Positions 1-64,000 of a stretch of DNA of 64,000 bases are shown here, one piece after another (positions within the stretch are counted from its first letter, which is position 1; each line of letters opens with the position of its first letter). The stretch spans positions 1,324 to 65,323 of the forward strand of contig JBIIRT010000002.1 in assembly GCA_044341405.1 (NCBI GenBank), in the 5' to 3' direction. Position numbers and translations under genes: made by a program. This stretch comes from Daejeonella sp. (GTDB lineage: Bacteria; Bacteroidota; Bacteroidia; Sphingobacteriales; Sphingobacteriaceae). The notes beneath the pieces are model-generated. The model made no database searches and had not been told where the DNA came from. It saw only the letters and a program-made list of their open reading frames with translations.

Positions 1-1
1 C

Positions 2-70
2 AAGATTCTGTTACAGGATCATGGGGATGAAGTTTCTTTTAGAAGTATTAAAATAAAGGAGTTGAAGTAG
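2..70 (+). CDS. 3' end (partial) of a DUF1080 / 3-keto-disaccharide hydrolase family protein
   Basis: Manual translation from base 2: KILLQDHGDEVSFRSIKIKELK*, matching the DUF1080 C-terminal motif I.LQDHG..V.FR.IKI.EL. Confidence 0.75.
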   Translation, partial: KILLQDHGDEVSFRSIKIKELK

Positions 71-91
71 AGGATTCAGATCAAGGTCATT

Positions 92-118
92 ATTTAACCT
101 GAGTTAGGTTAAATTTTT
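92..118 (+). terminator. Probable intrinsic terminator of the DUF1080 gene
   Basis: 9-bp perfect stem ATTTAACCT/AGGTTAAAT followed by a T run; AT-rich stem. Confidence 0.5.
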
Positions 119-127
119 CAGGACTAA

Positions 128-473
128 TTAGATTGACAAATTTTCTTTATTTAGGAAAGCAAGTTCTGTGATTCTTCGGTCACACAAGTCCCGTGTTCTG
201 CTGTAGTTTTTTGCAGTAGTTTTGTCTAAATTATTAAATTCCGTATTGCAAAAAAGCTACAGCTGCCACCAGGGTTTATTTAAAATGGCAGTTAGTCCTT
301 TTGCCGGGCTGTAGGTCCCAATGAAAAACAGAACCAGGTAAAATAAACCTTGCCGTAGGAGATATCTTCCGGCTATCCGTAATTTGAACCAGAACGCGAT
401 TTCTTGCCGGAAATACTCCGTAGGAAAGGACTGAAACAGCCTATAACACACAGGTATTGGTTTTCAAAATCAA
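128..473. ncRNA. Unassigned structured non-coding element, copy 1 (homolog at 56510-56839, inverted)
   Basis: Reverse complement shares a 29/31-nt block (397-427), a 20-nt identical block (251-270) and a long similar terminal block with 56510-56839; several stems; strand not resolved. Confidence 0.6.
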
Positions 474-622
474 AAATAAAGGCTCCAGAGCCTTGTCTGA
501 CAATTATGATCGTGTTTTTTACCTTTCCTTGTATCGAATTCAGGCTAAGTTAAGGAATTGCAATACAAAAGAACCTCCTGACCCTAAATAATGAAATAGG
601 GATTTAGAAACGATTGAGTCAT

Positions 623-650
623 AAAAAAGCCCCGGATTATGTCCGGGGCT
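623..650 (-). terminator. Intrinsic terminator of tRNA-Arg
   Basis: AGCCCCGGA/TCCGGGGCT stem followed by a U6 tract on the minus strand. Confidence 0.85.
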
Positions 651-652
651 TG

Positions 653-724
653 TGTGCCCAGAGGGATTCGAACCCCCATCAGCAGAACCGGAATCTGCAA
701 TTCTATCCATTGAACTATGGGCAC
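653..724 (-). tRNA. tRNA-Arg (anticodon CCG)
   Basis: Minus strand GTGCCCA...TGGGCAC acceptor stem, anticodon arm GCAGA-TTCCGGT-TCTGC, GGTTCGAATCC T-arm; CCA not encoded. Confidence 0.95.
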
Positions 725-772
725 TTTAAATTGTTGTGGTAAATATACTTATTCCACTATTAGCGGCAAGGT

Positions 773-1873
773 TTAAACATTAAATCTAAAATGCATGATA
801 TCCCCATCCTGCACAATATAAGTTTTGCCTTCTACACCCAGCTTTCCGGCTTCCTTACAAGCTGCTTCAGAACCTAAGTTTACAAAATCCTCATATTTAA
901 TTACTTCTGCCCGGATGAAACCCTTTTCGAAATCAGAGTGAATAACTCCGGCAGCCTGGGGAGCCGTAAAACCCTGAGTAATAGTCCATGCTCTAACTTC
1001 CTGCACTCCTGCGGTGAAATAGGTAGCAAGCTTTAATAATTTATAAGCAGCTCGTATTAATTGGGTTACTCCCGACTCACTCAGTCCCAGATCTTCAAGG
1101 AACATTTGTCTTTCTTCAAAACTATCAAGGGAAGCTATTTCGGCCTCAATTTGAGCTGAAATAACCAAAACCTCTGCCTTTTCTTCCTTTACTGCTTCAC
1201 GAACCTTATCTACATATTGATTGCCACTTACAACCGATTTTTCATCCACATTACAAACATACATAACCGGCTTCTCTGTCAATAAAAACAAGTCGGCGAT
1301 AAATTCTTTGTCTTCTTCACTGATAGGAGCGGTGCGCACAGATTTACCTGATTCAAGGTGTGCCTTGACAATATTGCAAACCTCATAGGTCCTTTTTGCA
1401 TCCTTATCATTCCCTGTTTTAGCCATTTTCTCAACCTTTTGAATACGTTTTGAAACGGCATCAAGGTCTTTTAACTGCAATTCAGTGTCAATAATCTCTT
1501 TATCTCTGATTGGATCAACTGAACCATCCACATGGATCACATTATCATCATCAAAACAACGCAAAACATGGATTATAGCATTGGTAGCACGTATATTCCC
1601 AAGAAACTGGTTTCCCAAACCTTCCCCTTTACTGGCACCTTTTACAAGTCCGGCAATGTCCACGATTTCTATTGTATTTGGCTGAACCTTAAGCGGCTTA
1701 ACAAGTTCTGCAAGCTTGGTCAAACGAGGATCAGGCACTGTAATGACCCCGATATTTGGTTCGATAGTGCAAAATGGAAAATTCGCCGCTTGCGCTTTTG
1801 CGTTCGATAAACAATTAAAAAGTGTAGATTTTCCAACATTTGGTAATCCGACTATACCGCATTGTAATGCCAT
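773..1873 (-). CDS. ychF: Redox-regulated ATPase YchF (Obg family)
   Basis: GIVGLPNVGKSTLFN, ANFPFCTIEPN, DIAGLVKGASKGEGLGNQFL, C-terminal TGS domain. Confidence 0.97.
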   Translation of the reverse strand: MALQCGIVGLPNVGKSTLFNCLSNAKAQAANFPFCTIEPNIGVITVPDPRLTKLAELVKPLKVQPNTIEIVDIAGLVKGASKGEGLGNQFLGNIRATNAIIHVLRCFDDDNVIHVDGSVDPIRDKEIIDTELQLKDLDAVSKRIQKVEKMAKTGNDKDAKRTYEVCNIVKAHLESGKSVRTAPISEEDKEFIADLFLLTEKPVMYVCNVDEKSVVSGNQYVDKVREAVKEEKAEVLVISAQIEAEIASLDSFEERQMFLEDLGLSESGVTQLIRAAYKLLKLATYFTAGVQEVRAWTITQGFTAPQAAGVIHSDFEKGFIRAEVIKYEDFVNLGSEAACKEAGKLGVEGKTYIVQDGDIMHFRFNV

Positions 1874-1882
1874 TTTGAGTAA

Positions 1883-1966
1883 TAAGTTGTAAGTTATAGG
1901 TTATAAGTTTTAAGCTTTCGGCTTTTAGCTTTCGGCTTTTAGCTTTTAGCTTTTAGCTTTTAGCTT
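1883..1966. repeat. Degenerate heptamer tandem array (12 units, TTAGCTT/TCGGCTT/TAAGTTN)
   Basis: Direct reading; exact 7-bp period. Confidence 0.9.
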
Positions 1967-1974
1967 AATTGGCG

Positions 1975-1982
1975 CAAAGATA
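1975..1982 (-). promoter_or_regulatory. Bacteroidota -7 promoter box for ychF
   Basis: TATCTTTG on the minus strand matches TAnnTTTG. Confidence 0.6.
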
Positions 1983-2065
1983 GAATTTTTGTTCTGAGTT
2001 TTTCTGCCACTTGATAAACAGGATGTTGAAGTATTACTGTAAATCGGAAAGAATTCCCGGTAAGG

Positions 2066-2938
2066 TTAAAAAATGCAGGTATTGGGTTTTGTTCCAACGA
2101 CTTTCATCTTTGAAATGAATACATTCCCGCTTTCCGGATATTTTTTTAGTTCATCTTCATTCAAATCTCCCCTTGCGGTGGTGATGATGAGGTGGTCAAG
2201 ATTTTCACCTGCAAAAGCACAAGAAGTTACATGCGGAACGGGTATTTCAATCTTTTCAAGAAGATCACCGTTTGCCGGGTTCCAGCGGTACACACCAAAA
2301 CCTCCCCAATGTGCTACCCATAGCATCCCTTCATGGTCGATGCACATCCCATCAGGTGTGCCCATTTCTTCAGGAATATGAACTGCATTCTTATCAAACA
2401 GAATAGCCCCGCTGTTTGCATCAAAAATATAGGATTTTATGGTTTGAGTCGGACTATCAATAAAGTACATTCGCTGGTTATCTGCCGTCCAGGCCATACC
2501 GTTAGAAATTGTAAGATTCCCTAACTTTTTTTCGATACTTAGATTTTTATCAATGCAATATAAGGATGCAGCACCCAGTTTAAAATCCATGTCCATGGTG
2601 CCAATCCATAATCTACCACTGCTATCACATTTAGCATCATTACAGCGGTTGTTTTTAATCTCTGATTCAATATCCAATAGCCATTCCAGCTTCTCGGTAG
2701 CTAAATTAAACCGGGCAATTCCTGAGTTTAAACTCAGAATAAGACCATTTTCTATGGAGGGGCAAACTGAAGTAAGTCTGCCATCAAATTTCCAGGTTTT
2801 GGTTTCCTTACTAACCCAATGGTATTCAAATAACATACCCCGCTCTATGTCCACCCAAAAGCATGAATTTCGTTCGGCATGCCAAAGCGGTCCTTCGCCT
2901 AGCAGGGATTGAGCAGGGTAAAGGGTTTTTGCTTTCAT
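2066..2938 (-). CDS. SMP-30/gluconolactonase/LRE family sugar lactonase
   Basis: LGEGPLW, RCNDAKCDSSGRLWIG, ISNGMAW, PDGMCID, VTSCAFAG motifs; ATG at 2938 preferred over GTG at 2956. Confidence 0.9.
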   Translation of the reverse strand: MKAKTLYPAQSLLGEGPLWHAERNSCFWVDIERGMLFEYHWVSKETKTWKFDGRLTSVCPSIENGLILSLNSGIARFNLATEKLEWLLDIESEIKNNRCNDAKCDSSGRLWIGTMDMDFKLGAASLYCIDKNLSIEKKLGNLTISNGMAWTADNQRMYFIDSPTQTIKSYIFDANSGAILFDKNAVHIPEEMGTPDGMCIDHEGMLWVAHWGGFGVYRWNPANGDLLEKIEIPVPHVTSCAFAGENLDHLIITTARGDLNEDELKKYPESGNVFISKMKVVGTKPNTCIF

Positions 2939-3127
2939 TGTTTTGTTAGGAGTCACTGCTGTCCGGCTAATATAAAATTGTATATAAAATAGCCATTTAT
3001 GGGCTATATAATTTTTTTACGTATTTGATAAAAAGTAATACTCTCTTTCAGCACAATTTCAATATTTATATTTTCACTGACTTTAATCATGCAGTGGTTA
3101 TACCTATAATTGGAGGATTGTTCATAA

Positions 3128-3279
3128 GCTTTGGCCAAAGCACAAAATCTCCGTTAACGTTTTTTTTCCTCCGCCCGGGGCGGATGGTGCGGTAGGCACA
3201 GACCAAGCCTAAGCAATAACTTCAATAGCATCAGGTGCAGCGGCGGCATTTTGTTACTTTTCTGCTGCAGGAAAAGTAA
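3128..3279. repeat. Multi-hairpin REP/MITE-like intergenic element
   Basis: Palindrome GCTTTGGCCAAAGC (3128-3141), hairpin TCCGCCCGGGGCGGA (3170-3184), 9-bp stem TTACTTTTC/GAAAAGTAA (3254-3279). Confidence 0.5.
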
Positions 3280-3363
3280 AGAGAAAAATTAAGAGCCGAG
3301 AATAAAATTGTTAAACTACAATTTCAATATTCTCCTATAATTACTGATTAAGATTCTTGAAAA

Positions 3364-4131
3364 TCAATAGGGAGATGGACTAATACAAGACCATCCTCCA
3401 TCAATTACCAGACATTGTCCGGTGATCTGTTTCGCCTTCTCTGAAACCAAAAATAGAGCAGCATTCGCAACATCCATGGTTGTACCTGGTCTGCCCATTG
3501 GTGTTAATTTTGACCAGACAGTCTCATAATCAGGGTCATTAGTTGTTCTTTCTGTTATAGTGGCTCCCGGAGCAATCGTATTAACATTGATCTTGTAAGC
3601 AGAAAGTTCGATCACAAGATTCCTTGCAAGCATATCCAGGGCCGCTTTAGTCATTGCATATGCAGCGAGATCTTTGTGCGCCTGACGGCCGGTAATGGAT
3701 GAAGTGAATAGTATTGAACCTCCATCTGCCTGTTGCTTCATCTGCTTCGCAGCAGCCTGCGTCAGGAAAAATGTACCCGCCATATTTACATTGAGTACTC
3801 TGTTAAAGGCCTCCGGACTATACGTTAAAAAGTCGCCAAATAAAGTGATACCGGCATTGGCAATCACAATATCAAGTTTGCCAAATTGCTTCACTGCCAA
3901 ATCAACCATGCTTTGGATAAAATTCAGATCACTTGAATCTCCTGAAAGAGAAATGCAATTACCACCTTCCTCCCTGATTTGCCTTGCCGCACTCTCCGAA
4001 AGATCTGAATCAAGGTCGTTTAAAATAACCGCAGCACCTTCCTTAGCCAATTGTCTGCAGATTTCGAAACCAATACCCTGACCCGCTCCCGTAACAATTG
4101 CTACCATATTATCAAAAGACCTTTTATCCAT
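3364..4131 (-). CDS. SDR family NAD(P)-dependent oxidoreductase
   Basis: TGAGQGIG, NAG, YAMTK catalytic motif, VNTIAPG. Confidence 0.93.
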   Translation of the reverse strand: MDKRSFDNMVAIVTGAGQGIGFEICRQLAKEGAAVILNDLDSDLSESAARQIREEGGNCISLSGDSSDLNFIQSMVDLAVKQFGKLDIVIANAGITLFGDFLTYSPEAFNRVLNVNMAGTFFLTQAAAKQMKQQADGGSILFTSSITGRQAHKDLAAYAMTKAALDMLARNLVIELSAYKINVNTIAPGATITERTTNDPDYETVWSKLTPMGRPGTTMDVANAALFLVSEKAKQITGQCLVIDGGWSCISPSPY

Positions 4132-4143
4132 ATACTAATTATA

Positions 4144-5856
4144 TTAATGAGAGTCCCTTTTAACTTCGCTTCCGGAGCCACCTTTTAGGAAGTCAAGGTC
4201 AGCACCCAAATGGGCCTGTTCAACACTGCTGATATATAGACTTGTATATCCTCTGTCAGTATGAGCAGGGGAGGGCTTCCAGTTATCTTTTCTACGCTGG
4301 AGCTCTTCTGCACTGAGGTCAACATTCAAAGTACGGGCATTCAGATCCAATGTGATCAGGTCCCCCGTTTCAAGAACACTGAAATTTCCTCCCAGGGTCG
4401 CTTCAGGTGAAACATGCAGGACAACTGTGCCGAAACCTGTCCCACTCATTCGACCATCTGAAATCCTGACGATATCTTTAACCCCTTTTTCAAGTAGTTT
4501 TAGTGGCAAAGACATATTACCAACTTCAGCCATTCCCGGATAACCTTTTGGACCAACATTCTTTAAAACAAGGATACTATTTTCATCAACTGGCAATTCA
4601 GGGTCATCAATTCTTAACTTATAATCTTCTATATTTTCAAAAACTATTGCTTTACCACTATGCTGGAAAAGATGCGGACTTGCAGCAGTTGGCTTGATGA
4701 CAGCACCATCTTCACAAATATTGCCATAAAGCACCGCCAGTGCAGTAGTGTTATTAAATGGTTTATCAATGGATGCAATCACATCCCTGTTATAACATTT
4801 TGCGTTCTGGTAATTCTCCTGAATAGTTTTTCCGTTGGCAGTTTTACAAGCCGTATGGAGAAAAGAATCTAGTTCCTTGAGTAAAGCAGGTACACCTCCG
4901 GCATAATAAAAGTCTTCCATAAAATACTTTCCCGAAGGTTGTAAGTTTAAAAGAAGTGGAACGGAGGATGAAAGCTTGTCAAAATCCTTAAGATTCAAAG
5001 GTATACCAATCCTGCCGGCAATGGCTATTAAGTGAATCACAAAATTGGTAGATCCACCAATGGCAGCATTTACCTTGATGGCATTCTCAAATGCTTCTCT
5101 GGTAAGGATATCTGATAACTTTTGATCTTCTTTAACCATCTCCACTATTCTCCTGCCTGATAATTGGGCCAGTACTTTACGTCTGGAATCAGCAGCAGGT
5201 ATTGCGGCATTCTGTGGCAGAGTTAGTCCCAGTGATTCAACCATCGTTGCCATAGTTGAAGCAGTGCCCATAACCGCACAATGCCCCTGACTGCGACATA
5301 AACCTGACTCAGCAATATTAAGTTCTTCTTCCGACATCAGGCCTGATTTTACGTCATCCGAGAATCTCCAAACATCGCTTGTGCCTATATCACGACCATT
5401 GTATTTACCTGTAAGCATTGGTCCGCCTGAGACCACAATGGTAGGTATATTTACACTACATGCTCCCATTACTAAGGAAGGAGTAGTTTTATCGCAACCA
5501 CACAAAAGAACAACACCATCCATTGGGTTTGCACGGATCGACTCTTCAACATCCATACTGGCGAGATTACGGTAAAGCATTGCTGTTGGTTTGATCAATG
5601 TTTCACCCAATGACATCACCGGAAACTCTACTGGAAAACCTCCGGCTTCATAGATTCCTTTTTTTACAGATTCTGCTAGTTCTCTGAAATGTGCATTGCA
5701 GGGGGTGAGTTCAGACCAGGTATTGCATATTCCTATAACAGGTTTGCCTTGAAACTCATAGTCAGGTATACCCTGATTTTTCATCCAGGCCCTGTAAATA
5801 ATTCCATCTTTACCTTTTTTGCCAAACCACTGCTGGCTACGTAATTTTTTTTCCAT
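4144..5856 (-). CDS. IlvD/Edd family sugar-acid dehydratase (L-arabinonate dehydratase-like)
   Basis: LRSQQWFG, GICNTWSELTPCNAHFR, GCDKTTP, GHCAVMGTASTM, SDGRMSGT; N-terminus resembles the pentonate dehydratase subgroup. Confidence 0.88.
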   Translation of the reverse strand: MEKKLRSQQWFGKKGKDGIIYRAWMKNQGIPDYEFQGKPVIGICNTWSELTPCNAHFRELAESVKKGIYEAGGFPVEFPVMSLGETLIKPTAMLYRNLASMDVEESIRANPMDGVVLLCGCDKTTPSLVMGACSVNIPTIVVSGGPMLTGKYNGRDIGTSDVWRFSDDVKSGLMSEEELNIAESGLCRSQGHCAVMGTASTMATMVESLGLTLPQNAAIPAADSRRKVLAQLSGRRIVEMVKEDQKLSDILTREAFENAIKVNAAIGGSTNFVIHLIAIAGRIGIPLNLKDFDKLSSSVPLLLNLQPSGKYFMEDFYYAGGVPALLKELDSFLHTACKTANGKTIQENYQNAKCYNRDVIASIDKPFNNTTALAVLYGNICEDGAVIKPTAASPHLFQHSGKAIVFENIEDYKLRIDDPELPVDENSILVLKNVGPKGYPGMAEVGNMSLPLKLLEKGVKDIVRISDGRMSGTGFGTVVLHVSPEATLGGNFSVLETGDLITLDLNARTLNVDLSAEELQRRKDNWKPSPAHTDRGYTSLYISSVEQAHLGADLDFLKGGSGSEVKRDSH

Positions 5857-6047
5857 TTTAAATCTTTTTACCAGTAATTAGCTCAATCAAACATTAATCC
5901 CGCAACCACAACAACGAATATACATCACCATGATTAAAAAAATCAAACTAAAACGGTAATCTGAATAACATATTAAAGAAAATCAACAAAAAACTAAATT
6001 ATACCACCCAGATCTATTGATAATCGCTGAAGAAATTAGCTGGTTTT

Positions 6048-6314
6048 CTATGGCCACATTTGATTAATTAATCTAACTGTCCGGTCTACCAGAATTTGAC
6101 CTCCTTCAGAACCTACGATATTACTTTGACAGACTGCACTATATCCGCCGCCTCTGATTGCTTTTTCTGTAGCCAGATAAGTTCCTGGTCCGGCAAGCTG
6201 GACAATAAAGGTTTGTAATGCCTTGCTGCGTGCCTGAATTCGTATACCATAATCAGTAAACAATTCGAATTGATTGGTACATATTACTGCATCTCCTATG
6301 CGCAGGACATGTAT
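6048..6314 (-). pseudogene. 5'-truncated C-terminal remnant of a neutral/alkaline ceramidase-like hydrolase
   Basis: Frame reads IHVLRIGDAVICTNQFELFTDYGIRIQARSKALQTFIVQLAGPGTYLATEKAIRGGGYS..., preceded by in-frame TAA at 6315-6317; aligns with the C-terminal part of the ceramidase-like domain of 8196-9962. Confidence 0.75.
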
Positions 6315-6453
6315 TTAAGTGTAAATCTCGAATCACAAAGGACAGGAACCTGAAGTCCTTCAAAACTTAAAAACAGGTTAATAATTAGAAGTTGCATAGG
6401 CTACAATGATTAAATAATTAAAGGCAATGACATCACATATTTAAACGCTTAAT

Positions 6454-7299
6454 TTATCCCTTTTGCCCCTTAATATATTTAGCCACAGTCCCAACCGGAG
6501 CAATCCAAATACCATTTGCTGGGTTTTGAGCATATTCGATCAGCTTTTTAAGCATGTTCAATCGGGTTGTCTGGTTTCCTGATGTCCCCATTTCATGACC
6601 TGCAAGAACCAACCACGCACCGCTCTTTTTTGCATTTTCGATCAGCGGTAATATTTGCTCAAAATCTTTACCATCCATTTCCATCCCGGTTAACTGGGCA
6701 AGATCACAGAATTGAGGGGCATTGGGGCCTTCATCAAGCCAGCCTCTGCCACTCAGAAATAGTTTTGATACAACAGGAACGTAGCTTTTGGTGTTTTCCC
6801 CTCTGCCGATATAGGTTTGCCCGCAAGGATAAGCGAATACTTCAGCTTCAACCCCAAGCAATTCCTTAATATCTTTATTAGCCAGAATTAACTCACTCCG
6901 CATTTTTTTCAGGGTATAATTCTCTATGGCCTTTTGTCTCGACCATGGAAAATTACCGGTGCAGGGATGGTTGAAAGAATGATTCCCTATTTCATGGCCA
7001 CTCGCAACCGCTTTCTTCCAGCCTTCAAGTCTTTGTTTGACAGAATTAGGAACCACATAAAATGTGCCTTTAACTCCATACTGATCTAAAAGTGCTGTTC
7101 CGGCATCTACCTGACTTGCTCTTGCATCATCGAAACTTAAACTGATGGCTATTTGCTTTCCCTCAGGCCAGGTAAATATTGATTCACTTTGTTGCGCTAA
7201 TAGGATGTTGCCAGAAAGAATTAGCCAAACTGCTATTAGAATTAAATTCTTGCCTGAAGAATTTAGATTTCTTTTAGAGATAGTTGTCAAGGATTTCAT
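6454..7299 (-). CDS. Polysaccharide deacetylase family protein (NodB-like), exported
   Basis: SLSFDDA, HEIGNHSFNHP, FAYPCG, LAGH motifs; N-terminal signal peptide. Confidence 0.88.
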   Translation of the reverse strand: MKSLTTISKRNLNSSGKNLILIAVWLILSGNILLAQQSESIFTWPEGKQIAISLSFDDARASQVDAGTALLDQYGVKGTFYVVPNSVKQRLEGWKKAVASGHEIGNHSFNHPCTGNFPWSRQKAIENYTLKKMRSELILANKDIKELLGVEAEVFAYPCGQTYIGRGENTKSYVPVVSKLFLSGRGWLDEGPNAPQFCDLAQLTGMEMDGKDFEQILPLIENAKKSGAWLVLAGHEMGTSGNQTTRLNMLKKLIEYAQNPANGIWIAPVGTVAKYIKGQKG

Positions 7300-7314
7300 T
7301 TTATTTGATATCTG

Positions 7315-8169
7315 TTAATTGACTTTATTATATAAACCCTCGAAGTATTTCTTTCCCTCGATTACCTCGGCCAGGTTATTTTCCATTTTATGTTCACATT
7401 CAACATGAATCACTCCCTTAAATTGCTGACGCTTTAATTCATCTATTATCGGAGGAAAATTAATTACGCCCTTCCCAATAATGACATCATTAGCTTCCGG
7501 GTTATCAGATTGTTGAATGTCTTTTAAATGGACTCCAAGAATGTTTCCTTCTAGTTTTTTGAGACATTCGGCAGGATCCAATCCGCTTCTTTCCCAATGT
7601 CCTAGATCCGCACATACACCAAAATTTGGATGGTCTTTCATAGCAGCGATTACAGAATCAGGATGCCAATAAAGGCTTTTTCCCTTCGCATGCTCATGAA
7701 TGGCTACCTTAATCTTATAAACTCCTGCGAGACTATCCAGCATATCCCATGAATCCTTCTCTGGTTCAGCTACCAAATGCTGCATGTTCATTGCTTTGGC
7801 CATTTCAAAATAATACTTCCAGTCGGCTTCATTTTTTGCACCACTAACATACATCGATTGCATTTGAATATTTTTTTTAAGGAGCATTTCCATCATTTTA
7901 CTGATGTCTTCTACAGTCATTTCAGCCATAGTTTTTTCATTGAATTCCTTGCCCATCTTATGAAAAGAAAATCCTTCAACATAATTGACTCCTGCACTAT
8001 CTGCCTTATCGAGGGCATCAGCAAATGAAAAACGGTTGAATGAATACAAGGCTACACCCATATTCCATTCAGCATTTTGTTCCTGAGCTTTTTTGGAATT
8101 ATCAGTACATCCAATAAATGAACCAGCGAAAAGACATACATAACAGAGATAATTTTTTAATATTTTCAT
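7315..8169 (-). CDS. Sugar phosphate isomerase/epimerase (AP_endonuc_2 TIM barrel) lipoprotein
   Basis: Lipobox-like FIGC, VAIHEH, DLGHW, VHLKD, IHVECE. Confidence 0.85.
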   Translation of the reverse strand: MKILKNYLCYVCLFAGSFIGCTDNSKKAQEQNAEWNMGVALYSFNRFSFADALDKADSAGVNYVEGFSFHKMGKEFNEKTMAEMTVEDISKMMEMLLKKNIQMQSMYVSGAKNEADWKYYFEMAKAMNMQHLVAEPEKDSWDMLDSLAGVYKIKVAIHEHAKGKSLYWHPDSVIAAMKDHPNFGVCADLGHWERSGLDPAECLKKLEGNILGVHLKDIQQSDNPEANDVIIGKGVINFPPIIDELKRQQFKGVIHVECEHKMENNLAEVIEGKKYFEGLYNKVN

Positions 8170-8195
8170 TTTATTTTGATTTTTATAATGACTAT

Positions 8196-9962
8196 TTATT
8201 TGCTTTTAATCAGGCTTAGTTTAATTTCCCGCAAGTCCAACATCCCAGCATCAACAGTAGGCTTGTTTGATCTGAAAACGATTTTCTGCCGGCCAGTCTT
8301 TAGTTTGATTGTGCCTATATTTTTTGATTTGAAAGATTCCCAGGAACCGCTACGGTCAATAGTTCCGATCAGTTTCTGTTTGCCAGCTTCCAGCAGAAAT
8401 TCATTGCCTGCTGTTTCATCAGAAACTGACCAAACTAATTCTGCGCTGTATTCACCATCAAGATCCACATCAACCTCCCATTCAACCCGGTCTAGATTCG
8501 TAAACCATCCAAAAGCCCACCATTCAGGCATATACTTAATTTTAGGCCCAATACCTTTGCCATTACGGGCAGACAATCTGAGAATAGTTCCATCAGGTTC
8601 TGATTGAATGGTGGTAGGTTTATTGAGGGTTTGTGGCTGGTATGTTGGAGCACTCTTCATTTCTCCCTCCAGGTATCCAATGACAGCTTCTTTTAAATGT
8701 TTCTCTACAACAGGAGTGTAGGGAGACACGGTTTCAATTTCATATCCGCCATGCTTCCATTCTTTTTCTGTGGGCAGATATCCGAGCCATCCATTTGTAT
8801 AACCAAAGAAAAATGTAAAGGGAAAGGGTGAACGATCGCGTATTTCATTTGATATCTCACAAAATAGTTCTACTGGTAAACTCCATATGGCCACATCTTC
8901 ATTGATCTTGAGGAATCTTGCAGGCAGTAGCACCCGGTGGTCACCATTCGCTGAGGTCTGGGTATATCTCGACAAATCCTTGGGCCAGTTTAAATTGGGC
9001 TTTCTCGGGGTTTCTATGATCAGTGATCCTGTAAATAGCTTAACATCAGAACGTACTGATACAATTTCTTTATTAGCAGACAGAATTTTGTCACCCAACA
9101 AAACTTTAAACTGACTCAAATGTCCAGCTTTTGGATTTGGATATACACTGTAAATAGGTGCCAGATTACCCGCAGCGCCATTAATGAAGAGGAGAGGGAC
9201 ACCTAATTTTTGTTCAACATATTCGGAAACTATTCCAGGAGCATCACCACTGATCTCGGTTTGAGCAGGGCCAAGCACTGTTCCATGGATTGCATAATTA
9301 GCGATAAGGGCAAGCGGACTCCCATCTTCTTTATCCAGGCGAATTAAACCAATTTTACGATCAACAGCGCCTTCCGGATTTAATCCAAGGGAAGCTTTTC
9401 CATCTACATCTATCGCCCGGCGGTTGATATTTGCCTGAGAAAAACCCCAGCCAACACCAAGTTTTGCTTTAACTAGTTTGCTTCGGGCTTCTATAATTCC
9501 TTTTATCAGAGATTGTTCTACCATTGAGGTATATGCGGTATCTACATCATGTTTATAACGATCGCCCATGAAAACTTCTGGAAGGCCTGGAACACCAACT
9601 TCCGGTGCAGAGTGCGTGTGGGTTAAGGTCCACCAAAAATTCTCTGGGTCAATTCCAAGTTCCTTCTCCAGAATAGCCGCAACATGATCATATTCTGAAG
9701 GTGACATCACGCAAATGTCTGTAGAAACCAAAAAGAATTGCTTCACTCCATCGTCCATTGCCACAATACGATGGTATATACGGTCATGGATACCGGTAGA
9801 TTGCCTCGCTGCATATCCCAGCAACATTTTCGGTTTATCTGGAGTGATGTCAACTTTGACTACTGATGCCTTGAATACTTTATCAGACTGTTGAGCCAAA
9901 GCAGTTTTGGCAATAATTATAACTAGTCCAAATAGCAGAAATTTTAATCTTTTGATTTTCAT
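8196..9962 (-). CDS. Neutral/alkaline ceramidase-like hydrolase with a C-terminal CBM-like beta-sandwich, exported
   Basis: HDRIYHR, THTHSAP, NYAIHGT, GAAGN, GYLPTE..W..GGYE; C-terminal WFTNLDRVEWEV...GSWESFK segment is CBM6/35-like. Confidence 0.75.
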   Translation of the reverse strand: MKIKRLKFLLFGLVIIIAKTALAQQSDKVFKASVVKVDITPDKPKMLLGYAARQSTGIHDRIYHRIVAMDDGVKQFFLVSTDICVMSPSEYDHVAAILEKELGIDPENFWWTLTHTHSAPEVGVPGLPEVFMGDRYKHDVDTAYTSMVEQSLIKGIIEARSKLVKAKLGVGWGFSQANINRRAIDVDGKASLGLNPEGAVDRKIGLIRLDKEDGSPLALIANYAIHGTVLGPAQTEISGDAPGIVSEYVEQKLGVPLLFINGAAGNLAPIYSVYPNPKAGHLSQFKVLLGDKILSANKEIVSVRSDVKLFTGSLIIETPRKPNLNWPKDLSRYTQTSANGDHRVLLPARFLKINEDVAIWSLPVELFCEISNEIRDRSPFPFTFFFGYTNGWLGYLPTEKEWKHGGYEIETVSPYTPVVEKHLKEAVIGYLEGEMKSAPTYQPQTLNKPTTIQSEPDGTILRLSARNGKGIGPKIKYMPEWWAFGWFTNLDRVEWEVDVDLDGEYSAELVWSVSDETAGNEFLLEAGKQKLIGTIDRSGSWESFKSKNIGTIKLKTGRQKIVFRSNKPTVDAGMLDLREIKLSLIKSK

Positions 9963-9996
9963 GCTTTTATATTTTTGTTGAGATATAGTTCATCAT

Positions 9997-12900
9997 TTAA
10001 AATTTGCGTAAAAATGCCAGAAGATCCGCCATTTCCTGTTTGTTGATCTTTTTTTCCAGTCCAGAAGGCATTGCTGAGATCTCCATACTTTTTATCTCCT
10101 TAATGTCCTGACGATTAATGGTTTTTTCAAGTTTTCCATTGTTTTTGAGTGTTATCGCGACATCTGATTCACTTGAGATAATTCCCTGATGTGATTCGCC
10201 ATTTTTTAATTCGACATTCCATAAATCATAACCACTTGAAATTGAAATATTTGGATCAAGAATATTAGCCATAATGATTTCAGCTGTCCAGTTGTGAATT
10301 GTGCCAAGATCAGGACCGAGTTCAACACCCATTTTCCCCCTTACTTGGTGACAAATTGCACAGTTTTGTAAATAGACATTCTGACCTTTTGTAGCATCTC
10401 CTTTTAATACAAGCGCTTCCTGATAAGCTTTATTCACCTTTTTTCCGTCTTCTTCATTTTTTGTAAATAGGGTTCTGGCTTTGTTACGTAACAGGTCATC
10501 TTTATTTTGCATCAGCTGAACGCTTCTGCCAAAACTTACACTACTTGCCTGAACCTGGTTTTTTTCAATTGCATTTAGGAGCAGCTTGATCCGGTCATTA
10601 TTACCTAAAAATGTTCCAATAGCGGCATCTCTTATTTCTGGAGTTAGGACTGCCCATTTCTGCAGAACATATTCACTAATTTCTATTCCGGGCACTTTAC
10701 TAAATGTTTTTAGCGCGGCAAGTTGAACAATGGTTTGTTCCTGTGGTACGATTAATCCTTTTAATAAATTACTAAAAGGGCCAGGTTCAGTCAATGCCAG
10801 GAAATTTATAGCTTCAATTCTTTTATTATCCGGAAGACTGCGGTCTGCAATTACTACTAAGGTTTTATTTATGGCAGTTTTGATTTCCGGTCCATTATTT
10901 AATCCGATTACTCTTAACATATCAAGAGACCCTTTTCGAACCTCTACAGACTGATGATTGAAAAAGGTATTGATCAGTAAGTTTTGATCTTCTTTATATG
11001 AATTGATTGATTCCGGAGATTTAGATTTTTGAGATTCCAGTCCAATTGCAAGTCCTTCAAGCATAGCCCCTTTCCATTGATTATTTTGGATTGATTCATT
11101 CCGGACTGAATTTTTAATGAGCTTTTTTATTGTGCTCTGGTCACCTCCATTAGCAATCATTGTTGCCAGTCTTTGAACTAATAATGAATATGCAGGGATA
11201 TCTGCCTTGTAATTCTTGAGCACTTCATTTAAAATTGATTCTGTTTGGGATGATGGGGCACTTAAAGCAGCAATTTGGATCCATTTATCATCGATATCCT
11301 GAAATAGTAGTTTATTTCTTACCGTTGCTGATTCACTTGAATTATCATAGCCTAAGCTTAGTAGCAATTGCATCCTGACTTTTGGATCTTTATCATTTTG
11401 AACTGACCTAAGCGTTTTAAATAGTTGTGGAAATTCCTGGAAATGAAGTTCAGCAAGTTTGATAGCATTAACCCGGATTCCTGATTCTGAATCTTTTAAG
11501 GCTTTTTCTATCATTTCGGGACTTAATTCACCCATACCTTCAAGGGTCCACAATGCATGTAGTCTGCCCATCGGAGATTCTGAGTTATTAGCCATTTTTA
11601 GAAGTGAAGGAATAATATTTCTGTCTTTTCGGTCAACCAAAAGCCGCTGTGAGTTAGTTCTCCACCATCGGTTGTTATTTGAAAGATGCGCTACTAATTT
11701 TTCACTGCTTTCATCTCCCAATGTAAGTCCTTTGGTCCATTCAGCTTTTTTATCTCCGCTTGCCGTAATCCGGTAGATCCGTCCCATGTCAGAGCCATCA
11801 TATAATCCTCCTTCTTTTACCGCCTTTTCTGACATCCATTCCGGTGACTCAATCACTCTGCGGTAATAATCCAGCATGTAAAGTGCACCATCAGGACCAA
11901 CATAAAAATTAACCGGGCGCGACCATGCATCAGTTGAAGTGAGAAATTCTTTATTACTTAAGATAGCACTTGCCTCGAAGCTTGAGCCTTTATCTTTTAG
12001 GATGTCTGCATGTACCAGGTTACTGACAGGTTCTGCCATAAAGCTGATATTCTTATCAAATGGAGCAGGAAATGCACCTCCATCGTAAACTGTTATTCCG
12101 CAGCCAGATGTCATAACCCCTACATCAGTAAGTAGTTGCCTGTCGGGATGTGTTGTTGTTGGAAAGACCTCCGGTGCGTTCAGGTGGTCTGACATATGTT
12201 GGATGGAATTAGAAATTACCAGGTTCTTGTTCCGCTGGAAATAGCGATTTGCTATAACTTCATGATACCCCTGGTTGGAATTGTTACATCCGAACCAGTT
12301 GCCCCATTGATCAAATGCATGACCGAATTGGGTTTGATAGGATAGTGTTTCAATCCATTTTTTATCCGGCATAAACCTAATGGATAAACCGTTGGCATTT
12401 TTTGGTAATTTCTGTGCCTCAGGTGATCCCGGGAAAACAATTTCAGAACCTTCATCACCAAATTCTTCTTTGTATTCACGGGTTGAAGTTGCACCCTGAT
12501 GCCCGATATAAATCCAGTTGTCTAGTCCGTACATTGGATTGTTAGTATTATGCTGTGGATTTGATAGTGCAAATCCACTCAGTACAGTGTCTCGGATATC
12601 TGCTTTACCATCCTGATCTGAGTCCTCAAAATAGAGTAAATTGGGAGCATCTGTTACCAAAATGCCTTTTTTCCATTTCATTACGCCCGCCGGAAGAATT
12701 AAATTATCTGCAAAGACAATTCGTTCATCCATTTTTCCATCTTCATTTTTATCCTTCAGTAGAATAATTTTTCCACTACCGCTTTTATCTAAGGGATAGC
12801 CATGCATTTCAACCACATACATATTGCCGTATTCATCAATTTCCATGTCTACTGGATCTGAGATTAGAGGTTCAGCAGCAATTAATTCGATTTTAAAGCC

Positions 12901-13038
12901 TGGAGGGACTTGAAATGTTGATAAAGCATGTTCTGAATCAATTGCAGATGTGCCCGATTTCTCTTTACAACTAATAACCAATATGCTTAACAAAAGCATC
13001 AGAGCTATTTTTAAAAAAATATTGAAGTAAATCCGCAT
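9997..13038 (-). CDS. PVC-type heme-binding CxxCH protein (putative membrane-bound sugar dehydrogenase: beta-propeller + HEAT + cytochrome c), lipoprotein
   Basis: F.VPPGFKIELIAAEP, RPVNFYVGPDGALY, HEAT-like repeats, CAICH heme motif, GPDLG, SAMPSGLE; lipobox VISC. Confidence 0.88.
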   Translation of the reverse strand: MRIYFNIFLKIALMLLLSILVISCKEKSGTSAIDSEHALSTFQVPPGFKIELIAAEPLISDPVDMEIDEYGNMYVVEMHGYPLDKSGSGKIILLKDKNEDGKMDERIVFADNLILPAGVMKWKKGILVTDAPNLLYFEDSDQDGKADIRDTVLSGFALSNPQHNTNNPMYGLDNWIYIGHQGATSTREYKEEFGDEGSEIVFPGSPEAQKLPKNANGLSIRFMPDKKWIETLSYQTQFGHAFDQWGNWFGCNNSNQGYHEVIANRYFQRNKNLVISNSIQHMSDHLNAPEVFPTTTHPDRQLLTDVGVMTSGCGITVYDGGAFPAPFDKNISFMAEPVSNLVHADILKDKGSSFEASAILSNKEFLTSTDAWSRPVNFYVGPDGALYMLDYYRRVIESPEWMSEKAVKEGGLYDGSDMGRIYRITASGDKKAEWTKGLTLGDESSEKLVAHLSNNNRWWRTNSQRLLVDRKDRNIIPSLLKMANNSESPMGRLHALWTLEGMGELSPEMIEKALKDSESGIRVNAIKLAELHFQEFPQLFKTLRSVQNDKDPKVRMQLLLSLGYDNSSESATVRNKLLFQDIDDKWIQIAALSAPSSQTESILNEVLKNYKADIPAYSLLVQRLATMIANGGDQSTIKKLIKNSVRNESIQNNQWKGAMLEGLAIGLESQKSKSPESINSYKEDQNLLINTFFNHQSVEVRKGSLDMLRVIGLNNGPEIKTAINKTLVVIADRSLPDNKRIEAINFLALTEPGPFSNLLKGLIVPQEQTIVQLAALKTFSKVPGIEISEYVLQKWAVLTPEIRDAAIGTFLGNNDRIKLLLNAIEKNQVQASSVSFGRSVQLMQNKDDLLRNKARTLFTKNEEDGKKVNKAYQEALVLKGDATKGQNVYLQNCAICHQVRGKMGVELGPDLGTIHNWTAEIIMANILDPNISISSGYDLWNVELKNGESHQGIISSESDVAITLKNNGKLEKTINRQDIKEIKSMEISAMPSGLEKKINKQEMADLLAFLRKF

Positions 13039-13327
13039 AGAAATTTCTTATTTGTAAGGTCGAATTGATCTTGTTTAATTAAATCTAATTATTCTGTTGA
13101 TTTTTTATTGATAATTTATCTGTGTTCTACAGATTTATTTATTTTTTTTCGAGAGTTTACTTATTCTAGTCTTTCAAGCATCGATTTTTTTTTGAAAAAT
13201 AACTTTAGTTTTGGTTAAGATTAATATTAAATCCCATATTAATAGTACCTTCTATTAAAAAACAATTTATCAATTTTGATATAGATTTAATCGAATTCAG
13301 TTTAATTAATTTTAAAGATCCTACTAC

Positions 13328-14344
13328 ATGAAGAAAGCTATTTTTTTATTATTGACTTCCTTTTTTTTCCAGCTTACTGTTTACGGACAAGAATCAGTTC
13401 TTTATGCCAATCGTTTTATTTCAACACTCAGTGACGCTCAAAAGGCCGAGACCATATTCCCATTTGATGTAGAAGAACGATATAATTTTCATTTCGTGCC
13501 GATGAAAAGAAGGGGAATAACCTTCAATGAGATGAATATTGAACAGAATTCATTGGCTTTGGAATTACTAAAGTCTTGCCTTGGGGAAGATTCCTTCAAA
13601 AAAACCAAGGAAATTATGCAATTGGAAGTTGTATTAAAAGAGCTGGAAAAACGGAAACCTGAAGATAATTATCGTGATCCGGGTAATTATCACTTTACCA
13701 TTTTTGGAAATCCCTCGTCAAATAGCATCTGGGGTTGGCGGTTTGAAGGACATCATATTTCGTTTAATTTCTCTTTTAATAAAAAAACACTTGTTTCTGG
13801 CACTCCGGGTTTCATGGGTAGTAATCCGGCTATTGTCCTTAACGGACCAATGGCAGGTAAACAAGTATTGAAAGATGAATCTGATAAAGGATTTTCTTTA
13901 ATTCAATCATTAAATGAAACCCAATTAAAAAAAGCCATTATTGACACTGTAGCATTTAAAGATATTTTAACTTTTGATAAGCGTAAGGCTCTTTTGGGTA
14001 AACCTGAGGGTTTAAAGTATTCTGAATTATCTAAAGTACAACAGTCATTAATGCTTCAATTAATCAGGGTTTATTTACACAGATACAGACATGATTTCGC
14101 CGAAAAAATGATGAAGGATATCCAAAAGGAAGGTTTAGATAATATCTGGTTTGCATGGGCGGGATATACGAAACCTGAGATTGGTAAAGGCTCATATTAC
14201 AGGGTTCAGGGCCCTACACTTGTTATTGAGTATGATAATACTCAAAATAATGCCAATCATGTGCATTCAGTTGTTAGGGATTTAAAAAATGATTTTGGAG
14301 GAGATCTATTATTGGATCATTATCAAAAGGGACATTCACATTGA
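13328..14344 (+). CDS. DUF3500 domain protein, exported
   Basis: WGWRFEGHHISFN, YYRVQGPTLVIEYDNTQNNANHVHSVVRD..NDFG. Confidence 0.85.
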   Translation: MKKAIFLLLTSFFFQLTVYGQESVLYANRFISTLSDAQKAETIFPFDVEERYNFHFVPMKRRGITFNEMNIEQNSLALELLKSCLGEDSFKKTKEIMQLEVVLKELEKRKPEDNYRDPGNYHFTIFGNPSSNSIWGWRFEGHHISFNFSFNKKTLVSGTPGFMGSNPAIVLNGPMAGKQVLKDESDKGFSLIQSLNETQLKKAIIDTVAFKDILTFDKRKALLGKPEGLKYSELSKVQQSLMLQLIRVYLHRYRHDFAEKMMKDIQKEGLDNIWFAWAGYTKPEIGKGSYYRVQGPTLVIEYDNTQNNANHVHSVVRDLKNDFGGDLLLDHYQKGHSH

Positions 14345-14358
14345 ACCAATGGTTCAGG

Positions 14359-14399
14359 AAAAAAAAGCCCCATCACAATTTCTTGTTTGGGGCTTTTTT
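14359..14399. terminator. Bidirectional intrinsic terminator
   Basis: AAAAAAGCCCCA...TGGGGCTTTTTT between convergent genes. Confidence 0.8.
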
Positions 14400-14436
14400 A
14401 TGAATGAATAATTTATTCTGTCAGAATAAATCAGGA

Positions 14437-14772
14437 TTATATTTCAAAAGAAAAATCATCGTTTTCTTTTGAAGGTTCAGAATTATTCTCTGAATATTCG
14501 TATCGTTTTTCAACAACTTCCTGATGAGCTTTGATGTAATCAATGGTTTCCTTCAGACCTTCAGCAAACTTTTCAAAGTCCTCTTTGTAAAGAAATATTT
14601 TATGCTTTATAAAAACACCGTCTTCTAAACGCTTTTTACTTTCAGTCACTGTGACATAGTAATCATTTGAACGCGTAGCTTTAACATCGAAAAAGTAGGT
14701 GCGCTTCCCAGCTCGTACCTTCTTCGAAAAAACCTCTTCTCTTTCTTTGTTGTCGAAATCTCCCATAATCAT
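14437..14772 (-). CDS. DUF3276 / PUR-alpha-like nucleic-acid-binding protein
   Basis: FSKKVRAGKRTYFFDV, YYVTVTES, KHKIFLYKEDFEKF. Confidence 0.88.
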   Translation of the reverse strand: MIMGDFDNKEREEVFSKKVRAGKRTYFFDVKATRSNDYYVTVTESKKRLEDGVFIKHKIFLYKEDFEKFAEGLKETIDYIKAHQEVVEKRYEYSENNSEPSKENDDFSFEI

Positions 14773-14963
14773 ATTTAATTTGTTAGCGGTAAATATAATA
14801 GATATTAGTAAAGTAACAAATTGATTTTTTTTTGAATAAAATCAGGTAATAATTGAAAATTGATAATTGAGCGTTGAGAATTAAATAGAGAGTTGACACC
14901 TAATCACTATTGGGTGGATAAAATGCGAAAGAAACCCCATTCTCCATTCTCCACTTCCTATTG

Positions 14964-16754
14964 TTATTCTCCGGTCGTTTGTTCCTCCAATAGTTGCTTT
15001 TCAAATAAATCAAAATAAACCCCTTTAAGCGCCATGAGATTGGTGTGAGTACCCTGTTCTACGATTTCGCCATTGTCCATCACCAGAATTCTGTCTGCAT
15101 TTTTAATTGTAGAAACTCTGTGAGCAATTAGAATACTGGTTTTATTCTTCATTAAATTGCTCAAATTGCTTAAAATTTCTTCTTCAGTCTTGGTATCTAC
15201 TGCAGAAAGACAATCATCAAAAATAAGAATTTGTGGTTCTTTAATAATTGCTCTGGCTATAGAAAGCCTTTGTTTTTGTCCACCTGACAAGGTAATTCCC
15301 CGTTCTCCAATCAGTGTTTGGAAGCCTTTGTCAAATTCCATAATATTTTCATAAACAGCTGCATTTTTTGCAGCCATTTCAACTTTTCCAGGTTCTGCTT
15401 CCGTCATTCCAAAAGCAATATTATTATAAATTGTTTCAGAAAAGAGGAAAACTTCCTGTGGCACAAAGCCTATTTGCTGTCTGAAGTGTTGAATGTCAAG
15501 CCGACCAATTGGTTTTCCATCAAGTAAAATTTGACCGTTATCTGCATCATACATTCTCATCAACAGATTTGCAATGGTTGATTTTCCTGAACCTGTTCTG
15601 CCAATAATAGCGAGGAATTCACCATTTTTAGCTTCGAACGAAATGTTTTTTATTGCTTGAATTCCGGTATCAGGGTATTTGAAGCTCACATTTTTGAACG
15701 TTACGTTTCCTTGCAGTTCAGTCTTTTCTCCTAATACAGAATTAATCTCAGGATTGGTATTTAAAAATTCATTGATTCTTTTTTGTGATGCTGCAGCGCG
15801 CTGTATCAGAGATGTAACCCATCCTAATGACATAACAGGAAATGTGAGCTGGTTAACGTATACTATAAATTCAGCGATATTTCCTGAACTAATATTTCCA
15901 TTTATAACTTCAACTCCACCGATATAAACAGTGATTATTGTACTAAGTCCGACGAGTAAAAGCATCATTGGATAAAAAAGAGCCTGGATCTGTACCAGTG
16001 ACATGGAATGTGATTTGTAGTTTTCACTTTCAATATTAAACTTTCTCCGGATGTCATCTTCACGCACATAAGCTTTAATTACGCGAATACCAGAAAAGGT
16101 TTCCTGAACAAAACTTGACAATGAAGATAGCTGTTCTTGTATTTTTTCACTTCTGTGATTAATCATGGAGTGAACATAATAAATTGTGATTGCCAGAATG
16201 GGAAGCGGCAATAATGAAAAAACTGTAAGTCTTGTATTTACATTGAACATCGAAATGATGACCAAAATGAATAGAACTATTGTATTTATTGTATACATTA
16301 TTCCCGGTCCAAGGTACATTCTTACTCTGCTTACATCCTCAGTAACCCTGTTCATCAGGTCACCCGTATTATTTCGGCGATAAAATGCCATTGAAAGTTT
16401 CTGATAATGTAAATAGATCTCATTTTTCAAATCATATTCTATATGTCTTGACATCAGAATGATGGTTTGTCGCATAAAAAATAAAAATAAACCTCTGATT
16501 AAGGCCAGGATCAGGACAATTACTCCGAAAAACAATAAACTCTGGCCAAAGATTTTAGATATCAATTCTTGTCGATTGAATCCGTTGAAAAGTCTGAATA
16601 AAGCTATGTTTTCATTTACAAGATCAAATGCTATGCGTATTACCTGAGCAGGTAGTACAGCGAAAAGATTTGAAATGATGACGAAAAGAACACCAGGCAG
16701 CAAACGCCAGCGATATTTGTAGAAAAATTTATTAAGATAAGCCAGTTCTTTCAT
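14964..16754 (-). CDS. ABC transporter ATP-binding/permease (MsbA/multidrug type)
   Basis: TM domain, GRTGSGKST, LSGGQKQR, IFDD, IAHR; start MKELAYL at 16754 preferred over 16814. Confidence 0.92.
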   Translation of the reverse strand: MKELAYLNKFFYKYRWRLLPGVLFVIISNLFAVLPAQVIRIAFDLVNENIALFRLFNGFNRQELISKIFGQSLLFFGVIVLILALIRGLFLFFMRQTIILMSRHIEYDLKNEIYLHYQKLSMAFYRRNNTGDLMNRVTEDVSRVRMYLGPGIMYTINTIVLFILVIISMFNVNTRLTVFSLLPLPILAITIYYVHSMINHRSEKIQEQLSSLSSFVQETFSGIRVIKAYVREDDIRRKFNIESENYKSHSMSLVQIQALFYPMMLLLVGLSTIITVYIGGVEVINGNISSGNIAEFIVYVNQLTFPVMSLGWVTSLIQRAAASQKRINEFLNTNPEINSVLGEKTELQGNVTFKNVSFKYPDTGIQAIKNISFEAKNGEFLAIIGRTGSGKSTIANLLMRMYDADNGQILLDGKPIGRLDIQHFRQQIGFVPQEVFLFSETIYNNIAFGMTEAEPGKVEMAAKNAAVYENIMEFDKGFQTLIGERGITLSGGQKQRLSIARAIIKEPQILIFDDCLSAVDTKTEEEILSNLSNLMKNKTSILIAHRVSTIKNADRILVMDNGEIVEQGTHTNLMALKGVYFDLFEKQLLEEQTTGE

Positions 16755-16821
16755 CTGATCCTTGAGTTGCAAAAGTAGATAGAATTTAGGGAATTGATAG
16801 CTGAAAATGGACAATAGTTGG

Positions 16822-16952
16822 AACCCTCCACCATATTCTCTACAGATATTTTAGCCCAAGGAACCTAACCAGACTCCTAAATATTGACCTTGGGAGGGCT
16901 CAATCACCTTGGTTGACATTTGATCTAAAAAAAATCTTAGGGTGGAGGAGTT
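16822..16952. other. Nested inverted-repeat structure upstream of the ABC transporter
   Basis: AACCCTCCACC/GGTGGAGGAGTT outer stem, AGAT-ATTTTAG/CTAAAA-ATCT middle stem, CCCAAGG/CCTTGGG inner stem. Confidence 0.45.
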
Positions 16953-16990
16953 GCCTAAATTGATATTCCATTTTCAATAAACCAATAAAT

Positions 16991-17032
16991 TACTCATACC
17001 TCATACCTCATACCTCACACCTCATACCTCAC
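16991..17032. repeat. Heptamer tandem array (ACCTCAT/ACCTCAC, 6 units)
   Basis: Direct reading. Confidence 0.85.
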
Positions 17033-17084
17033 ACCATAAAAACAATTCCAAACCTTTATCAATAATTAAAACAACATTTTTTAC

Positions 17085-17092
17085 TATTTTTG
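17085..17092 (+). promoter_or_regulatory. Bacteroidota -7 box for the Leu/Phe/Val dehydrogenase-nusB operon
   Basis: TATTTTTG matches TAnnTTTG, about 24 bp before the ATG. Confidence 0.55.
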
Positions 17093-17115
17093 TTGGGTAA
17101 AGCTAGGCATCTCAC

Positions 17116-18204
17116 ATGATTTTATCTCAATTTGAAGAACATTCAGTTTTTAGTCAGCTTGACAACTTTGGTCATCAAAAGTTAGTTTATTGTAGTGATC
17201 CTGGTACAGGATTGAAAGCAATCATTGCTATTCATGATACCACTTTAGGTCCGGCCTTGGGTGGAACCAGAATGTGGCCTTATAAATCAGAAGCAGAAGC
17301 TCTTCATGATGTATTACGTTTATCACGTAGCATGACCTACAAAGCCGCAATAACAGGTTTAAATCTCGGTGGAGGTAAAGGAGTGATAATTGGGGATAGC
17401 CGCTTACATAAATCAGAAGCTCTGATGCGCAGATATGGCCGTTTTATTGAGAATTTGAACGGATCATTTATTACTGCAGAAGAAGTTGGAACTACTCCAA
17501 GGGATATGGAATACATACGAATGGAGACAAAGTATGTTACCGGTGTGCCTGAATCAATTGGAGGTAGCGGTGATCCTTCTCCAGTAACAGCCAGAGGTGT
17601 TTTCATGGGTATCAAGGCATGTTTGAAGGAGTGCTTTGGCAATGATAGCATTGCTGGAAAATCAGTTGCTGTTCAGGGTATTGGTCATGTTGGTGAGAAT
17701 CTCGTCTCTTTACTTAGGACCGAAAATGCAAAAGTTTATATTAGCGATATTAATGAGGAGCGTTTGGGTCAAATTGCACAAAAATATGGTGCAATCGCAG
17801 TTGCCAATAATAATCTATTTGATCTTGATATTGATATTTATTCACCATGTGCATTGGGAGCTACAGTGAATACAGAAACAATAAATCGTCTAAAATGTTC
17901 TATAATTGCCGGTTCAGCGAATAATCAGCTTGCAGATGAAGTAGTTCATGGTAATATGTTGCTCGAGAAGGGGATTATGTACGCTCCGGATTACCTGATT
18001 AATGCTGGTGGGTTAATCAACTGTTATTCCGAAATTGCTGGATTCAACAAAAAGAAAACATTTCAAATGGCAGAGAATATTTACGAAGCCACCAGAAGAG
18101 TATTACAAAAATCAAAACATGATAATATTCCTTCTAATGAAGCAGCAAATAAAATTGCTGAAAAGAGGATTGAGGATATCAGAAAAATTAAAGCTTCCTA
18201 TTAA
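17116..18204 (+). CDS. Glu/Leu/Phe/Val dehydrogenase (leucine dehydrogenase-like)
   Basis: GPALGGTR, MTYKAA, GGGKGV, QGIGHVG, GSANNQL, YAPDYLINAGG. Confidence 0.93.
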   Translation: MILSQFEEHSVFSQLDNFGHQKLVYCSDPGTGLKAIIAIHDTTLGPALGGTRMWPYKSEAEALHDVLRLSRSMTYKAAITGLNLGGGKGVIIGDSRLHKSEALMRRYGRFIENLNGSFITAEEVGTTPRDMEYIRMETKYVTGVPESIGGSGDPSPVTARGVFMGIKACLKECFGNDSIAGKSVAVQGIGHVGENLVSLLRTENAKVYISDINEERLGQIAQKYGAIAVANNNLFDLDIDIYSPCALGATVNTETINRLKCSIIAGSANNQLADEVVHGNMLLEKGIMYAPDYLINAGGLINCYSEIAGFNKKKTFQMAENIYEATRRVLQKSKHDNIPSNEAANKIAEKRIEDIRKIKASY

Positions 18205-18236
18205 ATAGGATTAGAAAACAAAAATCGTTCTTATAC

Positions 18237-19184
18237 ATGTTAAATAGAAGGCACTTGAGGGTAAAAGCATTGCAGGTTTTATATTCTTACCAGCAATCTG
18301 AAGTAAAAGAAATATTGCCTTTTGAAAAGGCACTATTATTAAGTGTTGATAAGGTACATGAAATGTATTTCTGGTTACTTTCACTTTTAATTGAGGTTGC
18401 AGATTATAGTATTATCGATGCTGAGGAAAGGGCTAACAAGCATTTGCCTTCAGAAGCTGATCTTAATGTTAACGCTAAACTCCACAATAATCTTTTTATT
18501 TATTCTTTAAAACAGAATAAAGAATATCTGGCTGCTATTAAGAAGTATAAAATATCATGGAGTTTCGACCCTGAAATAAGTAAATCAATTTTTATTTCAT
18601 TAAAGAATTCTCCAGAATTTACTTCATTTAATGATCTTTCTGTTCATACTATCCAGTCAGATAAAGATGTTATCAAGTATATTTTCAAAAAATTGATCTT
18701 AAAATCTCCGGGTATTGAGCAGATTTTCGAAGAAAAATTCATTAATTGGCCTGTAGACAAGGAAGTTCTTCAAGCGTTGGTAGCAAAAACATTTAAGAAT
18801 TTTTCGAGTGAAAACCCTGATGAGAACAAGCTTGCACAGGTTTGTCCGAATTGGGATGAAGACAGACCATTTATGTTGGATCTTTTCAAAAAAGTTGTTT
18901 CATTTGAATCTGAATATCAGGAAATTATCGGACAAAAGACTAAAAATTGGGATTCAGAAAGAATTGCTGTTATGGATACTCTTTTAATGCGAATGGCTAT
19001 TACAGAACTCGTACATTTCCATTTAATTCCAGTAAAAGTTACTATGAATGAATATATTGAAATAGCAAAGGAATTTAGTACTCCCAAGAGCAATTCATTT
19101 ATTAACGGTATTTTAGATAAAATATTAGCAGAATTGAAAGCTTCTGGAAAACTTCATAAATCAGGACGTGGATTAATGGAGTAA
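18237..19184 (+). CDS. nusB: Transcription antitermination factor NusB (long Bacteroidota form)
   Basis: MLNRRHLRVKALQ, C-terminal IPVKVTMNEYIEIAKEFST..S..FINGILD. Confidence 0.93.
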   Translation: MLNRRHLRVKALQVLYSYQQSEVKEILPFEKALLLSVDKVHEMYFWLLSLLIEVADYSIIDAEERANKHLPSEADLNVNAKLHNNLFIYSLKQNKEYLAAIKKYKISWSFDPEISKSIFISLKNSPEFTSFNDLSVHTIQSDKDVIKYIFKKLILKSPGIEQIFEEKFINWPVDKEVLQALVAKTFKNFSSENPDENKLAQVCPNWDEDRPFMLDLFKKVVSFESEYQEIIGQKTKNWDSERIAVMDTLLMRMAITELVHFHLIPVKVTMNEYIEIAKEFSTPKSNSFINGILDKILAELKASGKLHKSGRGLME

Positions 19185-19239
19185 TATTAGACAAGAATTT
19201 TTATTCATTTCATTTTTAAATTATATACATTAAGTACCA

Positions 19240-19689
19240 ATGAGAAATTTTTTTTTATCAATTGCCTGCCTTGTAATTTTAGCAGCATGTAATAATCAAA
19301 AAGCAGTTGAAAGTACTGCTGATTCAATACAAACAAGTGAAATTGCAGCGCCTGATACGGCAAATGCACCTGCTTTCAAGTTTGAAAAGGAAGTTTATGA
19401 CTTTGGTAAGATCACAGATGGAGATGTTGTAACCTATGATTTTAAATTTAAAAATATTGGAAACAGCCCTTTAATCATTAGTAGTGCAACTGCAACTTGT
19501 GGCTGTACTGTACCTGAGTATCCAAAAGAGCCTGTCGCTCCTGGTGCTGAGGGTGTAATCCGCGTGATATTTAACAGTGCAGGAAAACCGGGAATGCAAA
19601 ATAAAGTAGTAAGTATCACCTCAAATACAATACCTTCTCTAACTGAGCTGAATATTCTAGGAATGGTGATGCCAGTGGAAACAAAATAA
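19240..19689 (+). CDS. DUF1573 domain lipoprotein
   Basis: LAAC lipobox; YDFG, FKFKNIG..PLII, ATCGCTVP. Confidence 0.9.
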   Translation: MRNFFLSIACLVILAACNNQKAVESTADSIQTSEIAAPDTANAPAFKFEKEVYDFGKITDGDVVTYDFKFKNIGNSPLIISSATATCGCTVPEYPKEPVAPGAEGVIRVIFNSAGKPGMQNKVVSITSNTIPSLTELNILGMVMPVETK

Positions 19690-19710
19690 TTTTAACTTAA
19701 AAAATAATAT

Positions 19711-20001
19711 ATGGATATGCAACAGATTGGCCAGTTTTTACCGATGCTACTAATTATAGTAGTGTTTTATTTTTTCATGATTCGTCCGCAAATGAAGAAA
19801 GCGAAGGATCACAAAAAATTTGTGGAGGAATTAAAAAAAGGAGATAAAGTGATTACAACTTCAGGTATTCATGGTAAAATAGTAGACTTGAATGAAGCTA
19901 CATTTCTAATTGAGGTTGAAAGTGGCACAAAAATTCGTTTTGAAAAATCTTCGGTATCTTTAGAATCTTCAAAAGCACTTATTCAGGCATCAGCGAAATA
20001 A
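19711..20001 (+). CDS. yajC: Preprotein translocase subunit YajC
   Basis: FYFFMIRPQ, LKKGDKVITTSGIHG. Confidence 0.95.
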   Translation: MDMQQIGQFLPMLLIIVVFYFFMIRPQMKKAKDHKKFVEELKKGDKVITTSGIHGKIVDLNEATFLIEVESGTKIRFEKSSVSLESSKALIQASAK

Positions 20002-20022
20002 TTTAATTGTTTCTTACAAACT

Positions 20023-20052
20023 ACGCCGCCTCATTTTTGAAGCGGCGTTTTT
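20023..20052 (+). terminator. Possible intrinsic terminator/attenuator after yajC
   Basis: ACGCCGC/GCGGCGT stem followed by TTTT. Confidence 0.6.
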
Positions 20053-20075
20053 ATTTGCCTAAATTTGAATATATA

Positions 20076-21023
20076 ATGCCATTATTTAAGTTCACAAAAA
20101 TCGAAAGACGCAGGATTTCCCTGTTTTTTCTCTGCTTGATACTCGCAGTGGGGGCATGGCTATTCTTTTCTCTTTCAAATAAATATGTGTACCAGGTTCA
20201 GACCCTTGTTCGTTTTGTTAATCTGCCAGAAAACAGAGCATTTAATCCTCTTCAATCAGATACTCTTAGGCTTCAGGTTGAAGGAACTGGTTGGCAATTG
20301 TTGTTTTCTAAGCTGAGAATAAATCCTCAATCTGTTGATATTGAGTTGAAGGATCTAAAGAAGCAGAATTTCATCGAACTTTCAAGTCAGATTCAAAAAA
20401 TAAACATTCAGATTGGTTCAATACAAAAAGTGGTTTATGTTAATCCAGATACACTTTATTTTGATTTTTCTTCAAGTACAGTAAAAAAAATTCCTGTTGT
20501 ATTCAAACAGAATCTTAAGTTTAAATCTCAGTTTGGAATTTCTGATTCTGTTCAGATAAATCCAGCATTTATTACCATTACTGGTCCTGTTAAAGAGCTT
20601 TCTGAAGTTAAATATTGGGAAACTGAAGTATCCAATTTGACTAATTTGAGTGAAAGTTTGAACATGAGAATTAATCTGAAGCGCCCAGTTAAAGCTAATG
20701 TTACCATTTATCCCAATTATGTTAATGTCAAGTTAGATATTGATGAGTTTACGGAAAAAGTAATTGAAATCCCTGTCGGTGTAATAAATAATAAGGAGTT
20801 TAGGAATGTGAAATTATTGCCTGATAAAGTAAAGGTTACTATTCTTAGCCCATTAAGTAAATATCCTGAAATCGAACGGAAGGATTTTGAACTGTATGTT
20901 GACCTTGATAATTGGAAGAAAGATGGATATAGCCAATTGCCTGTTCGGATTATTCGACTTCCTGAATTTTCAAAGCTAGTTAAAATTGAACCTCAGACTT
21001 TAGATTTTATAATTCAAAAATGA
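20076..21023 (+). CDS. CdaR/YbbR-like domain protein
   Basis: N-terminal TM helix, repeated YbbR-like beta domains, conserved yajC-X-coaE position; ATG at 20076 preferred over TTG at 20007. Confidence 0.75.
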   Translation: MPLFKFTKIERRRISLFFLCLILAVGAWLFFSLSNKYVYQVQTLVRFVNLPENRAFNPLQSDTLRLQVEGTGWQLLFSKLRINPQSVDIELKDLKKQNFIELSSQIQKINIQIGSIQKVVYVNPDTLYFDFSSSTVKKIPVVFKQNLKFKSQFGISDSVQINPAFITITGPVKELSEVKYWETEVSNLTNLSESLNMRINLKRPVKANVTIYPNYVNVKLDIDEFTEKVIEIPVGVINNKEFRNVKLLPDKVKVTILSPLSKYPEIERKDFELYVDLDNWKKDGYSQLPVRIIRLPEFSKLVKIEPQTLDFIIQK

Positions 21024-21616
21024 TGTTGAAAGTAGGTATTACAGGTGGGATAGGTAGTGGTAAAACGACAGTATGTAAGGTTTTTGAACTGTTGGGGATA
21101 CCTGTTTTTTATGCTGACGATGTAGCAAAGTCTATTATGCAGACCGACCCAGTTTTAAAAACTGCTCTTTTGGATACCTTTGGAGAGAATTCTTACACAA
21201 AGGATGGAATGTTGAATAGGGCTTATATTTCTTCGATTGTATTCAACGATAAGCAAGAATTGGAGAAACTCAATTCTTTAGTACATCCTGCAGTTTTAAG
21301 AGCTTTTGATAACTGGGTTTTGGATCAACATGAATCTCCTTATGTAATTAAAGAAGCAGCTCTTTTATATGAAAGCGGTGGCTTTAAGATGTGTAATAAG
21401 TCGATTCTTGTAATTGCCCCCACTTTAATCAAAATGAATAGAGTGAAGCTTAGAGATGGAGTAAGTGAGGAAGATATTCAATTAAGGATGAATCGCCAGT
21501 TTAGTGATGAGATAAAGATAAAGTATGCAGATTATATTCTTAACAATGATGAGAAACAACTATTAATTCCCCAAATTATTCAATTGCATCAGCAGTTTTT
21601 ATTGATAGGATCCTAA
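21020..21616 (+). CDS. coaE: Dephospho-CoA kinase
   Basis: GITGGIGSGKTT, YADD.AK, LNSLVHP, EAALLYE. Confidence 0.96.
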   Translation: MMLKVGITGGIGSGKTTVCKVFELLGIPVFYADDVAKSIMQTDPVLKTALLDTFGENSYTKDGMLNRAYISSIVFNDKQELEKLNSLVHPAVLRAFDNWVLDQHESPYVIKEAALLYESGGFKMCNKSILVIAPTLIKMNRVKLRDGVSEEDIQLRMNRQFSDEIKIKYADYILNNDEKQLLIPQIIQLHQQFLLIGS

Positions 21617-21617
21617 A

Positions 21618-22568
21618 ATGATTGTTGAAGATTTTTTGGTGATTAATGCGCGTGGTTTATATTGCCGTTATGGTGATTTTTATCTTGATCCAAAAGAACC
21701 TTCATCGCGGGCTATTGTTTCTCATGCTCATGGTGACCATGCTGTCAGAGGCAATGATATCGTTTATTGCACCCCGGCAACTGCCGCAATAATGAAACAT
21801 AGGTATCAAAAAAATGCCGGTAATACTATCCTTACTTACAATTGGTCTGAATCATTTTCTTTAAATGGTGTATTAATTAGTTTTATTCCAGCCGGACATA
21901 TATTGGGATCAGCCCAGATTCTTATGGTTTACAAGGATGTAAGATATTTATACACAGGCGATTATAAATTACAGCTTGACTCTACCTGCGAGAAAATTGA
22001 GTTTGTAAATGCTGATGTTTTAATTAGTGAATCTACTTTTGCAGATCCTACGGTTCAACATCCTTCAGCAACTGATGAGATCAAAAAACTGAATTCCTTT
22101 AGTCATAATGTATTGCTTGGGTCTTATGCTTTAGGTAAAGCACAAAGACTCATTCGTTTATTGTCTGATTATTGTCCGCAGCGGCATGTTTTAGTTCATC
22201 ATTCTATTATCGGACTAAACAAGATTTATGAGCAATTTGGCTTTTCGCTAGGTAAATACGAGTTATATACTAGAAAGCTTATGAAAAATCCCGACCAAAA
22301 TTTAGTATATATTGTTCCTCCTTTAACATTCAATAGCTACATCAGGGCCAAAAATGTGGTCAGGGCTTTCGCCTCAGGATGGATGAATTTACAGACAGAT
22401 AATGATCTAAAAATTTTGATTTCGGATCATGTGGACTGGAATGATATACTCATTATGATTAAACATGTTGAACCCCGGGAACTTTGGACACTTCACGGTA
22501 ACGGAAAACATCTAAAATCCTATTTCAAAGATCAGTTAACAGTTAAATTACTTAATCATGCTGATTGA
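21618..22568 (+). CDS. MBL-fold exonuclease (ligase-associated DNA damage response exonuclease-like, beta-CASP)
   Basis: SHAHGDHA, PAGHILGSAQ, TGDYK, SESTF, YALGKAQR, SDHVDW, HG. Confidence 0.82.
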   Translation: MIVEDFLVINARGLYCRYGDFYLDPKEPSSRAIVSHAHGDHAVRGNDIVYCTPATAAIMKHRYQKNAGNTILTYNWSESFSLNGVLISFIPAGHILGSAQILMVYKDVRYLYTGDYKLQLDSTCEKIEFVNADVLISESTFADPTVQHPSATDEIKKLNSFSHNVLLGSYALGKAQRLIRLLSDYCPQRHVLVHHSIIGLNKIYEQFGFSLGKYELYTRKLMKNPDQNLVYIVPPLTFNSYIRAKNVVRAFASGWMNLQTDNDLKILISDHVDWNDILIMIKHVEPRELWTLHGNGKHLKSYFKDQLTVKLLNHAD

Positions 22569-22716
22569 AAATGTAGATTACTATATAAACGAGGCTGGTA
22601 ATCTGGTTTTCACAGAAAAGTACCATTTAAAAAGAGGATATTGCTGTAAAAATAAATGTTTGAATTGTCCTTGGAAATATGGGCAGGATAAAGCAATTAA
22701 GACTAAGCATAAATGA
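22558..22716 (+). CDS. Small Cys-rich protein, DUF5522-like (52 aa, absent from the ORF track)
   Basis: Manual translation MLIENVDYYINEAGNLVFTEKYHLKRGYCCKNKCLNCPWKYGQDKAIKTKHK*; overlaps the upstream stop. Confidence 0.8.
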   Translation: MLIENVDYYINEAGNLVFTEKYHLKRGYCCKNKCLNCPWKYGQDKAIKTKHK

Positions 22717-22765
22717 TTAATATTTTATTTTGGATTCATTTTCAATCCATATTTAATCCATTAAA

Positions 22766-23215
22766 ATGGAAATAGAGAAGGAAATTTACAACAGAAAATT
22801 TGAAAATAGCCACCAAAAAGCGGTTGTAAACCTTTTATATACCTATGGATGGATAACCAATTTACTAAGACTATTACTTAATAAGCACAATGTAACACTC
22901 CAGCAATATAATATTTTGAGAATTTTGAGAGGTCACCATCCCAATCCGGCAACTATAAACATCTTGAAAGAACGTATGCTTGATAAAATGTCTGATGCGT
23001 CCAGAATTGTAGAGCGGCTTGTTCAGAAAGATCTGGTTATAAGATGTGTTAGTGATAAAGATCGCAGGGCAGTTGATATACTTATTAGTCAAAATGGTTT
23101 AGACATTCTTCAAAAGCTTGATACTGAAATCTCTTTAAAGGCCATGCTTTCTAACAACATAAGCGAAGATGAAGCAAGTACTTTAAGTGGTTTACTGGAT
23201 AAGATGAGGGGGTAG
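22766..23215 (+). CDS. MarR family transcriptional regulator
   Basis: TLQQYNILRILRG, SDASRIVERL..K.LV.R, DRRAV. Confidence 0.92.
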   Translation: MEIEKEIYNRKFENSHQKAVVNLLYTYGWITNLLRLLLNKHNVTLQQYNILRILRGHHPNPATINILKERMLDKMSDASRIVERLVQKDLVIRCVSDKDRRAVDILISQNGLDILQKLDTEISLKAMLSNNISEDEASTLSGLLDKMRG

Positions 23216-23234
23216 GATTTAGTTGACAGTTGAC

Positions 23235-23252
23235 TCCCGATATCTATCGGGA
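23235..23252. repeat. Short REP-like palindrome
   Basis: TCCCGATA-TC-TATCGGGA with 8-bp arms, between convergent genes. Confidence 0.6.
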
Positions 23253-23305
23253 TGACAGTCGGAAAATGCGTATTCAATATAATAAGTTTTCCTTGAAATC
23301 GGAAT

Positions 23306-23354
23306 TCTGCTTTAAGCTTTTAGCTTTGTGCTTTTAGCTTTCTGCTTTCTGCTT
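23306..23354. repeat. Heptamer tandem array (NNNGCTT, 7 units)
   Basis: TCTGCTT/TAAGCTT/TTAGCTT/TGTGCTT units, same family as 1911-1966. Confidence 0.85.
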
Positions 23355-23356
23355 AA

Positions 23357-24076
23357 TTAGTGTAAATAATACCCAAACAGCGCAATTCCGACACCTAGCA
23401 GAACAGCTATCATTTTCTTGAGATTAAATTTATGATCCACACTTGATTCGAATAGGATGGTAGTTGATATATGCAGAAATATACCGATTACTACGCCCAT
23501 GATTCGATCGAAATAAGTATCTATATTACCTATAGATCCTGTTCTAATCTCAAAGCTAAGCCAATAGCCCATCGGACTCATAGCAGCAAACAAAATCAAT
23601 AATGCTATAACCTTAAATTTGCCTAAATTGTTTTGCAGAAGAACACTTCCTAATGCAAAGGCGGCAGGTATATGGTGAAGTGCAATTCCTAAAACGAGTT
23701 CTTTGTTTTGTTTCTGGGCTAATGGCATACCTTCCAAAAAGGCATGTAAGCACAAGCTTCCCATAATTCCAATTGGAAAAATGTAGTGCTGATGCTTATG
23801 CTTATGCATGTGGATGTGACCATGTTCTATCCCCTCGGAAAACTGTTCCATGACAATCTGAAGCAGAAAGCCACCTAAAATAAATAAACCTATTTCCGTA
23901 TTACCTGTTTTATAAACGTCTGGTATAAGATGTAGGATTGTTATCGCAAACAAGTATGCACCACTAAAAGAAAGTACAAGTTTTAGTCGGCTGCTATTAT
24001 CCTTCTTCAAAAGAAAGATTGCTAGTCCCCCAATCATTGAGCTACCAAACAGTAGAATTAATTCCCAGATTCCCAT
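23357..24076 (-). CDS. ZIP family divalent metal transporter
   Basis: LHLIP, His-rich loop EHGHIHMHKHKHQH, HAFLEG, LHHIPAA. Confidence 0.9.
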   Translation of the reverse strand: MGIWELILLFGSSMIGGLAIFLLKKDNSSRLKLVLSFSGAYLFAITILHLIPDVYKTGNTEIGLFILGGFLLQIVMEQFSEGIEHGHIHMHKHKHQHYIFPIGIMGSLCLHAFLEGMPLAQKQNKELVLGIALHHIPAAFALGSVLLQNNLGKFKVIALLILFAAMSPMGYWLSFEIRTGSIGNIDTYFDRIMGVVIGIFLHISTTILFESSVDHKFNLKKMIAVLLGVGIALFGYYLH

Positions 24077-24639
24077 TTTTGAAATGATTTATTCAAGAGT
24101 AATATTGTGCCTATTACATATCCAATCATAGAACCTAGTAATGCTCCAAAAAGTATGTCAAGAGGAAAATGGACCCCAACATAAATCTGAGCAAAGCTGA
24201 TTGAAAAAGCCCAGAATATTCCGATCGGTAGAATTAACTTCCATTTATGGTAGAAAATTAATATCAGAAAAAAAGCTAATCCAAAATGGTTAGCTGCATG
24301 AGATGAGGGAAAACTATATCCCGTTCCACATGCAATTAAATTATTAACTTCTTTCTTTAATTCAGGGTCATTGCATGGCCTTAAACGTTCAACCGATGGT
24401 TTGATTATTGATGATGAAAAGTAATCAGTAATGCCAAAAGTTATGATTGCAAATAACAATATTAACCATCCTTTTTTGCCATAATTTCTAGCCAAAAAGA
24501 TTATGACGAACAAATAGAGGGGAGTCCAGAAATAGCGGTTTCTCAAGGCTGGCATCAGCCAGTCAAAAAAGGAGTTACTTAGTCCCTGGTTTATGCCAAA
24601 GAATAAATTCTGGTCAAACTGAATAATCTGTTCAAGCAT
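24058..24639 (-). CDS. PAP2 family phosphatase
   Basis: K..V.RLRPC, SFPSSHA, IYVGVHFPLD. Confidence 0.92.
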   Translation of the reverse strand: MLEQIIQFDQNLFFGINQGLSNSFFDWLMPALRNRYFWTPLYLFVIIFLARNYGKKGWLILLFAIITFGITDYFSSSIIKPSVERLRPCNDPELKKEVNNLIACGTGYSFPSSHAANHFGLAFFLILIFYHKWKLILPIGIFWAFSISFAQIYVGVHFPLDILFGALLGSMIGYVIGTILLLNKSFQKWESGN

Positions 24640-25070
24640 TGGTTTTTTCGCAAATAAAAATCAGTCGTTCTGATTTTGTCTTGTTATATGTATTCGGTGA
24701 ATATTCACAAGTAGATTTAAAATCATACACTTAATTCCGATTTTTTTATTCAATCTTTTGGGCAAACATTAAATCCAATACCTAAAAGTCTACTCTAGTA
24801 ATACAGTATACTTCTTTATTTAGATAGACAGCATGTCTTATCCGGCCGCAAGCAATATCGATTAAATTTGATTTTATATTTGGTTTGAGGTATGTACATA
24901 AATTATAAATATAAAAATTCTGCCTCTTAATCATTTCGCTGATTGTACAGAATATGATCATAAGGAGAATTGAACCTGTTTTGAAACCACTTCTTTGCCA
25001 TGCCCATCATAGGGTATAGAGGCAAATATATACATTTACTGTTTTAGAGTTGTGAATAGGATGTAATTGT

Positions 25071-25078
25071 TATTTTTG
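25071..25078 (+). promoter_or_regulatory. Bacteroidota -7 box for glmM
   Basis: TATTTTTG with TTG 18 bp upstream. Confidence 0.55.
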
Positions 25079-25095
25079 TCCAATAATTTAAAATC

Positions 25096-26487
25096 GTGAC
25101 ATTAATAAAATCAATCTCCGGAATCAGGGGTACAATTGGCGGACTTGCAGGAAGTGGGTTAACCCCAACTGACATAGTGAAATTTACTTCAGCATATGGC
25201 CGCTGGGTTATAGCGAGTACAGGTAAAAATAAAGTAGTAATTGGAAGAGATGCAAGAATTTCAGGCGAAATGGTTCGGAATCTCGTGGTTGGAACTTTAC
25301 AAAGTATAGGAATTCATGTTGTTGATCTTGGTCTTTCAACCACACCTACCGTAGAGCTTGCTGTTCCTGATGAAAATGCCGGTGGTGGGATTATTCTTAC
25401 AGCTAGCCATAACCCGAAGCAATGGAATGCATTGAAGCTATTGAACCATAAAGGAGAGTTTATTTCAGACCTCGAAGGACAATTAGTTCTCGCTATGGCC
25501 GAAGAGAATGATTTTGAGTTCGCCGAGGTTAATGATTTGGGTAAGGTTACTTATGACGACAGCTATTTACAAAAGCACATAGATAAAGTCTTAGCATTAC
25601 CTTTAGTAAATGCCGAAGCGGTAAGGAATGCCAATTTTAAAATCGCAATTGACTGTGTAAATTCCTCAGGTGGAATTTTTGTGCCGGCCCTGCTAAAAGC
25701 TCTTGGGGTAAAGATTATTCACGAACTTTACTGTGAGCCTGATGGAGAATTTCCTCATAATCCTGAGCCATTGCCTGAAAATCTGGTTGAATTATCACGC
25801 TTAGTACTTGCTAAAAAGGCTGATTTAGGCATTGCTGTTGATCCTGATGTGGATAGGTTGTGTTTTGTTTGTGAAGATGGTTCAATGTTTGGAGAAGAAT
25901 ACACATTAGTAGCTGTAGCTGATTACGTTTTGAAACATACCCCGGGAAATACTGTTTCAAATTTATCATCAACCCGTGCTTTAAGAGATGTAACTGAGGC
26001 GGCTGGTGGAATTTATAACGCTGCAGCTGTTGGAGAAGTGAATGTGGTCAATAAAATGAAAGAGACACAGGCTATTATTGGTGGGGAAGGAAATGGTGGT
26101 GTTATTTATCCTGAATCTCATTATGGACGTGATGCACTTGTGGGAATTGCCTTGTTTTTAACACATCTTGCAATTAAAAAGCAATCTGTTTCAGTCCTGA
26201 GGGCTTCCTATCCAGCTTATTATATTTCTAAGAATAAAATTACATTAACCCCCGAGATGGATATCGATTCATTGTTAATTGAGATTGAAAAGAGGTATCA
26301 AAATCAACCGCACACCACTATTGATGGATTGAAAATTGAATTTGATAAACAGTGGGTACATCTCCGGAAATCAAACACGGAACCTATAATTAGAATTTAT
26401 TCAGAAAGTAGTTCAGAAACCGGTGCAGAATACCTTGCACAAAAAATTATTACAGATATCAAAGAAATATTGCACTTAACTGAATAG
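25096..26487 (+). CDS. glmM: Phosphoglucosamine mutase
   Basis: SISGIRG, TASHNP, DPDVDR, GGEGNGG. Confidence 0.9.
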   Translation: MTLIKSISGIRGTIGGLAGSGLTPTDIVKFTSAYGRWVIASTGKNKVVIGRDARISGEMVRNLVVGTLQSIGIHVVDLGLSTTPTVELAVPDENAGGGIILTASHNPKQWNALKLLNHKGEFISDLEGQLVLAMAEENDFEFAEVNDLGKVTYDDSYLQKHIDKVLALPLVNAEAVRNANFKIAIDCVNSSGGIFVPALLKALGVKIIHELYCEPDGEFPHNPEPLPENLVELSRLVLAKKADLGIAVDPDVDRLCFVCEDGSMFGEEYTLVAVADYVLKHTPGNTVSNLSSTRALRDVTEAAGGIYNAAAVGEVNVVNKMKETQAIIGGEGNGGVIYPESHYGRDALVGIALFLTHLAIKKQSVSVLRASYPAYYISKNKITLTPEMDIDSLLIEIEKRYQNQPHTTIDGLKIEFDKQWVHLRKSNTEPIIRIYSESSSETGAEYLAQKIITDIKEILHLTE

Positions 26488-26598
26488 AGTTATTGAATAA
26501 AATAGTGAAATACTCTTTTACTTCGTAGAAATTCTATAATTTTTATATCTGCTTCGACCAATTGCAGGTATAAAATTAATCTGTTGAATATAAATTAT

Positions 26599-27735
26599 AT
26601 GCGTGTATACCTAGATAATGCGGCTACAACCCCTATAGACAAGGAGGTATTAAAGTCTGTTTATGAAGTAATGGAAAGTCATTATGGGAATCCTTCTTCC
26701 ATACATACTCATGGCCGTGAAGTACGTACATTGATTGAAAAGGCAAGAAAGAGTGTTGCATCACTTTTACATGCTTCACCTTCCGAATTTTTCTTTACTT
26801 CAGGTGGTACAGAAGCAGATAATATGGCTATTCGATGTAGTATAATAGACTATGGTATAAGAAATGTAATTACCAGTGTTATTGAACATCATGCAGTTTT
26901 ACACAGCCTTCAGGATCTTGAAAGAAGCGGACTAATTAAGTTGAATTATGTCAATATAGATGAAAGTGGATCAGTTGATTATCAGCATCTGGAAGAACTT
27001 CTTGATATTCATGAACGAAGTTTTGTTTCTCTTATGCAGGCCAATAATGAATTAGGGACCCTTACGGACATTGAAAGGGTAGGCGAATTATGCGAAAAGT
27101 ATAATGCAATTTTTCATTGTGACACGGTGCAGAGTATGGGACACTACCCTCACGATCTGAATAAACTTAAGGTTCACTTTCTGGTATGTGCAGCTCACAA
27201 ATTACATGGGCCAAAAGGTGTAGGTTTTTTATACATTAATCATAAAATTAAGATCAATCCCATGATTTTTGGCGGTTCTCAGGAACGTAATATGCGAGGT
27301 GGCACCGAAAATGTATATGGCATTGTTGGTTTGGCAAAGGCTCTGGAGATTGCCTACGCTGAAATGGAGGAACACCATCAATATATTCAGGGACTTAAAT
27401 CTTATATGATTGATCAGCTAAGGATAAATATTCCGGGAATAGAATTTAATGGTGAAACTGATTCTGAAAAGAGCCTTTATACAGTTTTGAATGTTTCCTT
27501 TCCTGAAATGGATATGGCTGAAATGTTACTTTTTAGTCTTGATATTGCCGGAATTTCTGCTTCTGGAGGTAGTGCTTGCAGCTCTGGAACGAATATTGGA
27601 TCTCATGTACTCAATGGAATTCAAGCAAATCCTAATCGTCCTGCCGTACGTTTTTCTTTTAGTAAATACAACTCAAAAGAAGAAATTGATTATGTTATAG
27701 TCAAGCTAAAGGAATTTTGTCATGTCGAGGGCTAG
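26599..27735 (+). CDS. iscS: Cysteine desulfurase (NifS/IscS class)
   Basis: YLDNAATTP, FTSGGTEADN, AAHKLHGPKG, SGGSACSSG; ATG at 26599. Confidence 0.9.
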   Translation: MRVYLDNAATTPIDKEVLKSVYEVMESHYGNPSSIHTHGREVRTLIEKARKSVASLLHASPSEFFFTSGGTEADNMAIRCSIIDYGIRNVITSVIEHHAVLHSLQDLERSGLIKLNYVNIDESGSVDYQHLEELLDIHERSFVSLMQANNELGTLTDIERVGELCEKYNAIFHCDTVQSMGHYPHDLNKLKVHFLVCAAHKLHGPKGVGFLYINHKIKINPMIFGGSQERNMRGGTENVYGIVGLAKALEIAYAEMEEHHQYIQGLKSYMIDQLRINIPGIEFNGETDSEKSLYTVLNVSFPEMDMAEMLLFSLDIAGISASGGSACSSGTNIGSHVLNGIQANPNRPAVRFSFSKYNSKEEIDYVIVKLKEFCHVEG

Positions 27736-27796
27736 GTCCTTGAATTTTAATTAAAGGCTATTTTATTAAATTTAAATTCATTTAATCTGATTTTCA

Positions 27797-28693
27797 ATGC
27801 AACGTAGAAAATTTTTACAGGGAACCGGACTTTCATTGGCTATGTTAGCTACTTTAAATAATAATGCGCTGGCTAAACTTCTGATGCAGCCTGCTTATAA
27901 GTTCACTCCATTAAGAAATGACGTAGGTATTTTCACGGAGCAGGGTGGTACTGTTGCCTGGTTGTCAAATACTTCTGGAATAGTAGTGGTCGATACCCAG
28001 TTTGTTGATCAGGCCACTCATTTGATCACAGAGCTTAAGAAAATTTCCTCCAAGCCAATAAATTTCCTAATCAATACACATCATCATGGTGACCATACAG
28101 GAGGGAACCTCGCCTTTAAAGGATTGGCTGAGAAAGTGGTTGGACATGCAAATTGTCTTGCTAATCATCAAAAGATTGCATCTGCTCAGAAATCTCAAGA
28201 TAAACAACTTTTTGCCGATACCGTATTTCAGGATCAATGGAAAGCTAAGGTAGGTACTGAACGTATTCAAGCGCATTATTTTGGAGCAGGACATACAAAT
28301 GGGGATATAGTTGTGCATTTTGAGAATGCCAATATCGCACATATGGGGGATCTTATGTTTAATAAGCGTTTTCCTTTCATCGATAGGGCAGGAGGCGCAA
28401 ATATTCAAAGCTGGATTAATGTATTGGATAAAACAGTCGCTAAATTCGATAAGGATACTTTATTTGTATTTGGTCATTCTGCGGATCCGTTAAAAGTTAC
28501 AGGTGGCAAAGAAGAAATTAGGGCAATGCAGAATTACCTTGAAAAACTACTTTCTTTTGTTAAGAATGAAATAAAAGCTGGCAAATCGAAAGAAGATGTT
28601 TTAAAAGCCCAAAGCATTCCTGGTGCGGAAGATTTTCAGGGTCAGGGAATCCAAAGGAGCCTGACTGCTGCTTTTGAGGAATTAAGTTTGTAG
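27797..28693 (+). CDS. MBL-fold metallo-hydrolase (cyclase-like) with a Tat-type signal
   Basis: MQRRKFL twin-arginine signal, NTHHHGDHTGGN, GHTNGD, HMGDL, GH. Confidence 0.85.
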   Translation: MQRRKFLQGTGLSLAMLATLNNNALAKLLMQPAYKFTPLRNDVGIFTEQGGTVAWLSNTSGIVVVDTQFVDQATHLITELKKISSKPINFLINTHHHGDHTGGNLAFKGLAEKVVGHANCLANHQKIASAQKSQDKQLFADTVFQDQWKAKVGTERIQAHYFGAGHTNGDIVVHFENANIAHMGDLMFNKRFPFIDRAGGANIQSWINVLDKTVAKFDKDTLFVFGHSADPLKVTGGKEEIRAMQNYLEKLLSFVKNEIKAGKSKEDVLKAQSIPGAEDFQGQGIQRSLTAAFEELSL

Positions 28694-28749
28694 TTTTATT
28701 GTTAATAATTAAAAATTCATACTAGTTATAGTTTAGAGAATTTTAACGG

Positions 28750-29592
28750 TTAGGCCAGCATCTTCAGAAAAGATCCTAATTTTTCCTTCATTTGCCTTCT
28801 GTCAACTATAAAGTCTAGAAATCCATGTTCCAGTACGAATTCTGAAGTCTGAAAACCTTTTGGAAGATCTTTTTTGATGGTTTCTTTGATTACCCTCGGA
28901 CCTGCAAAGCCAATTAAAGCCCCAGGTTCTGAAATATTGATGTCGCCTAGCATCGCATAAGAAGCAGTAACACCACCGGTTGTTGGATCAGTAAGTAATG
29001 ATATGTATGGGATCTTAGCCTTGCTCAACAAGGCTAATTTAGCTGAAGTTTTTGCCATTTGCATCAATGAAAAAGCGGCTTCCATCATCCTTGCACCGCC
29101 TGATTTTGATATCATCATGAAAGGAATTTTGTGCTTGATACTGAAATCAATTGAACGTGCAATTTTCTCACCTACAACCGAACCCATTGATCCGCCAATA
29201 AAATTAAAGTCCATACAAGCAATGACTAAATCCTGTCCTGCTAACTTACCTGAAGCAGCACGTATTGCATCGTTTAAGCCTGTTTTCTCATAACTTTCCT
29301 CCAGTCTTTCGGTATACTTTTTTGTATCAGTAAAGCTCAAAGGATCAGCTGACCTTATATTGGGGTATATTTCGGTGAATTCATTGTTGTCGAAAAGAAT
29401 TTCGAAGTACTCTTTTGAGCCGATTCGCAAATGATAGGCACAGTATTGGCAAACATACTTGTTCTCTACCTGTTCTGCGTAATGCAGCGGTTTCTTACAT
29501 GAGGGACATTTATTCCACAACCCATCGGGTGTTTCTTTCTTTTCTTCTGTGGAAGTTATAATCCCCTTTTTTTCTCTCTTAAACCAGGCCAT
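28750..29592 (-). CDS. accD: Acetyl-CoA carboxylase carboxyltransferase beta subunit
   Basis: [32 protein letters not shown]. Confidence 0.97.
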
Positions 29593-29756
29593 TTTGGATT
29601 TGTGTATACCTTACAAAGAAACAAAAATTTTAAGAAAGCAATGCTCCTCAAAATGATAGAATTAAAATATCCTTAAATGGATATAATAATTAAGCTCATT
29701 GCTTGATTTTGAGGCTATTTTTCATATTTTCGGTCATCGTATAAAAAATTAAAATC

Positions 29757-30836
29757 ATGAGTTTAAAAGAGTTTAAGGGAGTTTTGCATGGTGATGCGGT
29801 TCAGGAATTATTTGAAGTTGCAAAAAAACATCAGTTTGCCCTGCCAGCGGTTAATGTAATTGGTACAAATTCTATCAATGCAGTAATGGAGACAGCTAAG
29901 TCTGTTAACTCCCCTGTAATTATTCAGCTTTCAAATGGTGGCGCACAATTCTACGCAGGCAAGTCGTTGAATAATGATAATTTAAACGCATGTATACTTG
30001 GAGGTGTGTCAGCAGCACAACATGTTCATCTCCTTGCAGAGCATTACGGTGTAGCTGTGATTTTACATACCGATCATGCCGCCAAGAAACTTTTACCCTG
30101 GATTGATGGACTATTAGACCATGGTGAACGTTTTTTTGCACAACATGGTAAACCTCTTTACTCCTCGCACATGCTGGATCTTTCTGAAGAACCAATTGAA
30201 GAGAATATTGAAGTCAGTAAAAAGTATTTAAGCCGGATGAAGGGATTGGGCATGACTCTTGAAATTGAACTGGGGGTAACTGGTGGAGAAGAAGATGGTG
30301 TAGATAACAGTGATGTAGACAGCTCAAAATTGTATACTCAGCCTTCGGAAGTAGCCTATGCCTACAAAGAATTAAGTACAATTAGTGAAAAATTTACTGT
30401 CGCTGCTGCCTTTGGAAATGTTCATGGTGTCTACAAGCCTGGTAACGTCAAACTACAGCCGGTAATTCTGAAGAATTCTCAGGACTTTGTTCGTTCTGAG
30501 TTCAATATACATGCTGAGAAACCTGTAAATTTTGTATTTCATGGCGGCTCAGGATCCTCACAGGAAGAAATTCGTGAGGCAATATCCTATGGAGCTATCA
30601 AAATGAATATTGATACAGATATGCAATGGGCTTTCTGGGAAGGTATAAAAGACTATTATCAGTTAAAAGAGGCATATCTTCAAAGTCAGATCGGTAACCC
30701 GGAAGGAGAGGACTCGCCTAATAAGAAATATTACGATCCGCGGGTATGGCTTCGAAAAGGCGAAGATAATTTTGTTAAAAGATTGACCAAGGCTTTTGAA
30801 GATCTCAACTGTCTTAATGTTAACGACAAGCTCTAG
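29757..30836 (+). CDS. fbaA: Class II fructose-bisphosphate aldolase
   Basis: LHTDHAAKKLLPW, ELGVTGGEEDG, FGNVHGVY, VFHGGSGS. Confidence 0.97.
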   Translation: MSLKEFKGVLHGDAVQELFEVAKKHQFALPAVNVIGTNSINAVMETAKSVNSPVIIQLSNGGAQFYAGKSLNNDNLNACILGGVSAAQHVHLLAEHYGVAVILHTDHAAKKLLPWIDGLLDHGERFFAQHGKPLYSSHMLDLSEEPIEENIEVSKKYLSRMKGLGMTLEIELGVTGGEEDGVDNSDVDSSKLYTQPSEVAYAYKELSTISEKFTVAAAFGNVHGVYKPGNVKLQPVILKNSQDFVRSEFNIHAEKPVNFVFHGGSGSSQEEIREAISYGAIKMNIDTDMQWAFWEGIKDYYQLKEAYLQSQIGNPEGEDSPNKKYYDPRVWLRKGEDNFVKRLTKAFEDLNCLNVNDKL

Positions 30837-30891
30837 TTTATTTATAAGGGCTTAAAGTGATGCTTGCCCTTTTCCATATTTAAAGCAGTTT

Positions 30892-31323
30892 ATGAAAATG
30901 GAGGATCAAATAAAAGTTGAACGGGTAAGTAATGAAGAAGATCTTCAGCAAGTTTTTGCTATCCGAAGAAAAGTGTTTGTTGATGAACAAAATTGTCCTC
31001 CCGAGCTGGAATGGGAATTTGAAGATGTTTCTGTACACTTTCTTGGTACGTTCAATGGTGTGCCTGCGGGTGCTTCGCGCTGGCGTAAAACCGACAAAGG
31101 GTACAAACTCGAACGTTTTGCCGTGTTAAAAGAATTCAGAGGAAATGGAATGGGAAGGGCATTGGTTTCTGCAGTTTTAAATGACCTTCCTCAGGGCGCT
31201 GAGTATGTTTATTTGCATGCACAGCTTGATGCAATGTCATTATATGCTAAATTCGGATTTGAAAAGGCAGGTGAACAGTTTGAAGAGGCAGGGATACAGC
31301 ATTTTAAAATGATCCTTGAGTAA
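30892..31323 (+). CDS. GNAT family N-acetyltransferase (ElaA/YjcF-like)
   Basis: IRRKVFVDEQ, ERFAVL..FRG.G.G, LHAQ, FEEAGI.H. Confidence 0.9.
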   Translation: MKMEDQIKVERVSNEEDLQQVFAIRRKVFVDEQNCPPELEWEFEDVSVHFLGTFNGVPAGASRWRKTDKGYKLERFAVLKEFRGNGMGRALVSAVLNDLPQGAEYVYLHAQLDAMSLYAKFGFEKAGEQFEEAGIQHFKMILE

Positions 31324-31524
31324 ACTAGTTATCAGTGAGCAGTTGTCAGTTACCGGAGTAGTTATGCCTGGCAAGCATTATAATTTCAACTTCTTTGCCT
31401 TTTAAACGTTTTGCTAATTCAATTCCACCAATTCCACATCCAATAATTAATTCTTTGGGAAATGAAGACGATTTAATTAGAGGTTTTTCCATAGCTATGT
31501 TTTATATATAATTCTTGTTGAAAT

Positions 31525-31845
31525 CTAAAGTTCATCCCCTCTGATTCGGAAAATCATGCCATTTAGATTTTCAGACATTCTAATCTGGCAGGCAAGTCTG
31601 CTATCAAATCCTGCATCAGGCAGGGTGTCAAGCATGTCCATCTCTTCATTTCCGGCTTCCGGCAAATCTTCAAGGCCTTTCAGCACCTGTACATGACAGG
31701 TTGCGCATAAAGCCATGCCTCCACAGGTTGCCAGAATATTGTATTCTGAGGCCTTTAAAACCTCCATTAAACTCAGACTGATTTCTTCAGGAATCTCAAT
31801 AGACTGTTGCTCTCCGTTCCTATCTTCAATTGTAATATTGATCAT
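31525..31845 (-). CDS. [2Fe-2S] ferredoxin (ISC/adrenodoxin type)
   Basis: CGGMALCATCH...SRLACQ. Confidence 0.93.
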   Translation of the reverse strand: MINITIEDRNGEQQSIEIPEEISLSLMEVLKASEYNILATCGGMALCATCHVQVLKGLEDLPEAGNEEMDMLDTLPDAGFDSRLACQIRMSENLNGMIFRIRGDEL

Positions 31846-31846
31846 T

Positions 31847-32851
31847 TTAGAATGCGTTAACGCCGTAAACTGTCGTGTATTTAAAACTTAATTTTTGATC
31901 GGGATATACATATTTGAAGGCACTTTGAACCATTAATGCCGCTTCATGAAATCCACATAAAATCAACTTCAGCTTTCCAGGATAGGTGTTTATATCTCCG
32001 ATTGCATAAATACGATCTACATTGGTTGAATAATCTAACGTATCAACTAATATGGCAGATTTATCAATAGTCAGACCCCAGTTTGCAATCGGGCCCAATT
32101 TCGGACTCAATCCAAATAATGGGATTAAATAATCCGTTTGAATCGTTCTGTTAACCTGATCCCTTCCTACGATAGATACTTCCCTCAGACTATCTTTACC
32201 GCTTACACTTAGTAAGTTTGACTGAAGGATTAAATCGATTTTGCCTTGATTAGCCAGTTCATGCACTTTTTCTGCAGAATCGGGTGCTCCTCTGAAAGTA
32301 TCACCACGATGAATTAAGGTTACCCTTTGGGCGATATCAGCTAAAAATATCGTCCAGTCTAGTGCAGAATCTCCACCACCTGCTAGTATAACACGTTTAT
32401 TTCTGAAGTTTTCAGGTTTTTTAACCATGTATTCTACCCCTTTACCTTCAAAGTCAAGTAATCCCTGGATTTCAGGCTTGCGAGGTTCGAAACATCCTAG
32501 TCCACCGGCAATTACAACAACCTGACAATGAACTTTTGTTGCATCATTAGTACCAACAATAAAGGAACCGTCTTCCTGCTTTTCAAGGGATTCAACCCGT
32601 TCTCCAAGTGTAAACCCGGGGTCGAAGGGTGCAATTTGTTCCATTAGACGTTCAACTAGCTCCTGTGCCTTTATTTCGGGGTAACCTGGTATATCATAAA
32701 TAGGCTTTTGGGGATAGATCTCAGATAATTGACCGCCTATTTGAGGTAGAGTGTCAATTAGATGGCACCTCATTTTGAGTAATCCTGCCTCAAATACAGC
32801 AAACAGTCCCACAGGGCCTGCTCCAATTATGCAAATGTCTGTAGATATCAT
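31847..32851 (-). CDS. Ferredoxin-NADP+ reductase (TrxB-like, YumC type)
   Basis: GAGPVGL, IYDIPG, GGGDSALDW, AIGD..TYPGKLKLI; no CxxC. Confidence 0.88.
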   Translation of the reverse strand: MISTDICIIGAGPVGLFAVFEAGLLKMRCHLIDTLPQIGGQLSEIYPQKPIYDIPGYPEIKAQELVERLMEQIAPFDPGFTLGERVESLEKQEDGSFIVGTNDATKVHCQVVVIAGGLGCFEPRKPEIQGLLDFEGKGVEYMVKKPENFRNKRVILAGGGDSALDWTIFLADIAQRVTLIHRGDTFRGAPDSAEKVHELANQGKIDLILQSNLLSVSGKDSLREVSIVGRDQVNRTIQTDYLIPLFGLSPKLGPIANWGLTIDKSAILVDTLDYSTNVDRIYAIGDINTYPGKLKLILCGFHEAALMVQSAFKYVYPDQKLSFKYTTVYGVNAF

Positions 32852-32876
32852 TTTATTAAATAGTATTAAGTTTTAT

Positions 32877-33335
32877 CTATAATTCTGTTAAAAGCTTCTC
32901 TTGTTCATCAAGATTCATATAGATCGTATCCAGAATCCGCTTCAAATTCTTGTAATCTTCTTCTGTAAGATTTTGCCAGGCTTTCATTCTGATTTCAGCC
33001 ATGTTTGGCTCCCATTCTGCGACTCGCTGAATGCCCAGTTTAGTTAGATGTATCGTAAAACATCGTCGGTCATTAGCTTGAATCTTTCTTTCAGTAAGAC
33101 CCTTCTTGCACAATAGATCTATAATTCGGGTTAAGGTAGGGTGATCTTTTCCGGTAATTTCGGCTAACTGACTCTGATTTAAATCATTATTGTTGTTCAG
33201 GTTTTTTATAATCAACCACTGGTCTACGGTGATATCGTAGTTTGCTGCATTGAAGCGGCGTTGAGCATACTGCTTCACCTTACGCGCAGTTCTGTCAAGC
33301 AGGTAGGAATACGTGCTAAATAATTCTATTGCCAT
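32877..33335 (-). CDS. MarR family transcriptional regulator
   Basis: ITVDQW, Q.QLA, DHPTLTRIIDLL..KGL..R, DRR. Confidence 0.92.
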   Translation of the reverse strand: MAIELFSTYSYLLDRTARKVKQYAQRRFNAANYDITVDQWLIIKNLNNNNDLNQSQLAEITGKDHPTLTRIIDLLCKKGLTERKIQANDRRCFTIHLTKLGIQRVAEWEPNMAEIRMKAWQNLTEEDYKNLKRILDTIYMNLDEQEKLLTEL

Positions 33336-33381
33336 ACTTATTGTTAGTATGACAAATATCTATATAATTTTATGATAAAAC

Positions 33382-33415
33382 AAAAAAAAAGCATCCGCCC
33401 ATGGGCGGATGCTTT
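33382..33415 (-). terminator. Intrinsic terminator of secDF
   Basis: AAAGCATCCGCCC-AT-GGGCGGATGCTTT with an A9 tract (U tract on minus). Confidence 0.88.
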
Positions 33416-33437
33416 AAAATATATTCAAAAGAATTGC

Positions 33438-36392
33438 TTATGCTTTTGTTTTATCTTTTTCTTTAATAAATTCTACAACAAATGGTGTTGCAACAAACAG
33501 CGAAGAATAAGTACCAAATATTACTCCAATTAGCATTGCAAAGGAGAAACCTCTCAATATTTCACCACCAAAGATGAAAATGATAAGCAATACTGCGATA
33601 GTACAAACACCGGTGATAACTGTTCGGCTTAATGTGCTGTTCAAAGCGTTGTTAATGACAGAAGGAAGATCTTCATTTTTGGAGTGATGTTGATCAATAT
33701 ACTCACGCACTCTGTCAAATACAACCACAGTATCGTTAATTGAATAACCCATTACGGTTAATATAGCTGCTATAAATGCTTGATCTATATCTAAAGAGAA
33801 AGGTAGCCAACCATTAAATAAGGTGAAGATTGCAAGTAGTACCAACACATCATGTACAAGTGCAAGAATTGCTGCAAAACCAAATGCCATCCTTTTGAAT
33901 CTTGCTAGGATGTATAGGAATATGACAAGAATAGAGAAAATAGTAGCGTAAATAGCTGAAGTTTTAATGTCTTCGGCAATTGTAGGGGTAACTTTCTGTG
34001 AATCTTTTATTTCATAAACAGGGTTTATCTTTTTCAAACCTGATGCCAGCTTTTCACTTACCTGATCGTTTGCCTGATCTGAATTATCATTAATCAGGTA
34101 AGCTGTAGTAATCTTAACTTGGTTTGACGATCCGAAAGTTTTTACTTCGACTGCAGTCCCAAATTCATTAATCAAGACTGAACGTACATTTTCAACTTCA
34201 ACTGGTTTATCAAATGCAACAAAATAAGACCTTCCACCCTGAAAATCTACACCAAGACTGAATCCCTGAGTAAAGGCAGAGATGATACCGGCAAAGATTA
34301 TCGCTGCTGAAAGATAATAAAAACGCTTTCTACCTGTTATGAAATCAAATTTAGAGTCTTTAAATAGGTTCTCAGTTGCCTTAATTGAAAAACTGATCGG
34401 CTTTTTTCTGTCAAGTAACCATTCAAATACCAATCTTGAAATGAATATTGCAGCAAACAGGGAAGTGATGATACCAATCATTAGGGTGGTAGCAAAACCT
34501 ACAATTGGACCTTGTCCGAATACATAAAGGATAACACCAGTTAAGAAAGTAGTAATATTTGAGTCTAGGATGGATGGCATTGCCTTTTTAAATCCTTCAG
34601 TAATTGCTAACCTGGCCGATTTTCCCGTTGACAACTCTTCACGAATTCTTTCATAGATCAGAACGTTTGCATCCACAGACATACCTAATGATAGTACGAT
34701 ACCTGCAATACCTGGTAAGGTTAAAACAGCACCTAAGGATGCGAGTACTCCCATCAGGAAGAATAAGTTTACTAAAAGAGCAATATTAGCAACTAAACCG
34801 GCTGTACTGTAGTACATCGCCATGAATAGAAGGATAAATATTATACCGGCAATAGTAGAAACTAAACCTGCTGAAATTGACGCCGCTCCTAGGGATGGAC
34901 CAACGACATAATCACTTACAATTTTTGCAGGTGCAGGTAATCTTCCTGCTTTTAAAACATTTGCAAGATCCTGAGTATCTTCTACTTTAAAGGTACCGCT
35001 GATGGATGAAATTCCATTTGGTATTTCTCCCTGCACTGTAGGAGCAGAGTAAACCAAATTATCCAAAACGATAGCAATGCTCTTTTTATTATTTGGATCA
35101 GCTGATGCTGCAGCAGTTATTGATCTCCATGCGCGTCCACCATCGGCATTCATAACCATTACAACCTCCGGATTACCCTTCTGGTCATAATCAGAACGTG
35201 CATCAGAAATTACCTCACCTTCCAAGGCTGGTCCGCCACCTAGATTACTAGTTTTTAAAGCATAAAGTTCAAAAACTTTACTTTCTTCTGAAATAGCTTT
35301 AACTCCCCAGTATAATCTGATATTTTGTGGGATAACTGCTCTAACAGCTGCTGATGAAAGGTATGAGTTCACTTTTGCAGTGTCTTTAAGCACTGCATAT
35401 CCAACTACTGGTCCCGGACGTAAATTAGACTGACCATCTTGTCCCTGATACGTTGCAGGGTTTAAAATTGAAAACAAGGGGTTTTGTTTTGCTTGCTCAG
35501 CTTGTACTTTACTCAATAAAGCAGCGCTGTCAACTGCAGAACTATCTTTTTTACCCAAGGCAGCAAGTTTACTTTTACTTGTATCCTGAGTGGCAGATGC
35601 GCTAGAAGTATCAGTAGATTTAATGGTTGAAGCTAAAATACTATTTACGTTCTGCAGCAAACCAAAAATCTCAGAATTTTCGTAAGTCTCCCAAAATTCT
35701 AGTTTTGCTGATCCCTGAAGTAGTTTGCGAACACGATCAGGATCTGTGACTCCTGGAAGTTCAATAAGGATACGATTGGTTCCCTGTTGTTTTTGTATGT
35801 TAGGAGAGGTTACTCCAAACTTATCAATACGAGTACGAAGAATATTAAAAGAAAGGTCGATTGCGCCATCAGCAGATTTCCTGAGGAAATTTAAAACATC
35901 CTGATTACTGGCATCAATTTTAAGATTTGCTGAATTTTCTTTTGTTGCAAATAATGGGGATAGGTTAGTGTTCGGACTAATTTTTTCAAACTCTCTTCCA
36001 AAAGCTCCTATAAAATCAGTTTCACCTATTGCCATAGCTGCTTCGGCATTTCTAATGGCAGCATTGAAATTTGCATCTGTGCTGTTATTGGCAAGGTTAC
36101 GAACCATTTCACTCAAGGAGATCTCCATAGTTACGTTCATACCCCCCTTAAGATCTAGTCCAAGAGGTATTTCACGTTCCTTTGCATATTGATAGGTAAT
36201 ATAATCAAGACTGCTATAAACGGGCAATGAGGCCACAGAATCAAGATAAATCTTCTCTTTTATAGCATCACCTTTTGCAAATTCTTTTGCATCTTTTTCA
36301 ACTTTATTCGCTATCCATGTAAACGAGAGGGAATACAAACACGCTATTGTAAGCGCAATTGCTGCGAATTTTACTAATCCTTTACCTTGCAT
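33438..36392 (-). CDS. secDF: Protein translocase subunit SecDF (fused)
   Basis: LGLDLKGG, RIDKFGV, GMSVDANVLIYERIREE, GVDFQGG, GYSINDTVVVFDRVRE. Confidence 0.97.
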   Translation of the reverse strand: MQGKGLVKFAAIALTIACLYSLSFTWIANKVEKDAKEFAKGDAIKEKIYLDSVASLPVYSSLDYITYQYAKEREIPLGLDLKGGMNVTMEISLSEMVRNLANNSTDANFNAAIRNAEAAMAIGETDFIGAFGREFEKISPNTNLSPLFATKENSANLKIDASNQDVLNFLRKSADGAIDLSFNILRTRIDKFGVTSPNIQKQQGTNRILIELPGVTDPDRVRKLLQGSAKLEFWETYENSEIFGLLQNVNSILASTIKSTDTSSASATQDTSKSKLAALGKKDSSAVDSAALLSKVQAEQAKQNPLFSILNPATYQGQDGQSNLRPGPVVGYAVLKDTAKVNSYLSSAAVRAVIPQNIRLYWGVKAISEESKVFELYALKTSNLGGGPALEGEVISDARSDYDQKGNPEVVMVMNADGGRAWRSITAAASADPNNKKSIAIVLDNLVYSAPTVQGEIPNGISSISGTFKVEDTQDLANVLKAGRLPAPAKIVSDYVVGPSLGAASISAGLVSTIAGIIFILLFMAMYYSTAGLVANIALLVNLFFLMGVLASLGAVLTLPGIAGIVLSLGMSVDANVLIYERIREELSTGKSARLAITEGFKKAMPSILDSNITTFLTGVILYVFGQGPIVGFATTLMIGIITSLFAAIFISRLVFEWLLDRKKPISFSIKATENLFKDSKFDFITGRKRFYYLSAAIIFAGIISAFTQGFSLGVDFQGGRSYFVAFDKPVEVENVRSVLINEFGTAVEVKTFGSSNQVKITTAYLINDNSDQANDQVSEKLASGLKKINPVYEIKDSQKVTPTIAEDIKTSAIYATIFSILVIFLYILARFKRMAFGFAAILALVHDVLVLLAIFTLFNGWLPFSLDIDQAFIAAILTVMGYSINDTVVVFDRVREYIDQHHSKNEDLPSVINNALNSTLSRTVITGVCTIAVLLIIFIFGGEILRGFSFAMLIGVIFGTYSSLFVATPFVVEFIKEKDKTKA

Positions 36393-36444
36393 TTTATTTT
36401 AATTGTCAGTTAATGTTGATTTAAGCCTATTTTGGTTAAGACGC

Positions 36445-36452
36445 CAAAGCTA
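36445..36452 (-). promoter_or_regulatory. Bacteroidota -7 box for secDF
   Basis: TAGCTTTG on the minus strand matches TAnnTTTG. Confidence 0.55.
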
Positions 36453-36507
36453 ACTAAATTTTTGTTTTTTGGAATAATTCTTTAACACAGAAAATTAAAG
36501 AAGAAAT

Positions 36508-36993
36508 TCAGCTTTTCTTATACTTTATAAAACTATAAGAATATAAGTTCTTTTCATCAGGTTCATGTAGATTTTTTTCTTCTTCGATCCATTCCTTCGC
36601 TTTGATCTCTGGGAAAAATACATCTGCATTAAAATCTTCGTGAATGATTGTAAGATAAAGGACATCAGCTATTGCTATTGCCTGTTCAAATATCTGTGCG
36701 CCCCCGATTATGAATACATCTTCTTCATTTGCACACAATTCAATTGCATTTTTTAGTGAATTGCAAACCTCAGCACCCGCTATTAAAAGACCGGATTGTC
36801 TGCTAATTACTATATTTCTTCTATTTGGCAGAGCTTTTCCGATAGAATCAAAGGTTTTTCGACCCATAATAACCGGATGACCTGTGGTAATCGTTTTAAA
36901 ATGTTTCAAATCTGCCGGTAGATGCCAGGGCAAGAGATTGTCTTTACCAATACCGTTCTTCTTATCAATAGCAACAATCAGATTAATATTCAT
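36508..36993 (-). CDS. folA: Dihydrofolate reductase
   Basis: LPWHLPADLKHFK, IMGRKTF, LPNRRNIV, IIGGAQI. Confidence 0.96.
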   Translation of the reverse strand: MNINLIVAIDKKNGIGKDNLLPWHLPADLKHFKTITTGHPVIMGRKTFDSIGKALPNRRNIVISRQSGLLIAGAEVCNSLKNAIELCANEEDVFIIGGAQIFEQAIAIADVLYLTIIHEDFNADVFFPEIKAKEWIEEEKNLHEPDEKNLYSYSFIKYKKS

Positions 36994-37002
36994 ATACTTA
37001 AA

Positions 37003-37797
37003 TTAAATGGCTACAGCTCCTTTTATATGTGGATGTGGATCATAATTTTCAAGACTGAAGTCTTCAAATTTAAAATCAAAAATATCTTTGATCTCCGGAT
37101 TTAGCTTCATTAATGGAAGAACTTTACATTCCCTACTCAATTGCAGCCTGGTTTGTTCAAGGTGATTATTGTATAGATGTGCATCTCCAAAGGTGTGTAC
37201 AAAATCTCCGGTTTGCAATCCGCAAACTTGTGCAACCATCATGGTTAAAAGGGCGTATGAAGCAATATTGAAGGGTACTCCCAAAAAAATGTCTGCACTC
37301 CGCTGATAAAGCTGGCAGCTTAATTTTCCATCTGCAACATAAAATTGAAAAAAACTATGACAGGGTGGAAGCGCCATATTTTCAATCTCCGCAACATTCC
37401 ATGCAGACACAATCAGTCGTCTTGAATCAGGATTAGTACTTATTTGTTTTATAACTTGTGAAATCTGATCGATGTGCCCTCCATTCGGGGTAGGCCAAGA
37501 GCGCCATTGAGATCCATAAACAGGTCCGAGTTCGCCAGTATCATCTGCCCATTCATCCCAGATACTAACCCCATTGTCCTTTAGGTATTTAATATTAGTT
37601 TCACCTTTCAAAAACCAAATCAATTCATGTATTATAGATCTCAGGTGCACTTTTTTGGTGGTCACTAGCGGAAAACCATCCTGAAGATTGAAACGCATCT
37701 GATACCCAAATACACTGATCGTTCCGGTTCCTGTCCGATCGTGTTTTTGGGTTCCATTTTGTAGAACATGTTGCATTAATTCGTGATATTGTTTCAT
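37003..37797 (-). CDS. thyA: Thymidylate synthase
   Basis: [32 protein letters not shown]. Confidence 0.98.
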
Positions 37798-37803
37798 AAT
37801 CGG

Positions 37804-37838
37804 GTTATCTGTTACCTGTTATCTTTTATCTGTTGTCT
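37804..37838. repeat. Heptamer array (GTTATCT-like, 5 units) just upstream of thyA
   Basis: GTTATCT GTTACCT GTTATCT TTTATCT GTTGTCT. Confidence 0.7.
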
Positions 37839-37963
37839 AGAGTTTAAAGTTTAAGTCTTAAAACTTATTAATAAAACTTAATACTTACAACTTAAGTGCA
37901 AATAAAATAAATGTAATTTTGGCATCCTAAAATTGTTTATAAATATATCAGTATGTTCACAAT

Positions 37964-38773
37964 ATGATACTTTTTCCGAATGCTAAAATCAATATAGGCT
38001 TAAATATTGTAAGCAAGCGTCCCGATGGTTTTCATAATCTGGAGTCAATATTTTACCCACTTGCTATCAAAGATGCTCTAGAAGTGATCGAGGATGATAA
38101 TTTGCAGTTTAGTTCTTCTGGTATTGCTATTCCCGGAGCTTCAAATGATAATCTCTGCCTTAAAGCATATCATTTATTGAAACAAGATTTTAAGACGCTC
38201 CCTCCGGTCAGGATTCATTTGCATAAGAATATACCCATTGGCGCCGGATTGGGAGGTGGATCTGCAGATGCATCTTTTTTTATCCGTATGATGAATCAAA
38301 AATTTGATCTTCAAATGGATAATTCCAAAATGGAACACTATGCCTCTAAAATAGGTTCTGATTGTGCTTTTTTTATTCAGAACAAGCCTGCTTATGCACT
38401 TGAAAAGGGCGATCAGCTAAGTCCTTTGGATCTGAATCTGGATAGTTATTTTTTCGTTTTAATAATGCCTGAGGTTCAAGTTTCAACCGCTGAAGCGTAT
38501 CGTGGTGTTCGTGTTTCCCCGAATGATATGCCATTAACGGAGCTTATTAAACTTCCCATTACTGAGTGGAAATTCCATATCAAAAATGATTTTGAACCTT
38601 CAGTCTTTTCAAAATATTCTGTAATCGCCCAAATAAAGGATTCATTGTATGAGGCCGGAGCATTGTACGCATCTATGAGCGGTAGCGGATCATCGGTTTA
38701 CGGAATTTTTAATGAGCCAACGAAATTGCCTCAACTGGAGAAGTTAAACAAGGTTTTTTATGTGTTGAATTGA
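37964..38773 (+). CDS. ispE: 4-diphosphocytidyl-2-C-methyl-D-erythritol kinase
   Basis: PNAKINIGL, KNIPIGAGLGGGSAD, IGSDC, MSGSGS. Confidence 0.95.
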   Translation: MILFPNAKINIGLNIVSKRPDGFHNLESIFYPLAIKDALEVIEDDNLQFSSSGIAIPGASNDNLCLKAYHLLKQDFKTLPPVRIHLHKNIPIGAGLGGGSADASFFIRMMNQKFDLQMDNSKMEHYASKIGSDCAFFIQNKPAYALEKGDQLSPLDLNLDSYFFVLIMPEVQVSTAEAYRGVRVSPNDMPLTELIKLPITEWKFHIKNDFEPSVFSKYSVIAQIKDSLYEAGALYASMSGSGSSVYGIFNEPTKLPQLEKLNKVFYVLN

Positions 38774-38834
38774 TAATTGAGAGTGGAGAATGTATCCCAT
38801 AATTCTCCACTCTCCATTCTCCACTTTCAATTGA

Positions 38835-40943
38835 TTATTGTCGTTTCATAAGTTTTCTCCTCAAAAAATCTGCAGTAATTTCGCTTACCTTCAGTCCATT
38901 ACTAAATTTCATCCAGTGATGGGTATCATCTGGAATAGCCAGGTATTCAAATGGGAATTTTTTATCTTCAAATCTTCTCGCCAAATCTACACTTTGACTA
39001 AAGGAAACATTCCGATCATCGTCTGCATGAATGATCAGGGTAGGAGAAGTCCAGGTATCCAGGTAGCTTACCGGTGAAGACTTGATCATCGCCTGTTCTG
39101 CTAACTCGGCATCGGGGGCTAGTGATCTATTTCCTGACATAGAGCTGCTAAAACGGTTATTTACTCCGTGTATATCAACACCTGCGGCAAATAGCTTTGA
39201 ATCCTTTCCTAATGCTAGCGCTACGAGGAATCCACCATAAGATCCACCATAAATCCCAATCCTTTCGGGGTCAATATCTTGCTGTGCAGCAAGCCATTCT
39301 GCTGCAGCTTTTACGTCCTGATATTCTGAAGCTCCCAAAGCTCCTGCGTTTATAGCTTTCTGAAATTTAAAACCATATCCAATACCTAGTCTGTAATTAA
39401 CAGATAACACAGTAAATCCTAAGCTTGTTAAATATTGATTTAGTGCATAATCTATCGAATAGTAATCCATAAAATGCCATCCGAGAAGCATTTGCCTCTG
39501 CGGACCGCCATGGACATATACAATGGCCGGTCTTTTAGTAGACGAACGATTTTTAGGTTCAAATAATTGCCCGTATACAGTCTGACCGTCTGGGGCCTTA
39601 AAAGTGACATGCTTTGGAATAACCAGTTGATTTTGAGGGAAATCCGCTGGTAAAAGATCTTCACATAGCACCCTGTGAGATTTTCCATTTGAATTCATCA
39701 CTGCAGGTAGTACTGGTCTTTGTGCTGTTGAACTTAAGTAGGCAATCGAATGCTGATCGCCGGTAAAAATAGGATTAGACTCAATCCCAATGCCTTCGGT
39801 CAGAATTTCAACCCCCGGCTGATCAATCTTAACTTTGCCAATATGCCTTCTATCCAGATCGAATTTGTCTTTACCAGTGTTTGCTGCAAAAATTATTGAA
39901 TTACCATCAGGGCTAATTTTAACATGTTCAACCATGAAATTTCCCGGACTTAATAACAGTTCTTTGCCTCCTTCAGCAGGAATTGAATACAGATGCGGCC
40001 ATCCATCCTGAAATGAAACGAAAGCAATGCGATCTGGTTTTGCCCAATGCAAGTTTGTACCGCCTTCAGTTGAGGGGAATGAGCCTTCAAGGGTTTCAGG
40101 GGCTTTCCATATCTGTTGTCCTATACCAGTAGCTATATCGGCCGTCCAGATTGCCCAGGGCTGATGTTTTCTAGCAAAAATAGAATCAGGAGCACCACCT
40201 GAGCCCGGAGTTCTGATAAATACCAGTTTTTGCCCGTCAGGAGACCACCTTGGTGATGCATCCCTCGAAAATGAGGGTAATATCCAGTTGATTGGGCTTT
40301 GGTCATCAGTGTAAATACCTATGAATGAATGATCACCTCTGGAAGACACAAATGCTAATTTTGAACCATCAGGTGACCATCTTACTGAGCCATTCGAACC
40401 CCGGGCATAGAAGAGGGCTTTTGCCGGTGTAGAGCCGTTTATGGCTGCAGACCAGATTTGTCCTCCTTTAATGAAGCTGACCCTTTCACTATTCGGTGAA
40501 ATTTCAGGATAATCGGCTTCTCCAAGGATGATTGGCTTTCCTCCGTCAAACGGGATACTGATTACTTGAACTTTAGCACCGAGTGGATCAAATGCAGCCT
40601 GTACAGGGATACTTGCTTCTCTCGAGCCATGATCTCCTCCCCGAACAAACACAATCCATTTCCCATCAGAAGAAATGGATAAGCTGCTGATTTCCTGACC
40701 GTCATCATTGCTATATGTTGTTAACTTCCTGGGTTTAAAATCCGGCCCATCGGCTACATAGATATTTCGTAAACCTTTTTCATTCATTGCCCAGGCAATT
40801 TTTGAACCTCCAGAGCTACTCACAAGTTCAGAAGGAAATGGATAGCTTAAAATACTTTTAACTGAAAAGGATTGTGCAGCTATTTGCGTTGTAAGTATTG
40901 TCAGACTTAAGAGTAGAGAAAAAAAAACGGATTGTTTTTTCAT
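38835..40943 (-). CDS. S9 family (prolyl oligopeptidase/DPP-like) peptidase, exported
   Basis: Signal peptide, PD40-like propeller repeats, HGGP, GGSYG nucleophile, DDRNV, DTHH. Confidence 0.92.
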   Translation of the reverse strand: MKKQSVFFSLLLSLTILTTQIAAQSFSVKSILSYPFPSELVSSSGGSKIAWAMNEKGLRNIYVADGPDFKPRKLTTYSNDDGQEISSLSISSDGKWIVFVRGGDHGSREASIPVQAAFDPLGAKVQVISIPFDGGKPIILGEADYPEISPNSERVSFIKGGQIWSAAINGSTPAKALFYARGSNGSVRWSPDGSKLAFVSSRGDHSFIGIYTDDQSPINWILPSFSRDASPRWSPDGQKLVFIRTPGSGGAPDSIFARKHQPWAIWTADIATGIGQQIWKAPETLEGSFPSTEGGTNLHWAKPDRIAFVSFQDGWPHLYSIPAEGGKELLLSPGNFMVEHVKISPDGNSIIFAANTGKDKFDLDRRHIGKVKIDQPGVEILTEGIGIESNPIFTGDQHSIAYLSSTAQRPVLPAVMNSNGKSHRVLCEDLLPADFPQNQLVIPKHVTFKAPDGQTVYGQLFEPKNRSSTKRPAIVYVHGGPQRQMLLGWHFMDYYSIDYALNQYLTSLGFTVLSVNYRLGIGYGFKFQKAINAGALGASEYQDVKAAAEWLAAQQDIDPERIGIYGGSYGGFLVALALGKDSKLFAAGVDIHGVNNRFSSSMSGNRSLAPDAELAEQAMIKSSPVSYLDTWTSPTLIIHADDDRNVSFSQSVDLARRFEDKKFPFEYLAIPDDTHHWMKFSNGLKVSEITADFLRRKLMKRQ

Positions 40944-41014
40944 GGAATTTGAATTTATTTAGATATCAAAGCATATCAGATTTAAATCAACCTTCAAAAA
41001 AGGTTTTTTTGCAT

Positions 41015-41047
41015 AAAAAAGCCCCAACATAAGTCAGGGCTTTTTTT
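41015..41047. terminator. Intrinsic terminator after susD
   Basis: AAAAAAGCCC...GGGCTTTTTTT. Confidence 0.7.
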
Positions 41048-41065
41048 AATATCATTTGAGATTTA

Positions 41066-42517
41066 TTATAAATCCCACCATAATTTAGTGGTTCTTGGAA
41101 CACCAACAGGAACACTAACGCCATTTTTGGCTCGTTCACCTAATGGATAATCCAATCTTCGCAAATGAGAAGTCAAAACCGAATTTAGTGGCATTGTGAA
41201 ATCCTTATACTTGAAATCATATCTGCGAACATCATTAAATGCTTCAGGATTGAGGTAAGTTACCACGTATTTTTCTTTTAGTATCAAGTCTCTTGTAAGA
41301 TTAGCTGCTCCTACTGCTACACGAGCGTCGGCCAGATATGAATCACGTTCGGTAACAGGTACCATTAATTTATCCATGTTAGCTCTGATTCCCGCCAGAT
41401 ATGCTGCATATGCCCTGGTACGGTCTGTTGCTAATGCAGCTTCAGCTTCAATGAATTTCAGTTCTGCAAAAGTCATGATCAATATAGGTGCTGTATCACT
41501 GGTCCATGGTGAATTAAACGAGATATAATTCTCATCCTTTATAGTATTGTTGTGCGGGGGATTGAGCCGGTTACCCGCTCCATTTACAGTACCGATATAT
41601 GGGGGATAAGTTGGATTTCCAGGAACAACAGTTACATCAGTTATTCTCCTGATTCTTGGATCAAAAAGACCATACGTTTTCCCATTGAGGTGATCAATAA
41701 ATTGTTCTGACAACCAACCTCCAAGACTTAGAGCTGCATTATTTCTGGAAACAGTAGCCCAGTTATTTCGCAACACAAAAGTTGCCATACCAGCATCATC
41801 TGCATTTGAAGTGTAAGAGTTTCCTACCGCAGTTAAAACGGCCGCTGCATTATAGGTGGTAGTTTTGCTGACTTTGATTAATAGACGGGCTCTAAGCGCG
41901 TGTGCGGTTCTTAACCATCTGGTACGATCACCGGCATGAATCAGGTCACTTGCAGCCGCTAATTTAATAGTCGAAGTAGTTTTTCCTAATTCAGTGATTG
42001 CTTCGTCTATAAGTGATAATGTAGTTGCGTAAACTGCCTGGTCGGTATCATACTTTGGTGTAAAGTTACTTGGATTGAATGCCTCTGAATAAGGAGCAGC
42101 TCCCCAAAGATTGTTGACTAGCATCAGGTTATATGCCATTAACACATTTGCAACACCAAGGTATTCACTTGAACCCTGACTAACAGCCAGTTTTTTCAAT
42201 TGATTAACATCGGCCATCGCGAAATAAAGGGCATCCCACATTCCGGTATGATCTATAGTTTCATATATATCATTGGCTGAAGCAGCAACTGGGTTTGCAG
42301 TGTATTGTACATAGGTTGAGGTATTGCTACCCACAGTGAATGTATTGAGTCCTGCCTTACTCGTAGAGGTAGACAGAAGAGCCGGGAGCGTGGCAACACT
42401 TACCTGATTAGGGTTAGTACTAAGCTCATCAAAGTACTCCTTTCCGCAGCCATTTAAAGCAAATACGGATGTGGCTAAAATGATTAGGGTATATTTATTT
42501 AATTTAAGCATTTTCAT
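41066..42517 (-). CDS. SusD/RagB family nutrient-binding lipoprotein
   Basis: Lipobox LNGC, WGAAPYSEAF, AELKFIEAE, NPEAFND.RR; directly follows SusC. Confidence 0.92.
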   Translation of the reverse strand: MKMLKLNKYTLIILATSVFALNGCGKEYFDELSTNPNQVSVATLPALLSTSTSKAGLNTFTVGSNTSTYVQYTANPVAASANDIYETIDHTGMWDALYFAMADVNQLKKLAVSQGSSEYLGVANVLMAYNLMLVNNLWGAAPYSEAFNPSNFTPKYDTDQAVYATTLSLIDEAITELGKTTSTIKLAAASDLIHAGDRTRWLRTAHALRARLLIKVSKTTTYNAAAVLTAVGNSYTSNADDAGMATFVLRNNWATVSRNNAALSLGGWLSEQFIDHLNGKTYGLFDPRIRRITDVTVVPGNPTYPPYIGTVNGAGNRLNPPHNNTIKDENYISFNSPWTSDTAPILIMTFAELKFIEAEAALATDRTRAYAAYLAGIRANMDKLMVPVTERDSYLADARVAVGAANLTRDLILKEKYVVTYLNPEAFNDVRRYDFKYKDFTMPLNSVLTSHLRRLDYPLGERAKNGVSVPVGVPRTTKLWWDL

Positions 42518-42522
42518 ATTCT

Positions 42523-45500
42523 TTAAAAGCCAACATTAAGTGAAAATAGGAATGTTCTTGCTGCAGGGTATGTCATACCTGCCGAACCATCCACGTTGCT
42601 ACCGCTATCAGCAGATATTGATTCCGGATCTAGACCATAGTAATCGGTACGCAATAATAGATTGTTTCCAGTGATTGCAACTGAAGCATTACGGACTGCT
42701 TTTCTAGGTAACCATTTGGATGGTAACGAATAAGAAAGACTTGCTGAACGTAAACGGATCCACGAAGCATCCTGAACAAATGGCTCAGAAAGTGATCTGT
42801 GGTAAAGTCTGTAATACCCCTCTCCATAATTCACACCATCCGGACCGATTGCCTGACCTAACCAAACTTGTTTGGTGTTAGGAGTGCCATCAGCAAGATT
42901 TCCAGGGAAAGTATAAAAGCTTCTGCGGTTTGTTGTATAATCAGCAATACCAAAAGCCGAATTAAAGTTTTCCAGTCTATTGAACTTTTCAAAGCCCCAA
43001 CGTGCATCAATCAATGTTGATAATGTTACACGTTTGTAAGTGAAGTTATTTGACATTCCACCAATCCAGTCAGGTTGTGAATTTCCTAACAATTTTCTTC
43101 TGGTAAGCGATGAAATAGGAAAACCGTTAGCGCCAATCAATAATGGTTTAGATTTATCAGTACGATTTGGATCTTCTACAGCAGTACCATAATAACGTAG
43201 GTAGTAAGAACCATAAATATTACCATATGGCTCTCCTGGAATCAATCTGAATTGTACCGGTGAGTTAATATAACCTCCAGTGGCAGCACCATAGATAATC
43301 TCCGTTAAACCTTCTTTAAGGCTTATTACTTTGTTCCTGTTTGCAGAGAAATTAAGTGAGGCATCCCATGTAAAATCCTTTGTTTGAATCGGTGTTCCTC
43401 CCAAAACAAGCTCAATACCTTTGTTGCGTATTGATCCTGCATTGATTGAAGCAGTAACATAACCTGTTGTTGAGGAAATTTGAGCTTGTGTAATCTGGTC
43501 CTTACTTAATGAATAATAATAAGTAAGGTCAAAACTCAATCGATTTTTAAAAAAGGCCATTTCAAGTCCTGCCTCATAAGTATCTGTAAACTCAGGTCTT
43601 AAATTTATATCCCCAAGATTTGAAGCTAAAGTCAAGCCGGTAGTTCCCGTAGGTAATCCGCTATAATTTGAAAATCCTGACGATGTAGAATAAGGAGCTG
43701 CATCTTTACCTATTTTAGCATAAGATAATCTCAATTTACTCTGACCAATAAATTCAGGTAATTTCATATTATCTGAAAATACATAACTCAAACTAGCAGA
43801 AGGATAAAAGAATGACCTGTTTTCTGAAGAAAGGGTTGAAGTAATATCATTACGACCTGTTAAAGTTAGGAAAAGGTAGTTTTTATAATCAAAAGTAGCT
43901 TCTCCAAAAAAACCATTAGAACGATATTGATTTAAACCCTGATTTACCTGAAGAGTTCTGGCATTCATTAACCTGAAATCATTGTAGATACTTAAAACAC
44001 TTCCTAAAACACCGTAATCTTTTGCACTTCTGTCATAAAGTTCATATCCAAATCTTAGCGTTCCATTAATGTCTTTAGTGATCTGCTTTGAAGCAGTTGC
44101 TATAAAAGTAGAGTTGATTGCACGATACTGAGTAAGGTATTCACCCACAAAACCATCGGCATTATCATATACAGCTTCTCCCGGGATACCTAATCTGCCT
44201 GGAGCAGTACGTTTACGGGCATCTGTATAAGAATCAATACCTAAACGATAGTTAAAATTTAACCAGGAAGTAGGAGAGTATCCGAAATTAGCACCTCCAA
44301 TAAAACGGTTTACATTGTCTCTTAACCTGTTTGTTGCAGCTCCAAAAATCGGGTTGTTTGTTCCTCTCCATCGCTGTGTTCCATTTTCATTTATATAATC
44401 CCTCACATCCCAGCGACCTGAGAAATAAGTTAAACTCTCTCCATAACGGTCGGCATCAAAACGATAACCTCCCGAATTATTATAGCTCAAATTCATTCCT
44501 GCAATAATCTTCGGACTGATTTTGATATCAGTGTTTAACCTTGCTGAAAGATTTTGATAATCTGTAAACGGGAGCATTCCATCATGATTAAACTGAGATA
44601 CTGAAGAGAATATCTTTACAGCATCCGAACCACCTGTAACCGAAACTGTATTTCTTAATTGGCTTCCAGTGTCAAATGCATTTTTATAATTCTCGTAAAG
44701 AAAATCAGGATGTGTTGGGTCTATTGCTTTTGCTTCTGCAATGGTTGGACCCCAAGCCGGACCAAGGCCTACCGGTGTATAAACACCTAAAATACCTGCA
44801 GTGTATTCTGTTTGAACTGCCGGAGTCTTGTTGATATTTTCTAAGCCATAAGTGCTTGAAAAATTGGTTCTGACTTCATTAGTTTTTCCTTTTTTCGTGG
44901 TAATCAAAACAACACCATTTGATCCTCTCAGACCATACATAGCTGTTGCAGCACCTCCTTTAAGGATGTTTATTGTTTCAATATCGTCGGGGTTTATGTC
45001 AGATGCTCTGTTTCCTACCGAACGAACATTTGTTCCAGATCCTGCACCTTGTGTTGATGTAGAGTTATCTATCTGTACTCCATCAATCACGTAAAGTGGA
45101 TCATTTGACGCAGATGCATCAATTGAGTTAATTCCCCTGATGCGGATATTTGCTCCCTGACCAGGTCCTCCACCAACACTGCTGATGGTTGCACCTGCAA
45201 TCTTTCCCTGCAATGCATTAAGAATATTTGGCTGTCGGTTAATGTTTAATTCGTCCGTATTAACTCCCTGAGCAGCGTAACCAAGAGATTTTTGCTGCCT
45301 GGTAATACCAAATCCTGTGGTAACAATCACTTCCTGAAGTTGTTTGCTGTCTGTATCCATGGCAACATTTATGGTGCTCTGAGTGCCTACAGTAACTTCT
45401 TTAACCGAAAAACCCATGAAAGTGAACACGAGTATCGAACTATTGCCCGGTACCTGAATGCGGTAAGTACCTTCCGGACTTGTAACTGCCCCAGTACTGG

Positions 45501-45648
45501 TGCCTTTAACTCTTACACTTACTCCCGGAAGACTGGATCCGTCTTCGGCGATGGTAACTTTTCCGCTTATCTCTCTAACCTGTGCCTGAACACTGATCGA
45601 TAGAAACAGCAAGATTGGTAAAAATAAAAAAGTAGAAATTTGTTTCAT
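42523..45648 (-). CDS. SusC/RagA family TonB-dependent outer membrane transporter
   Basis: CarboxypepD-like N-terminus, PLYVIDG, DIETINILKG..A.A.YG.RGSNGVVLITTKKG, C-terminal YPAARTFLFSLNVGF. Confidence 0.96.
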   Translation of the reverse strand: MKQISTFLFLPILLFLSISVQAQVREISGKVTIAEDGSSLPGVSVRVKGTSTGAVTSPEGTYRIQVPGNSSILVFTFMGFSVKEVTVGTQSTINVAMDTDSKQLQEVIVTTGFGITRQQKSLGYAAQGVNTDELNINRQPNILNALQGKIAGATISSVGGGPGQGANIRIRGINSIDASASNDPLYVIDGVQIDNSTSTQGAGSGTNVRSVGNRASDINPDDIETINILKGGAATAMYGLRGSNGVVLITTKKGKTNEVRTNFSSTYGLENINKTPAVQTEYTAGILGVYTPVGLGPAWGPTIAEAKAIDPTHPDFLYENYKNAFDTGSQLRNTVSVTGGSDAVKIFSSVSQFNHDGMLPFTDYQNLSARLNTDIKISPKIIAGMNLSYNNSGGYRFDADRYGESLTYFSGRWDVRDYINENGTQRWRGTNNPIFGAATNRLRDNVNRFIGGANFGYSPTSWLNFNYRLGIDSYTDARKRTAPGRLGIPGEAVYDNADGFVGEYLTQYRAINSTFIATASKQITKDINGTLRFGYELYDRSAKDYGVLGSVLSIYNDFRLMNARTLQVNQGLNQYRSNGFFGEATFDYKNYLFLTLTGRNDITSTLSSENRSFFYPSASLSYVFSDNMKLPEFIGQSKLRLSYAKIGKDAAPYSTSSGFSNYSGLPTGTTGLTLASNLGDINLRPEFTDTYEAGLEMAFFKNRLSFDLTYYYSLSKDQITQAQISSTTGYVTASINAGSIRNKGIELVLGGTPIQTKDFTWDASLNFSANRNKVISLKEGLTEIIYGAATGGYINSPVQFRLIPGEPYGNIYGSYYLRYYGTAVEDPNRTDKSKPLLIGANGFPISSLTRRKLLGNSQPDWIGGMSNNFTYKRVTLSTLIDARWGFEKFNRLENFNSAFGIADYTTNRRSFYTFPGNLADGTPNTKQVWLGQAIGPDGVNYGEGYYRLYHRSLSEPFVQDASWIRLRSASLSYSLPSKWLPRKAVRNASVAITGNNLLLRTDYYGLDPESISADSGSNVDGSAGMTYPAARTFLFSLNVGF

Positions 45649-45908
45649 AAATTGCTTGTTTAGTTAAAAAGAAACGTGAAATTATAAATAATTTAGGAAA
45701 TGATACTTCCTTGAAAAAAAATACATTAAGGATGATGGTTTTTTCAAGAAAGCTTTGTTAAGTTTTTTTAGGGTTATTTTATTGATTTCTATTTTTGCGC
45801 AATGACAATGGAATGCCAAATAGTATTCTAATAAGGGTTTTCGCCAGCTGAAATACAATATTTATTCCAATTTGACAGATTTAGAAGTAATAAGATGGCA
45901 AATGGATA

Positions 45909-46205
45909 CTACCTGATGTACTCCCGATCCTCGTCGCTTAAAAAATCAGGTTCTCTATCAGCATTATCTCTACCATTGTGGGGTAAGTCTTCAGAATCAT
46001 TAGTTGAATTTTTTTCATAATTCTTACCTGGTCTGCCTGCCATAAATCCTATAATCAGTCCAAGTCCGAACATAAACCCCAGAATCGCCAGTTTTGGTAT
46101 TCTTGCATTTCCGAAAAGCCAGAAATTTATTTCGTCAGTATTATTCATTAAAATAACGGTTACAAGTACCGAAACAATGATGATAAAAATGGTTTTAAAG
46201 GTCAT
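45909..46205 (-). CDS. Small membrane protein, LapA-like
   Basis: Two hydrophobic helices around MNNTDEINFWLFG; acidic tail ending DEDREYI. Confidence 0.65.
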   Translation of the reverse strand: MTFKTIFIIIVSVLVTVILMNNTDEINFWLFGNARIPKLAILGFMFGLGLIIGFMAGRPGKNYEKNSTNDSEDLPHNGRDNADREPDFLSDEDREYIR

Positions 46206-46355
46206 TGCGGAAACTATTAAATAAAATCCTGTTATTAAATATCGATGTAAAAGTAATAAAATTATTGCCCTTTACTGTTGCTTATACAGTGTCGCATTTG
46301 AATTGATTTTTTAAAAGTATAATCAGGATCTTTCAATTGTACCAGTAAAGACTAC

Positions 46356-49190
46356 TCAGAATTCGTATTGAAATCCAAATTCCAGGATAGGTTTTCGGAT
46401 CCCATTATCCCTTGATAAAATCAGTTTTCCTGCAAGCTCGAAATTCGGAAGCAGGAAACGCATTAGGTTCATATCTGTACTTAATTCTAATCCGAAGGTA
46501 CGTGGCGTGAATGGCGAACCTTTTCCAATATTCTCAAAATCAGCAAAAAAGCCCCCCTTAACTCTCTTGATATAAGCAAACGGACCAATCTCAGAGTCCG
46601 GATAGAATAGTGGAAATCGGTAATCTAGCAACAGCGTGTTTCGAAGCCTGTTATTCAAACTTAAATTACCATATCCGCTAATTCTTGGAATTTCTATATT
46701 AAAACCATAAGCGCCACTGGTTTTCTGATAGTTGAAACTGCTTTGGAATGAATGGTTACTCATTAATCCGGGGGTATAAATTATACTTCTAAAAGATAGT
46801 AATGTGCCATTAAGTAAGTTCTGGAATGGAAGGTGTGAATAGGATAATGAAAAATTTTGGCCCCAAGTTGGTGCAAGGTCCCTTAAACTACGTTGAGTAT
46901 TCCGATTGAAATATACCTGATATCTCATTGGAAATTTTAATTTGTCAATGAAGTTATTGGGTCTATTCTGAATGTCATACCTTGACGTGAAGCTAGTTGA
47001 ACTCCTCACACCCATTCTATATGTTTTGTTGAGCTTGTTAAAAATAAATGGAATGATGATTTCAGCTTCGGTAATATTTTCACGCCAGTTTACAGGTACC
47101 AAAAGATTATTTTGCCTGAAAAAGTTGAGATTAGCCCGGTTTGTATGATTAATATTCAGAATCGGATAAAATCGTTTGAAACTTACACCAGCCACATATT
47201 CACTCCTTCTCAAACCAGAATTATATTGATAACCTCCATAAAGATCGAAAGTGTTTAACTGATTATTTGATTTGAAGGTTAAACCAACACTCAGCTCATT
47301 ATTCGTGTCGCTGTTTTTTGCAACTGGAGAGAGGCTATGGAAATTAAATAAGTTATGGATTTCCTTGTAAGACTTTACTGGATATTTATTTTGCGGTATT
47401 GAGTCGAGAATAGTTGAATTTGCCTCCTGTTCAACAAGTACTGAAGCATAATCTATGAAGTTGTTTACTAATTCCCGATTTGGAGTCTGCAGATCTAATG
47501 GTACACTCACGATGTCATAGCCCTTAATCTGATAATTATTGAAAAGCAATCTGTTATTTTCTTTATCGTAAGATGGATTGGTAGCCCCGAAAGGTGCAGC
47601 GCTAAGTGAAACAATTTTTTTCTCAGGTGTAAGACAAAAAATATTATTAATACCCTCATAATGTGCCCTGAACAAAATATTTTTACCAGCATAAACCGGA
47701 CGGCTGAGTTGCTGTCTTTGAAAGGGAGATATTATAGTCTGTTTTCCATCCGCTTGATTGAATTCTATAAGTGCTGCACCATCCTTACTCATGATAACGG
47801 AAATTATTTTGTCTCCTTGTTCGTTGTATGACGGACTTTGTAGACTAAACCCCTCTTTTACAGGATGCTCCTTCAGAATACTTCCATTCTTTGCATCCAG
47901 TTCAATCAAGGAGAAAAGGTTAGAAGTGTTGATTTTAACTGCGATAATTGTTTTAGCATCCGGAGAAAGGCTAGGGGAGAATAATCGGCTTTTGTGAGTG
48001 ATTTGTTTAAGAGCACCATTTGTTAAATCATAAATGTTAATTACATTATATGTTCGTTTGCCAAAACGCTTGTCAAATCTCAATTCATCCCAAACAATTT
48101 TATCTGCAGCGTATCTGAAATTATACTCTGTTTGAAAGCCTATTTTGCAGAGTATGCGCTCCTTACCTTCAGAATCAATTAGTATTAATGTTGGAGTATT
48201 CTTCAAATTTTGTTTCAGGGCAATAATTTCACCTTTGGAACTGCTTACCGGTAGGAGGTAGTCTGCCGGTAAGGAATCGCTTCTTTTATTTAATACAGCA
48301 TAGTTTGCCGGAATCTGTGATTTAGATTGTTTTTGCCAAAGTGACTTCAATTCAGCAACTGTTGAGTCATGCAGGAGCCTGCTGTTAAGTCCAGTGAATT
48401 TTTTTATGGAATTACTAAGGTTATAAGGTCTTAAAGGATTACGGCCGACTCTAGACAAAATACTATCAATAATATTTGTTCCATAATCTCTTCTCAACTT
48501 TGTGGTCATGAAATAACCGAGTTGATAATATCCGGGAGTAAAGTCTTTTAAAGACCCGAAATAATTTTTTGAGTAGGAGTATGGGAGGGTACTTAGTGTA
48601 TTTGTTTTGAAAATCAATTCCCAATCCGGAAGCCTTCCACGACCAGCATGACTTAGTGCAGTTTCCATTCCAACAGCATCACCTTCATAGAACCAAGGAG
48701 GGAGGCTGATTCCGAAAATGGCAAGTGCCAATTCTTCAAAAAATGGAGCCTTGAGTCTAGGGCTTAATTTATCAAATTGGACTACATGTCTAAGCTCATG
48801 TATGGCCAATCCATTAAGCCAATCTTGGAAGTCGAGGTTCTGGGGTGGGGTAGTGTAGAACTCCGAGCGTCTAGGTGCAAGCTGAACAAAACCATTGGAA
48901 ATGACACCCTGATTTTGAAGTATTATAGTTATGGGTCTGGGTTTTTTGTTCAATGATTTACTTACCCCAACAATTAAATGCTCAAGGGTATTTGACATTC
49001 TTTGGGCTTCATCACTGAGTTCAATAGGATAGATGATTTGGAAATTTGCAGTCCGGATCTGCATCCACTTTATGCCTGGAGGATTCTGTTCAGAGTTAAA
49101 AATCTGCGCATTAACAGATGCTATACTTTTACATAATATAAATGATGTAAATACACTGATATATAATATGTTAAGTATATTTATTTTCAT
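46356..49190 (-). CDS. Large outer-membrane protein: N-terminal HExxH zinc-peptidase-like domain, TolB/PD40-like propeller, C-terminal beta-barrel
   Basis: Signal peptide, AIHELRHVVQ...WFYEGDAV, LFSPSLSPD repeats, amphipathic strands, terminal FQYEF. Confidence 0.7.
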   Translation of the reverse strand: MKINILNILYISVFTSFILCKSIASVNAQIFNSEQNPPGIKWMQIRTANFQIIYPIELSDEAQRMSNTLEHLIVGVSKSLNKKPRPITIILQNQGVISNGFVQLAPRRSEFYTTPPQNLDFQDWLNGLAIHELRHVVQFDKLSPRLKAPFFEELALAIFGISLPPWFYEGDAVGMETALSHAGRGRLPDWELIFKTNTLSTLPYSYSKNYFGSLKDFTPGYYQLGYFMTTKLRRDYGTNIIDSILSRVGRNPLRPYNLSNSIKKFTGLNSRLLHDSTVAELKSLWQKQSKSQIPANYAVLNKRSDSLPADYLLPVSSSKGEIIALKQNLKNTPTLILIDSEGKERILCKIGFQTEYNFRYAADKIVWDELRFDKRFGKRTYNVINIYDLTNGALKQITHKSRLFSPSLSPDAKTIIAVKINTSNLFSLIELDAKNGSILKEHPVKEGFSLQSPSYNEQGDKIISVIMSKDGAALIEFNQADGKQTIISPFQRQQLSRPVYAGKNILFRAHYEGINNIFCLTPEKKIVSLSAAPFGATNPSYDKENNRLLFNNYQIKGYDIVSVPLDLQTPNRELVNNFIDYASVLVEQEANSTILDSIPQNKYPVKSYKEIHNLFNFHSLSPVAKNSDTNNELSVGLTFKSNNQLNTFDLYGGYQYNSGLRRSEYVAGVSFKRFYPILNINHTNRANLNFFRQNNLLVPVNWRENITEAEIIIPFIFNKLNKTYRMGVRSSTSFTSRYDIQNRPNNFIDKLKFPMRYQVYFNRNTQRSLRDLAPTWGQNFSLSYSHLPFQNLLNGTLLSFRSIIYTPGLMSNHSFQSSFNYQKTSGAYGFNIEIPRISGYGNLSLNNRLRNTLLLDYRFPLFYPDSEIGPFAYIKRVKGGFFADFENIGKGSPFTPRTFGLELSTDMNLMRFLLPNFELAGKLILSRDNGIRKPILEFGFQYEF

Positions 49191-49825
49191 TAAATACTTG
49201 TATTGCTAATTATTTTAGTTTTTGTTGTAATGGCGTTTTAATTTAATATAAACTTTTTATTTAATATTATAATATATATCATTGAATACTAAATACTTAT
49301 ATTAATAATTTGTTTGGATTAAACTTGCCATAAATAAAAATTTATTCACAAAATTATGCTTAAAGTATGATTTTTTTGAAATTTTAAAATAATTGGTATT
49401 TTCTAGACGCAGCTAAAAATAGGCATTTCTTTTTTTTATGAATTACGATAATTATCAGCTTTCCGGTTGTATTAAAATGCTTTTCATTTTTCTTGTATTT
49501 CAAAGATGAATCGGTGATTTTAAGTAGCGGTTTTTATTCTCAATTTATCTATTAAACAAACTTATATTTTGAAGATATTAAATTGAAGCAATTGCTCTGA
49601 TATTAAATTCTCCCCCCGACTAATAACCTCATTTTTATGTTTTAAAATTGATACCTTTTCGCAAGAATAATTATTCCTGAATAGTACAGTTTAATATTAT
49701 GACTATACCTTAAAATATAAAAAAAGTACATGATAAACTAGCTCAATTTTAAGCCGTTTGGTACTTCACAATTTCATTCATATGACATCGTAAATTATTT
49801 CACTTAGTGTAAAATATCTCCTCCC

Positions 49826-50734
49826 CTACCCGATGGGGGTTTTGAGATTTGGCTTTCTTTTTATATTTTTTAGATAGGGATAAAGGAAGATTGTACCGAG
49901 GACGATTATTGCTCCCGCGTAGAATCCGGGTGTCATTTGCTCCTTCTTGCCGAAGAATATGAACGCGAGTATAATACCATATACCGGTTCTAGATTCGTG
50001 ATAAGAGCAACTCTAAAGGCCGATAATTCTTTCATTACAGCTACTCCTGCAACGTAGGCAAGTGATGTACAAATGGTTCCAAGAATGAATAAAAAGAACA
50101 GATCTGATATGCTGAGTGCTACAGGAGCCTTCAGTCCTTCTGAAATTAATAAATAAATAGAAACCCAGAACCAAGCCCCAATGAGTTCATAGAAGCTTAT
50201 AATGGGCGCAGGGCGATTTTGAATTTGTTTTGAATTTATTATTGAGAATATACTAGCACATAAAGCGCTTAGGAGACCGCAGATTATTCCTGCCGAATAG
50301 CGTGATTCAAACTTAAAAATCATGTAGATTCCTGAGATGATTAGTAAGCCAGTAAAGATTTCAACTCTTGAAATCTTTTGTCTTTTAATTAGGGGTTCTA
50401 ATATCGCTGTAAATAAGGTAAGCGATGAAAGCGTGACCAGAGTAACAGAAACAGTTGATAATTTGATGGATTTAAAAAATAGAATCCAGTGTGCTGCAAC
50501 TATTGCGCCTGTAAAAAACAGTTTAAAGAATGCATCTCTTGATACGCGAATGGTTACTTTTTTATACAATAAATAGCCATATAAACTAATAAATGCGATG
50601 AGTACCCGATACCAAACAAGACTAACTGCATCAATTGTTATTAAAGCCCCAAGTATTCCGGTAAAGCCCCATATAAATACTGTCACATGCAGGATGATCA
50701 GATTTTTACTGACCACAGGTTTTTGAATCGACAT
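49826..50734 (-). CDS. DMT/EamA family transporter
   Basis: About 10 TM helices, IWGFTGILG, NLEPVYGI. Confidence 0.9.
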   Translation of the reverse strand: MSIQKPVVSKNLIILHVTVFIWGFTGILGALITIDAVSLVWYRVLIAFISLYGYLLYKKVTIRVSRDAFFKLFFTGAIVAAHWILFFKSIKLSTVSVTLVTLSSLTLFTAILEPLIKRQKISRVEIFTGLLIISGIYMIFKFESRYSAGIICGLLSALCASIFSIINSKQIQNRPAPIISFYELIGAWFWVSIYLLISEGLKAPVALSISDLFFLFILGTICTSLAYVAGVAVMKELSAFRVALITNLEPVYGIILAFIFFGKKEQMTPGFYAGAIIVLGTIFLYPYLKNIKRKPNLKTPIG

Positions 50735-50740
50735 GATAGT

Positions 50741-51820
50741 TTATTTTGGGGCTTTCATCAATAAATAGATCCCCAGAATTCCAAATACTATATTAGGAAT
50801 TAAAACTGCGATCATGGGAGGTAATCCCCCTTTAAGTGCAAACATACTTGAGAACCTAATAAATAAAATATAGGTGAAACTTAAAAAAATACCAATACCA
50901 AGTGGAAGTCCAACACCCCCACGAACCTTACGTGATGAGAGTGAAACACCCATTAAGGTTAGTACAAAAGCTGAAAATGGATACACATAGCGTTGGTATT
51001 TTTCTAGTTTTAAATCTGACATAACTCCAGTGCCCCGTGTTTCTTCTTTCTTAATTCGATCATTTAACTCTCCCATATTCATCGCCTGGTAAATATTATC
51101 GTAAATTTCAAAGTCATTTGGGCGCATATCTAGGGTTGTATCCATTTGTAAGCCTGCCGACATGCTCTCTTTTAAGCCGTCAATTTTTCGAATGGTATAG
51201 TTTTCAATCTTCCATTTTGTTTTCACTGAGTCCCAAGTAATTCTGTCGGCAACCAGTTTTTCTTTGAGATTCTGACCTGAGAATATTTCCAGCGTAAATT
51301 TGTAACCGGTTTTCAAATTATTATTAAAATTTTCAATGTAAACTAATGTATTCTTATCAATCTGCATGTGTGTATACATCTTTGAATTGTCTGTTTTCGG
51401 ATTTACATATACATTCTCAAAGTCGATTTTCAGCCGGTTAGTTTCAGGAATGATGAATAGATTGAAGATTAGCGTTACAATAAAGATTACTGTTGATGAA
51501 ATAAGGTATGGCCATAAAAATCGCTTAAAACTAACCCCACTGCTTAGAATGGGTACTATTTCGGTCTGATCGGCCATTTTTGCTGTAAAGAAAATAACAG
51601 CAATGAAATTGATTAATGGAGATAGAAAATTTAAATAAAATGGTATAAAACCAACATAATAACTGAAAATGATTTCTTTTAATGGTGCCTGATGTCTCAA
51701 AAAGTCATCAAGTTTTTCAGAAACATCAAAAATCACAATAATCACTGTGAAAATAGTTAGGGTAAAGGCAAATGTCCCCAAATACTTCTTTATTATATAC
51801 CAGTCGATTATTCCAATCAT
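50741..51820 (-). CDS. LptF/LptG family LPS export permease
   Basis: IDWYIIKKYL, EIVPILSSGVSF.R, PFSAFVLTLMGV, PNIVF. Confidence 0.92.
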   Translation of the reverse strand: MIGIIDWYIIKKYLGTFAFTLTIFTVIIVIFDVSEKLDDFLRHQAPLKEIIFSYYVGFIPFYLNFLSPLINFIAVIFFTAKMADQTEIVPILSSGVSFKRFLWPYLISSTVIFIVTLIFNLFIIPETNRLKIDFENVYVNPKTDNSKMYTHMQIDKNTLVYIENFNNNLKTGYKFTLEIFSGQNLKEKLVADRITWDSVKTKWKIENYTIRKIDGLKESMSAGLQMDTTLDMRPNDFEIYDNIYQAMNMGELNDRIKKEETRGTGVMSDLKLEKYQRYVYPFSAFVLTLMGVSLSSRKVRGGVGLPLGIGIFLSFTYILFIRFSSMFALKGGLPPMIAVLIPNIVFGILGIYLLMKAPK

Positions 51821-51823
51821 AGT

Positions 51824-52954
51824 TTATAAGCGCTGTGATAATTGAACTACCATTTTATTTTTCCAATCGTAAAAATCACCTGATATAATTTTTTCCCTGG
51901 CCTCATTCACCAGCCATAAATAAAAATGCAGGTTATGCAAGGTTGCAATTTGTGCTCCAAGTATCTCTTTGGAATGTGCCAGATGTCTAAGATACGCCTT
52001 TGAATAATTTCTGTCAGCAAAAAGATCGCTATCCTCTTCTAAAGCAGAGAAATCGTTCTTCCAGCGTTCATTTTTAATATTTATAATTCCATTTTTGGTG
52101 AATAGCATACCATTTCTGGCATTTCGGGTTGGCATAACACAATCGAACATATCAATTCCCAAGGCAATATTCTCAAGAATATTTACCGGAGTTCCAACTC
52201 CCATGAGGTAGCGTGGTTTGTCTTTTGGAAGTATATCGGTAACGATATCGGTCATTTCGTACATTTCTTCGGCAGGTTCCCCAACTGAAAGTCCACCAAT
52301 AGCATTGCCTTCCCTTTCAAAAGAGGCGATAACTTCTGCTGATTGCTTTCTGAGATCCTTGTAAACCGAACCTTGAACAATAGGAAATAAAGTTTGTTCA
52401 AATCCATAGACTGACTGAGTTGTATCAAAACGTTCACAACAACGTTTAAGCCAGCGATGTGTCATTTCCATCGAACGGCGGGCATAACCATATTCGCATG
52501 GATAGGGTGTACATTCATCAAAAGCCATGATTATATCGGCTCCAATGATCCTTTGAGTATCCATTACGGATTCCGGACTAAAGAGATGTTTAGAGCCATC
52601 AATATGGGATCTGAAAGTCACACCTTCCTCTTTTATTTTGCGTACTCCTGCTAGTGAATATACCTGATATCCGCCGCTATCTGTAAGCAACGGTTTATTC
52701 CAGCCATTGAATTTATGTAATCCTCCCGCTAATTTTAGAGTTTCAAGGCCTGGTCTAAGGTATAAATGATAAGTATTGCCGAGGATAATCTGAGCCTTGA
52801 TATCTTCAGAAAGCTCGTGTTGATGGACTGCCTTAACAGTTCCTGCAGTCCCCACGGGCATAAAAATAGGAGTTTTAATGATCCCATGGGCAGTACTGAT
52901 TTCGCCAGCCCGTGCTTTTGAAAATTTATCTGAAGCCTCTAATTTAAATTTCAT
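51824..52954 (-). CDS. tgt: Queuine tRNA-ribosyltransferase
   Basis: TPIFMPVGT, GNTYHL, TDSGGYQV, AFDEC, GGLSVGE, DCVMPTRNARNG; ATG at 52954. Confidence 0.98.
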   Translation of the reverse strand: MKFKLEASDKFSKARAGEISTAHGIIKTPIFMPVGTAGTVKAVHQHELSEDIKAQIILGNTYHLYLRPGLETLKLAGGLHKFNGWNKPLLTDSGGYQVYSLAGVRKIKEEGVTFRSHIDGSKHLFSPESVMDTQRIIGADIIMAFDECTPYPCEYGYARRSMEMTHRWLKRCCERFDTTQSVYGFEQTLFPIVQGSVYKDLRKQSAEVIASFEREGNAIGGLSVGEPAEEMYEMTDIVTDILPKDKPRYLMGVGTPVNILENIALGIDMFDCVMPTRNARNGMLFTKNGIINIKNERWKNDFSALEEDSDLFADRNYSKAYLRHLAHSKEILGAQIATLHNLHFYLWLVNEAREKIISGDFYDWKNKMVVQLSQRL

Positions 52955-53110
52955 CCAATTGCAAAATATCTGGCGTAAAAATAGCAAAATATAAACTTTG
53001 GCTGCGATGAGGCAGAAATATGCCAGTGTTATTTCTTTTTATTTTATAAAAATGACAATACTTAGCTGAAAAATTAGAAATTTACCCTTGTTTAATGCTA
53101 ATTCTAACGC

Positions 53111-54226
53111 GTGGATCATTTAGTTAATTCTTTATTAATTTCTCTACTATTTTGTTTGGTTCTGCAGTTGTATTACATTCTGGCAGTTCATAGAAAATTA
53201 GCCGTCTATAGAGGTTTGGAAGATGATAATCAGGTTTTAGAACCAATATCTATTATCATATGTGCAAAAAATGAATTGGAGAATCTGAAGCAAAACCTTC
53301 AACCATTTCTTGAACAGGATTACCCTGATTTTGAAATTGTAATTGTCAATGACTGTTCAAATGATGGATCGGAATGGTATTTAAATGATCTTTCCCTTAA
53401 ACATAAGAATCTTAAGGTGGTTACAATTGACGAGCATCCACGTTTTAAGCATGGGAAAAAGTTTGCAGTAACTCTAGGAATAAAGGCTGCTAAAAATGAA
53501 AATCTTGTCTTTACCGATGCTGATTGTCGCCCTGCTTCTAATAATTGGCTTAAATGTATTCAGCGAAATTTTAATGAGGACACCGAAATTGTATTGGCTT
53601 ACTCACCTTATGAAATCAGAGCAGGTATTTTGAATCGATTGATTCGATATGAAACATTCATTACAGCAGTCAACTATCTTTCTTATGCCCTTAAAGGAAT
53701 TCCTTATATGGGAGTTGGAAGAAATATGGCCTACAGGAAGTCTTTATTTTTCAGGGGTAAAGGTTTTGCTTCACACATGCATATTTTGTCGGGTGATGAT
53801 GACCTGTTTGTAAATCAGAATGCTAATAATTCAAATACTAGAATTGAAATTGATTTTGACTCGCATATTTGGTCTGAACCCAAAAAAACACTTTCAAGCT
53901 ATTTTACTCAAAAAATTCGCCATCAGGGTGCAGGTAAGGAATACAAAGGCAGCCATAGAAAAATGTTAAGCATTCAGGCTTTATCAGGTTTCATGTTCTA
54001 TGTTTTTCTAGGTGCTTTAATTTTTATTCAGGTAGATTGGGCGATTATTGCTGCATTTTATTTCACCAGATTATTAGCCCAAATTCTGGTTTATATACCC
54101 GTTCTAAAAAAATTAAAATATTTTGATTTGATTTGGTGGATACCGGTATTTGATTTCATTTATTACATTTATATTGTGCTTTTTAATTTCTTTGCTTTAT
54201 TTATAAAGCGGGTCGAATGGAAATAA
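53111..54226 (+). CDS. GT2 family glycosyltransferase (membrane-bound)
   Basis: SIIICAKNE, VNDCSND, FTDADC, SGDDDLFV, QKIRH (QxxRW-like), flanking TM helices. Confidence 0.92.
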   Translation: MDHLVNSLLISLLFCLVLQLYYILAVHRKLAVYRGLEDDNQVLEPISIIICAKNELENLKQNLQPFLEQDYPDFEIVIVNDCSNDGSEWYLNDLSLKHKNLKVVTIDEHPRFKHGKKFAVTLGIKAAKNENLVFTDADCRPASNNWLKCIQRNFNEDTEIVLAYSPYEIRAGILNRLIRYETFITAVNYLSYALKGIPYMGVGRNMAYRKSLFFRGKGFASHMHILSGDDDLFVNQNANNSNTRIEIDFDSHIWSEPKKTLSSYFTQKIRHQGAGKEYKGSHRKMLSIQALSGFMFYVFLGALIFIQVDWAIIAAFYFTRLLAQILVYIPVLKKLKYFDLIWWIPVFDFIYYIYIVLFNFFALFIKRVEWK

Positions 54227-54615
54227 ATCCTAAATTTCGGCAAATTGGAAAAACTATTGTATGATCATCCTTTGAGCTAAGAATGGAAATCATGGGGTTT
54301 GCGCCGAATTGATGCAGCGTGACACGGTTTCTAAATACTTTATGGCTCTTAAAATGGTCTATAATAAGAATAGTAACAGTCATTTTATGGTTGATACTTT
54401 TGGTAGGGCATTCGGAAATATTGAAAAAATATAAGCTAAAGAATAATGAAGAACTCTTGCCTCAGCGGTAACTAGCTCTGATTAATTTGAGGTAGTATGA
54501 TGAATAATCCTATCAAGAGATGTCGCATCTGCTCCATGTGCATTTATGAACGGTTAAAGCACAAATTTTCCGGTAAGCGGCCTAAATAAAATGAATCGAA
54601 AAAAGAAAAATTTAA
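54217..54615 (+). pseudogene. Decayed ECF-type sigma-70 factor gene
   Basis: Fragments in two frames: MEINPKF (54217); AELMQR..S.YFMALKMV.NK...V.TFG.AF.NIEK (54276-54434, region 2); YDE*SYQEMS..L...L*TVKAQIFR* (about 54496-54576, region 4.2); internal stops, frameshifts and a deletion. Confidence 0.85.
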
Positions 54616-54618
54616 GAA

Positions 54619-55245
54619 GTGACTTCTGATATCATAGTATCATATTTTCCTGATCTGAATCCAAAACAAAAGGAACAGTTCGACCAGTTAGACGATCTAT
54701 ATCGGTTTTGGAATGCCAGAATCAATTTGATTTCACGGAAGGATATTGATATGTTGTACCTTCATCATATTCTGCATTCAATGGCTATTGCAAAAGTAGT
54801 TTCATTTTTACCCGGTGAAAAAATACTTGATGTAGGCACAGGTGGTGGATTCCCTGGAATTCCATTAGCTATATTGTTTCCTGAAACTGATTTTCATCTC
54901 GTTGATTCAATAGGCAAAAAGATTAAAGTAGTTCATGAGGTTGCATCAGGTTGTGGTTTAGAGAATGTTAGGTCTAGCCATGCCAGAGCTGAACAGATTG
55001 ATGGTAAATTCCATTTTGTAGTTTCCAGAGCGGTGACCAGACTTTCTGAATTTTATCCCTGGGTAAAAGGGAAATTTGAGAAAAAGTCTTTAAACACGAT
55101 TCAAAACGGGATTTTATACCTCAAAGGTGGTGATTTGGCTGATGAAATTAAAGAATCAGGGTTAAAAACAGAGTTGATACCTCTATCTAATTTTTTTAAA
55201 GAGGACTATTTTGATTCGAAATTTGTAGTTTACATTCCCCAATAA
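54619..55245 (+). CDS. rsmG: 16S rRNA m7G527 methyltransferase
   Basis: WNARINLISR, LDVGTGGGFPGIP, DSIGKK, VVSRAV, LKGG. Confidence 0.96.
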   Translation: MTSDIIVSYFPDLNPKQKEQFDQLDDLYRFWNARINLISRKDIDMLYLHHILHSMAIAKVVSFLPGEKILDVGTGGGFPGIPLAILFPETDFHLVDSIGKKIKVVHEVASGCGLENVRSSHARAEQIDGKFHFVVSRAVTRLSEFYPWVKGKFEKKSLNTIQNGILYLKGGDLADEIKESGLKTELIPLSNFFKEDYFDSKFVVYIPQ

Positions 55246-55338
55246 AATTTATTTTTTTTGCAAATGAAATCTGGCATCCCCAATGCCACATCATTCGTCA
55301 TTACTGTTTTTTAATCCTTCGTTATTAATTCTGAAAAT

Positions 55339-56436
55339 ATGGCATTGCTTCATCAGTTGGCATTATCGTGTCTGCCGGGAATCGGACCGGTACTTGCAAG
55401 AAATCTTCTAAGCTATTGCGGTGATGCAGAGCATGTGTTTAAAGCAAAACGTAAACATCTTGCACAAATCCCTGGGATAGGTCCTAAAACGCTCGAGCAT
55501 TTAACTAATAATTCTGCATTGAAACGGGCAGAACATGAACTCAAATTTATAGATAAGTTTAAGATAAATGCTTTATTTATTACCGATGAGGAATATCCGA
55601 AACGCCTTAGAAATTGTGCAGATGCGCCAGTAACAATTTATTTTAAAGGAAATGCAAATCTAAATGCAGCAAAAGTTATCAGTATTGTTGGAACCAGAAA
55701 TGCTACTGATTATGGAAAAGAGATTTGCAGAACCTTAATTGACGACTTGAAAGTCCATCAACCTTTAATTATTAGTGGGTTGGCCTATGGCATTGATGCT
55801 GCGGCTCATAAAGAGGCTCTTAAGAACGAAATGTTGAATATTGCGGTGCTTGCTCACGGGCTCGATCGTATTTATCCTGCACAACACAGGGGAATGGCTG
55901 AGAAGATTATGGAGTGTGGCGGACTTATTACCGAATTTATGTCGGAAACAATTCCCGACAGAGAGAATTTCCCAAAACGAAACCGGATTATTGCAGGCTT
56001 GGCAGATTTAACCATAGTGGTGGAAGCTAATATCAAAGGTGGGGCATTAATTACTGCTGATCTTGCCAATTCCTATGATAGGGATGTTTTTGCTTATCCT
56101 GGTAGGATTAATGATGAGTTTAGCAAAGGATGTAATTTTCTGATTAAAACGAACAAAGCAAATTTAATAACTGGAGTAGCTGATCTAGAATATATCATGG
56201 GTTGGAATACTGAAAAGGTATCATCTGTAAAAACTCAATTGAGTTTGCCTATTAATTTAACAGGTGATGAGCAGATTCTTGCAGATATACTTTATGCTAA
56301 TGGCTGTATAGGGGTGGATAAACTTGCTTTTTTAACAGGTTTTAAGCAAAGCAAGCTCGTTATGACCATTTTAGGTATGGAAATGAAGGGATGTATTATT
56401 TCATTACCTGGCAAGGTGTATAAAATGACCCATTAA
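55339..56436 (+). CDS. dprA: DNA-processing protein DprA
   Basis: SIVGTR, ISGLAYGID, FPKRNRIIAG, VVEA..KGGALITA, winged-helix C-terminus. Confidence 0.96.
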   Translation: MALLHQLALSCLPGIGPVLARNLLSYCGDAEHVFKAKRKHLAQIPGIGPKTLEHLTNNSALKRAEHELKFIDKFKINALFITDEEYPKRLRNCADAPVTIYFKGNANLNAAKVISIVGTRNATDYGKEICRTLIDDLKVHQPLIISGLAYGIDAAAHKEALKNEMLNIAVLAHGLDRIYPAQHRGMAEKIMECGGLITEFMSETIPDRENFPKRNRIIAGLADLTIVVEANIKGGALITADLANSYDRDVFAYPGRINDEFSKGCNFLIKTNKANLITGVADLEYIMGWNTEKVSSVKTQLSLPINLTGDEQILADILYANGCIGVDKLAFLTGFKQSKLVMTILGMEMKGCIISLPGKVYKMTH

Positions 56437-56509
56437 ACTGCTTTTGACATAAGCAAAGCTAAAATAAGACGGTAATAATTAATGAGATTGGGCTCTGGTT
56501 AACAATAAT

Positions 56510-56839
56510 TTGTTTTTTGAAAGCAATAACTGTGTGGTTTAGGTCAGTTCATCTCTTTCCTCCGGAGTATTTCCGGCAAGTAATCGTTGTCTATTTCCCT
56601 TTGGTCGGTGTTGTCACCGTACCAAGAACCATCTATCAAATGGTCGGTGATAACACCAACCATAGGGAAGGAACAGTTGCCATTTATAATAGACCCGGGT
56701 GGCAGCTGTAGCTTTTTGCGAGGCAGATTTTTATGTTAAAAAGGAATTTAATGGCAAAAACTACGACAGAATACGGGACTAATGGGACCGAAGAACAACA
56801 GAACCTGCTTTATAAAACAACAGAAAATTTTCAATCTAA
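56510..56839. ncRNA. Unassigned structured non-coding element, copy 2 (homolog of 128-473, inverted)
   Basis: Same conserved blocks as copy 1; 75-nt paired module at 56595-56669. Confidence 0.6.
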
Positions 56840-56871
56840 AACAGCGCAACGAGATTTTATATCGACCCAGC

Positions 56872-57369
56872 TTAATGTTCATTTTTAGGAAAATCATATA
56901 AAATTAATTCACCTGTCCCTTGACTCAGCATTTGCCAGCTTTCAAATGGAAAGGATATCATAGCCATTCCACAGGTTGGAACATTATGAATATGTGATCC
57001 ACACAATTTATTTACCAGATCAGTTATCGAAGGATTATGGCCAAATAATGCAACAAAATCAGTCTTATCGTCTATTCTGTTAATACAATCAAGTAAATTA
57101 ATAGTCAGGGCATCATAAACTTCCATATCCTGGATAATTTCTGATTGGGGAATTTTAAATTCATCTGCAAAATATCGGGCAGTTGAGATCGCGCGTAAGG
57201 CCGGACTACTAAATAGTTTTTGAGGGATTAAATTCTTTTTTTTTAATCTCTTTGCCATTTCCTTAGCATTTTTTTCACCCCGCTCATTCAAAACTCTTTT
57301 AAAGTCCGGTTTTTTAAAATCGGTTTCTTCTGCTTTGGCATGACGAACTATCAGTAATACTTTAGGCAT
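56872..57369 (-). CDS. SixA-like histidine phosphatase
   Basis: LLIVRHAKA, DFKR.L..RG, SSPALRA..TA, GHNP. Confidence 0.9.
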   Translation of the reverse strand: MPKVLLIVRHAKAEETDFKKPDFKRVLNERGEKNAKEMAKRLKKKNLIPQKLFSSPALRAISTARYFADEFKIPQSEIIQDMEVYDALTINLLDCINRIDDKTDFVALFGHNPSITDLVNKLCGSHIHNVPTCGMAMISFPFESWQMLSQGTGELILYDFPKNEH

Positions 57370-58339
57370 TGCTTTCTTTGATTAGTAAACTCAAATCAAT
57401 TAAATTCATACAGTTAAAATGACTTTTCGGACAATTATTAAATCCAATTTTTGAACAAGGGCGGCAACTTAAACCCTTGACCTCAATAATTTTAGAATAA
57501 TTCGCTTTATATGGATACATTCCAAACTCAGGTACAGTATTCCCCCAAACAGATACAATTGGTTTATTGAAAGCTGCAGCAATGTGCATGAGTCCGGTAT
57601 CATGTGAGATAACCTTTTCGGCCTCGCTGATTAAAAAAGCTGATTCATCAAGTTTAAACTTACCACAACCATTAAATACATGATGGCCTGTAGCTTTTAT
57701 AATTTCCTCTCCTCGTTCTTTATCTTCAGGTCCGCCAAGTAAGACCACAGGGCTATTAATTCCCTCACAAAGCTTTATTAACTTTTCAACGGGAAGCCGC
57801 TTGGTGGCATGCTGGGCACCGATAACCAATGCAATGTACGACTGATGCGATTTCGGTAACATATCAGCAAGAGAATAAGACTTTAGCAAAAAATAGTCAA
57901 GCCCCTTATCGTCGTTCTTTACACCAAGGAATTGTACAGTTTGAAGGTATCGATCAACAATATGAACAGGAGGGAGGGTATTCTTTTTTAAGTTGACCAA
58001 AAGCCACTTTTTCAAGTTTAACTTATCAAACGAACTGGAGCTTACTCCCAATTTAGTTTTGATCCATAAGGTTCTCAGATTATGATGTAAATCAATTATA
58101 TAATCAAAGTTTTCTTTTTTTAGTTCCAATAGACAATCTGAAAGAGAATTTTCAAGGTAATGGATTTTATCAAGGTGAGGATTGCCTACCAAAACTGTCT
58201 CAAAAGCCTTCTTACTCAAATAATGAAGTTCAATATCTTCCATCTGTTCTTTGAGGCATCTTATCACCGGACTGGTGAGTACTATGTCTCCGATTGAACT
58301 AAAACGGATGATCAGTATTTTCAGTTTTTTGTTTCTCAA
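57362..58339 (-). CDS. GT9 family glycosyltransferase (heptosyltransferase-like)
   Basis: IIRFSSIGDIVL, DLHHN.R, HDTGLMHIAAA. Confidence 0.92.
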   Translation of the reverse strand: MRNKKLKILIIRFSSIGDIVLTSPVIRCLKEQMEDIELHYLSKKAFETVLVGNPHLDKIHYLENSLSDCLLELKKENFDYIIDLHHNLRTLWIKTKLGVSSSSFDKLNLKKWLLVNLKKNTLPPVHIVDRYLQTVQFLGVKNDDKGLDYFLLKSYSLADMLPKSHQSYIALVIGAQHATKRLPVEKLIKLCEGINSPVVLLGGPEDKERGEEIIKATGHHVFNGCGKFKLDESAFLISEAEKVISHDTGLMHIAAAFNKPIVSVWGNTVPEFGMYPYKANYSKIIEVKGLSCRPCSKIGFNNCPKSHFNCMNLIDLSLLIKESNA

Positions 58340-60018
58340 AGCTGTTGTTTCTTTTTTTTCTGTTCAAAGAAAATACTAATCTGTTCAAAATTCATTGCAT
58401 TCAGACAATTTTCTTTGCTCAAACCCCCTTTTCTTGCAATTAGAGTACCGAATTTCATGTCATTAAAACCTTCTTTTCTGTGAGCATCTGGATTAATCGA
58501 TAACATAACGCCCTTTGAGATGGCATATTGATGCCATCTCCAGTCGAGATCTAGCCTAAGTGGATTTGCATTGATTTCAATAATTACCTGATTGGCAGCA
58601 CAGGCATCTATAACCTTTTTATGGTCAATAGGATAGCCACTTCTGCTAAGTAGTAATCTACCAGTAGGATGTCCCAGAATCGTGGTATATGGATTCTCAA
58701 TGGCCTTAATCAAGCGTTCGGTTGCTTTAAGTTCATTCATATTCAAAACGGAGTGTACCGAAGCGACGATAAAGTCAAAACTGCCAAGTACCTCATCAGA
58801 ATAATCCAATGAACCATCATATAAGATGTCAGATTCAATTCCTTTAAATATCTTGAATGGAGAAAGCTTTTTATTTAACTCATCAATCTCGCGCTGTTGA
58901 GCCGAAATCCTAGTTTCATTCAAGCCATTTGCATAGAATGCTGATTTAGAATGATCGCAAATCCCTAAATATTCTAGCTTAAGTTCATTTTTACAGAATA
59001 GTGCCATTTCCTCTAGGGTATGAACCCCATCGCTCCAGGTACTATGATTATGCAGACTTCCCCGCAGATCAGAATATTCAATTAGTTGAGGCAAGGAATT
59101 TGATTTTACAAGTTTAAATTCATTATCCCCTTCGCGCAATTCTGGCTCTATGTACGGGATACCTGCCAGTTCATAAATTTCCGACTCTGTTTTGCCATCT
59201 ATATCGACACCTTTTAACATAGATTTCAGTATTTCTACATGCTCCTGATTTCCAGTTTTGAGAATTAGCTCCCATCCCAACTCATTATTATTCACAAAAT
59301 GTAAGTGAACAATTACACCCTGTTCAGTTTGAAATTTGATTTGATTTCCATGAATTTCTAAACCATCGATGTCCCAACTTTCAAGTTTCTGTAAAATAGT
59401 ATGGTCAAGTTCTTTAACCACTATGAGGTCAAGGCTATCAATAATTTCTGATCTTCTGCGGTATTGTCCGGTCAGCCATACATGTTCAGGCTTAATTTCA
59501 GTTTTAATTTGGTTCAAAAGGGCTTCTGCGAAGCTTTCAACCTGCGCATAGAGAAAGCGGCCATTGCTGGCCATATTAAATTCGATGGTCTTCTTTATCT
59601 CTTCCTGTGTTTTGAGTCCGAAACCCTTAGCTTCAATCAGGCGGTTTTCATTACAGGCATAATATAATTCCCCAACGTTTTCAATGCCAAGCTCCTTCCA
59701 GATGATAAGAATTTTTTTAGGGCCTAGGCCTTTTATTCGCATCATTTCGACTATTCCCGGAGGGGTTTTATTGAGTAGTTCGCTCAGATCTAACAGAGAA
59801 TTGGATTCTATAATTTCCCAGATTTTGCCGGCAATACTTTTTCCAAGTCCGTCAACCTGCTCAATTTCAGCCAGAGTTTTAGAGGCTATTGGATACGGAA
59901 GTTTATCGACCTTAAACGCCGCGTTCGCCACAGATTTGATCTTGAATGGATTTTCATCGTGAAGTTCCATTAGCTGACTTAACAATCTTAAAGTGCGTGC
60001 GATAGTTTTGTTTTCCAT
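58336..60018 (-). CDS. polX: DNA polymerase X / PHP 3'-5' exonuclease (non-canonical polymerase site)
   Basis: ENPFKIKS, HhH GLGK/GLGPK, YIEPELRE, PHP motifs LHNHSTWSDG, CDHS, GIESD, GHPTGR, NPDAH; ATG at 60018. Confidence 0.92.
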   Translation of the reverse strand: MENKTIARTLRLLSQLMELHDENPFKIKSVANAAFKVDKLPYPIASKTLAEIEQVDGLGKSIAGKIWEIIESNSLLDLSELLNKTPPGIVEMMRIKGLGPKKILIIWKELGIENVGELYYACNENRLIEAKGFGLKTQEEIKKTIEFNMASNGRFLYAQVESFAEALLNQIKTEIKPEHVWLTGQYRRRSEIIDSLDLIVVKELDHTILQKLESWDIDGLEIHGNQIKFQTEQGVIVHLHFVNNNELGWELILKTGNQEHVEILKSMLKGVDIDGKTESEIYELAGIPYIEPELREGDNEFKLVKSNSLPQLIEYSDLRGSLHNHSTWSDGVHTLEEMALFCKNELKLEYLGICDHSKSAFYANGLNETRISAQQREIDELNKKLSPFKIFKGIESDILYDGSLDYSDEVLGSFDFIVASVHSVLNMNELKATERLIKAIENPYTTILGHPTGRLLLSRSGYPIDHKKVIDACAANQVIIEINANPLRLDLDWRWHQYAISKGVMLSINPDAHRKEGFNDMKFGTLIARKGGLSKENCLNAMNFEQISIFFEQKKKKQQL

Positions 60019-60041
60019 AAAGCTAAATTTCAAAAATAAAC

Positions 60042-60069
60042 AAACCCTTCACTGAAATGTGAAGGGTTT
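60042..60069. terminator. Probable terminator after sppA
   Basis: 11-bp stem AAACCCTTCAC/GTGAAGGGTTT. Confidence 0.7.
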
Positions 60070-60104
60070 ATTAATTTTTTAAAATAATTGTGTTTGAGGT
60101 AGAT

Positions 60105-61874
60105 TTATTTCACCTGTATATTGTAAGGAATACGTGCCTGAACACCTGAAAGGTTTATGGCATGCTGCATTTGTTCATAATAAATAAATTGATCACCTAA
60201 TTCACGCTTCATAAAATAAGTCTTGATTTTATCGCCAGAATTATCGAAAAAAGATTTAATTGGGTCTACCTGATCAGGGTAGCTAACAATTTTGAAATCT
60301 TTCAACTTCGCTTTTTTTGCGGCAGAAGCAATCGCGTCATCAATATTCCCGAGTCTGTCAACCAGGCCATTTTGAAGGGCTTCCGTTCCACTCCAAACCC
60401 TTCCCTGACCAATACTGTCGACATAGGACTGAGATTTTTTTCGTCCATCGGCTACTTTTTGTGTGAAAGTACTGTAGACTTTATTGATTTCCTGCTGTAT
60501 GATCATTCTCTCTGCATCGGTTAATGGGCGATTAATACTTCCAATATCAGCATATCTACCGGTTTTAACGCCGTCAAATGTGATGCCCAACTTATTTTTA
60601 AAGAACTTCTGCATATTTGGAATTATTCCAAAAACACCAATAGAGCCCGTAATTGTGTTTGGTTGTGCAAAAATTGAATCCGCTGCACAGGCAATATAAT
60701 AGCCGCCTGACGCTGCAACATCCCCCATCGAAACAATAACTGGTTTAACTTTTTTGCTTAGAACCATTTCTCTCCAGATAACATCCGAAGCAAGTGCACT
60801 TCCACCGGGTGAATTTACCCGAAGTACAATTGCCTTAACTTTGTTATCTAGACGAGCTTTTCTAATTGCTCTTGAAATCCGATCAGAACCTATTGATTCA
60901 TCATTTCCTTCTCCGCTGATTATTTCTCCATTCGCATAAACAATTGCGATACGGTTTGATGAACCTGATGAGTTTTCTTCAGGAGCCGGAGCATATTCTT
61001 CAATACTAACTGATTTAAGTTCTTTATTCTTTTCTATCCCTGATTTTGATTTCAGTTCATCAATAACCTCGTCCTTATATTTTAGTCCGTCGATCATTTT
61101 ATAAACCAATGCATCATTTGGATTTCTTATTTTGGAACTGTCAGCCAATGAAAACAGAGTTTTTTTAGAAATTTTTCTACTTCTTGAGATCTCAGTCAGG
61201 AAGTGATCATACATTGATCCTAGGAATGAATTTACCTGCTGACGGTTTGGCTCACTCATCTTATCTAGAATAAATGGCTCAACTGCACTTTTATATGTTC
61301 CAACTTTAATGATTTGTGCTTCAATTTCAAGTTTTTCAAGAGAACCCTTAAAAAACATCATTTCGGTACTTAGTCCTCTGAAATCGATCATACCTTCTGG
61401 GTTCATATAAACCTTATCTGCAACAGATGCCAGATAATATGCCCCCTGAGTATAAACCTCGCTGTAAGCTAAAATGAATTTTCCGCTTTTTTTGAAATCA
61501 ATCAGCGCATTTCTTACCTCTTCAATGGTAGCAAAACCGGCAGCCAATGAAGAAACATCAAGAAATATACCTTTGATATGGTCATCTTTTTTTGCTTCTT
61601 CCAAATTTTCGAGGATCTCATTAAGGCCAAGCGTTTGTTTACTCTCAAAACCCATCAGACCCAATTCAGCAAATGGATTTTTATCTGTCCTTTCTTTGAT
61701 AGGATAATCCAATCTGACATGCAAAATGCTGTTGGATGCCGGACTTACTTTTTCATCGCTTCCTGCCGAAGAAACTATGGCAACAACAATGGTAATTAGG
61801 ACCAAAAAAACAACAAAAAAGGATAGAATGAAACCTATCATTGAAGCGAAAACAAATTTGAAAAACTCTTTCAT
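60105..61874 (-). CDS. sppA: Signal peptide peptidase SppA (67K type)
   Basis: VGTYKSAVEP, RVNSPGGS, SMGDVAASGGY, TITGSIGV; ATG at 61874. Confidence 0.95.
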   Translation of the reverse strand: MKEFFKFVFASMIGFILSFFVVFLVLITIVVAIVSSAGSDEKVSPASNSILHVRLDYPIKERTDKNPFAELGLMGFESKQTLGLNEILENLEEAKKDDHIKGIFLDVSSLAAGFATIEEVRNALIDFKKSGKFILAYSEVYTQGAYYLASVADKVYMNPEGMIDFRGLSTEMMFFKGSLEKLEIEAQIIKVGTYKSAVEPFILDKMSEPNRQQVNSFLGSMYDHFLTEISRSRKISKKTLFSLADSSKIRNPNDALVYKMIDGLKYKDEVIDELKSKSGIEKNKELKSVSIEEYAPAPEENSSGSSNRIAIVYANGEIISGEGNDESIGSDRISRAIRKARLDNKVKAIVLRVNSPGGSALASDVIWREMVLSKKVKPVIVSMGDVAASGGYYIACAADSIFAQPNTITGSIGVFGIIPNMQKFFKNKLGITFDGVKTGRYADIGSINRPLTDAERMIIQQEINKVYSTFTQKVADGRKKSQSYVDSIGQGRVWSGTEALQNGLVDRLGNIDDAIASAAKKAKLKDFKIVSYPDQVDPIKSFFDNSGDKIKTYFMKRELGDQFIYYEQMQHAINLSGVQARIPYNIQVK

Positions 61875-61958
61875 ATCAGGTACAAATATATTATCTATGC
61901 AATTATACAAATTACAGATATAGATTTTTGCAATTTGTTACAGAGGGTCTAAAATTAA

Positions 61959-62441
61959 ATGCAAATAAGTTACATTTTACTCGGTAGTAATCTTGGCGAT
62001 AGAAGAAAATATATTGCATCAGCAATTTCTGCTATTGGAGTAAAGCTGGGAAAAATTGAAAGAAGTTCGTCACTTTATGAAACAGCTTCTTGGGGGAAGC
62101 ATGATCAACCTGACTTCTTAAATCAGGTTATTGAACTTAAAACAAACCTTGAACCAAAGGATTTATTAGCAGAAATTTTAAGCATAGAAATTCTTTTAGG
62201 TCGTAAACGCATTGAAAAATGGGGTTCCAGGATTATAGATATTGATATTTTACTCTATGGAGATCAGGTAATTGATGAACCTGAACTGAGTATACCTCAT
62301 CCTTTTTTAGCGTTCAGACGATTTTGTCTGATGCCGCTGAATGAGATCGCTCCGAAATTCGTTCATCCAATATTGAAAAAAAATATTCAGGAATTGCTAT
62401 TTGAATTATCAGACGATTTGTTCGTAAAAAAGTTATCCTAA
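61959..62441 (+). CDS. folK: 2-amino-4-hydroxy-6-hydroxymethyldihydropteridine diphosphokinase
   Basis: LGSNLGDR, SSLYET, FLNQV, WGSRIIDIDIL, IPHP. Confidence 0.96.
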   Translation: MQISYILLGSNLGDRRKYIASAISAIGVKLGKIERSSSLYETASWGKHDQPDFLNQVIELKTNLEPKDLLAEILSIEILLGRKRIEKWGSRIIDIDILLYGDQVIDEPELSIPHPFLAFRRFCLMPLNEIAPKFVHPILKKNIQELLFELSDDLFVKKLS

Positions 62442-62452
62442 GATTTTTTTTT

Positions 62453-62700
62453 CGAAAGCTCGAAACCCCTTCTCCAACCCAACCAATTTGTCATTCCAGC
62501 GAAAGCTCGAAACTCCTTCTCCAACCCAACCAATTTGTCATTCCAGCGAAAGCTCGAAACCCCTTCTCCAACCCAAACAATTTGTCATTCCAGCGAAAGC
62601 TCGAAACCCCTTCTCCAACCCAAACAATTTGTCATTCCAGCGAAAGCTCGAAACCCCTTCTCCAACCCAAACAATTTGTCATTCCAGCGAAAGCTGGAAC
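62453..62700. repeat. 47-bp tandem array derived from a REP-like palindrome (about 5.3 units)
   Basis: GTCATTCCAGCGAAAGCT at 62490, 62537, 62584, 62631, 62678 (exact 47-bp period); only the last copy has the full TTCCAGC-GAAA-GCTGGAA hairpin. Confidence 0.92.
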
Positions 62701-62799
62701 CTCTTGACATTTAAAGAATTCATATCACTAAAAAATAAAGATTTTTTAGTGATATGATTAAGTTAATTAATCTCCTTAATTAATCTCCTGAGATTCTGA

Positions 62800-63516
62800 T
62801 TATTTAACCGATAGATTTTTGTCTCCTGATCTAAATTGTATCAGTGATACTAGAAAGTAAATAATAATAATAATCGGAAATGCCTCAAATTTTAAAAATA
62901 ACAATAGGAGTAAAGATGAAATAACTAAGATATACCTAAGCATATTCTCTTTTAAATCCAGAGTTTTAAACTTCAAGGAAATCAGTGGAACTTCAGCTAC
63001 CAAAAGCATACTCATAACAAGAATGAAGATTAGCAAAAACCATGGATTCAATATAAAATCCGCAAAAAAATTATTGCTTTCAACGATTATAAGTGGAAAA
63101 GAAGCAATTAGCAGGGCATTGGCCGGCGTAGGCAGACCTATAAAATTTTCGGATTGACGGGTGTCGATATTAAACTTGGCGAGTCTCAGGGCCGAAAAAA
63201 CAGCAATAATGAACGCTGAAAAGCTTAACCATGTTCCCCCAAATTCAGGCTGTGGAGAAAGTGCGAATAAATGAAAAATAATCATCGAGGGCAGAACTCC
63301 AAAGCTTACTACATCTGCAAGAGAATCCAATTCCTTGCCGATTTCAGAATATGCTTTTAATAAACGAGCCAACATCCCATCAAAAAAATCCAAAATGGCA
63401 GCAATAAGTATCGCATATGAAGCCCAGATCAGGTTTCCCTGAAATACAAAAACAATTCCCAGGCAGCCACTAAATAAATTCAGACAGGTTACAGAATTTG
63501 GGATATGTTTCTTCAT
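62800..63516 (-). CDS. pssA: CDP-diacylglycerol--serine O-phosphatidyltransferase (CDP-alcohol phosphatidyltransferase)
   Basis: HIPNSVT.LN, DFFDG..AR....SEIG.ELDSLAD.VSFG, RLAKFN, F.GLPTPA. Confidence 0.88.
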   Translation of the reverse strand: MKKHIPNSVTCLNLFSGCLGIVFVFQGNLIWASYAILIAAILDFFDGMLARLLKAYSEIGKELDSLADVVSFGVLPSMIIFHLFALSPQPEFGGTWLSFSAFIIAVFSALRLAKFNIDTRQSENFIGLPTPANALLIASFPLIIVESNNFFADFILNPWFLLIFILVMSMLLVAEVPLISLKFKTLDLKENMLRYILVISSLLLLLFLKFEAFPIIIIIYFLVSLIQFRSGDKNLSVK

Positions 63517-63583
63517 CAGAAATTAAGCTTATTCCTAAAGGTATGAATAACCGCTGATTATAATCAAAATCTAATCCTTTAGA

Positions 63584-64000
63584 TCAGGAATTCATTGAAA
63601 TCAGGAATTCCTCGTTAGTTTTTGTACCACGCATTTGGGATTGTAAAAACTCCATAGATTCCTGAGAATTCATATCAGCCAGATGATTACGTAAAATCCA
63701 GATTCGTTGTAGCGTATCTTTATCAAGCAATAAATCATCACGACGAGTACTGGAAGCGGTAAGATCAATAGCAGGGAAAATACGCTTGTTAGACAACTTT
63801 CTATCTAACTGTAATTCCATATTACCTGTTCCTTTAAATTCTTCGAAGATCACCTCATCCATCTTAGATCCTGTCTCGGTAAGAGCAGTTGCAAGGATAG
63901 TTAATGAACCCCCGTCTTCAATATTTCTTGCTGCACCGAAAAAGCGCTTTGGTTTATGCAATGCATTAGCATCAACACCACCTGAAAGTATTTTACCTGA
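63584..64000 (-). CDS. rho: Transcription termination factor Rho, 3' part (runs off the window)
   Basis: [55 protein letters not shown]. Confidence 0.97.

Follow-up and report, generated by a model that had tools for sequence, protein, structure and literature searches.

The window analysed here, a stretch of 64,000 nucleotides taken at its full length, comes from a 3.05-Mb lake-water Daejeonella MAG in 226 contigs (genome G000, contig C191) and carries two copies of an intergenic element in opposite orientations. The first copy is a full element of about 460 bp that runs 5' to 3' on the minus strand between 94 and 553, its ends having been placed from the sequence and from end alignments; the family HMM matches it over model positions 4-472 at C191:1405-1872, which corresponds to 82-549 of the window. 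Followed along the minus strand, the element begins with a terminal inverted repeat (527-553) that reads TTAAC-TTAG-CCTGAATTCGATACAAGG and is degenerate relative to the consensus TTAACCTGAGTTCGATATAAGG. A small palindrome, AAGGCTCTGGAGCCTT, and the T-run that follows it (479-494) have a terminator-like appearance and lie just upstream of the conserved 185-nt core (292-476), which is detected by the covariance model R1 at G000:C191:1615-1799 with 208 bits. Within the core, helix H2/H3 is formed by the block CCCTTTCCTCCGGAGTATTTCCGGC pairing with the block GCCGGAAG.TA.CTCCT.CGGCAAGG around a variable apex, and is followed by GGTTTATTTTACC and then by a hairpin with the arms TCGGG/CCCGG. An optional long-hairpin module (CCCTGGTGGCAGCTGTAGCTTTTTTGC ... 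GCAAAAAACTACAGCAGAACACGGG, 186-275) includes a 16-bp stem already described in the initial annotation of this DNA, and the 3' terminal inverted repeat (94-115) reads TTAACCTGAGTTAGGTTAAAT on the plus strand.

The surroundings of copy 1 differ from the pair of convergent genes, each with its own terminator, that had been proposed to flank it. The right-hand neighbour is a tRNA gene (653-724, minus strand) that lies outside the element and is the only Rfam match at gathering thresholds across the whole window; there is no protein gene in that position. The hairpin behind this tRNA gene, at 627-651, is real and terminator-like, but the supposed left-hand terminator at 92-118 is copy 1's own 3' terminal repeat and was not called by the terminator scan. 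That scan did identify terminator-like hairpins on both strands of copy 1, and the long stems reported earlier are borne out by MFE z-scores, against shuffled sequence, of -3.0 for the minus strand and -2.4 for the plus strand.

The second copy is a full element of 443 bp on the plus strand (56433-56875). At its TTAA ends it overlaps the stop codons of two genes, dprA (56434-56436) and a sixA-like gene (56872-56874), an arrangement that bears on the annotation of both genes. The core of copy 2 (56507-56648; R1 match at C191:57830-57971, 61 bits) has a replaced apex, in which two REP-like hairpins of the TGGTCGGTGTTGTCACCG type occupy 56595-56669. The collinear alignment of the reverse complement of 128-473 with 56510-56839, on which the two copies were first recognised, was recovered with the same conserved blocks and variable stretches. 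These two segments are indeed homologous, but as borders they fall short of the true extents, 94-553 and 56433-56875, which are bounded by 20-bp terminal inverted repeats. Thus, the original observation was real yet incomplete, as the copy number, the borders and one of the terminators needed correction.

The copy number is where the present picture departs most from a discrete ncRNA gene in two copies. Counted genome-wide with nhmmer, as the initial annotation had advised, G000 yields 117 matches to copy 1 and 137 to the family profile; when merged these represent 113 loci that sum to 31.9 kb, or 1.05% of the genome. The covariance model that had likewise been advised was built from Daejeonella cores only (R1) and finds 99 copies of the core in G000. 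The element is accordingly an interspersed repeat of more than 100 copies that is bounded by terminal inverted repeats and polymorphic for insertion. For annotation, this means that about 1% of such genomes is a single repeat family, which breaks assemblies at its conserved blocks.

The full unit of this family is about 460 bp long and ends on both sides in 20-bp terminal inverted repeats (TTAACCTGAGTTCGATATAA) that match at 20 of 20 positions in the consensus (5' TTAACCTGAGTTCGATATAA, 3' TTATATCGAACTCAGGTTAA); in full, the consensus has TTAACCTGAGTTCGATATAAGG as its 5' end and TTTTATATCGAACTCA(G/C)GTTAA as its 3' end. Inverted repeats are nested inside one another, from the outside in: the terminal repeats, the pair GGCTCTG/CCGGAGC, the H2/H3 helix of the core, the TCGGG/CCCGG hairpin and the optional long hairpin. 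Two copies of the motif TCCGGCAAG form a direct repeat. Derivatives that have undergone deletion but retain both ends are found repeatedly in different genomes, and in other genomes a subfamily without the long-hairpin module joins HMM positions 4-262 to 364-472. Identity among paralogues has a median of 68-73% and a maximum of about 92%; the lack of any pair above this value gives no sign of recent activity. Conservation among paralogues reaches 0.9-0.99 in the internal blocks as opposed to 0.6-0.8 in the terminal repeats. A literature search found no description of this repeat family.

The genomic placement of the family is strongly skewed. The loci are all intergenic, with a single one of the 113 overlapping a long ORF (110 aa or more), and convergent spacers hold 36 of 80 loci (45%) while making up 12.9% of spacers genome-wide, a 3.5-fold enrichment. 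Many copies abut or overlap stop codons, and insertions adjoin TTAA-like sites, often directly behind a stop codon. The orientation of the element relative to genes in tandem contexts is evenly divided (17 same, 18 opposite). A search for a conserved ORF in or beside full copies found none, and the possibility of a small protein gene was rejected: the 64-aa frame common to both window copies runs from 9 to 82 aa in 44 copies and has no common start or stop.

The distribution of the family among relatives is revealing of its mobility. It is present in 10 of 19 genomes of the genus, several of which carry many copies, and 12 genomes representing other families in the class gave no match at the level of BLAST. 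Within the genus the insertions are specific to individual species. Orthologous positions were located for 18 full-length G000 copies (20 queried) in G017, G016, G007, G018 and G006. These positions are nearly all empty, with contiguous flanks, even in relatives that are rich in copies elsewhere; among the 18 G000 loci with fetched regions the element occupies the orthologous site at loci 14 and 19 only, and locus 9 is filled in G007. Flank-to-flank empty sites were obtained for loci 2, 4, 5, 10, 12, 17, 18, 19 and 20. Copy 1 is present in G007; neither G017 nor G018 has it, nor does G033, the closest relative. The site of copy 2 is empty in the sister species G017 and G016, where the sequence reads ...AAAATGA|CTTAATG..., is 442 nt shorter than in G000 and has the stop codons of the two convergent genes overlapping in TTAA. 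The empty sites in sister species at most G000 positions thus indicate that the family is, or was, mobile. A skipping joint at copy 1, which would mark an empty site within the species, was sought in four lake metagenomes and none was found.

A TTAA-like motif flanks both ends of the element, and one of the two, on the 3' side, pre-exists at empty sites. By length bookkeeping, loci 10 and 12, where the sites are best conserved, leave room for a target-site duplication of at most 1-2 bp, and the AT-rich loci 19 and 20 for one of up to 5-7 bp; no consistent duplication was seen across the examined empty sites. Models in which TTAA or TA is duplicated do not fit these lengths at the best sites. 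An autonomous copy would be expected to show two terminal repeats separated by 1-4 kb with an ORF between them; no such pair occurs in G000 or among the matches listed in G017, G031 and G032.

The family may have been spread in trans by an enzyme that recognises its terminal repeats, and several candidates for such a partner were considered. The resemblance of the terminal repeats to ISEcp1 suggested an IS1380/piggyBac-like partner, but the carriers searched have no member of that enzyme family. The IS110 domain and the repeat family do not occur together. A RAYT-like Y1 gene (G000:C88:4326-4682) is flanked by different short hairpins in REP arrays, and a RAYT-like gene is also found in genomes without the family, such as G018 and G001, so that Y1/RAYT was set aside as well. 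MAGs are often devoid of IS elements, and many of the genomes searched are MAGs. A phage origin was likewise rejected, the sole viral contig with the 19-mer having no match to the family.

At the apex of the core hairpin lies a hot spot for the landing of other small repeats. The exchangeable central module of the copies consists of small REP-like hairpins of the GTCATTCCAGCGAAAGCTGGAAC and TGGTCGGTGTTATCACCGACCA types, which are also present elsewhere, often in arrays; for the hairpins seen in copy 2 (TGGTCGGTGTTGTCACCG type), 24 matches lie inside family loci and 26 outside. In two copies a second MITE is nested at the apex, and in G033 the copy orthologous to one of the G000 copies has an entire gene of 315 aa at that position.

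The core itself is about 185 nt long and forms a long imperfect hairpin with sequence-specific internal loops. When 70 diverse cores were aligned with MAFFT and the helices specified by hand and then counted, 93% of cells were paired, compared with 31-55% in slid controls, and none of 500 shuffles reached the observed pairing or covariation score. Individual pairs exchange one Watson-Crick combination for another, in the core (pair 69-122, GC 38 and UA 19), at pair 141-189 (GC 79 and TA 48) and in the long-hairpin module (pair 294-351, GC 33 and CG 39; pair 305-341, GC 44 and CG 24; pair 297-348, GC 58 and TA 19). Compensatory changes preserve the main long-range helix within and between genera, the changes between genera including CCGGC/GCCGG to CCGAU/AUCGG and U-A to G-C. 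RNAalifold, applied to the raw MAFFT alignment of the core, gave only 7 pairs and almost no consensus structure.

The strand on which this structure would act is less clearly marked. Alifold energies of the two strands are -100 and -103 kcal/mol, and the overall counts of G-T and A-C (638 and 521) bear out the mixed strand signal of the initial annotation. Helix H3 alone favours the forward strand of the element (121 G-T against 47 A-C), but this excess arises mostly from two columns that are linked to one subfamily. Given near-symmetric fold energies and pair counts, a role at the level of DNA fits as well as a role as RNA.

The comparison of species also reveals constraint on copies that are already in place. 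Fourteen pairs of orthologous copies, each the same locus in two species as confirmed by flank identity, were compared after binning the columns by their conservation in all other copies. Columns at least 0.9 conserved in other copies differ by 3.4% in orthologous pairs, those of 0.75-0.9 by 9.0%, those of 0.6-0.75 by 13.3% and those below 0.6 by 14.8%; the pairwise difference climbs as paralogue conservation drops, over a 4.4-fold range of rates (chi2 = 104). In the genes that flank 13 of the 14 pairs, the corresponding figures are 3.9% at first, 2.5% at second and 19.0% at third codon positions. Set against these rates, about 170 columns in each resident copy evolve as slowly as non-synonymous sites, and even the least conserved columns of the element (14.8%) are slower than the adjacent third codon positions (19.0%). 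Resident copies are thus under purifying selection at each site, which is unusual among such repeats. The view of the element as a structured, unannotated and selected family, first advanced on the strength of two copies, is upheld by this position-specific conservation in orthologous copies and by the compensatory changes that keep the helices.

Evidence for transcription comes from two independent lake metatranscriptomes that are unstranded and sparse and in which DNA carry-over is possible; both contain contigs that are identical to the copy 1 core or differ from it by one mismatch. In X24 the contigs cover 159-309 and 331-481 of copy 1, and in X31 a contig with a depth of 5.4 covers 274-429. 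The depth of the contigs on the copy 1 core is at least that of the neighbouring ychF. No contig in either metatranscriptome covers the terminal repeats or the spacer of copy 1, and copy 2 has no RNA coverage; the organism is too rare in the metatranscriptomes searched for this coverage to be conclusive.

Taken together, the element is very probably a high-copy, non-autonomous mobile repeat that is bounded by terminal inverted repeats and carries a selected, structured core with a relationship to the Flavo-1 motif. The two stretches in the window are likely best explained as members of a family of composite mobile repeats, non-autonomous and about 460 bp long, that occurs across the genus Daejeonella.

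The relationship of the core to Flavo-1 emerged outside the genus. As the initial annotation had found by eye for a range of known RNA families, an Rfam search with either window copy gave nothing credible even at E<=10, and the Flavo-1 model (RF01705) matches neither copy at its gathering score of 42 bits or at E<=10. R1, by comparison, has matches in 96 of 401 genomes of the order, distributed over 5 of 27 genera, and in three of the other genera there are 12-40 matches per genome. Cores in sister genera are compact (about 170 nt) and lack terminal repeats, and they have kept H2/H3 through multiple compensatory changes. Flavo-1 matches 6 of about 21 such sites on the opposite strand with 26-59.5 bits, two of them above the 42-bit gathering score and four at 26-38 bits; at the best of these, G297:C9:314498-314648, R1 scores 48.8 bits and Flavo-1 scores 59.5 bits on the opposite strand. 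G000 itself has 12 Flavo-1 matches, all at loci outside the repeat family, and the similarity of the core to them is weak by eye. Related genera have at least 57-108 Flavo-1 matches per genome (150 scored candidates). The motif was described by Weinberg et al. in 2010 as an orphan (PMC2864571), and in Flavobacterium psychrophilum its matches lie sense, antisense or outside transcribed regions (PMC9723704). From the overlap of R1 and Flavo-1 at sites in other genera and from this placement, the core is taken as a probable divergent relative of Flavo-1 and not as a member, which would link to a known motif an element that had appeared to be without relatives.

Flavo-1 has stood in Rfam since 2010 as an orphan 'sRNA' without a function, and the present locus makes its nature testable. 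The results suggest that Flavo-1-like hairpins belong to a larger, very high-copy class of interspersed repeats in Sphingobacteriaceae, that at least one branch of this class moves as a unit bounded by terminal inverted repeats, and that purifying selection on resident copies is comparable to that on coding sequence. They also raise the question of whether Flavo-1 is a repeat with a role at the ends of transcription units or in DNA structure, as opposed to an RNA gene. A more far-reaching possibility, which is offered speculatively, is that the Daejeonella core, Flavo-1 and the intermediates in sister genera belong to a single superfamily of structured nucleic acids that benefit their hosts. 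A Sphingobacteriaceae genome would contain tens to hundreds of such copies, each selected as strongly as protein-coding sites. In Daejeonella such a nucleic acid would have gained terminal repeats and spread as a mobile cassette; it would now be a repeat that has been domesticated, or has become 'symbiotic', and that works with a particular protein or RNA partner.

Resident copies may be maintained for some benefit that the folded core provides where transcription units end. The role that seems likeliest, although it can be put forward only tentatively, is that of an orientation-tolerant hairpin cassette like REP/BIME, ERIC or Correia elements, which might end, insulate or stabilise transcripts or might bind a host protein. 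Sequence-specific blocks as tightly constrained as codon positions 1 and 2 are more than a plain terminator requires.

A second possibility, to which somewhat less weight is given, is that the element works at the level of DNA, either through hairpins extruded as single strands or cruciforms or through blocks that serve as binding sites for a protein such as the mobilising enzyme or a nucleoid protein. REP sequences, which work with RAYT, IHF and gyrase, provide the model for such a role. The strand-symmetric stability of the fold, the near balance of G-T and A-C overall, the indifference of placement to orientation and the repeated TCCGGCAAG motif are all in keeping with it, as is the RAYT-like Y1 gene flanked by REP arrays in the same genome. 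The repeated landing of REP-like hairpins, of another MITE and of a cargo gene at the apex would also be expected, because under a DNA-level role the apex would be exposed as a loop. However, the searches yielded no binding protein or enzyme, the RAYT-like gene extends to genomes without the family, and some RNA coverage is present.

Rather unlikely, and ranked below the hairpin cassette, is the alternative that the cores are free-standing sRNA genes, each with a promoter of its own and transcribed on the forward strand of the element (the window minus strand for copy 1) into an RNA of about 150-170 nt, the unit with terminal repeats being only a vehicle. Such an RNA would comprise a single-stranded 5' part (GAAAGCAAUACCUGUGUG...), the long terminator-like hairpin and then GGUUUAUUUU. 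This hairpin-plus-U-tract architecture is present in the consensus, the 5' block TTTTG(G/A)AAAGCAAT is conserved across genera, the metatranscriptome contigs fall on the core region of copy 1 (159-481) only, and purifying selection is strong. The bias of H3 towards G-T on the forward strand would agree as well, were it not for the two subfamily-linked columns that account for most of it. Against these points, about 100 paralogous sRNA genes in a 3-Mb genome would be unprecedented, the sequence upstream, as read by eye, appears to have no convincing conserved Bacteroidota promoter (TTTG / TAnnTTTG), and copy 2 is without RNA coverage. Moreover, in Rfam the related Flavo-1 has the opposite orientation, and its matches in F. 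psychrophilum keep no fixed relation to transcription (PMC9723704).

An ordinary selfish MITE in decay, whose conserved blocks would reflect only what master copies needed for transposition, is improbable. Such an element would explain the terminal inverted repeats, the many copies, the subfamilies and deletion derivatives, the patchy occurrence within the genus and the lack of young copies. It would not explain why resident orthologous copies differ 4.4-fold in rate from position to position, why their least conserved columns still lag behind third codon positions nearby, why conservation is higher in the internal blocks than in the terminal repeats or why the core is conserved across genera where terminal repeats are absent. 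The initial annotation had held that many copies with uniform divergence, no covariation and no transcript would point to such a MITE; many copies were found, but divergence is position-specific, the helices covary and RNA contigs cover the core of copy 1.

A role as stand-alone guide or bridge RNA for an RNA-guided transposon enzyme (omega RNA of IscB/TnpB, bridge RNA of IS110) is very improbable: although a structured core of a few hundred nucleotides in many copies on a mobile element is analogous to HEARO/omega RNA, HEARO and the other Rfam families are unmatched, IS110 does not accompany the family, no full copy has an adjacent conserved ORF, and IS200/605 and IS110 elements, unlike the Daejeonella element, are not known to have terminal inverted repeats.

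The tentatively preferred hairpin cassette, together with its mobile unit, can be placed among systems that are already known. Flavo-1 shares with the Daejeonella core a long imperfect hairpin with conserved internal-loop nucleotides, restriction to Bacteroidota, a location between genes and many copies, as well as placement regardless of the direction of transcription (PMC9723704), and some of the sites in other genera found by the Daejeonella-only R1 model also match the Rfam model on the opposite strand. It differs in being 76 nt long, as against the core of about 185 nt, and in its loop sequences; Daejeonella copies score nothing with its model, and the Daejeonella core sits within a unit of 460 bp bounded by terminal inverted repeats.

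The REP/BIME and REPIN-RAYT systems of Enterobacteria and Pseudomonas likewise consist of palindromic repeats that lie between genes in high copy number, preferentially at gene 3' ends, and like the present family they are mosaic, modular, old and vertically kept, possibly with a single-copy enzyme acting in trans. G000 moreover has REP-like hairpins and a RAYT-like gene of its own. The Daejeonella unit, in contrast, is 5-10 times longer, has true terminal inverted repeats and showed no connection with the RAYT-like gene. Correia/CREE in Neisseria, ERIC/IRU in enterobacteria and BOX and RUP in pneumococcus are bacterial MITEs with reported host functions, and they resemble the Daejeonella element in being non-autonomous, in having terminal inverted repeats and about 100 copies, in forming hairpins when transcribed and in containing promoter-like or terminator-like parts. 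Correia elements duplicate TA, whereas no target duplication was seen here, and the Daejeonella element is much larger, with a core that surpasses the ends in conservation and recurs in genera from which those ends are absent.

The TTAA termini of copy 2 (positions 56431-56439 and 56870-56879 of the window) hold the stop codons of two convergent genes, dprA and the sixA-like gene. These stop codons overlap in sister species (G017 and G016), where they share a single TTAA, and dprA of the Daejeonella genome (G000) carries one additional codon (CAT) at the copy 2 junction.

A flanking ORF is missing on at least one side at 33 of the 113 family loci in G000, in many cases owing to a position at the end of a contig (for example C222:2-384, C46:3-255, C118:3-455 and C174:1-233). 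The conserved blocks of the family also constitute break points of Logan contigs, and the 460-bp repeat family is one cause of the fragmented assembly.

Other inserts were observed at one insertion site of the family and within the element itself. The site of G000:C56:577-1078 is occupied by the element in G000, is empty in G017 and, in the closest relative (G033; region L268 on contig C170), holds an unrelated insert of ~250 bp at the exact position of the element. The sequences at its borders, CGTGAGTTCG... and ...GTTCACGTTAA, are similar to the ends of the family. The insert may represent a second cargo carried by the same ends, or the site may be a favoured target. Two copies of the element contain, nested in the apex, another repeat family of at least ~430 bp, with a higher GC content than the element and the ends CCGCTCATAGCCGCGGAGG and CCTCCGCGGCCATGAGCGG (G000:C22:4444-5307 and G000:C39:1444-2051); its ends have ~19 more matches elsewhere in G000. 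The G033 orthologue of G000:C18:37665-38128 contains a 315-aa lipoprotein-like ORF within the core apex (L231:703-1860), with the inverted repeats TTAGTGGCAATTAA and TTAACTGCCACTAA at the borders of the insert; we read this ORF as a putative esterase/PHB-depolymerase-like protein.

The apex has also been invaded by hairpins related to those around a Y1 HUH (RAYT/IS200-like) gene of 153 aa located outside the window (G000:C88:4326-4682). Arrays of short palindromes (CCCAGCTAAAGCTGGG, GGGCTTCAGCCC) lie on either side of this gene, and the locus as a whole resembles a REP-RAYT system.

Head-to-tail arrays of the core, with 3-4 units and a period of ~300 nt, are present in the sister genus (G094:C28:244086-245154 and G120:C1:4153459-4154239). 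Across 13 Sphingobacteriaceae genomes, Flavo-1 (RF01705), a distant relative of the core, has 12 matches above the Rfam gathering threshold in G000 (including C61:1889-1969 and C24:8387-8467) and 57-108 or more per genome in related genera. Its behaviour resembles that of an interspersed repeat, not that of a single sRNA gene.

Follow-up and report, generated by a model that had tools for sequence, protein, structure and literature searches.

A decayed, probably IS982-derived MITE between the convergent dprA and sixA genes of a lake-water Daejeonella

The dprA–sixA locus and its element

The window analyzed here is a stretch of 64,000 nucleotides (C191:1324-65323) from the genome of a lake-water Daejeonella, for which we searched an assembly of 3.05 Mb in 226 contigs. 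In this window, dprA and a gene for a SixA-like histidine phosphatase (sixA) converge on an element that lies downstream of both, as had been read from the letters alone in a first-pass annotation (Table 1). That annotation placed the element at 56510-56839 and described it as a homolog of 128-473 in the opposite orientation. The homology was borne out: the reverse complement of 56480-56870 aligned to 100-500 with a mean column identity of 80%, and the two window copies were recovered by nhmmer with E-values of 1e-85 and 1e-115. However, the homology ran ~75 bp past 56510 and ~33 bp past 56839, reaching 56436 and 56872, where degenerate inverted repeats were found. The boxes that had been described as ends conserved to the last bases are therefore internal.

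Table 1 Features of the two element copies in the window and of the neighboring genes.
Feature	Position in window	Strand	Description
dprA	55339-56436	+	PF02481, 253 bits; stop codon TAA at 56434-56436 abuts or overlaps the element end
Copy 2	56436-56872	-	437 bp, decayed; bounded by alignment to 20 full copies and copies of five other species, and by junctions compared with the empty site of L033
dprA-side terminal inverted repeat, copy 2	56436-56453	+	Degenerate, AACTGCTTTTGACATAAG versus consensus ACCTGAGTTCGATATAAG
Most conserved and most abundant module	56454-56596	-	Contains hairpin CCGGAAATACTCCGG and the TA..TGTG box; ~80-100 copies per genome
Nested REPIN-like palindrome	56597-56667	none	71 nt, separate family
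Hairpin AGTTGCCA / TGGCAGCT	56675-56707	-	Present in most family members
Bulged hairpin GTAG-C-TTTTTGC / GCAAAAACTAC	56708-56764	-	Kept across subfamilies, with compensatory changes
sixA-side terminal inverted repeat, copy 2	56856-56872	-	Degenerate, AGCTGGGTCGATATAAA on the minus strand
SixA-like histidine phosphatase gene	56872-57369	-	165 aa; stop codon at 56872-56874 overlaps the other element end
Copy 1	~97-545	+	Better preserved ends, TTAACCTGAGTTAGG... at 94-113 and ...TATCGAATTCAGGCTAA at 529-548
tRNA gene	653-724	-	~110 bp from the right end of copy 1

The interior of the element is modular: besides two hairpins, it has a cassette that varies and, toward the 3' end, a module of ~110 nt that is highly conserved. 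The cassette is made of one to three TTCCAGC...GCTGGAA sub-repeats or of a TATCTTCCGGCTATT... variant. In copy 2, the nested 71-nt palindrome takes the place of ~150 bp of the standard interior, and the middle of this copy may have been replaced by this second, smaller repeat after the insertion. Both stems named in the first-pass annotation were present: GTAGCTTTTTGC (56708-56719) pairs with GCAAAAACTAC (56754-56764) and is kept across 30 members, and AGTTGCCA (56675-56682) pairs with TGGCAGCT (56700-56707).

Empty and filled sites in congeners

The presence or absence of the element between dprA and sixA, a comparison suggested in the first-pass annotation, could be followed in three congeners. 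In L033, whose dprA is 83% identical to that of the window, the site is empty (...aaaatgacTTAAtgctcattttt...) and both stop codons lie in one TTAA. The junction reads gacTTAAtgctcattttt / gacTTAAtgctc without the element and thus represents a precise empty site. The site is filled in L032 (dprA 90% identical), L031 (98% identical), and the window. L032 carries a full-length copy in the same orientation as the window, flanked by a 5-bp duplication of TAATA (gacT-TAATA-[ACCTGAGG...CTCAGGT]-TAATA-ccc), and within the copy of L031 the small palindrome occurs as two units in tandem.

The insertions of the window and of L032 agree in site and orientation, and their flanks read CATTA/.../TAATG and TAATA/.../TAATA, respectively. 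The window flanks have only TA/TTAA in common and no clean 5-7-bp duplication. The window junction has either drifted or arisen from a separate insertion in the same hot spot. We propose that the element inserted in the TTAA at which the stop codons of the convergent dprA and sixA overlapped; since the target would have been duplicated on insertion, each gene could have kept a stop codon.

The C-terminus of DprA reads ...KMTH* in the window and L031 and ...KMT* in L032 and L033 (window, 56428-56436; L033:4088-4096; L032:4088-4100). In the window, the ancestral stop position is now CAT, and the stop codon in use ends on the terminal A of the element (56436). The insertion gave dprA a back-up stop codon and let it extend by one residue.

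A large and old repeat family

The two window copies belong to a far larger family than the pair of diverged copies reported in the first-pass annotation. In an iterated search of the assembly, nhmmer gave 134-138 matches (134 in the count set against that claim), which merged to 116 loci with a total length of 31.5 kb, or ~1% of the genome; a BLAST search with the element gave 58 matches. About 20-30 of the loci are full copies of ~430-520 bp, and the remaining ones are 3'-biased fragments or short deletion derivatives of 170-290 bp with both ends. Pairwise identities among full copies averaged 71% (range 58-91%), indicating that the family is old in this genome. For 24 of the 116 loci, a contig end is found within 300 bp. 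No conserved open reading frame was found in the element, the longest stop-to-stop frames being 35-103 aa, in a frame that differs from copy to copy. Among 37 genera sampled within the family Sphingobacteriaceae, the body of the element was found in one, Daejeonella itself, and its presence or absence varied at orthologous sites between species.

Terminal repeats and target duplications

In an alignment of 20 full copies with 80-bp flanks, homology ended at 5' TTAAC[C/G]TGAGTTCGATATAA... and at ...TTATATCGAACTCAGGTTAA 3'. With copies from five other species included, the terminal inverted repeats were ~17-20 bp long, with the consensus ACCTGAGTTCGATATAA and the outer bases AC...GT, which we took as the termini. 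The target duplications were AT-rich and typically 7 bp, of the form TAANTTA. Perfect 7-bp duplications flank one copy on C59 of the same genome (TAAATTA) and two copies of other species, G023_C104a (TAATTTA) and G045_C106 (TAAATTA). Five more copies from other species had duplications with six of seven bases matching, and a 6-bp duplication (TATTTA) was found on C114 of the genome under study. With targets of this type, the junctions are nearly always TTA/AC and GT/TAA, which accounts for the apparent TTAA on both sides.

Candidate parent insertion sequences

The 16-mer of the terminal repeat, with at most one mismatch, was carried by 27 of the 55 Daejeonella genomes, with 1-48 copies each, against 0-1 for a reversed-pattern control. 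In the genome G003, the inverted repeat ACGTGAGTTCGATATAAG was found at ten contig ends, always within ~160 bp of the end, with two kinds of inner sequence, as expected of the two ends of one repeat. A collapsed 1010-bp contig with the same inverted repeat (G003:C1) encodes a protein of 307 aa. A complete internal IS copy of ~1.05 kb was found in a second genome (G054:C78); it encodes 303 aa, has the ends ACGTGAGTTCGGGATAAG / CTTAACCCGAACTCACGT (AC...GT), and is flanked on both sides by the 6-bp duplication TATTTA. Both proteins scored 242-244 bits against NF033520 (IS982 family transposase), for which the cut-off is 130, and 228 bits against PF13612.

The ends of the short element resemble those of these ISs. 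The "CG" variant of its repeat is identical to the G003 repeat, and one end resembles the left end of the G054 IS for ~20 bases past the inverted repeat. The dprA-side repeat of copy 2, though degenerate, resembles the left inverted repeat of the parent IS, on the side of the transposase gene start. Apart from the ends, the element shows no visible derivation from the IS.

The first-pass annotation had placed any protein partner outside the window, and a candidate was indeed found there, namely the IS982-family transposase of congeners. It was detectable in nine of the 55 genomes, with a modest association with the repeat (seven of the 27 repeat-bearing genomes and two of the 28 others). It was found neither in the 226-contig assembly of the genome under study (tblastn with both transposases, best E = 0.59), from which an unassembled IS copy may be missing, nor in the most MITE-rich congeners. 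We infer mobilization from the identical inverted repeats, since the transposase is missing from this assembly and from the congeners richest in the element: an IS982-family DDE transposase would bind the repeats and move the element in trans.

No pair of inverted repeats encloses a gene in the genome under study. The sole pairs separated by over 600 bp (C22:4288-5534 and C39:1176-2235) were considered as autonomous copies and rejected, as they are MITEs with a nested third non-coding repeat and no long open reading frame. A 2.4-kb repeat pair in G007 was likewise rejected, being two MITEs that flank an ordinary gene.

Taken at the level of sequence, the element shows every hallmark of a MITE: inverted repeats, target duplications, a small size without a transposase gene, many dispersed copies, an empty site, and repeats in common with an autonomous IS, whose family is identified as IS982. 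We therefore read 56436-56872 as one copy, old and in part decayed, of an IS982-derived MITE of ~450 bp that is specific to the genus, with a probability of about 0.9. Counting against this reading are the missing transposase, its modest association with the repeat across the genus, the unclean duplication around copy 2, and the lack of visible IS sequence in the interior. Copy 2 itself is most likely an immobile fossil that is transcribed only within the 3' ends of its neighbors, given the lack of a cognate transposase in the assembly, the average identity of 71% among copies, and its degenerate inverted repeats.

Genomic context of the insertions

Surroundings were classified with a crude gene map based on open reading frames, which allowed 79 loci of the MITE to be assigned. 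Of these, 37 (47%) lie between convergent genes, a 3.6-fold enrichment over the 13% of all intergenic regions. Tandem genes surround 32 of the 79 loci (73% of all intergenic regions) and divergent genes ten (14%), and the two distributions differed strongly (chi-square, p = 5e-19). The orientation of copies in tandem contexts showed no strand bias (17 vs 17). At eight of 88 recognizable ends genome-wide, the flanking TAA is the exact stop codon of the inward-reading neighbor. Given the preference for TAANTTA, overlapping convergent stop codons are recurrent landing sites.

The strong convergent enrichment invites the reading that the MITE has been exapted, with its hairpins serving as bidirectional terminators or RNA 3'-end stabilizers at convergent genes and with copies such as that at dprA–sixA kept by selection. 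The 4-bp overlap of dprA and sixA before the insertion left no room for a terminator, and across the three lineages that retain the insertion, dprA identities range from 98% down to 90%. If true, an unusually long MITE (~450 bp) would deliver a terminator or RNA-stabilizing cassette to convergent pairs with overlapping stop codons. However, the enrichment does not by itself show function, because selection against harmful insertions, together with a target that contains TAA and TTA, would produce the same pattern. The equal orientations in tandem contexts also argue against exaptation, as does the interior of the locus copy, which differs among close relatives, its middle having been swapped for one or two units of another repeat. 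On balance, and with the structural and transcript evidence given below, we regard exaptation as unlikely.

Secondary structure and transcription

Copy 2 folded better than shuffled sequences on both strands (z = -2.6 and -4.1). In an alignment of 30 diverse copies, 92% of the cells of the bulged hairpin were paired; the corresponding values were 78% after shuffling of the columns and 50-63% after sliding of the partners. Compensatory changes were seen at one pair as CG 13, GC 7, and AU 2 and at another as GC 21 and UA 6, counts that overstate the number of independent events because the copies are related paralogs. The bulged hairpin was clearly maintained while the subfamilies diverged. Folding on both strands and the covarying hairpin speak for exaptation, and the latter, a sign of some constraint on the interior not expected of simple junk, counts against the main reading. 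The hairpins may instead be features of the master copies of the element rather than signs of an RNA gene. A consensus fold of the whole element (RNAalifold, 556-column alignment) had almost no consensus pairs, so that the local hairpin analysis alone was informative.

A scan of the element found no terminator-like site, which further weakens exaptation; the promoter matches, in a scan limited to the sigma-70 consensus, were weak and sigma-70-like. The proposal that either end could be a promoter does not hold, as those ends are not the real ones, and the TA..TGTG box matches TAnnTTTG poorly, with nothing in its support from the same scan. In lake metatranscriptome contigs, which were assembled without strand information, the only locus-specific pieces spanned the two borders of the element, extending into its ends from dprA (56340-56492) and from sixA (56814-57102), so that transcripts of both genes reach it, as exaptation would have it. 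Beyond the repeat modules, many short metatranscriptome pieces pass into unrelated sequence, indicating that they come from other copies. The RNA contigs at the locus are best taken as read-through and give no evidence of a small RNA.

In the first-pass annotation, the family was taken to be either an independently transcribed small RNA or a non-autonomous mobile element. The second half of this proposal stands, on the strength of the inverted repeats, target duplications, empty site, more than 100 copies, and the IS982 match. The first half, in which the copies would be paralogous small RNA genes with their own promoter, is very improbable. It could draw on the conserved structural elements with covariation and on repeat modules whose summed depth in the lake metatranscriptome contigs exceeds that of the flanking genes. 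However, this depth is a sum over many copies and organisms, the contigs extend into unrelated sequence, and no discrete transcript was seen in them. The inverted repeats, target duplications, empty site, and copy number mark a transposon, the proposed promoter boxes are internal and match poorly, and orientation bias is absent. Neither copy matched Rfam at gathering or permissive thresholds; the sole match in the window at the gathering score was the tRNA, and permissive thresholds added chance hairpin matches to miRNA and small RNA models, far below their cut-offs.

A MITE of a superfamily that duplicates TA or TTAA (IS630/Tc1-mariner-like or piggyBac/IS1380-like) would fit the TTAA beside nearly all copies and the TA/TTAA shared by the window flanks, but is hardly credible, because well-preserved copies have 6-7-bp duplications of the TAANTTA form that explain the TTA/AC and GT/TAA junctions, the outermost T or A is more variable than the inner bases, an IS982-family IS has the identical inverted repeat, and no DDE_3 gene was found in the genome. 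An IS630/Tc1-like MITE with a TA duplication was rejected on the same duplications and repeat and on the lack of PF13358 in the genome.

Other repeat families in the genome

The nested 71-nt unit consists of two inverted GGTCGGTG-NNNN-CACCGACC hairpins with a spacer and forms a family of its own with 56 loci in the genome. Its hairpins read GGTCGGTG-TTAT/ATAA-CACCGACC, and it occurs as whole, half, and tandem units, alone or nested in the MITE. At the dprA–sixA locus, one unit is present in the window and two in tandem in the closest relative (L031:1683-1850). REPINs are reportedly REP doublets mobilized by RAYT transposases, a description attributed to Bertels and Rainey. The nested unit resembles them in its two inverted short hairpins with a spacer, and it is found single, halved, or in tandem. 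Unlike in REPIN/RAYT systems, the three Y1-transposase genes of this genome are flanked by other palindromes, and no GGTCGGTG...CACCGACC unit was found within 500 bp of the three PF01797 matches. The association with RAYT that defines REPINs is thus lacking for the nested unit.

Two of the PF01797 matches are above the Pfam cut-off (C88:4326-4682 and C216:9500-9760) and one is below it (C87:5141-5374). The C88 and C216 genes are flanked by their own short GC-rich palindromes, e.g. GGGCTTCAGCCC and CGAACATGTCGAAC, and are possibly RAYT/REP systems unrelated to the MITE.

A second MITE family has ~8 loci in the genome, among them C70:4040-4369, C16:32125-32354, C196:3485-3648, and C50:4655-4837. 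It has the same IS982-type repeat as the main MITE (TTAAC[A/G]TGA[A/G][C/T]TCGA[C/T]ATAA) and an unrelated interior, suggesting, as far as the repeats can tell, that the same transposase may have mobilized at least two non-autonomous families. Yet another repeat, the third, is non-coding and ~418 bp long, with its own inverted repeats of ~19 bp (CCGCTCATAGCCGCGGAGG / CCTCCGCGGCCATGAGCGG) and ~18 loci. Its copies are 87-98% identical, making it younger than the main MITE, and it is nested in two main-MITE copies (C39:1566-1983 and C22:4506-4920).

Relation to known elements and significance

Members of the IS982 family are ~1 kb long and have 5'-AC ends and direct repeats of variable length, which are 7 bp in the Bacteroides IS1187 (PMC7335449). 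The Daejeonella element resembles IS1187 of B. fragilis and its family in the 5'-AC ends, the repeats (~17-22 bp in the family), and the variable direct repeats, with 7 bp as in IS1187 (PMC7335449). The candidate parents in G003 and G054 agree with the family in their length of ~1 kb and in their transposases of 303-307 aa that match NF033520. In contrast, the window element lacks a transposase gene and does not reach half that length, and is a derivative rather than an autonomous member.

A precedent for such a derivative is MITECca01, a MITE of ~240 bp from the IS982-family ISCca4 in the Cardinium endosymbiont of Oedothorax gibbosus (PMC9769881). Compared by its published description (PMC9769881), it is, like the Daejeonella element, a non-autonomous, many-copy element of Bacteroidota with no transposase gene and with IS982-like repeats. 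MITECca01 coexists with intact parental copies, whereas the Daejeonella element is ~450 bp long and has no parental IS in the assembly. Unlike MITECca01, the Daejeonella element is built of modules on the inside, with hairpin cassettes and sub-repeats in tandem, and its similarity to the IS is limited to at most ~40 bp at one end.

The Correia/NEMIS, RUP, BOX, and ERIC elements (PMC10969869) are likewise short, structured, intergenic, and high in copy number; they are co-transcribed with their neighbors, show nesting, and cluster at the 3' ends of genes. They differ from the Daejeonella MITE, which is known from its sequence, in parent families, target duplications, and sequence.

The family described here has a new sequence, is longer and modular, is confined to one genus, and mostly occurs without its transposase; its kind is already known. 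As an IS982-type mobile element with a known MITE precedent, it is not a new RNA gene, and the finding opens no new mechanism. One unannotated repeat family, which readers or pipelines could mistake for novel non-coding RNA genes, explains ~1% of the genome and many of its contig breaks. The family adds a second, larger IS982-derived MITE to those of Bacteroidota, with a clear preference for TAANTTA targets, and in most species of the genus, its copies have outlasted their transposase.
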